A stretch of 35,888 nt of DNA, from NCBI RefSeq assembly GCF_001194135.2, contig NC_068991.1, forward strand, positions 33,179,753-33,215,640, given 5' to 3'. The stretch is from Octopus bimaculoides. Taxonomy: Eukaryota. Below are positions 1 to 35,888 of this stretch, in pieces. Positions within the stretch are counted from its first letter, which is position 1; the number at the start of each line of letters is the position of its first letter. A program made the position numbers and the translations under genes. The notes below the pieces were generated by a model that was not told where the DNA came from, ran no database searches, and worked only from the letters and a program-made list of their open reading frames with translations.

Positions 1-15
1 CAATATATTTTTCAG

Positions 16-181
16 AAATTTTTTGCATCAGAAGAACTCTATTCATTTATCTCTCGTAGTATGTGGGGATCGCCTTGAGGAATCTGTTGTATTATTAAAA
101 TCTGCTGTTTTGCTGACAGACCAACCCCTTGTTTTCCATTTGTTTGTGGAGGACCATCTCCAGAAGAATTTTCAGGATCAA
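16..181 (+). CDS. GXYLT1: Glucoside xylosyltransferase (GT8) internal coding exon A
   Basis: Acceptor ttttttcAG ends at 15 and donor GTataa starts at 182. Frame from 17 gives NFLHQKNSIHLSLVVCGDRLEESVVLLKSAVLLTDQPLVFHLFVEDHLQKNFQDQ, matching the GXYLT segment HLAVVACGERLEE..LKSA...FHIFAED. GXYLT1 vs GXYLT2 cannot be resolved. An alternative acceptor at cag 29-31 is possible. Confidence 0.92.
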
Positions 182-2199
182 GTATAATTTTTCAGCGCTA
201 ATCCAGTTTTGAACTTTAACTATTAATTTCAATATAATGCTATAGCTTTTCGTTTTAATACTATGCATAAAGAAGATACAATTTCTTTAAAGAATAGTGT
301 AAGGTAAGGAAAGGATTGATGCCCTAATGACTTCATCAGTCATTGAGTTGGCCTTTAATATTTTGTTAAAATTATTTCCACTATCTGTTTTGACCTTTGA
401 TTTAAATATTTTTAAAAAAATGGATTAGGGAAAAACTGAATGTTTTGATCTTTATCCTTTGTTACATACCTTACAGATCTTTTTTTAAAGAATTTCTGTA
501 TCTTCTTAACATGGAGCTAAAGTTTGCAAAAGAATTGTTATTTGAGGTGTAAAAAGTAAAACTGCACTAGTGCTACTTTTTTGTATTTTTAATCTTTGAA
601 TTTTATGTTGATTTCAGAAAATGGAGTCTGCTATGCTAAAAAATTTAATGATTAATTAAGATTACAGCCTTAGAGATGAAAATATCTATTTTTTAAATGA
701 TTATGTCTGGTGAAAAAAAAATGAAACAATAAGTTGAAAACAATCCTGAAATTTTAATTAATTAAATACAGCATTATAGTATTAAAAAGGTACTAACTTG
801 TTTGGTGGTCAGCAGAAGAATAGCTCTTTGATATTGTGCTGTGATCAGCTTGTTTATCTTACAGTTATTTTGTTCAGTGTGACTGGGTTCCAGTATGTTT
901 GTTTATTTTTAAAATTTTTTTATGAGGAAGTAAAACAAAAGAATAGGTAATCTTTTGCTTTAGGGACATCTAAGTTCAGGATTGAAAATGAAAGAAAATG
1001 AAGCTAAGAGTGTACAAAAATAAACTTATGTATAAGTGAAATGAATAAGTATCACCTTAGAATATTGAAAATGATTTTTTTTATTATATAAAATATGAAA
1101 GTATTTCTCTCTTTTCTGGTGAAGTAAAACCAAATTATTTAATGACAAAAAAATGAAGTTATTTTATTCATGCCAAAAAAAAACTTTAAAAAAAACAAAC
1201 AAATTAAAGTGAACTGGTGAATCTCAATATTGAGTTGCTTATTTGGCACTAGATTCTTCTAAAATAGAAATTATTTGATTTTTTTTTGTCATGGATGGAG
1301 GTTAAATAAGAAATTTTTTCTTCCAATGGCCAGAGGTTACACAACAGAAAAATTAGGTAAAATATGACATATTCTTCCATTCTTTATAATGTTCATATTA
1401 ATCATCGCTAATTATTATTTTACTTGTATGACCTGTAGAAATTCCACAGAATGGAAAAAATTAAGAGGACTTATTTCAGAAAGAATGGATGATTTGCATT
1501 TTTATAGCATTCCTAGTTTAGCTTTCTTTAAATATACTTGATGTTTGTCTACATTCATTTCCTTATGTCTCCATTGGTGTTGTCTTTTTTTATCGTTTTA
1601 TTATATCTTCACGCTTTTCCTCTGATCTGTGCTCTATATCTGCGCATCCTTTCCTCGGACAGCTTGCAACCATGTTTCTTGTGAATCCAGAGTTTAGGCT
1701 AAATTAACCCTTATAAACAAATGTCAATTTTTTAAGTGAGCAAATGATAAATAATTGCACTTATGCATTTGCAATGGTTGCTATAAAAAAATTAGTTCAA
1801 TAAAAAAGAAATACTTTTCAATATCAACACATCACCACAACCACTGCTATCTGCCTCTCTCTCTCTCTCAATATAACTGCCTCCTCTGTCCATCTCTTTC
1901 TTTCTACCTTTCCCTTCAGCTAACTTTTTAACCATGTAATAAGTATTCCTTCCTCACCCCACCACCCATTGTTAACACTTCTCTTTCCCTCTTTTTCTCA
2001 CATTGTCTTTTTCTCTCCTTCTTTGCCTCTACCGTCAGCTGCCCACATGACCATTTGGCCTAAGTATGTTAATATTAATCACCTTTCTCTATTTCTTCCT
2101 CTCTCCTTTCTTCACTCCTCTCTCTCTCACCCTTACTCCACCTCTTTAAATATTTCACCTTCACCTCTCTAACTAACTAATGTATAACGGGTGAACGAA

Positions 2200-2705
2200 C
2201 AAGCAGATTATCATAGATTATGGCCAAGTTCCAACCTGGGTCACAGCAATGAAGTCCACTTGCCACACTTCTTGGTCCATCATCACTGTCACGAGTTCCT
2301 GGGAATATTCCAGGCCAGTGTCTACAATCAAGTTGTCGATGTAAGTGTGGCAATGTTTTCTTCTTACATCACCATGCCAGGTCTTCATAAAAGCATTCAT
2401 TTGTTATATGTTGCTGCCATTTCACATTTAGAGTCATTTGTTGCATCTTTCTGTAGCATCCATTTAACTCATTTGAAAATTTATTTGTCACTGTCCATCT
2501 TTCACTGCCATATAATAAAACTGATTTCACAGTTGCAATGATTTGCCTGGGCAATTTTGGAGTGTGAGACCTTCTTTAGTTTGTGACAGGCTGTCCGTGT
2601 TTGTGCCTTCCTGATCTTGATGTCTGTGTCCGAACTGCTCACCCAACCACCTAAGTACTTTAAGTCTTCAACAACATTGGCTAAAACTTTCACCAATTGA
2701 CTCAC
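2200..2705 (-). mobile_element. Degenerate non-LTR retrotransposon (RTE-like) ORF2 C-terminal fragment
   Basis: Frameshifted peptides VVEDLKYLGGWVSSSDTDIKIRKAQ..ACHKLKK and ATVKSVLLYGSERW..LNGCYRKM..LNVKWQQHITNE correspond to the post-RT thumb region. Confidence 0.8.
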
Positions 2706-2719
2706 CAGTATTCTGCAAG

Positions 2720-3410
2720 ATTGCTTTCAAACAAATACTCTCTGATCAACTTTGTTTTTATTGTTTCTTCTCACCTCTTTATTTCTTTCTTTTATGTGCT
2801 TCAGAGGTGGAACCAATAAAATTCAAACTGATTGACAGCATAATGCTTGAGTTTATCACCTTTTCCAATATTTCTACCTGCAATTCACTGATCTAACAAA
2901 ACTTTACCTGGTGCAATATTTGGGCAAATTATTGGCACTAAGCTATTGATATTCCAATTTCAAGAAAGCATGTCTCTTCAGTTCTGTAGCTACCAGTTTT
3001 TTGGAGATTGCATATATAATGCCAACAATTCATTAACTATAGTTACACTGGTTGTTGATAGTTGCATCACACTCTCATTTAATTTAACTGACCAGCCATC
3101 ATCTTTTGAAAGCATTTGGTTTCTAAGAAGCATTCTTCCTCAACTCTATTTCTTCTTTCCTTGCACAAGTGTTCCATCAATCTGAAATACACAGAAAGGT
3201 TGATGCATCTCAAGACCATTTGACTTCTTGATATTTCAAATTTCTTGATACCTAATAATGTTGAACCAGTTTGCCGCACTGTTGCTGAAAATACCAAGGT
3301 TCACTACCGAACTTCTATTTGAGCACTTGTTGATTCAATGTAATAATTTGCTGTATCTTCACTGGGGAGACCTTCAAGTCAACTTGAATTGTTAAGGTCA
3401 AAACATTACA
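2720..3410 (-). mobile_element. Merlin (IS1016/ISXO2-like) DNA transposase remnant
   Basis: Hand translation across frameshifts gives NLGIFSNSAANWFNIIR, CVFQIDGTLVQGKKK*S*GRMLL, LVPIICPNIAPGKVLLDQ*IAGRNIG..KHYAVN and NFIGSTSEAH. These are colinear with the Merlin motifs VDWFNFCRE, VQIDES..GKRKYNRGR, LLPII...IAPGS..SD.W and TVNHS.NFVDP.TGAH. Confidence 0.7.
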
Positions 3411-3429
3411 AAAAACCCTTGGTTCAAGG

Positions 3430-4400
3430 GGAGAACCAGCATTTTGTTGATCTTATTAGTAGAGGCCTCTTTGATTGTCGTGTTAATTGGAGTTTGTTGA
3501 ATACTCCAACACCTTTGGCTGTCCTTTGTTTTACATCAGTTTCAAGCATTGCCATCTGCTGTTTGAATGCTACCAAGATATGTGAAGCACTGGATCTTTT
3601 CTGTCTTTCCTCCATTAATTGAGACTATATGCTTCATTGTCTTTGGTATATTTACTCTCAGGCCAATATTTTCAGCTGTTTCAACCAGAGCATTTGTCAT
3701 ACCCTGCATCTCTGTGCAGTTGTTGGTAAGAAAAGCTAAGTCATCAGCAAAGTCTAAATCTGCCAGTTTTATTCTTCTCCATTTTAACCCATGTCCATAG
3801 GCATCCAAGTACCTTAACAGAATGTAGTCCAAGATTATCAAGAAAAATAATGGGGATAGGATGCATCCTTGTTGCACTCCTGATAAGATAGAAAAGAACT
3901 CAGTAAATCCTGATTCTGTTTTTACACGTCAACATGAATCTTGATAAAGTAATTTAACGATTTAGGTATAGTGATTGGGAATCTCTGAAAGAGACTGGCA
4001 CAGCATGCTGTCAAAGGCTTTTGTGAAGTCAATATAATTTGTCACTACTGAGGTTCTATACTCCGGTGATTGCTCAATGAGGTTCCTTAGTGTGAATATT
4101 TCTTTTCTACTCTAAGCACAAGGCCTGAAATTTGGGGGGAGGGGGCCAGTCGATTAGATCGACCCCAGTACGCAACTGGTACTTAATTTATTAATCCCAA
4201 AAGGATGAAAGGCAAAGTCAACTTCGGCAGAATTTGAACTCAGAACTTAAGGATAGACAAGATACTGCTAAGCATTTCGCCTGGCATGCTAACGTTTCTG
4301 CCAGCTCGCCTTAGTTTGAATATTTGTTTATTGTATGATCTTCCTTTTCAAAAACCTGCTTGTTCACTTCTAAGTTTGTAGTCCAGTTCCTGTTGTAATT
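3430..4400 (-). mobile_element. RTE-like LINE reverse transcriptase fragment, interrupted by a SINE
   Basis: KLRSEQAGF..GRS..QIF(T/K)LRNLIEQ, AFDSM, QGCILSPLFFLIILDY, LDFADDLAFL, LRVNIPKT and FTYLGS. Confidence 0.9.
4102..4310 (-). mobile_element. tRNA-derived SINE with target-site duplication
   Basis: Minus-strand A box TGGCAGAAACG (4293-4303) and B box GAGTTCAAATTC (4230-4241), plus a central GCCTTTCATCCTTT core. 15-bp TSD ttagt(g/t)tgaatattt at 4087-4101 and 4311-4325. Second copy at 8984-9196. Confidence 0.9.
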
Positions 4401-4926
4401 TTTCAGCAGTAGCCAACATATGACTTATTGGGCCATGATTAGAAGAGTTATACTTTTCCAATCATTGTTATTGGCAGGTACTCCTTTCTTAAGAATTTTG
4501 ACTATGGGTCCTGTTGACCATTTGGTCATGGAAGAGTTGAAAAACAGATTGGTAATTTTGAACAAAGATGCCTCCAAAATATCTTGGGCTTTAGATCAAG
4601 ACAAAATCACAAAAGAGGAGGTGCTTTGAAGAGTCAATATCACATGTCTGAGTATTGTCATCAAAAATAGAAGAATACAGCTAGCAGAGCATGTCCTATG
4701 AATGGAGGACAATATCTCAGCAAGAACTGCAATGACATAGTTACCAGCTGGTGGGAAGAGTCCAAAGAGTAAGCCAAAAGAAAACTTGGGCTCCACCTTA
4801 AAAGATTACCTGCACAGCTGTGGCACCTGTTGGTTTCAAGCTCCAATCCTTGCCAAAGTCATAAAAAGATGGAAGAACATAGTGACCCATTACCATGAAG
4901 CTGGAGGAGCCAGATGACCAGTAAGT
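4400..4926 (+). mobile_element. RTE-like LINE 3' fragment (post-RT region and 3' end)
   Basis: ILFQSLL..DKITKEEVL*RVN..IKNRRIQLAEHVL*M..SARTAMT*LPAGGK. Homologous copy at 30420-30675. Confidence 0.75.
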
Positions 4927-5514
4927 GGATGCTGGATACAGCTGATATGGGCCATGAAGAGGACAAATGAGCATTTGCTTGAGAGCCATCTTGTTGAACA
5001 CTGATGGAGAGATACTGTGATGGAAAGCCATAATTTTAGAAGAAATTATTTAATTTTGTTGTATCAGAAAACAAAATGAGATGATTTCAAATGAAAAAAA
5101 TGGTTTTAACTCTTTGTGGTTGATTTTAAATTAAGACAACTGAATATTATTTAGGAATGGGGAATCTCAAGGCAAGTAAAGCTGTAAATAATAGCATGTA
5201 AATATTGTGTTACAAATCCTTTGGCTAGAAAAAGTCGAAGCATGTTTACAAGATTTGGGTTTGTGTCCCACAAGCAACTTTCAACTTTTTCTATCCAAAG
5301 AGTTTTTAATCCAATATTTACACACTATTATTTATAGCTTTATTTGCTTCAAGAATTACCATTCCTAAAATGAGTTATTTCACATCCTCAAAGTTCTAAA
5401 TTTGTATGAATATTATTTGTTTTTTACTATAAAAAATTTGATGGACAACACCAAATATGAAACTCGTTTTAGAACCATTATTTCCTAATTTGAACCATAA
5501 CTGCATAAAGATTC

Positions 5515-5650
5515 AGTTGCTTAAGGTTGAGAGAGCATGTGGAAGAGGAGTTCTCAGGAAGATGTGGGATGATGTGATGAAGGACTCTGAAACTCATGGA
5601 TGAGATAACAAGGGATCAGAATGACTGATGATATGCAGTATTCAAGAAAC
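5515..5650 (+). mobile_element. RTE LINE extreme 3' ORF fragment
   Basis: gcatgtggaagaggag..ctcaggaagatgtgggatgatgtg matches CGRGRPRKTWDEV of the other RTE copies (18100-18140, 25690-25740). Confidence 0.6.
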
Positions 5651-5689
5651 TCACCCAAGTTTATGAAACTGAAATTCTAGAATTATGTC

Positions 5690-7700
5690 TTCTAGTCCAC
5701 AACTGACCTGTTCAGGAAGCTAAAAAGTGGGTGGTTAATATACTGTAGAAAAGAAGTGGAGCAGAGTAGCAGTTGTGCATGGTGACCCTAGAAAAGATAT
5801 TCTGTTAGGAGATTGTCCCTTTCTACTGCCAATGCTCTAACTCCACAATCCTTTCAATATGACAAAATCTTTTGGGTCATCATTGCTAGGAGGTAAACAT
5901 ATCTCCTTGCCAATGAGTGCATCAGCATGAATGTCCAGAAAGGAGGGGTCCCAGGTTACTGCAGATGTGTTGAACACACATAAGCAATCAGCCATGTCAT
6001 TAAGGAAGCAAGGAGGAACAACAACTCACTCTCCACTGTTTGATTGGCTCTTGTCAAAGCACACCCAAGTGTGCTCCACCAGTGTGCAATTGAAATACTA
6101 CCAAGTATCAACAGTAGTCAGACTCATAGTCCTATGTAGATTTGCTGAAAATGAGGTTCACTGTAGAGACTGGAAAAAAGTATTATGGCAAGGTGTACAA
6201 TTTCCATGGTGGCCATGAACCTACTACTAGAGGTAGGAGGGAAGCAGTCAAAACACAGGAAATTCAGTTTGATGGATCTTTATGGACAACATAGAGGTTA
6301 TGACACCATAAATCAAGGGAGCCCAGTCGAATGGTCATGCTTGAAGTTCATTCCAGTAAAATCTCAGAGCCTGGATATCTCTAAGAGAAAGATAACAAAT
6401 GACGTCATCAGCATTAAGGGCTCTGGGTTTCTGATAATCCAAGAAAAAAGAGCCTGTTGCCTTGGGAAAAATTATGATTATACTCTTAAGGATATTGGCA
6501 ATGCCGAAGACACAAAGACCCAACAAGACAACTGGCTGTGGGCAGTTGATAAAAATCAGCTACTTGGAGGATTTAAGGTGCTTCCAGTATGGCATGTACC
6601 CAAACTACAGTGGCTATTTTTACATTAAGGCTTTGCCATGATTTGAGTAGAGGGAATGGTGAGACTGTGCAGTAAATTTATGTGAAAGTGGTTAGTCATT
6701 GCTCAGTCAATCTGCACTGCACAACCTCTAAGCTCTGCTTACCAATTTCATCTGTAGTGGAGGAATTGAAAGGCACAGTGACAAGATTAATCAACACATT
6801 ACTTCAGTCTGGAGATGAGAAAGTCAGACATATCAAGACCATAAAGTGTGGCATAAAATGGAGACTCCCAGAAGTGTGAAGAAAGCAGACATACTGAAAA
6901 CACCAAGAGATTGTTAGAGTAGTCTGTAAAGGACAGCTAGGACTTGGCAACAAGTGCTAAGAAGTGGAAAAACACCTATACCAGGAGCAAGAGAGAGCTC
7001 ATAGCACAAAGGGTTTGTGATTCAACAAATTAGGATTGCTAAGGCAAGACAGTAGGGCTTGCCCACCAAAGACTGGATACAGTGGAATCAGTCACTTGAG
7101 TGTCCACTGTCCTAGAATTCTGGAGCAGTGACCAGGGAAGATTGTCCTTCTTCCTTTGTGCTGTCGCTGACCTCTTGTCAACCCCAAATAAACTTATGAT
7201 ATGGGACAAAGAAGAAAACCCATCCTGCAAGCAGTGTGGAGCTAGTCTTTGTATCCTGAACTACTCCCAAGATGAAAGTAGTAGCTGGGGACCTGTTTTC
7301 TATTTTGCATTCAGCCTCAAGTTGGGAAATGCAAGTGGACTTGAAGGGCAAACTTGTCTTCCCAGAGGAGATAGTAACATCACTCTGACCAGACAAGTTC
7401 CTGCTCTCCAGGAGCACAAAATCAATCATTGTGGTCAAACTCACAGTACCCAAGGAAGACAGACTCGTCATTTCTCACCAGGTAAGGTAAACCAAATATC
7501 ATGACTTGGCGATGGGGCTCTTGTCAAGGGGTGACATGCAGCCTCATCCTCCATTGAAGTTGGCTGTAGAAGCTTTTCAGATAGATCAGTACACTATGCT
7601 ATTTCCTACAGAAGATAGGTCTGGAACCCTGAAGGTAACTGAAAAAAGCCATCAAGATGGGCATGGCAGCTGAAACAGGCTTAAGGTGGCAATGGTTGAT
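5690..7700 (+). mobile_element. HERO/NeSL-like non-LTR retrotransposon remnant (RT plus restriction-like endonuclease)
   Basis: QGVQFPW/GCTISMVAMNLLLE, FIPVKSQSLDI, LGKNYDYTLKD, LSFFLCAVADLLSTPNKLMIWDKEENPSCKQCG (zinc knuckle), RPD..VVKLTVPKEDR..TKYHDL and GCRSF (REL domain). Confidence 0.75.
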
Positions 7701-8257
7701 CCTTTTATCCTTCTCCTGTCTCTTATTATCCTACTGCTCTTCACCCTCCTGCACTGCCAATAAGGATCTTACAGCTCTTCATCCTCCTGCTCTGCTAATA
7801 AGGATCTTCTCTCCCTGACCTTTCCCCATAACCTATATGCATTATTGATTATTCCTTCACCATTCACTACATTCACCCTTTTTCCCTACTTTCCATCCAA
7901 TTCATATTTATTTTCCCCCTCACCTTAACCCTTATACACTTCCTACCCCATCTCTTACCATCCATTATTTTATTGATACATTCTTACTACCTCTATCCAG
8001 CTACCTTTTCTGTTCTGCATCAAGGGTCCACTCTGATTCCTTATCACCATTGTCTTTGTCTCTCTTTCCAGCTCCATGACAATTACAGTAATGCTTGCTT
8101 GAATAATGTGAGCATCTCTGTTATAACAACAAACCTGTTCCAACCCCTTCCTTCATATTCTAAGCTTTCTTCACCTACCATAAATCTGCCCTCCACCTCT
8201 ATTCTGTAGCACTATTGAAAAATCTATCCTACCACAAATAATAATAATAATGATAGA

Positions 8258-8348
8258 AGAGCACAATGTGATTTGTAGAAGAGATTGTTTAATAAGATTG
8301 TTTATCTAATGGTTTGAATAATCTCTATTACAAATCTCATCGCACTCT
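8258..8348. repeat. Imperfect 91-bp palindrome with 33-bp arms (MITE-like)
   Basis: agagcacaatgtgatttgtagaagagattgttt (8258-8290) vs the reverse complement of 8316-8348, agagtgcgatgagatttgtaatagagattattc. Confidence 0.7.
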
Positions 8349-8409
8349 TATTGTCTATTTACATTTTTGAAGAGTTCCGCCAAACTTTATAAATTGATAA
8401 TAATAATAA

Positions 8410-8972
8410 TCATCATCATCGTTATTTAATGTCCATTTTCTATACTGGCATGGGTTGGATGGTTGGACTGAAAACTGGTAAGCTGGGGAGCTGCACCAGG
8501 TTCCAATCTGATTTGGCGTGATTTCCATTGCTGGATCCCTTCCTTATGCAAACCACTCCAAGAGTGTAGTGAGTGCATTTTACATGCCACCAGCATTGGC
8601 CATGACTATGATCTCACTTGGTTTGACAGGTCTTCTCAGGCACAGTATATCACCTAAGGTCTTGGTCACCTGTCACTGCTTCTGTGAGGCCCAACACTTG
8701 AGCAGTGCTTTTTACATGCCACTAGCATAAGTGCCATTCAGACGGCACTGGCATCAGTCACAACTACAATTTCACCTGGCTTGACAGGCACAACATATCA
8801 TCCAATGTTTAAAGGGTACTTTTTACATACCAGCTACATGACACTGGCATTGGCCACAACTACTTGGCTTAACAAGTCTTCTCAAGTATGGCATATCACC
8901 AAAGGTCTCAATCACTTGTCATTGCCTCCATGAGGCCAAACTTTCGAAGATCATGCTTCACCACCTTATCCC
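8410..8972 (-). mobile_element. RTE 3' tail / RTE-derived SINE with tandem subrepeats
   Basis: (CAT)n-cgttatttaatgtcc..ggcatgggttgga tail followed by three cttttacat(g/a)cca units. Homologous to 35657-35888 and 19320-19680. Confidence 0.8.
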
Positions 8973-8983
8973 ATAATAATAAT

Positions 8984-9196
8984 CCTTTCTACTATAGGCA
9001 CAAAGCCTGAAATTTGTGGGGAGGGGGTAAGTCAATCAGATCAACCCCAATACATGACTGGTATTTAATTTATCAACCCTGAAAGGATGAAAGACAAAGT
9101 CAACCCTGGTGGCATTTGAACTCAGAACATAAAGTTGAATGAAATACCACTAAGCATTTTGCCCACCGTGCTAATGAATCTGCTAACTTGCTTGCC
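8984..9196 (-). mobile_element. tRNA-derived SINE (same family as 4102-4310), more diverged
   Basis: ctttctactataggcacaaagcctgaaatt..aaggatgaaagacaaagtcaac..atttgaactcagaac. Confidence 0.85.
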
Positions 9197-9234
9197 TTAA
9201 TACTAGTAATTATCAACCCATCATGCCCATTTAA

Positions 9235-9578
9235 TTCCAGGATCATAAAGAAAGAGATAGAAAAACAAAAAACAAAAAATACAATATCCTAAAATTTGAA
9301 ATAGGAAGAATTTGAAGCATGCAAACAGTAAAAGCTGTGCCTATAATAATTGGTGCACTGGGATCAGTAAACCAAGATATAGACAAATGGCTGAGAGAGA
9401 TTGAAATAGAATGTTCAGTAGAACTATAGAAAGTTTGTCTCTTAGGGACAGCAAGGATTATCAGGAGTGTCCTGATAAGACTGTTGAAAACTTGTGGATA
9501 CCTATGGTTACAGGCAGTAACTCACTATCCACATAATTCCTACCAGGAATAACACCGAACCTGAGATAAACCAAAATG
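9235..9578 (+). mobile_element. R4/Dong non-LTR retrotransposon 3' end
   Basis: KYNILKFEIGRI*..VKAVPIIIGALGSV..IEIECSVEL*KVCLLGTARIIRSVL, ending at aacctgagata followed by (TAA)n. Confidence 0.8.
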
Positions 9579-9596
9579 ATAATAATAATAATAATG

Positions 9597-9640
<44 letters not shown>
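9579..9640 (+). repeat. (TAA)n microsatellite, about 20 units
   Basis: Direct reading, with one TGA interruption. Confidence 0.97.
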
Positions 9641-9641
<1 letters not shown>

Positions 9642-10131
9642 GCTTCTGATCTTAACTGATTGGAAGTGTTACTATGTACATGTTTTGTCTTAGTATAAGA
9701 AGTGGGCCACAACAAATATACTGCTCAGTACCACAGATTTGCTTGTCAGTTGTTTGACCTTAACCAGTTGAGCATTTCCCTGAGTGGCTGATGATATGTG
9801 CATCTTTGATCACAAGCAGAACTAGTCAGGGAGCATCATAGCCATGTGTTGAAAGGAATTCTTTGGGGTTTGAATAATTCACCTCTGGAAACATAGGTGT
9901 TTTATTCATCATCCTTAAACAACCCTTGTTCAGAGACCTTTTGAGCAGGATGGGCTACTCAACCTGAAGAAAATTCTGAGCCCTACCTACAAGGTCATGT
10001 GCTGTTTATCTCAATATGAGATACATGTGGCTGGTGTACCCTTATCAAGCAAGTAATCATGGTGGGTATATTGGGTTTTGTATATTTGTACCCCAGCATC
10101 ACTTTGCCATGTGCTGCTTCCTCACTCAATA
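9641..10131 (+). mobile_element. About 490-bp non-coding interspersed element flanked by TAA runs
   Basis: No ORF homology seen. Starts immediately after (TAA)n and ends ctcactcaata. Recognised from memory as a common octopus repeat; it is single-copy in this window. Confidence 0.45.
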
Positions 10132-12590
10132 TTGTTATTATTATTCATATATGTACAACAAATTAAACTGTTGGAAAAGAAAAATCCTAACATCGGGCTA
10201 CAAGTAACCTTAGATGCCAAGAACCCTCCTAAGTATCCTAGCTGTCCCTAATAACAGTTTTCTGAGCTGTACTAAACTGGGTTTTATGCCTATTTCCTCT
10301 ATCAATCTGTTCAAATCTTAAGAGATAGTTCCTAATGCACCTATAACATTTTACCTGGACTTTCCATAGTCTTTGTAATTTAGTGGCTAGGTCCTGGTAC
10401 TTTGTTATTTTTTTCTATACCTCTCATATTGATTTTTTCATCATTTGGGACTGTAAAGTCAATTTTCTGGCACTTCTATTCTCTTTATCTACTACTACTA
10501 AATCAAGCCTTCTAGCATCTAATTATTAAAGTCCACAACATCTTATATTTCTTACTTTCTAGTACTTTACTAGGTTCATGTTCATACCATTTATCTGTAT
10601 GGTCAATTCCTAGCTATCTACATAACTCCCAGTGGATTACTCCCCCTAGCTTGTCATGTCTTTTCTTGTATTCTTTCTATGCCAGTATGCTACATTCACT
10701 TACTATATGAGTAACACTTTCTTCTTTTGATTTGCTTAATCTACATTGGGAATTTATTTGGCTTTTATCCAATTAGTCCTTGATGCTTGATCTTGTGTGG
10801 CTACTAACAAACATTTTGTCTCCCTTTTCAGCTTTCCTTTCTGCAATCATAACCATGCCTCACTACTACTATTTGCTGCAACTATCCTTGGGAATCTACC
10901 ATGCAAAGCCTTCTGCCAGTCAGATAACTTTTGTTCTTTTTTCTGGTTTTTAACTTCATTTGGCTTTTAGATTTCCATGTCTTGCTGTGACTGTAGCAGC
11001 TTTTAATACATTTGTTCACTATTATCTGCATAGGAGGCTATATCTACTCTAGCTAACTCCACACAGTCTTCTACTGATTTTAACCTTCTTCCACCTTCCT
11101 TTCTAGGTAAGTATAATCTTGCTACTCCTGCCCTTGGATGGAGTCCTCCATTCATATTGAATTCCTTCCTAGTGCTTCTGTCTAGCTTTGCTAATTCAGT
11201 TTTTGTCCAATCTACAAATGTTGCTGAGTATCTAAGTAATGGTACTGCCCAAGTATTTTCAGCCTTCACTAGATTTGGGCCATTTAGTTTTGACTTCATT
11301 AGCTTCCTTACACTTTTGACGTACTCCTCAATTTTGTTTTCATTTCTATAGTTAGTACTCTGTCAGATTCTAATACTCCTAGATACTTATAATTCTCTCC
11401 TTTCGGTGATTTTAATGCTTGGCCATCAGTTAATTGGATACCTTCACTGTTGACTACCTGTCCCCTTTTCATGACTAATATTGCACACTTAACTATGTCA
11501 AACTCTATGCTTATATCTTTGTTGAAGAGTCTTACAGTCTGTATTAAGAAATCTATCTCTTTTTCATTCTTACTAAAAAGCTTCAAGTCATTCATGTAGA
11601 GCAAATGGTTAATTTTTCTCTTAATATTCTGCCTGCTATACTGAATATACTCAAGCATTCACTTATCCATGAGTGTAGGATGTCATAGGTTTTTTTATCT
11701 GTTTCATGCTATTGTTAGATTTTTCTTTCTAGATTTTACTTCATTTCAAACTGCTTTGTTTATGTATAATATATCATGTGTTCCTCTAGCCTTCTTCTTG
11801 CAACCTTTCTGTTCTTCTGGCAGTAAATTCTGGCTGTCAAGGTGCTCGTAAATGCTTTCTGAAAGCATTCCTGTTAACAGCTTCCACACTAATGGTAAGC
11901 AAGTGATTGGTCTATAATTGCTAGTTGTATTACCCTTGCTTTTATCTTTCATAAGGAGTATTGTTCTCCCTATAGTCATCCAATCTAGTATTATTCCTCT
12001 ATTAAAGCAATCCTAAAGTTGTTCCCTCAGCCTCCCATGTAGACTTCTAAATTTCTTTAACCAATACCCTTGAACTAAATCTGGTCCTGGGCCCTTCCAA
12101 TTTGGCATTTTTCCTAACACTTTACACTAATTTGTCTTAGATCTGGCTGCTTCTCACTCACTACTTCTTTCCTCACTTTCTTTAACCAAACTGCATCTCC
12201 ATTATGATTGATTGGCTTATCCTAAATATTTCTCTAGAACTTTTCAACTTCTTCTACATTAGGTTTCTCATATTCAGTACTTTCTTCTTCACTTCTCTAC
12301 CCAAAGTGTTAACAATCCGTTCTCTATAACGCCTTCTTTTAGGTTCACTTTCTAAGTAGCACTGTATTGCTATCCTGTTTACTTCTCTGGTCCACTTCCT
12401 CGTCCTTACTCTATTGTCTGCTGATGCTGTCTTAGGAAAACAGCTGTGGTCAGGCTGCATCTTTACTGAACCACTGATGAACTAGAGGCCTTCCCTTAAA
12501 GGTCCAACCTCATTTTTACTGTTACAACCAGAGTTTATACACAAGGTAAGGTAACGTTCATCACCATCATCATCACCACTATTATTATTC
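10132..12590 (-). mobile_element. R4/Dong non-LTR retrotransposon, internally deleted and frameshifted
   Basis: N-terminal RKWTREVN..CYLESEPKRRRYRER. RT motifs GRTILLMKD..NYRPITCL, EEQKGC, HLLYMNDLK and YKYLGVLE, then LYLPRKEGGR. Zinc knuckle CRL..KEESVTHIVSEC..KRHD and REL RRLDLVVVDK..IDFTVP..KYQDL. ATT/TAA runs at both ends. Confidence 0.9.
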
Positions 12591-13059
12591 CACATGTGAT
12601 AGTTTCAACTTAATTTCTCTTGTATCACTTGCTGCACTTTTGTGCTGGTGAAGTGGTTTGAATCATCTGTTGTATTAGTTTTTGTATTGTGTGTTGTTTG
12701 TGCAGTGCAGGTTGTATTTTTGTTGGGTGTCAGACTTCTATGGCACATATGGGGTTTGTTCATTTTATTGGGTATTTACTGTAGGAGTTTATTTGTGTAT
12801 GTTTTTGGAGGAGTGTTGCATAGTAGTGTGTGTAAATCATAAATCAACCATTTCATTGTATTCATGGTTATCTGTCCATTGTTCTTTTTTTGGTTTTGTT
12901 ATGGGTCTGTCTTTACAGCATTTACTTTTTCACAGAACACTGCCGATAGGCATATGTTAATGTTTCTTTCATATTTATAGTTATTATTGATGTATAAGTG
13001 AAAGACTGAGAAGAAACAGCAATGTGCACATGTATAGAGGATTTGTATAGATATAGATG

Positions 13060-13531
13060 TGTATGTGATTAAAATTTTACTCACACATTTGCAGTTTTTG
13101 TATAGAAGTACTGCAGTCCATATGTTTACATTTTCGCACATTACGGTTTTAGGGTCAGGGTTAGGGTTTTAGGGTTAGGGTTAGGGTTAGAGTTAACCTA
13201 GAAGGGACAGGCCCCTTATTTTTTGGTTAAGGCTGTTGGTAAGTTTTCCTAAGTTACTCCAATCCAGATCCCCAATGCAAACCTTCAGATCAACCTTCTC
13301 CTATGCAGATCTCTAATGCAACTTTAAAAAAAAACAGTCAATGAGTGGAAATAACCAATAAACTGATTCCTTATGGGATTTCCCAATCAAATTGCCAGCA
13401 AACCATCTCCAGCGAAACCAATTTCAACGGATTTCACTCAAATCGATGTTACTTATTTTGGTTTGAAATAAAGCACTTGATCACTTAATAATCCTAGCTT
13501 AATCCCAGGCAGCGCCGGGCTATACTGCTAG
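13060..13531 (+). mobile_element. Non-autonomous Helitron-like element 3' part containing TTAGGG repeats
   Basis: GC-rich hairpin ccc(a)ggc-agc-gccggg (13504-13519), an 8-nt spacer, then CTAG (13528-13531) followed by T, which is the canonical Helitron 3' end. The 5' end was not identified. Confidence 0.65.
13149..13192 (+). repeat. Interstitial telomeric (TTAGGG)n-like tract with six GGG runs
   Basis: ttagggtcagggttagggttttagggttagggttagggttagag. Confidence 0.9.
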
Positions 13532-13649
13532 TACTCTATATAAGAAAAATCTTTCGGTTTCCTGAGATGGCTTACATTAAAACATAGTTTTCTTTCATTG
13601 TTTTTGCGGATTCTTAATTCTTGCTTTGTGATGGTTTCAAATTTGATAC

Positions 13650-14085
13650 TAAATCCTCTGGGATTTCCCAATCCAAACAGATCAGGTGCAAGAGCATATC
13701 AGACCGGACCTAGTGGTGGTCAACAAGATATATTACATGTGCTATATAGTTGATGTTGCATGCCCCTTTAACCCATGAATAGTCAAGAAGGAAGGTGAAA
13801 AATAGACATATACAATCCTCTTAAGTATGAAATAGCCTGGCTGTGGAAAATGAAGGTGAAGATAGTGCCAATTATTGCAGACAGTATCAGAAGGCATCTA
13901 GTGAAATAATAAAAGAAATCAGAATAGAGTGCCCAGTAGAACTGTTACAAAAGGTTTGCCTCCTTGGCACAGCCAGAATAATTAGGAAAGTATTGGATAG
14001 TTGAAAAGAACAGATAGCATGGTACTGTAGGAGTCATAACAAAACCTGAGATAAAAAATAAATAATACTGCTACTAATAATAAAT
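13650..14085 (+). mobile_element. R4/Dong 3' fragment (REL region)
   Basis: QEHIRPDLVVVNK..IVDVACP..IVPII..IRIECPVELLQKVCLLGTARIIRKVLDS*, then aacctgagata and a degenerate TAA tail. Confidence 0.8.
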
Positions 14086-14459
14086 TAATAAAATATTTTT
14101 GTATTTTTACTAATAAAGTTTTTTCTTTTGTATTTTTACCAATATTTTTTTTTTTGTATCTTATAAAAGTATTTTAATATTAAGCAAGCTGATATTGAAA
14201 CAACTAAAACTGCAGTACATCGAAAGAAAAATATTTTTCTACCAGCCACCAAACAAATACCAATAAAAAGTAATACTTCCGTTTTATTACATAGAATATT
14301 TAAATAGTATAGTCAGTTGCATAAGTAGGACTTATTTTATCAGCCCAAATGATAAAAACAAAGTCAACTCCAGATTTGAACTTTGAACATGGAAGAATAA
14401 AATAAAATATATAGGATTCTAAATAAATAACTAGAGTCATATCCTTATTGTATTTTTTC

Positions 14460-15500
14460 TTTTCACTTGCTGGATTTGGAGGAAGATGCAGTACACATGG
14501 CCTTTGCAGGCCCTCCTAGTAGGGTGAAATTAATGCCATTAATATTCAACTTAAACTCTTGTAAGTTGACACCTGCAAAAAAGACATAAACAGAGAGGGG
14601 ATTCCCAAAAACTTATGATCTAGGTAGAACTGGGTATAATAGTTAGTGTGAAGATGGTGGTTGGACACAACAAAGGTGATAAGAGGAGGAAAGATGAGTG
14701 GATTAGGAGTGCCTGATTTCAGCACGAGACCAGCCAGCTCTGAGAAACAAAGGCCATCATAGTTGTAGTAGAATAGGCAGGAGGAGGCTGGAGTCTCTGT
14801 GAGTGATTTTTAGACCTATCAGTCAAGTTATCTTAGTCAGGACACAGTTTTGGATGTCTGTATTTGCATCAGCAATACTCCATTGTGGGTTTCATTTGAA
14901 CTCTGTAGTATATCAGCAATTGTTAGAGGCTGAAGTAGTTTCTAATCCTGATGAGAAAGTGAGTCTCTGGACGTGGTTATAGCTATGTTAATGATATACT
15001 ATCACTGAAAGAGATCCTCATTGATAATAAGACCTTACATTTAAAGTGATAATGAAGGTTCTAGTTAAGGTTGGGGTTAGATATGACAATGTTTTTTGAT
15101 AGTGCTTGTGTATTTTGCTGTTGAAAGAAAGAAGAGTAGCATGGCTCCACTTGAGGATGAATTTGAGGTCTTTGTTCATGGAATCAGTGCTGGTCTGATG
15201 TATGAATGATGTGTAGTTGGGAAAGATTTGAAAAAAATGGAAGGTCATATTTGTGTGTGATGAATGTGAATGACAAGTAGGTCAAAGATGTATAGAAGAA
15301 AGGTGAGAGAAAACCTAAACCTTGAGTTACAGCAGAGTTTGTTTGAATGGGAGACATAAAGAGCTCTGTTAATACACCATGACTGTCTGATATGACAGGA
15401 AGCTGTCTATCCAAGAGGTGAGAGAAGGATGAAACTCATAAGTAGAGTAAATTAGATCCCATTACAGCCTTTTTGGCTGCTTGGGATGAGAATCAAACTG
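14460..15500 (-). mobile_element. CR1/L2-group LINE RT and 3' fragment
   Basis: Frameshifted ..YEFHPSLTSWIDSFL/DRQLPV..GVLTELF..NSAVTQG..LSPFF..IIH, then WSHATLLSFNS, and FQVSTYKSL near the 3' end. Confidence 0.65.
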
Positions 15501-15904
15501 ATCAGATTTGTTGTTAGATAACAATTTATCAAAATTAATTAGTTTTTTTAAAGTTGTGTTCTGTTACCAAGCAATAGTAACAGAAGACTACTTATTAAAA
15601 TGAATGTAGATTGTGCCAGGCACAACTCATTTATATAGTGGTCAAAAGCCTGATGCAAGAATACAATTTAACATAGTTAAATATATATTTAGCCATAGCC
15701 TATGATGTGTTGGTTCATTAGCTTCTGCTAAGCAGTTCTCCTGAGATGTGAATTTAAATTCATTGAATTTAAATATCTTAAGTTTCTCATCCTTGAATGG
15801 CAAACTGGAATAAATTTAAGTTACTATTTTGATCTTTGATTTGAATAAAAGGAAGGTAGGATTAGTCAAGGGTTGAACACTTGATTAAAGGCACTAATTT
15901 TATT

Positions 15905-16711
15905 TTTGGGGTAAGAGCACTAAATAGTGAAACATATAAATGCAATGTTATTACCAGTTCGAATATGCTAAAAACACGTTTAGACTTGTAAACAAGCCAT
16001 TCATTGTGTTTTGTCCTGGAGAAAATTTCTCACTGTAGACATATGGTGTAAATACACCCAAATCAGCTCACAGTGCCACCTATCCAGACTGTGAGATGCA
16101 AGCATTTCAGAGTAGTTATCTCCTCTTCAGTCACAGAAACCAGACAGTGGCACTGCAAGCTGATAGGAGAAACAATCTCTCATGTTTTTCCAGTAAACAT
16201 ACATTGGTTGGTAGTGCAAATCAACGGCTCATCGTAAATAAATTATAGGGTGAGAGCATTAAGCAGCGAAAAGTATAAATGCAACGTTATTACCAGTTTC
16301 AATATACTAAAAGCACATTTGGACTTGTAAACAAGCCATTCACTGAGTTTTGTCATGGAGAAAATTATTTTTGCATTTATACTTTTCGCTGCTTAGCACT
16401 CTCACCCCGTAATTTAATTATGATGAGCCATCAATTTGTGCTATCAGCCAGCGGATGTTGATTAGAAAAACATAAAAGATATTGTCTCTCTTATCAGCTT
16501 GCAGCACCAGTTTGGTTTCTGTGACTGAAGAGGAGATAGCTACTCTGAAATGCTTGCATCTCACAATCTAGATAAGTGGTGCTGCAAGCTGATTTGGGCG
16601 TATTTACACCATATGTCTACAGCAAGAAGTTTTCTGGATGACAAAACACAGTGAATGGCTTGTTTACAAGTCCAAACATGCTATTAGCATATTCAAACTG
16701 GTAATAACATT
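15905..16711. mobile_element. 807-bp foldback insertion: 339-bp monomer array plus inverted monomer, with 14-bp TSD
   Basis: Arms 15941-16284 and 16371-16714 are reverse complements (roughly 85% identical by eye). The spacer 16285-16370 repeats the monomer start. Exact direct repeat gcactaattttatt at 15891-15904 and 16712-16725. Confidence 0.9.
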
Positions 16712-17187
16712 GCACTAATTTTATTATCTTTGTCAGTTCTGTGTTCACACCTGCCTTTCATCTCTTCAAAAATAAATGAACTATCTACTAATAATTGATG
16801 CAGTCAAGTTGCATCTTTTTCATTTAAAAATGTTACTTTGTAACCTTTTGAAATATTTCACTAAATTATTAGAAACTAAAACTTAACTTCTGTCATAACT
16901 TATTCATAGGTATCCAGTAAACTAAACATGTATTAAACATATTAGAATATCATTCTAAAAGACTTTTGAGGTTTTAACTTGCTACTGTAAACCTAAAAGT
17001 CTGACAATGAAAGTTTCATAAATTCAATTGCTGCCTCTTCGCTGTCTGGCTGTTTATACACTAATCAGCAAGCTATCTTTCACTTTATCTTTTGGTAATT
17101 TTTACTATCAATCACTCCCTATTGACCAACATTATTAATAAATTTGAATATGAGAAATTTTATTAATGTGTACAAATTGTTTTTTAG

Positions 17188-17322
17188 CTTGACTTCTGGC
17201 CTGATTCATTCCGTAATAAAATTTTCTACCGAATCTTTGCAATTCAATATCCATCTGACCAAAACCAAGAAGAATGGTGGAAATTATTCAAGCCATGTGC
17301 ATCACAACGTCTGTTTATTCCG
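17188..17322 (+). CDS. GXYLT1: Glucoside xylosyltransferase coding exon B (135 nt, phase 0-0)
   Basis: ttttttAG|...|GTaaat. Translates LDFWPDSFRNKIFYRIFAIQYPSDQNQEEWWKLFKPCASQRLFIP, carrying the hallmark GXYLT motif KLFKPCASQRLF. In frame with exon A. Confidence 0.96.
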
Positions 17323-17640
17323 GTAAATAAACTTCAACTATATTACTAACTCTTAGCAACACACTGGTTTGTAATTTCTGACATTATTTTAATTCATCAG
17401 TACTGGAACAAGTTGTAACATTGGCTTAAGTCTACAGTGGATGGCTGAAGTTTAGATATATTTTTTCTGCTTTTCAGAAGGTGATTTCACTATATTTCTG
17501 TTGATCAGGTAGACAACAAACTTGTAGGGAAGAAGTATAATTCATTTTGTCTATTAGGAATCCTGGAGGAATGATAAGCAAGGTCACTCCCATAGTTGAT
17601 ACTAGAAGAATTTAAGCTCATTATGTAGTGAAATGAAGTG

Positions 17641-17775
17641 GGCACAGGAATGGCTGATTGGTCAAAAAGTTTGTTTCACAATCATCAAGACCCAAGTTTG
17701 GTCATGTACATTAGCCTCACATTTATCCAAGCCTTGTGAGTAAAATTAGATTGACAGAAATGTGTGGAAGTTCAA
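17641..17775 (+). mobile_element. Old, internally deleted tRNA-derived SINE
   Basis: gggcacaggaatggctgattggtcaaaaagtttgtttc (A-box-like head) and ccaagccttgtgagt body, resembling an octopus SINE recalled from memory. Confidence 0.45.
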
Positions 17776-17849
17776 CAGATGGATTGTACTTGTAATTCAA
17801 AAGGTTCAGACTTGTCACTATATCACATTGATTCAGTTTATAAATTGTT

Positions 17850-19184
17850 ACTTGGTAGTGAGACATGGGCTCTGACTGGAGAACATGCGTAGGCTGGAGA
17901 GGAACGAAGGTAGTATGCTCTGTTGGATTTGCAGTATCAGTGTGCATCACTGACAGAGCACAACTGTATTGAGAAAAAAGTTAGGCATAAGAGGGATTAA
18001 ATGTAGTATGCAGGAGAGGAGAATGTGTTGGTTTGGACATGTGATTTGTTATGAGTGAAGACAGCTGTATACAGAAGTGCTTCTTGCTGAAAGTGGCTAG
18101 TACCTGTGGAAGAGGGAGACCCAAGAAGACATGGGATGAAATGGTGAGGATGTTGGAGGAAATGACAGTGGATCAAGATGTTTGGCGATATGAAGTTCTA
18201 GAGAAGACCCGTCCATGAAACTGACTGCTAGAAGAGTTGTGTCCCACCCACTCTACGCTAAGAAATTGAACTACAATTCTTCTTCTAACTGCATCTTTCT
18301 CTTCCTCACATTTCCTCTTCATAAATTATGATTGTTTTTCAGTCCTCTTTCTTGCCCTCACTGCCTTGCTTATTGTATCGCTGCTCCCCACACCCCCAAC
18401 ACCCACACCCTATTTTTCTAACCAGGTTCTACATTTATATTCTTGTTATTTGTGAGTATACCCTAGCACTACACTGTCTCTCTTCTGCTTTCTCTTACAC
18501 TTTTGTTGTTTCCTACACTTTCTCTTTTTCTCTTTGGTCATTCTCTTTATCCTTCTCTTGTTTTTCCTCTGACTAGCTAACCAAGTATCTCCTTTACATC
18601 AGCACACTTATTTCTGACCTCTTTCTTGTACCTCTCTCTTATTCTCTATCACTTCTCTCATGTATCTCTTCTATAGCAAGACACCTGTTTCTGCCTTGTT
18701 ACACTCTAACCTTTCATCATTTGCTACTGAATCACCTCCTCTAATGCTCCTTCTGTTGTGACAAGACACCTGCTTCTGTCTCTCTGTCTCTTTGTCACAC
18801 TCTAACCTTTCATCCTCTGACACAAGTTCCCCTCCTCAAATGCTCTTCCCCTCTCTTAATTCCTTGTCTTGTTAGTTACTTGGTTACTCTGCCAGTGCTG
18901 GTGCCACATTAAAAGCATTTAGTCCACACTGTAATGTAGCTGGTGTTTGGAAGGGCATCCAGCTGTAAAAATCATGCCAAAACTAACCTCGCCTACGTAA
19001 AAAGCACTGAGTCCACTCTGCAGAGTGGTTGGTGTTAGGCAAGGCATCCGGCCGTAAAATCCCTGCCAAAACAGACACAGTAGCATAGGGTAATTTTTCT
19101 ACCTGGCCATCTCTTGTCAACCGTCCTACTCATACATGCATGGCAGATGGATGTTTAATGATGATGATGATGATGGTGATGATG
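17850..19184 (+). mobile_element. RTE LINE 3' end: ORF2 C-terminus, long pyrimidine-rich 3' UTR, tail and (GAT)n
   Basis: GSETWAL..RLERNEGSML.WI..KKLGIRGI..CGRGRPKKTWDE. The UTR 18250-18890 is homologous to 25860-26560. Tail aagggcatccagctgta and gatgatgatgat at 19157-19184. Confidence 0.85.
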
Positions 19185-19319
19185 TACACATGTTGCGAAA
19201 TACTTGGCCACCTATATGTTAATTTAAAGAGTAGCTAGTTCGGTTAATTGAACAACAGAAACTCATCATAGAAACAGATAAAGGATCTGTTACGAAAATG
19301 TTTCAACTATGTTCGGATG

Positions 19320-22300
19320 GTGCTTTTTACATGCCACCAGCACGGGGAGCCAGTCGGGCGGCTCTGGTAATAACCTACGCATGAATGGTGCTTATTGCAT
19401 GCCACCAGCACTGGTATTGGCCACAACTACAATTTCCATTTGATTGCGATTTGATTTTGATTTTGATTTACTTGACTCAGTAGGTCTCAAGCACGGCATG
19501 TTGTCTGACAACTCAAAAGTACTTTTAAAATGGGCTGGTTATGTGACACTGGTGTAGGCTATGGCTGTGATCTCATTTCTTTGCCGGGTCTTCTCAATCA
19601 CAGCATATCACCAGAGGTCTCGATATTTTGTCATTGCCTCTGTGAGGCCCAACATTCAGAGGTCATGCTTCACCACCTTATCCCATGTCTTCCTGGGTCT
19701 CCCATTTCCACAAGTTCCTTCCACATGACCATACCAGCACAGTCATCTCTCTTGCACACCACATCTGATGCTTCTTATGTCCAACATTTCTCTCGGCGCT
19801 TACACTCTGTCATGTGTGCACACTGACATTACACATCCAGCGGATCATACAAGCTTCATTTCTTTCAAGCCTACATATGTCCTCAGCAGTCATGGCCCAT
19901 GTTTCACTGCCATGTAGCATGGCAGTTCACACACATGCATTATACAATCTACTTTTTACTCTGAGTGAGAGGCCCTTTGTCACCAGTAGAGGTAGGAATT
20001 TCTGAACTTTGCCCAGGCTATTCTTATTCTAGTAGCAATGCTCTCTGAGCATCCACCCCCACTACAGACTTGGTCACCCAGGTAGCAGAAGCTATCAACT
20101 ACTTCTAGTTTTTCCCCCTGGCATGTGATGGAATCAGTTTTCTGAACATCTGTGGTGTTTATTGCCCCTGTGCATCTGCCGCACACAAAAGCTATCTTCC
20201 CAGTTAACCTTCCTTTGATGTTGCTGCACCTCTTATGTGCCCATAGCTTACACTGGGTACATCTTATAGAGTTACTACCTACTCCTTTTCTACATACTGA
20301 GCAGGGCCATCTACCTGAAGGGGTTTGTGTTTTATCTACCTTCCTACTTATTAGGATTTTGGTGAACCCCTACTTCTACCCGGAATTCTTTGCTATACTC
20401 ATTGCTGACCCTTACCTTACTAACGTCATCCCTGTACAAGGCTTGTACAGCTCTTATTAACCACTCATTAATCCCCAGTTTCTGCATCGCCCACCAGATA
20501 AGGGATCGGGAGACCCTGTCAAAGGCTTTCTTCAAGTCAACAAAAACCAAGTGTAGGGGTTTATCTTTGGCTAGGTATTTCTTTTGCAGTTACCATACCA
20601 GGAATATAGTATCAGTGGTACTTCTACCTGGCACAAAACTGAACTGCATCTCATCTAAGCAGACTCTCTCCCTAATTAGTTGGGCTATGATCCTCTCCTA
20701 TAACCCTCTCCTTGACCTGATCCAGCAGTTTGATACCCCTGTAGTTATCTCTATCTAAAACATCACGTTTACCTTTGGCTACGTATCTCTCCTGCAGCTG
20801 TCTTACCAGAAATATAGCATCAGTGGTGCTTTTACCTGGCATGAACCCAAGCTGTGTCTCATTTAGACTGACTCTCTCCCTAATTAGTTGGGCTACAACC
20901 CTCTCTGTAACCTTCATTACCTGATCCAACAATTTGATACCTCTGTAATTATTTGTATCTAAAGCGTCACCTTTACCTTTGTAGCAGTTGACTATGGTGC
21001 TGCTACTCCAATCATTGGGTATGATTCCTTTGTAAACTACCTGGTTTACAATACAGGTGACTAGGTCATGACCCTCACCACCAGATATGGGCCAGGGGCT
21101 TTTACTGACTTCATATCCCTAATTGCTTTATCTACCATGATGCTATCTATTTGGGTAGCTGGGTCAACATTTGGCAGGCTCTCCTTCTCCTATACATTCT
21201 CCACATTCAGCAGCCTTTCATAATGGCTTCTCCAAGTCTCTTTCTTTTCAGAATCATTAAAAGCAAGTGCACCATCATCCATGCAGACACATTTCTCTCT
21301 TGTGACATCACAATTTTCTCTCACACACTATCCTTGCAATCTGAAATACTTCAGTTTGTTGGTCCTCATGTCAATGAACATTGGCAAACTTCTTTTCTGC
21401 TTCTCCTTTGGCTAGATATACCTGTTGCCCAGCCTCCCTTATGGCTATCTGGTACAGTTCCTTGCTACCCCACTCTTACAGGCTTTTCAAGCCTGTTTCT
21501 TTGCTCTAATGACCTTGTCTACCATATTATTCCACCACCACCACCACCACCACCACATTACTCTAAGTCTGGAAGGGACTTTGCACCAGCCATAGATTTG
21601 CTCTGTGACACTCAGTAAGCTGTCCCTCTATGTCTGAAGTCTGTAGCTCCTCCTCCCTGTCATCAAATTTCTCAGTGAGGATGTCTGTAAATCTCTGACC
21701 ATGTGAAGGGTTCTTTATCTTCCAAATCCTTCTTTTCTGGATTGGTCTGCTTCTTGGCATCCTTCTGGCCTCGAGTCTAAAGTCTCTAATGACTAATCTA
21801 TGCTAGGGGGTACATTCTTCACCAGGGAGAGTCTTTGTATTTAAGAGTGACCCTGCATCATACTGTCTGGTGAGGATGAAATCAATCTGGCTAACAGAGT
21901 CGCCTGATTGATAGGTTATCAGGTGGCTATCTGGCTTCCTGATGTTAGTGTTGCAGATTAATAGGTTGCATGCATCACAGAATTCCAGTAGCCTAGTTCC
22001 CTCTTTGTTTCAGGGACCAATTCCATGACCCCCACTGAACACCATGGAAGACAACTGGATTGCTGTCCAACATGCCCATTAAAATCTCCAGCTGCAAAGA
22101 TGAGGTTATTGTCACTCGTCTTTGGGGTGGCTTGTAGAAGGGTATCATAAAAGTGGTCCTTCTGATTGTTTGATAGGCCTGTTTATGGGGCGTAGGCAGA
22201 GATAATTGTAACTATACAATTCTGCAGGACTAGCCTGAGCTTCAGCACTCTATCGCATGCCCTGATTACCTCTATGACCTTATCCACCCATTTCTCTGTA

Positions 22301-22560
22301 AGGAGTATGCCTACATTTCCTACTCCATCACTGTTACCTTCCCAGAAGATTTTATACCTATGTGCCTCGCCCGTGAGGACCCTGGCTGAAGCTCCTCTCC
22401 ACCTTACCTCTTGTATGCAGCAAACATGAACACATCTCCATTCAAGCATCTCTACAATCTCACTAGACCTACCTTTCAGTGTGCCTACATTGAGTGCTAA
22501 CTCTAAAAACAGGGAAAGGAATATGGGAGGAGACGTGGAAAGGGGAGGTGTTATTCAGTG
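19320..22560 (-). mobile_element. Near full-length degenerate RTE LINE (APE endonuclease, RT, PHD finger)
   Basis: APE: RSSEIVEMLE..CCIQEVRWRG..IISAYAP and GDNNLIF..FNGH. RT: NYRGIKLL, QFSFVPGRST, FVDLKKAFDRV and VGVHQ, with the YADD segment deleted. PHD at 20172-20303, then VVDSFCYLGD and a 3' subrepeat array. Confidence 0.92.
20565..20976 (-). repeat. Diverged tandem duplication (208 + 204 bp) inside the RTE RT
   Basis: ctttggctaggtat..catcacgtttac (20565-20772) and ctttggctacgtat..cgtcacctttac (20773-20976) both encode NYRGIKLLDQV..QL..GFMPG.STTDAIF..QE.Y.AK. Confidence 0.9.
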
Positions 22561-22789
22561 CCTGAAAAGAAGAAGGTTCTCATGTTCATTTGATAGACAT
22601 GCTCCACCTGTTCTCACTTTCGACCTGTCATCATTCAAATATTCAAGCATGTTAAAATTGTTGCCCCTACTGGGGGTAGGAGTAGGTATTAGTGGCGTTG
22701 TAAGTATAAGCATTATGAACATCGTAAAATCATAAATTTAAGCATTAGTGGAGTTGAAGATATAGATAAATCAAAAAAGATAGATAAGG

Positions 22790-22843
22790 GAGGAGGAGGA
22801 GGAGGAGGAGGAGGAGAAGAAGAAGAAGAAGAAGAAGAAGAAG
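22790..22843 (+). repeat. Compound (GAG)9(AAG)9 microsatellite
   Basis: Direct reading. Confidence 0.95.
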
Positions 22844-22857
22844 CAGCCTATTGTTAG

Positions 22858-23319
22858 ATTAAGTAGGTGGGCAGCTAAACTAGTTGCATTTGTCCCAAGA
22901 GATAGAGAGAGGGAGAGGAAATTGCAGGTATGATAGAGGATACCACCAGTGAGGGGAGGGGGTTTCCGGTGAGAGAAGAGAACAAGCATACCCATATACA
23001 CTCACACACACAAAAATGAGCATGCACACACCCACAAGACAAGCATGCATACAGACAAGAACAAGCATGCACAGACACACACACGTAACAAGCACGCATG
23101 TATAGCCCATTAGCTTTCTCCTTCTACTTTGATACGTCCATGGAAATTACAGAGTAGTTTGTTGACAAATTTCGAGTCAAGACAAAAAATAGCCAATTAA
23201 GTAGGTAGGCAGCTAAATTAGTTGCATTTGTCCCAGGAGAGAGAGAGAGAGGGAGAGGAGATTGCAGGTATGTTAGAGGATACCACCAGTGAGGGAGAGG
23301 TTTTCTGGTGAGAGAAGAG
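22858..23319 (+). repeat. Direct repeat pair, about 123 bp (22858-22980 and 23196-23319)
   Basis: attaagtaggt(g/a)ggcagctaaa(c/t)tagttgcatttgtccca..gataccaccagtgaggg..ggtgagagaagag. Confidence 0.9.
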
Positions 23320-23410
23320 AGATACCTGGTAATGGTGGTGAGAAAAGAGATATCTGGCATTGGTGGAGGGAGGAGAAAGAGAGAGAGATCCAGTATTGTT
23401 GGGGCTGGGG

Positions 23411-23619
23411 NNNNNNNNNNNNNNNNNNNNNNNNNNNNNNNNNNNNNNNNNNNNNNNNNNNNNNNNNNNNNNNNNNNNNNNNNNNNNNNNNNNNNNNNNN
23501 NNNNNNNNNNNNNNNNNNNNNNNNNNNNNNNNNNNNNNNNNNNNNNNNNNNNNNNNNNNNNNNNNNNNNNNNNNNNNNNNNNNNNNNNNNNNNNNNNNNN
23601 NNNNNNNNNNNNNNNNNNN
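23411..23619. other. Assembly gap (209 N)
   Basis: Run of N next to a (GA)n tract. Confidence 1.
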
Positions 23620-24260
23620 AGAGAGAGAGAGAGAGAGAGAGATTTAGGAAGTTATATATTGAAGGATCAAAGTAGATATTAGTAAATAATACATAAATAA
23701 ATAAACGTAAATAATAATACATATTAAAAAGTGTTAATGGCGAATGGATGAGTGAAAAGATCGAAAAATGAGAGAGTATCTTAGCTTAGCAATGCATAAC
23801 TGAGTGTCCGAGAACAATTTAAGTTGAGATTGTGTGAAAAACAAGGAGGAAGTGTGTGAGTGAAGTGTCTTATAGATATGCTATGACTAGAAGTGGACAT
23901 TATGGAGGATGCTTTCTTCCTTCTTGGGCTGGAGACAATAGCAATGGTAGTAGAGAATAGCACAAGGAGCCATTGTGAGTGAAAAGAAATAAGAGAATAG
24001 TATGAAAAATAAGAAAAATATTTAGCCAACATGAAACCTGGAGAGAACAAGCACCACGAACAAGAAAGGGTTAATTTAGAGAGATGAGACGAAAAATATG
24101 TAGCCAACTTGAGAACACAGGAGGGAAGGAGAGATTCCATTTAGAGGAACGAAGGCTGAGAGAGAGAGAGATTTAGGAAGTTATCTATTGAATGGTCAAT
24201 TTAAATAATTAGCTTACGAAAGTAGATATTGGTAAATGATACATAAATAACTAAATAAAT
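23620..24260 (+). repeat. Direct repeat pair (GA)n-tttaggaagttat..agtagatatt..acataaataa (23620-23712 and 24158-24260)
   Basis: Two copies about 530 bp apart; the second has a roughly 20-bp insertion. Confidence 0.8.
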
Positions 24261-24269
24261 ATCAAACTA

Positions 24270-26560
24270 ATTGAGGGTCTAGCCATCAGAGTTGATAGCA
24301 GTATAACAGATAAGGCAATTAAGGATATGAAGGCTGGGAAAGCCCCTTGACCATTGGGTATCACTGCCGAGATGATTAAATATCTGACAGTGTGAGATAC
24401 AGCCTAGTTACTCGCTTAGTTAATCAGATTATTCAGGAAAGCGTCATCCCCAAAGACTGGTGTAGTAATATTATAGTTAGCTGCTACAACGGTAAAGGTG
24501 ATACCTTAGATAGAAACAACTACAGAGGTATCAAACTGCTGGACCAGGTCATGAAAATTAGAGAGAGAGTTATAGTTCAGTTGGTTAGGAATAGAATTAA
24601 ACTAGTTGAGATGCAGTTTGGTTTTGTTTCTGGGAGAAGTACCACAGATGCCATCTTCCTAATGAGACAACTGCAGGAAAAATATTTGGTCAAAAGTAAA
24701 CTATTGTACTTAGGTTTTTTTACAGAGTTCGCTGCTCTCTTATCTGGTTGTCTATAAGGAAGCTAGGAGTAGAGGAGTGGCTTGTTAGAACCGTACAGTG
24801 ATTAATTTAGCACATAAGTTGGAGTTCTTCAGGGATCAGTTCTTAGTTCACTCTTATTCATCATAATTTTCCAGGCCATAACAGAGGAATTGAAAACTGG
24901 CTGCCCATGAGAACTGCTATATGCTGATGACCTCACTCTTATTGCAGAATCTATAACAGAATTGGAGAAGAGATTCCAGGTTTGGAAGCAACCTATCAAA
25001 GACTAAAGTTGTTGTTAGCAAGAAAGATGATAAGACTCTTTATGTCAGGTAAATGGCTCTACTATATATGTAGGAAAAGAGTGGGAAGTAATTCTCTTTG
25101 TTGCACCCCATGTAAGTTATGGATTCATAAGAGATGCAGTGGAATTGCAGATAGGTGAACAGATAAGGTTACTTTCGTGTGTGGCAGATGTACACATAAG
25201 CACTGGTATGTGGGACTTAGACTCTCTCAAATGCCGAAGAGGCTTTCTTGAGGTAGTAGATAGTCTCTACTTCTTAGGTGACCAAATTAGTAAAGGTGGT
25301 GGATGCTCTGAAAGTATTGTTTCTAGCATAAGAATAGGATGGAGGAAGTTCAGACAGCTATTATTTCTGAGGGCAACAAAAGAACTCTCTCTCAGAGGGG
25401 AAGGTAGATTGTATGATGCTTGTGTACAAATGGCTGTACTCTATGGTTGTGAGATATGGGCTCTGAATGTGGAGGACATCAATAGACTGGATTGGAATGA
25501 AGGTAGTATGCTCTGTTGGATTTGCAACATCAGTGTGCATGACCGACATAGTGCAACTGTGTCGACAGAAAAGTTAGGCATAAGAAGAATTAAATGTGGC
25601 ATGCAAGGAGAGGAGAATGCATTGGTTTGGATATCTGATGTGTATGAGTTAAGACAGCTGTATACAGAAGTGCCTGTCACTGAAAGTGGATGGTACCTGT
25701 GGAAGAGGGAGACCCAGGAAGACATAGGATGAAGTGGTGAGGACCAATCTCAGGATGTTAGGACTCATGGAGGAAATGACAATGGACCGAGATGTTTGGC
25801 AATATGAGGTTCTAGAGAAGACCTGCTCACATCGGTGAAACTGTGTGCTAGAAGCATTGTATCCTACCCACATGTAACAATAAACTTTTCACACACCCAA
25901 CTCCAAGAAACCAAACCACATCTCTTCTAAACTGCATCTTTCTCTTCACATTTCCTCTTCATATACTATGATTGTCTCCCACTCCTCTTCCCTGCCCTCA
26001 CTTGCCTGCTCACTGTATCACTGCTCCCCCTCCCCATCCTCATACCCAGGTTTTAACCAGTCACTGCAATCCTCACTCCCTACTCATGCCTTCTTGGCAA
26101 TACCCGGCCAAGTATATTATGACCTCCGTACCTTGAGGACATACCCTGGCAATTCTTCTTTACTTTACTATTACATCTGTGCTCTGATCCTTGTTACTTG
26201 TATATATACCCTGGCACTTCACCACCATCTCTCTTGCACTTTTGCTATTTCTCACTCACTCTCTCTCTCTCTCTCCCTCGCTCTTCCCTTGGGCTGGATA
26301 GCCATGTATTTCCTTTACGGCAACACACCTATTTCTGCCCTTATTCTTGATCACTCCCTCTCTCTCCTTCTCTTGCTTTTCCCTCTGGCTAGGTAACCCA
26401 GTATCTCCTTTACATTAGCACACCTGTTTCTGTCCTTTCTTGTACCTCTCTCTTCCTCTTATTCTCTCTTTCTCTTTTCTCTCTCTTTCTCACTCCCTCT
26501 CTGGTTGGGTAACCATGTGCCTCCTCTATAGCAAGACACCTATTTCTGCCTCTCTATATC
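24270..26560 (+). mobile_element. 5'-truncated RTE LINE with RT, PHD finger and long 3' UTR
   Basis: AIKDMKAGKAP, NYRGIKLL, QFGFVSGRSTTDAIF, VLQGSVLSSLLF, LLYADDL (about 24915-24932), PHD (about 25050-25190), FLGD, GRLYDACV and GRPRKT*DE, then a CT-rich UTR. Confidence 0.92.
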
Positions 26561-26564
26561 TCCA

Positions 26565-27650
26565 TCACTCAGGTATGTGGCCCTGTTTGATTTGTAGGAA
26601 AGGTATTGGCAGGAACACAATATGGTTTAGCCAGTGTAAGCTATGGACACACAAAAAGGTGCACACAAAAAGGTGCATAGGAAGCTTATTAGAGAAGGTA
26701 GTGTTCATATGTGGAAGATGCATAGGATCCATAAAATCTACTGAGATTCAGGAAATTGATTCTCTGAAATGCCCTGGTGGCTCATTAGAGATAGTAGATA
26801 CTTTCTGCTACCTAGGGGACCAAATTAGTAGTGGGGAAGGATGCATGGAGAGTGTGATAGCTAGAATAGGAATTGGATGGAGGAAATTCAAAGAGCTGTT
26901 ACCTCTGCTGGCTATGAAAGGTTTCTCTCTCCAAGTGAAAGGAAGATTGTATGATGCATGTATATGGAGAGCAATTCTACATGGTGGTGAGACATAGGTG
27001 CATACAAAGGTTAGAGAGGAGCAAGGCCAGTATGCTCCGCTAAATGTGTAATGTAAGTTGACATGTTTGACAGAGTGCTAGTGTATTAAGAGAGAAGTTA
27101 GGCATAAGAGGAATTAGTTGCTGTGTGCAAGAGAGAAGACTGCGCAGGCTTGGTCATGTTATGTGGATGGATGCTGACAGCTCCTTAAAGAAGTGCTAAT
27201 CTCTCAGAGTAGATGGAACATGTGGAAGTAGGAGACCCAGGAAGACATGGGATGAAGTACTGAAGGGCAACCTCAAGATGCTGAACTTTTCAGGCAAGAT
27301 GGTAAAGAACTGAGATGCCTGGTGCGTTGCTGTTCTCAAGAAGACCCATACTCCACAGCAGAAGTGTTAAAACCAGTCCCCCTGGTGGTGGGTCTTGACC
27401 TGCAAGAATCCTGTGCCAGTTTCATGTAAAAAGCACTCATGGTGGTGCCACATAAAAGTGTCTGTGTGGCACCTTGTAAAAACACCTGTATGGTGCCACG
27501 TAAAAGCACCCAGCACACTTTATAAAATGGTTGGTATTAGGAAAGGCATCATGTATAAAAAACATGCCAAATGAGACTGGAGCCTGTCAGCTCTGGTCAA
27601 ACCATCCAAACCACGTCATCATGGACAACGGATGTTAAATGGTGATGGAC
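26565..27650 (+). mobile_element. Second RTE 3' fragment starting at the PHD finger, with hairpin-array tail
   Basis: SGMWPCLICRKGIG..QCKLWTHKK..RC..FICGRC, VDTFCYLGD, GRLYDAC, then (ggtgccacgtaaaagcacc)-like units and the tail ggacaacggatgttaaatggtgatg. Confidence 0.9.
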
Positions 27651-27789
27651 ATTACAGCTAACACCAGCCAGTTATTGTATATGCACATGCATTACCGGAA
27701 GTCCATAGTAAGCATGTATCTTTTAAAATTATAATTGTTGATACACACACATACCACCCCACTTATAGTAATTGCTAATGTGTATTTCA

Positions 27790-28095
27790 TGTAATGCAGC
27801 AGATTAGCTATTTGGGTGACTATCATATGTTCTACTTCACCAGATATTTTGGGCATCTCAGCGTCTAACCCTGATGGGCCAAATACTTTCCTTACATTAA
27901 TCTCCTTAATCACTCTATTCACCACTCTACTGTCTACTGAATTACTGATTTCTTTGTTGCGTCACCATGAAGTGCTCTTTTTATATCCGATTCATTCTTT
28001 TCATTCAACAGCCTCACATAGTAACATTTCCATGCCTCTTTCTTGTCATTAGCAGTAATGGCAGGTGTACCTTCACCATTTCTGTTGGTAACAAA
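27790..28095 (-). mobile_element. RTE linker (pre-RT) fragment
   Basis: DKKEAWKCYYVRLLNEKNE..VNRVIKEINVRKVFGPSGLDAEMPKISGEVEH..VTQIAN. Confidence 0.75.
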
Positions 28096-28099
28096 GGTC

Positions 28100-28485
28100 T
28101 TCTTTGTCAAAGTGAAGGGTAGATTGTATGATGCTTGTGTTTGAACTAATGCTGCAAGATAGTGAGATGTGGGCTTTGAATGAGAAAGAATTGCAAAGAC
28201 TAAAAAGAAATGAAGCAGGTATGCTCTAATGGATGTGTAATGTTAGTATGCCTGAATGCCAAAGTACAAATGAACTGAGAGAAAACTGGGTGCAAGGAGA
28301 ATCATATATAGTGTGCAAGAGAGCAGGGTGCATTGGTGTGGGTATGTAATGCACATGGATACTGATTGCTGCACAAGGAAGTGCCATGTGATCTTGGTTA
28401 ATGAAACTCATAGAAGAAGAAGACTGAAATGACATGGGACAAAATGGTGAAAGCTGACTTGAAGATGCTGCATCTCGTGGGGTAA
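28100..28485 (+). mobile_element. RTE ORF2 C-terminal fragment
   Basis: VKGRLYDACV*T..QDSEMWALNE..LQRL.RNEAGML*WMCNV. Confidence 0.8.
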
Positions 28486-28517
28486 TAAGAAAGGACAATA
28501 TTGATTGGTGGTACATA

Positions 28518-29759
28518 TTGGGTTTGCAAAAAATTTGTAGCGTTTTTTAAGTAAAATTCATTAACAATATTTAGATAGTTGTGTACACCTTTACTCAACC
28601 AAATATTTCCCAATTTGTTCCCCTAACATTTGTCATATTTGAGGTAGCTTCATGATCCCATCCTCCCAGAACTTGGCATCTTTCTGGGACATTAACTGTA
28701 ACTGGTCTAAATAGTTTTTACACTCTTTTAAAGAATCAAAGTTCTTCTCATTTAGAGAATTTTGCAGGGATTGGAATAAATGATAATCTGAGGTACAAGA
28801 TCAAGTAAGTATGGTAGGTGGGGTAAGACATCCCACCCAAGCTACACCAACTTCTGCCTGATCTTCAAAGAAACATGCAGTCTAGCATTGTCTTGATGTA
28901 AGATGACACCCTTTCGGTTGGTCAATTCTGGATGTTTTTCATTAATTGCCCCCTTTAATCAGTCTAATTGGGAACAATAATAGTCTGAATTTAACGTCTG
29001 ATTTTGTGGAAGTAGCTCATAATACACAATGCCCTTCCAATCCTACCAGATACAGAGCATCACTTTCTTCAGATACAGACAATCTTTTGGAGAGATTGAA
29101 GGCAGTTCATCTCGTTTTCCCCAGGACATTTTTCATTTTATGTTGTAAAGAATCCATTGCTCATCACACTGGATCATTTTTTTCAAAAATGGATAATTTT
29201 TGTTTCATCTGAGCAGAGAAAATGCACTCTATTAAGTTTTTTTCCATTAAGTTATGAGGCACCCAAACATCATGGAGATTCGCTTAACCAAGTGTTTTTA
29301 AATGCTTTATAACACTCATATGAGATACATAAAGAATCTCTGCAATGTCTTGCATTGTGCGACATAGATTATCTTTTATTAAAGTCTCGATTTGTTCATT
29401 ATCAAGACAGTTGGCCCGCTGGAACATTTACAATCTTCCGGATCAAAATTTTCGGTTCTAAACCTAACAAACAACATACAAACAGTACTTTCAGCTATGA
29501 CACCATCTTCATAAACAGCACATATCTTCTTCGCTGTTCCGGAAATAAAAGTGCATTAAATGGCAAAAATGTATTTCATTTTCCTTCATTTTCAATTTTA
29601 TCATAAGAACAGTAGAAGAAATAATCCACACAAAATTCAAATAGAAAAATGCATTGCGGTTTCCTCTTTTGGAAAATATATGTCATATGTTCTTGTCATG
29701 TGATAAAACAGATAAAACATCACCAATTGAAAATGCTATGAACTTTTTTACCAACACAA
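28518..29759 (-). mobile_element. Full-length (1242 bp) decayed mariner transposon with TIRs and TA TSD
   Basis: TIRs ttgggtttgcaaaaaatttgtagcgttttt (28518-) and the reverse complement ttgtgttggtaaaaaagttcatagcatttt (-29759), with TA at 28516-17 and 29760-61. Transposase pieces MKENEIHFCHLMHFYFR, WVPHNL, DEQWILYN, VMLCIW*DWKGIVYYELL, VILHQDNARLH and LPHLPYLLDLVP. Confidence 0.93.
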
Positions 29760-30419
29760 TAGTTTTGTGGAAGACCCAACTATCCGTGGCAAAACATGCA
29801 TTGAACTGTTGGTAGTAATAGAGGCTAGACTCTCTTTATATATAAATGTGTCCATGTGTGTGTGTGTGTGTGTGTATCCTGCTAACCGTATATTTGCTTC
29901 CACACCTTGCACTCCTTATGTTCATCTTTCTTCTTTCCTCCATCTTTCCATTAACTTCAATTATCTCCTCTCTCTATCATTCATACTCCTCCATCTCTTC
30001 TCACCATTTATGAAGCGCCCAAACTATGACTGGTCACCTTGTATATCAATAAACTGTTCCCATTACTATATCTCCCCCGTCTTTCACTTGGCCTGTGTTT
30101 GAGAGACTGTATTAATCCATACTCATCATTCTACCTGTGCCCACCTGCCTACCTCCATCCATCTCCTCACTTCAGTCATCATTCTATCATTCTATCATTC
30201 ATATCTTTCTTTTCACTTGCTCACTGTCATACATCACTCCTATGCCTCTATTACACTCACTGTTCTCTACCTCAGCACTTTCTCATCTTTCCCTTTCTGG
30301 CTCATCCATATGACTCTTACACCTTTCTTTCAATAAAACTTTCTGGATCTTGTTACCCTCAACTATTTTTTTGTCTTAAATGTTTCCTTCAAGATTTGTA
30401 AAGTATATAATGGTTTCTG

Positions 30420-30675
30420 TGGTGGGTGAATCTTTTTATGGCATAGGGCATGCCCTACTAATGGGGAACAATATTTCAGTAAGAACTGCAATGACATGGT
30501 TACCAGCTGGTGGAAAGATACCAAAGGCGGGCCAAAAACATCTGGATATTCACCTTAAAAGATGACCTGCACAGTTGTGCATAAACTGGTTTCAAGTTCC
30601 AACTCTTGCCAAAGACATAAAAAGATGGAAGAGTATAGATGTCTGTGTCGTGAGACTGGAGGAACCAGATGACCA
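30420..30675 (+). mobile_element. RTE-like LINE 3' end (same family as 4400-4926)
   Basis: GHALLMGNNISVRTAMTWLPAGGK..; both copies end at ga(a/g)ccagatgacca. Confidence 0.8.
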
Positions 30676-30829
30676 TGTTTTCTTCGCTTTACACCTTCTG
30701 CTCAAACTTATTGTAATGTGGGATAGCAAAAACTCACTATACATAACCTTCTCTCACCACTTTGCCTAAAATCATCATACTCATTATCCCTCCTTTTCTC
30801 ATTCTGTTATAGGGACCCCATTAGGCCAG

Positions 30830-31075
30830 TTAATCTTGCAAGTTGCAAGGTGACTTCACTAATGCTGATGCAAAAATAAATGAATAAACACTCCTCTGTA
30901 AAGTGGTTGCCACCAAGAAGAACATCCAGTTGTAGATACTATGTCAAAACACTAGAACAAGACTCAATTTCTGTCTTGACTGATTCTGTTGAACTGCCTG
31001 TCCAACCCACGCTAGCTGGAGATTGGACTATAAACACTAATGTTGATGATGGTATAGACAGTTTATATACACAAA
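30830..31075 (+). mobile_element. Old RTE tail / SINE fragment
   Basis: acactcctctgtaaagtggttg..aagaacatccagttgtag and ccaacccacgctagc..gttgatgatg match the RTE tail. Confidence 0.6.
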
Positions 31076-32023
31076 CAGATGAACATGAGTCATTATGAGT
31101 ACTGGTAATTGGAACCTTTCAGTTATAATGTATACTATATACATATATATCATCAGTAGTTCATATATTCAAGGAAGAAGCATTCTCTAAAACATCGGAG
31201 TAGTAATGTATTTGACTCAGGTCAAATCTTTATTGAGCAGCAGCAGTTTCCTAACATGCATAATTATGTCTATGTTCCTTTTGTAATGTCATTTTAGTTC
31301 CTAGCAAACATAAACACCTTAACCAATAATCCTTTTGATATAGATAGATAAAAATCAACTATATTGAATTGGGTGAAGCTTACTATGTCTCAATCTTTAT
31401 TGGCTTTAAACCATGAAATCACTTCATTAGTACTATGCTATAAGGAGAAATCAGAGACCCTCCTTATGTAATTGACTTTTTTCATTATTAAGCAGCTTTA
31501 AGAGAAATGCTGGGAGCTATATCAGCTCTTGTGTGTTGAATTTGTAGCATTTTTAAATGCCTTTGATGCCATAAATTGTAAAAAGCAACGATCAACTCCA
31601 GTCTTCTCATTTAGATACTGGGACTGCACAATTTCTGTTGTCAACATACTGGACAAAGAAATTCAAAACCACCTTAGACAGAACTCCATACCCCTTAGAA
31701 GGCTTTGTGAAGAAATATTTTTAAATATCCATTTCAGCTTTCATGCTAAAGTCCTCGTCTGCTTGACAATGTGTTTTGATTAATGTGTATTGGTGTGCAA
31801 CATAGACTACATAAAGCTGTTACATTAATGATGATGGAGTAAAGGTTGTTTGCCAACATAACGTGGCAGTCCTGGTTTAGGATGAATGTTGCTGTAATTT
31901 AGCTCCAGGAGACATCATCTTCAGCTGGCTATACGACACGATCTGTGTCCTTATATTTTCGAACAAAATTGATAATTTTTCACATTATTTTTTACTGTTT
32001 TATCTACTTCTTTTATTTTACAG

Positions 32024-32216
32024 CATATCTTAGTAGACGTTGATTCCTTACTTTACGTTGATACAGATGTTCTGTTCTTGAGTCCAGTCACTGCTATATG
32101 GGAAATCTTCAACAAATTTTCTGAATCCCACACAACAGGACTAGCACCAGAGCATGAAGATGCTGGTACTGGGTGGTACAACAGATTTGCTCAACATCCA
32201 TTTTTTAAACCTTTAG
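32024..32216 (+). CDS. GXYLT1: Glucoside xylosyltransferase coding exon C (DxD motif)
   Basis: ttttatttacAG|...|GTattt. Translates HILVDVDSLLYVDTDVLFLSPVTAIWEIFNKFSESHTTGLAPEHEDAGTGWYNRFAQHPFFKPL-G, with the YVDTD metal-binding motif and APEHE..GWYNRFA.HP. Confidence 0.96.
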
Positions 32217-32425
32217 GTATTTTTCGTTTTTGATTCAGTTTTAAAAAAATTGATCAGCTATATAATAGTAATATTGCTAGATTTAATGTATTGTCTTTGT
32301 ATCGTATTTATTTTCAATTAAAAAAAACTTCACTGACATATGAATATTTTCAAAGATAGTATTGTTTTTCTCATTCTTTCTTTTGTCAAATGAAATTTTT
32401 TTCCCTTTGTTCCTTTTCTTTTAAG
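32217..32425 (+). other. GT-AG intron, 209 bp
   Basis: Phase-1 intron splitting the Gly codon G|GT. Confidence 0.92.
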
Positions 32426-32575
32426 GTGTCAATTCAGGTGTTATGTTGATGAATTTGACAAGAATCAGATGCACAAAATGGCAATCGTTAATCATAGAAT
32501 ATTACAAGACTTACAGATATAAAATTGTTTATGGAGACCAAGACCTTGTGAATATCTATTTTCATTTCAATGCAG
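32426..32575 (+). CDS. GXYLT1: Glucoside xylosyltransferase coding exon D
   Basis: ttttctttta AG|...|GTaggc, phase 1-1. Translates (G)[49 protein letters not shown], with the GT8 NSGV and GDQD motifs. The next exon was not found within the window. Confidence 0.95.
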
Positions 32576-32689
32576 GTAGGCATCCTTTGGTTATCATTAT
32601 ACTACAAGTACACTGCAGATTTTCTGATATCCTTGGTTCCAAACCTTGACAAATTAACTGCTTTGCTGGACTATCCTTGGTCACATACA

Positions 32690-33410
32690 GGGTATTAAAT
32701 ATGAATCTGAACCATATTTCATTGCATTATGGATAAACTTTAACACCTTTCAAAGCCCTAGGGCATTTACTTTTTTCTATTACCAATAGCTTACATCTGT
32801 GCATACCTGCTGCATTTTAGTACCCTAAGATGGTAATTCTGTTCTTAGATTCTTTGAATCGTGTAGGCTCTTTATTGTTTGTTGTTAATGTTTTCCTAGG
32901 TGTGCTTTGCTAGTTTCATCTGCATTAAACACCTGCTCGGGATTGAGGACTTCACCAACTATGAGTTTCGCAAATTTATCAACATATTTGTAGCTACTTC
33001 ATGGTTTGTAGACTGCTTTTCTTCACACACTGTATTCAAGGAAATTCCATGAAACTTCACTATAAGCACACTTATGTTCTAATTTGAGTTCTTTATGAAA
33101 AAACTTAGCCTGACAGGTCAACTCCATTATTCTGACACTATTAAAACCATTCCATTATCACTTACCATGATCAGTACTCTTACTATCTTTCATAGTTTTT
33201 CTAATAGTCATTTGCTTTTGAAAATCCTTGTTTGCATAAAACTTCAATATTTTGTCCTTTTGCTTCTTGATATCACAAACAGCAGATTAACCAGTACCAC
33301 AGATATCACACAGCTTACATACCAAAATACTACAGTCTATTTTTATCAAGTTTTACTTTATCTTGACTACAGAGGACCTGTAAAGACTAGAAAGAAATTA
33401 AATAATCATG
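32690..33410 (-). mobile_element. Tigger/pogo (CENP-B/jerky-like) transposase remnant
   Basis: DIKKQKDKILKFYANKD..RKTMK, VIMEWF, CEEKQSTNHE, YVDKFAKLI..LNPEQVFNADET, PRKTLTT, SKNRITILGY*NAAGMHRCKLLVIEKSKCPRALKGV. Confidence 0.85.
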
Positions 33411-33414
33411 CTCT

Positions 33415-33635
33415 GCTAGATGTGCAGTGTCAATATGCATGATGGGTGGAGTACTAATATCTTAAGAGTAAAACTAGGTATAAGAGGTATCAGATGTAGA
33501 TGTGTTAGTTTGAGAATGTGATATGTATGGATGAAGATAACTGTCTAAAAAAGTGCCGATTGCTTACATTTGATGGAACCTATAGAGTAGGAAAATTTGG
33601 GAAGACATGGGATGCAGTGGCAAAGGGTGACTTAG
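33415..33635 (+). mobile_element. RTE ORF2 C-terminal fragment
   Basis: Matches the MCSVN..LRVKLGIRGI..WMDEDNCLKKC..GKTWDAV segment of the other RTE copies. Confidence 0.7.
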
Positions 33636-34249
33636 AAACCAGTGCATGCAGTCCATAATGCAGGCCAATCCCCAGAGAGTGGGGCAGTGGAGCCTTACTC
33701 TTCCCACCCTGGAAAAGTATCCCACCCACTCATCTGTAAATGTGATATGAACTCATTTTAATGTGAGAAAATACACTTCTACCAACAGGCCATACTTCAA
33801 GTTTGATACCCCTGCCCACTAGACTTGATTAGCTTGCCATGATAACTGTTATTGGTTACAAAATAAATCTGAGAAAAAAATAGAACCTACAAATACTGAG
33901 CCATTTAAAATGCTTTTGCTAATCAGTTAAATTCTTTGGTTTATTTTGGCAAATTTATCGATCACTTTGCTGTAAAATGTATCAGCATCACACTCTACTT
34001 TCATCTTCTTCTAAAGGTCTTTATTAATGGAAATGAAGACCAAATTAGTCATTCTCTCTTTACTTTGAGAACCGCTCATATAATTATTTACTTGCTTTAA
34101 TGAAGAAAGTGATTTCTTACAGGAGGCAAATGTAGCAGGTATGGTCAGAATTAGATGTAGTTTGTTACTGCAGCCAGAGCTTGGTTTCGTTCAAGCTCCC
34201 GTATTATATTTGCAACTTCTTGGATACTTGACACTTGGCTTGCAAAATC

Positions 34250-35650
34250 TGTGCATAAACTGATTTTAGCTTGCATTTCAATCCATCTAAATTCAATATT
34301 ATTTTATAGACATCCGAAAATGAAAACACTTTCATTAAAAACTTTTTTTTATCTAAGTATGAAAAAGCTTCAGAATCAACAGTTTAACAAAGCTCAACTT
34401 GAACAACAACTTCATACAAAATATTGTTAAACAAAGTTCTTAAAACAGCTTCTAGTTCTTGATGTCAACCACACTTCTTTGGCGGTTCAGCAACACTGTC
34501 TAGAACCCAGCAGTAAAATTCTTCAAACTTGTTATTCATGGTATTGTAATCCTAAGGTTTGAACCATTTTCACTAAATTATCAGTTCACTATCTTGAGTG
34601 AGCCACAGTTGGGGTATGCAGTCTTAATGCGAATGCTCTATTGACTAATAGTTTGCAGGAGATAAGACTACCAGTTAAAACATCAGCTGAAGTTTCTTTG
34701 AGATTCACGTCCTTTTCTCCAGTTAAGCAGTTAGTGCTAAATCAACCAGAGCTCTAATGTCATTCGAAGAGAACACAACTTGGCTCTTGCCAAGCAAATC
34801 AAGGACAAAGTTTCAACAAGGTTCAGCAGTATTGTATCTTGAAGATAATTAATGGCTGATCAATCACAGTTAAGTAGATCCCTAGTGTGGATTTGATAAT
34901 TTATTTATGTACTCATCTTCAGTCTTCCATTAAATAAATCTGATGTTAAATGTTTGCTAGTTTTTCTTCTGTTTGTAATATACGCAACCAACCTAATCTC
35001 ATGCTACGATTAATACAACAGTTATACCTGCTGCGACAACATCAACCCAATTGGTTTTTTAAGTTTTCAATCTCAAGAATACACCTTGAAATATCAAGTA
35101 AACTTTTAGGAAGAATCAAAAAAAAAAAAAAACCTCTTAGCCATTCAATCCACAAAAATTTAAACTGAAAAACTCTAGGACTGCAATGAATCCCTTGTCT
35201 GTGCTAATTCTGAGCACTCCAATCATCTGTATTTTCTAATATGATTGAAAACAGCTCAGAAAACTCAGTAAATTTATCAGACTAAATGAATACTTGTTGA
35301 GATAAATAATTCCAATGTGTCTCAGGTAACTTTGGAAATTGCCTCCCAAGGATTTCATCCAGTAGGGCTATTTGAATCATTGACTGAGAAAAAAGTTGAA
35401 ATTCCTTTTAAGGTTTCAAAGAAAATTCAATTTTCATGAGTACTTGAAGCTGATTGAGAGAATGTGCATAACAATAACAAGTATGATGGTTGTGCAAAAG
35501 TTTCCTTTATTCTTGCTTGCACTCCATTCAAATGCCCAGCCACCATGCTCGCTCCATCATAAATTTGTGCAATGAATTTTTGGCCAAATTTGAATTCATT
35601 AACAAATTTTTGAACTCCTGTTATTGATTCAGCTTTTCTATCTTTACCTA
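34250..35650 (-). mobile_element. hAT (ZMYM1/Tip100-like) transposase remnant
   Basis: KDRKAESITG..KFVNEFKFGQKFIAQIYDGASMVAGHLNGVQARIKE resembles the hAT AQ.YDGA.VMSG.LNGVQA motif. Downstream NKFEEFY..AEPPKK is weaker. The extent is approximate. Confidence 0.7.
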
Positions 35651-35656
35651 TGTTGA

Positions 35657-35888
35657 TCATCATCATCATCATCATCGTTTAACGTCCGCTTTCCATGCTA
35701 GCATGGGTTGGACGATTTGACTGAGGACTGGTGAAACCGGATGGCAACACCAGGCTCCAGTCTGATTTGGCAGAGTTTCTACAGCTGGATGCCCTTCCTA
35801 ACGCCAACCACTCAGAGAGTGTAGTGGGTGCTTTTACGTGTCACCCGCACGAAAACGGCCACGCTCGAAATGGTGTCTTTTATGTGCC
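35657..35888 (-). mobile_element. Young RTE tail / RTE-derived SINE, truncated by the window end
   Basis: (CAT)7-cgtttaacgtccgctttccatgctagcatgggttggacg..ggatgcccttcctaacgccaacc..gggtgcttttacgtgtcaccc, with CpGs intact. Confidence 0.9.

What the first reader, a model, noticed from the sequence alone, without database searches (positions are those of the whole stretch)
15891..16725. TSD-flanked foldback insertion built from a 339-bp monomer, 470 bp upstream of a coding exon
Seen: 15905-16370 is about 1.4 tandem copies of a 339-bp monomer (tgcaa..ttattaccag at 15941 and again at 16280). It is followed directly by an inverted monomer at 16371-16714, giving 344-bp arms at roughly 85% identity around an 86-bp spacer. 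The whole is bracketed by an exact 14-bp direct repeat (gcactaattttatt). There is no ORF or tail, and the inverted repeat does not reach the left terminus, so it does not fit a standard MITE. Inference: a single insertion event, either a Foldback/Mutator-like non-autonomous element or a satellite RNA retrotransposed with a twin-priming inversion (a 14-bp TSD is typical of TPRT). In the GXYLT pre-mRNA it would form a roughly 340-bp duplex, a candidate ADAR or small-RNA substrate near the 17188 acceptor.
Basis: partly seen in the sequence, partly recalled or inferred. Interest (0 to 1): 0.78.

Follow-up and report, generated by a model that had tools for sequence, protein, structure and literature searches.

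The report
Hammerhead-ribozyme retroelement insertion, Penelope-style
The "foldback" in this GXYLT intron is an old, dead insertion of a 339-bp ORF-less repeat carrying a hammerhead self-cleaving ribozyme motif, laid down in the partial-tandem, inverted-copy and 36-bp-tail pattern typical of Penelope-like retrotransposons, so it is a known kind of element rather than a new one.

Summary
The structure is real and at the stated coordinates. It has 1.37 tandem copies of a 339-bp unit (15905-16370), an inverted full unit (16371-16714, 86% identical, 86-bp spacer) and an exact 14-bp flanking repeat.

One lies on the + strand at 16520-16565 and one on the - strand at 16136-16089. These are the only two hits in the window, against none in 300 simulated windows.

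Taking the ribozyme strand as sense, both arms have 5' ends at the centre and 3' ends at the flanking repeats. The left arm runs 36 bp further 3' than the right.

Partial tandem, head-to-head inverted copy, a 30-40-bp one-sided "tail", a target-site duplication and an HHR together form the published signature of Penelope-like element (PLE) integration. The ORF-less, AT-rich, self-paired 339-nt unit matches animal non-LTR retrozymes.

The three copies are equidistant, and many differences sit at decayed CpGs, so this looks like one old insertion decaying in place. With one ribozyme per strand it cannot release a unit-length RNA.

Caveats: Rfam reports no hammerhead, no other family copy could be retrieved, and reads were unavailable. 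The 344-bp pre-mRNA duplex folds as predicted, but editing and small RNAs are untested.

Verdict: a new member of a known kind, of moderate interest.

The parts
15891..15904 (.). Left copy of the flanking direct repeat GCACTAATTTTATT (target-site duplication, 11-14 bp)
   Evidence: Exact 14/14 match to 16712-16725, with no similarity beyond it. It is rare by chance.
15905..15940 (-). 36-bp 3' extension ('tail') of the left arm: the first 36 nt of a further unit beyond the TTGCA position where the right arm ends
   Evidence: With the adjoining TTGCA (41 columns) it aligns to the start of the unit at 76-78% identity. Its length falls in the 30-40-bp range of the PLE tail.
15941..16284 (-). Full 339-bp unit of the left arm, plus the 5-nt TTGCA overlap; sense is on the - strand
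   Evidence: 86% identical to the reverse complement of 16371-16714.
16089..16136 (-). Type-I hammerhead ribozyme motif, left copy. Helix I is 6 bp. Predicted cleavage lies between 16095 and 16094 on the - strand.
   Evidence: Descriptor hit CTGTGA-CTGAAGA-GGAG(ATAACTA)CTCT-GAAA-TG(CTTG)CA-TC|TCACAG. The minimum-free-energy fold shows helices I and II.
16280..16370 (-). 5'-truncated unit (last 91 nt of a unit) lying upstream, in sense terms, of the full left unit. Its 5' end sits at the central junction.
   Evidence: 86-87% identical to the matching part of both full units. The three-way comparison is star-like, 5/6/7.
16371..16714 (+). Inverted full unit (right arm), sense on the + strand. 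It begins and ends with TTGCA, so it is exactly one unit plus 5 nt.
16520..16565 (+). Type-I hammerhead ribozyme motif, right copy, in the same sense as the GXYLT transcript. Helix I is 5 bp. Predicted cleavage follows C16560.
   Evidence: Descriptor hit TGTGA-CTGAAGA-GGAG(ATAGCTA)CTCT-GAAA-TG(CTTG)CA-TC|TCACA. It differs from the left copy at one loop-2 base within the 46-nt motif; the sixth helix-I pair of the left copy is a C.A mismatch here.
16491..16593 (+). Hammerhead plus the long extension of helix I (about 30 bp with small bulges). The equivalent on the - strand is 16164-16062.
   Evidence: Inverted repeats I7 and I8 flank the ribozyme and pair in the predicted folds of the unit RNA.
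16712..16725 (.). Right copy of the flanking direct repeat. Its first 3 nt (GCA) are shared with the unit end.
17188..17323 (+). Context: GXYLT-like coding exon (LDFWPDSFRNKIFYRIFAIQYPSDQNQEEWWKLFKPCASQRLFIP), with acceptor tttttag| and donor |gtaaat
   Evidence: Translation. The concatenated exons match glucoside xylosyltransferases with E-values down to 1e-77.

Best explanation
The region is one old retrotransposition event. A non-autonomous, ORF-less 339-nt repeat carrying a type-I hammerhead ribozyme was inserted into an AT-rich site of a GXYLT intron by the machinery of a Penelope-like element (reverse transcriptase plus GIY-YIG endonuclease). The repeat is an animal 'non-LTR retrozyme' or a pseudo-LTR-derived unit.

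Inferred steps:
1. The endonuclease cut both target strands 11-14 bp apart.
2. Each exposed 3' end primed reverse transcription on unit RNA, which was multimeric or circular.
3. Priming used two internal start sites 36-39 nt apart. One is the TTGCA position (right arm). The other is the 'tail' position (left arm).
4. The left cDNA ran 1.37 units. The right cDNA ran exactly one unit.
5. Their far ends, the 5' ends in RNA sense, were joined at 16370/16371.

The result is a head-to-head inverted structure with 3' ends outward, flanked by the duplicated target.

Since then the three copies have decayed independently, largely at methylated CpGs. Each strand holds only one ribozyme, so the locus cannot release unit-length RNA and is a dead copy. 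In the GXYLT pre-mRNA it would fold into a 344-bp imperfect duplex that also buries the sense-oriented ribozyme of the right arm. Any effect on the host gene is unproven.
For: Shown here:
- The structure and the flanking repeat are confirmed.
- A strict type-I hammerhead descriptor (CUGANGA, 4-bp helix II, GAAA, A15.1-U16.1 plus 2 bp capped by a tetraloop, UH, helix I of 5 bp or more) hits only twice in 35.9 kb on both strands. Both hits are in the full units, and 300 simulated windows gave none even with relaxed settings.
- The architecture is helix I of 5-6 bp followed by an internal loop, helix II of 4 bp with a 7-nt loop, and a short helix III with a 4-nt loop. This is how PMC4209133 describes canonical metazoan type-I ribozymes.
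- In ribozyme sense both arms point outward (head-to-head). The left arm consists of a 91-nt truncated unit, a full unit and a 36-nt extension. The right arm is exactly one unit.
- The unit is 37.5% G+C, has no ORF, and its RNA is more structured than shuffles (z = -3.6 and -2.8), with helix I extended to about 30 bp.
- The three copies are equidistant (5/6/7 private changes). 41 of 48 substitutions are transitions. 20 of 48 sit at ancestral CpGs against 7.8 +/- 2.6 expected. The window's CpG observed/expected ratio is 0.18.

From the literature:
- PLE insertions are partial tandems, often with an inverted 5'-truncated copy adjacent at the 5' end and a 30-40-bp tail at one end (PMC8557442).
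- The typical Penelope structure is described as direct pseudo-LTRs (pLTRs), an inverted pLTR, a 31-bp tail at the 3' end of one inverted pLTR and a TSD. Head-to-head is the commonest arrangement, and pLTRs alone suffice for mobilisation in trans (PMC3846280).
- A purified PLE protein cleaves and extends both DNA strands and starts reverse transcription at two internal sites whose spacing is the tail (PMC11167929).
- PLE pLTRs carry hammerheads, and pairs of hammerheads 100-700 bp apart on opposite strands are seen (PMC4209133).
- Animal non-LTR retrozymes are roughly 150-450-bp, low-GC, ORF-less tandem units with type-I hammerheads and TSDs longer than 4 bp, including in molluscs (PMC7229834).
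- These retrozymes are argued to be PLE derivatives (bioRxiv 10.64898/2026.07.22.740005).
Against: - Rfam 15 reports no hammerhead family here, at gathering score or at E <= 10 on a 96-nt slice. The ribozyme call therefore rests on my descriptor and on the literature description.
- The pair closing helix II (10.1-11.1) is G.U instead of the usual G-C.
- Self-cleavage is untested.
- No second copy of the family could be found, so the two 3' ends cannot be shown to be recurrent start sites and the family's copy number is unknown. The searches were viral contigs, two metagenome scans, prokaryote genomes and a composite-ORF protein search.
- No PLE reverse transcriptase or GIY-YIG remnant is visible in the window. 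The reverse-transcriptase fragments present look LINE-like.
- The 14-bp duplication is longer than the 8-10 bp examples quoted for rotifer Penelope.
- The left copy of the duplication shows some similarity to the unit's own sequence (8 of 13 positions with one gap, by eye), so that boundary could be a few bases off.
Confidence: 0.7

Rival explanations
1. The same hammerhead-bearing repeat RNA was inserted by target-primed reverse transcription, but by a LINE (non-LTR) enzyme, with L1-style twin priming producing the inversion.
For: A variable-length duplication of 11-14 bp and 5' ends meeting in the middle fit twin priming. The window is full of LINE-like reverse-transcriptase fragments. PMC7229834 leaves LINEs open as possible mobilisers.
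Against: Neither 3' end has a poly(A) or simple-repeat tail. The two 3' ends differ by 36-39 nt, which is the PLE-specific tail signature and is reported as not seen in non-LTR TPRT. Hammerheads are a PLE-associated feature.
Confidence: 0.14
2. It is a DNA-level foldback or MITE-type transposon (Foldback/Mutator-like).
For: It has long inverted arms with a spacer and a flanking direct repeat.
Against: The inverted repeat stops 36 bp short of the left end. The termini TTTGGGG... and ...ACATTGCA are not complementary. A 14-bp duplication fits no DNA-transposon superfamily I know of. The arms are whole units of a tandem repeat carrying a ribozyme.
Confidence: 0.03
3. There was no transposition. 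Either a pre-existing single unit was locally duplicated and inverted by replication template switching, or a fragment of satellite DNA (for example extrachromosomal) was captured at a staggered double-strand break.
For: The three copies are equidistant, as expected for any simultaneous origin. No other copy was retrieved to prove mobility.
Against: An exact 14-bp duplication sits precisely at both outer boundaries. The outward 3' polarity and the 36-bp offset coincide with a known enzymatic signature. Template switching does not predict a target duplication.
Confidence: 0.08
4. It is an assembly artefact: a chimeric or palindromic read, or a collapsed repeat.
For: PLE tandem and inverted structures are known to trouble assemblies. 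An N gap elsewhere in the window (23411-23619) shows the assembly is not finished.
Against: Artefactual palindromes are near-identical, whereas these arms differ at 14% of positions plus two indels, with a CpG-decay pattern. The 14-bp duplication is not expected from an artefact.
Confidence: 0.03

Closest known systems
Penelope-like element (PLE) insertions, and pLTR-only or trans-mobilised derivatives (Penelope/Poseidon, Neptune, Naiad; PMC8557442, PMC3846280, PMC11167929)
   Same: It shares the partial tandem of the terminal unit, an adjacent inverted copy in head-to-head orientation, a one-sided extension of 36 bp (published range 30-40 bp) at a 3' end, a target-site duplication and a hammerhead motif in the repeated unit.
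   Different: There is no reverse transcriptase/GIY-YIG ORF between the repeats, and what lies upstream of the full unit is another unit rather than ORF sequence. The duplication is 11-14 bp against the 8-10 bp rotifer examples. The hammerhead has the canonical metazoan architecture rather than the 'minimal' variant typical of metazoan PLE pLTRs.
Animal non-LTR retrozymes (newt satellite 2, axolotl Rtz_331/353, Mytilus 350-390-bp repeats, Acropora 220-240-bp repeats; PMC7229834)
   Same: The unit is 339 bp, low in G+C (37.5%) and lacks ORF, LTR, primer-binding site and polypurine tract. It has one type-I hammerhead per unit with a short helix III, a self-paired unit RNA, and a duplication longer than 4 bp.
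   Different: Only 1.37 units and a single ribozyme are present per strand, so no unit-length or circular RNA can be released from this locus. An inverted arm is present. I did not see an inverted arm described for retrozymes in the passages I read.
L1 twin-priming inversions
   Same: Both target strands prime cDNA synthesis, the 5' ends meet internally, and the duplication is of variable length.
   Different: There is no poly(A). The template is a repeat or circle rather than one linear mRNA. Two defined 3' ends lie 36 nt apart.
Intronic hammerhead ribozymes of amniotes (mentioned in PMC7229834 and PMC4209133)
   Same: A sense-oriented type-I hammerhead motif lies inside an intron of a protein-coding gene (right arm, + strand).
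   Different: Here it is a by-product of a decayed mobile-element copy. It is predicted to be locked in a 344-bp duplex, and there is no evidence of conservation across species.

Membership tests
Type-I hammerhead ribozyme | Catalytic core: C3-U4-G5-A6-N7-G8-A9, G12-A13-A14, an A15.1-U16.1 pair, and H17 that is not G | tested here: met
   CTGAAGA ... GAAA ... T-C| is present in both copies (coordinates checked).
Type-I hammerhead ribozyme | Three helices in type-I order, with metazoan sizes: helix I about 6 bp then a loop, helix II 4 bp, and a short helix III capped by a 2-4-nt loop | tested here: met
   Helix I is 5-6 bp followed by an internal loop and a long extension. Helix II is GGAG/CUCU (one G.U) with a 7-nt loop. 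Helix III is AUG/CAU with loop CUUG. This was compared with the description in PMC4209133.
Type-I hammerhead ribozyme | Scores against the curated covariance models (Rfam Hammerhead_1 and relatives) | tested here: not met
   No hammerhead family was listed at gathering score or at E <= 10.
Type-I hammerhead ribozyme | Self-cleavage at the predicted site | not testable with these tools
   This needs in vitro transcription of monomeric and dimeric constructs.
Animal non-LTR retrozyme | ORF-less unit of roughly 150-450 bp and low G+C containing a type-I hammerhead | tested here: met
   The unit is 339 bp and 37.5% G+C, its longest stop-free stretch is 69 codons, and it has one motif per unit.
Animal non-LTR retrozyme | Head-to-tail tandem of at least two units, so that two ribozymes on one strand release a unit-length RNA | tested here: not met
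   The - strand holds 1.37 units and the + strand one unit, with one ribozyme each. This locus fits the 'monomer derivative' category of the 2026 preprint.
Animal non-LTR retrozyme | Highly self-paired unit RNA | tested here: met
   Circular folds give -89.4 and -86.4 kcal/mol, z = -3.6 and -2.8, with 60% of bases paired.
Animal non-LTR retrozyme | Multi-copy family expressed as linear and circular RNA | not testable with these tools
The window holds no other copy and the external searches were empty.
Penelope-like element insertion signature | Partial tandem of the terminal unit (pseudo-LTR arrangement) | tested here: met
   A 91-nt truncated unit lies directly upstream of a full unit on the same strand.
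Penelope-like element insertion signature | Adjacent inverted copy at the 5' end (head-to-head) | tested here: met
   With polarity set by the ribozyme, both 5' ends meet at 16370/16371.
Penelope-like element insertion signature | Optional 30-40-bp tail at one 3' end | tested here: met
   The left arm extends 36 nt past the position where the right arm ends, or 39 nt if the shared GCA is assigned to the target. Whether this is a recurrent family feature could not be tested.
Penelope-like element insertion signature | Encodes, or co-occurs with, a PLE reverse transcriptase and GIY-YIG endonuclease | tested here: not met
   There is no ORF in the insertion. No GIY...YIG pattern was found in any of the six frames of the window. 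The reverse-transcriptase fragments in the window match the general Pfam family RVT_1, with a PHD finger, and look LINE-like. Absence from 36 kb says little about the genome.
Foldback / MITE DNA transposon | Terminal inverted repeats that reach both ends, with a duplication of fixed superfamily-specific length | tested here: not met
   The inverted repeat starts 36 bp inside the left end and the termini are not complementary. The duplication is 11-14 bp.
LINE-mediated (L1-type) retroposition with twin priming | A 3' poly(A) or simple-repeat tail next to the duplication | tested here: not met
   The ends read ...CCCCAAA|AATAAAATTAGTGC (sense of the left arm) and ...AACATTGCA|CTAATTTTATT. Neither has a tail.

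The most novel reading that the evidence does not exclude
The right arm begins and ends at the same unit position (TTGCA...TTGCA, 339 + 5 nt). A random 5' truncation would land there only about 1-2% of the time. This could be the footprint of reverse transcription exactly once around a 339-nt circular RNA, while the other target strand primed a 1.37-turn copy from the second start site. If so, the locus would be a clean genomic record that PLE machinery integrates ORF-less ribozyme circles by priming from both cut strands. That link has been argued so far mainly from co-occurrence and pLTR phylogeny in vertebrates. A weaker add-on is that the sense-oriented intronic ribozyme or the 344-bp duplex affects GXYLT pre-mRNA processing, editing or small-RNA production.
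Probability: 0.15. Interest if true: 0.6.

Novelty: new member of a known kind. Interest (0 to 1): 0.38.

Why it matters
The finding turns an apparently unclassifiable 'foldback' into a textbook-complete footprint of a poorly understood transposition mechanism. One small, ORF-less, ribozyme-bearing unit shows every Penelope-type hallmark at once: partial tandem, head-to-head inverted copy, one-sided 36-bp tail and target duplication.

This is structural support, from an invertebrate, for the recent proposal that animal retrozymes are mobilised by Penelope-like elements. It also agrees with the in vitro finding that a PLE protein primes from both target strands at two start sites.

For annotation, such loci should be labelled PLE or retrozyme-derived rather than Foldback or MITE. 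A simple hammerhead descriptor finds them where Rfam models do not.

For the host gene, the insertion places a long intronic duplex and a sense-strand ribozyme motif about 630 nt upstream of an exon. The copy is old and evidently tolerated.

Tried and rejected
I therefore made no test of reads, empty-site alleles, A-to-G mismatches, small RNAs or misassembly.
- Family copies: nothing was retrieved.
  - An exact-ORF look-up across the central junction found nothing.
  - The ribozyme pattern found nothing in viral contigs, metagenome contigs or prokaryote genome contigs.
  - A 20-mer conserved in all three copies found nothing in metagenome contigs.
  - A composite of all open frames of both arms found nothing in the 5.8-billion-protein collection.
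  - These collections probably do not hold the source organism, so the emptiness says nothing about copy number.
- Rfam: it returned only sub-threshold matches to hairpin-shaped microRNA-precursor families and some short sub-threshold small-RNA matches (snoRNA, U6atac), no hammerhead, and nothing at gathering score in the whole window.
- tRNA-derived SINE idea: rejected, because no tRNA-like gene was found.
- Compensatory changes in the extended helix I: rejected as evidence for selection. Two double changes and four wobble-preserving single changes were seen. They arise at paired CpGs and are compatible with neutral decay (and my own reckoning).
- Near-identity of the ribozyme block: the 46-nt motif has 1 difference. 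This is not significant once its lack of CpGs is allowed for (P about 0.08 at 8.7% non-CpG divergence; my arithmetic).
- Taxon: unresolved. The best GXYLT hit is 59% identity to Mizuhopecten and no cephalopod protein appeared. I ran no further search on this.
- Repeat at 22858-23321: its similar 338-340-bp spacing suggested a relation to the unit, but its sequence is unrelated.
Full report
**1. The observation**

- A 339-bp period links 15904-16027 to 16243-16366 at 85% identity.
- The landmark TGCAA(T/C)GTTATTACCAG occurs at 15941 and 16280.
- A local alignment pairs 15941-16284 with the reverse complement of 16371-16714. The arms are 344 bp, with 294 of 342 aligned bases identical (86%), two 2-nt indels and an 86-bp spacer.
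- The 14-mer GCACTAATTTTATT occurs exactly at 15891-15904 and 16712-16725, and the sequence outside it is unrelated.
- Outside microsatellites and internal repeats, such exact 14-mer pairs are almost absent from the window. Simulated windows average 0.46 anywhere in 36 kb.
- The window holds no other copy of the unit.
- The longest stop-free stretch inside the insertion is 69 codons.
- No tRNA-like gene is present.
- Tandem Repeats Finder misses the 1.37-copy tandem.

The insertion ends 476 nt upstream of a GXYLT-like exon at 17188-17323. That exon, joined to three other exons of the window, matches glucoside xylosyltransferases over 99% of its length, but at only 59% identity to the best hit, a scallop.

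**2.

The + strand at 16520-16565 reads TGTGA-CTGAAGA-GGAG(ATAGCTA)CTCT-GAAA-TG(CTTG)CA-T-C|TCACA. In order, this gives:
- the 5' strand of helix I;
- the CUGANGA core;
- a 4-bp helix II with a 7-nt loop;
- the GAAA core;
- helix III, made of A15.1-U16.1 plus two pairs and capped by CUUG;
- the cleavage dinucleotide U-C;
- the 3' strand of helix I.

The same motif lies on the - strand at 16136-16089, where helix I is 6 bp. I encoded this as a descriptor and searched the whole window on both strands. These are the only two hits. 300 first-order-Markov windows (about 21 Mb) gave none, even with relaxed helix lengths.

The geometry matches the description in PMC4209133 of the canonical metazoan type-I hammerhead: helix I of 6 bp, helix II of 4 bp, and a short helix III capped by a 2-4-nt loop. 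In folds of the unit RNA, helix I continues after a small internal loop into a roughly 30-bp stem. That stem is formed by the short inverted repeats I7 and I8. The circular 339-nt RNA is more stable than shuffles, with z = -3.6 and -2.8.

Points against the ribozyme call:
- Rfam reports no hammerhead family at any threshold I could set.
- The pair closing helix II is G.U rather than G-C.
- Cleavage is untested.

**3. Polarity and anatomy**

Taking the ribozyme strand as RNA sense, the right arm (16371 to 16714, + strand) and the left part (16370 to 15905, - strand) both start at the central junction and read outward. The arrangement is therefore head-to-head, with both 3' ends abutting the flanking repeat.

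An alignment in register resolves the pieces.
- Right arm: exactly one unit, from TTGCA to TTGCA (339 + 5 nt).
- Left part: the last 91 nt of a unit, then a full unit, then 36 more nt (15940 to 15905) that repeat the beginning of the unit.

This gives a partial tandem plus an adjacent inverted copy. The two outer 3' ends sit 36 nt apart in unit coordinates, or 39 nt if the GCA shared between unit and target is assigned to the target. Neither end has a poly(A) or simple-repeat tail.

**4. Comparison with known systems**

This combination is the published signature of Penelope-like elements (PLEs).
[quoted passage not shown] The paper notes that such a tail is not seen in TPRT by non-LTR elements.
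- PMC3846280: the typical Penelope has direct pLTRs, an inverted pLTR, a TSD and a 31-bp tail at the 3' end of one inverted pLTR. Head-to-head is the most frequent arrangement, and pLTRs alone suffice for mobilisation in trans.
- PMC11167929: a purified PLE protein cleaves and extends both target strands. Reverse transcription starts at two internal template sites, and the sequence between them is the tail.
- PMC4209133: hammerheads reside in PLE pLTRs, and pairs of motifs 100-700 bp apart on opposite strands are common. Here the two motifs lie about 380 bp apart, with their predicted cleavage sites about 465 bp apart.

The sequence upstream of the full unit is another unit, not ORF sequence. 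The template was therefore an ORF-less tandem or circle. That matches the animal non-LTR retrozymes of PMC7229834: 150-450-bp, low-GC, self-paired units with type-I hammerheads and TSDs longer than 4 bp, known in molluscs among others. A 2026 preprint argues these are non-autonomous derivatives of PLE pLTRs.

This locus has only one ribozyme per strand, so it cannot release a unit-length RNA. It corresponds to the dead 'monomer derivatives' of that preprint.

**5. History**

In the 91 columns shared by all three copies, private changes number 5, 6 and 7, which is a star-like pattern.

Between the two full units:
- 41 of 48 substitutions are transitions;
- 20 sit at positions consistent with an ancestral CpG, including seven TG-versus-CA sites;
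- column shuffles give 7.8 +/- 2.6 such positions, with a maximum of 18 in 2000 shuffles.

The whole window has a CpG observed/expected ratio of 0.18. The simplest reading (an inference) is a single insertion from near-identical template sequence, followed by long in-place decay in methylated DNA.

Non-CpG divergence is 8.7% pairwise. At that rate an intact CpG-free 14-bp duplication is unremarkable (probability about 0.28).

Two further observations do not call for selection:
- The 46-nt ribozyme block has one difference, which is not significant once its lack of CpGs is considered (P about 0.08).
- The apparent compensatory changes in the extended helix I arise at paired CpGs.

I cannot exclude that the arms were copied from already divergent templates.

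**6. Consequences for the host gene**

As + strand RNA, 15891-16725 folds into the predicted long duplex at -484 kcal/mol, with z = -34. The right-arm ribozyme is in the sense of the GXYLT transcript, with predicted cleavage after C16560, 627 nt upstream of the acceptor. In that fold it is paired with its antisense copy.

The same gene region also contains other inverted repeats, so a long intronic duplex is not unique to this element:
- two LINE-like copies at 19587-21088 and 24380-25823, 70-76% complementary;
- a 90-nt hairpin at 5150-5369.

**7. Rivals**

- LINE-mediated twin priming remains possible at about 0.14. The window is rich in LINE-like reverse-transcriptase fragments. However, this does not explain the tail or the lack of a 3' tail sequence.
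- A DNA foldback or MITE is contradicted by the termini and the duplication length.
- Local rearrangement or capture of satellite DNA does not predict the target duplication together with the enzymatic signature.
- An assembly artefact is unlikely, because the arms differ at 14% of positions in a mutational pattern.

**8. Limits**

No other family member could be retrieved from any collection available to me. Three things therefore remain untested: the recurrence of the two 3' ends, the copy number, and the existence of a matching autonomous PLE. No PLE coding remnant is visible in the window.

**9. Verdict**

It misses the defining feature, the hammerhead, and the family, which is a PLE-type insertion of a retrozyme-like unit.

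This is a new member of a known kind and is of moderate interest. Its main value is as an unusually complete footprint tying an ORF-less ribozyme repeat to Penelope-type integration. The exact one-unit length of the right arm hints at a circular template, but this is speculative.

Noticed in passing
window 16550-16654 (+) and 16105-16001 (-): A 34-codon ORF starts at the AUG inside the hammerhead's GAAAUG and is open in both arms, with the same length (MLASH...DKTQ*, 26 of 34 residues identical). In some PLEs the element's ORF starts inside the ribozyme, so this could be a relic of a PLE N-terminus, or it could be chance.
   Followed up: no
window 22858-22981 and 23196-23321: A roughly 125-bp segment is duplicated at 338-340 bp spacing (90-95% identity). 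It sits next to GA/GGA/GAA microsatellites and just before the assembly gap (N run 23411-23619). The spacing resembles the 339-bp unit, but the sequence is unrelated and has no hammerhead hit.
   Followed up: partly
window 19587-21088 (-) and 24380-25823 (+): Two decayed copies of one LINE-like family lie in inverted orientation, 3.3-6 kb apart, around the assembly gap. They carry RVT_1 and PHD-finger matches and have arms 70-76% complementary. They would form another long-range duplex in the same pre-mRNA.
   Followed up: partly
window 5150-5239 and 5280-5369: This is a 90-nt inverted repeat, 81% complementary with a 40-nt spacer. It is a compact hairpin of the kind made by MITEs or foldback fragments.
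   Followed up: no
whole window: The window's CpG observed/expected ratio is 0.18 at 37.5% G+C, which is very strong CpG depletion across introns and repeats. It suggests heavy germline methylation of this gene body and is consistent with the CpG-decay pattern between the arms.
   Followed up: partly
window 2-184, 17188-17323, about 31990-32222, 32425-32575 (+): Four GXYLT-like exons are separated by introns of about 17 kb, 14.7 kb and 0.2 kb. The best database match is only 59% identity (Mizuhopecten yessoensis) and no closer relative appeared, so the source taxon seems absent from the protein collection.
   Followed up: partly
window 3545-3928 (-), 11006-12012 (-), 21566-22554 (-), 26419-26994 (+): Further decayed non-LTR retrotransposon fragments fill the introns. 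They include RVT_1 matches and one fragment that by eye resembles an endonuclease. None shows a GIY-YIG pattern.
   Followed up: partly
window 23629-23705 and 24158-24255: A direct repeat of a (GA)n run plus about 80-100 bp (88-92% identity, spacing 529-550 bp) brackets the stop-free stretch at 23784-24140. It may mark the ends of another small element.
   Followed up: no
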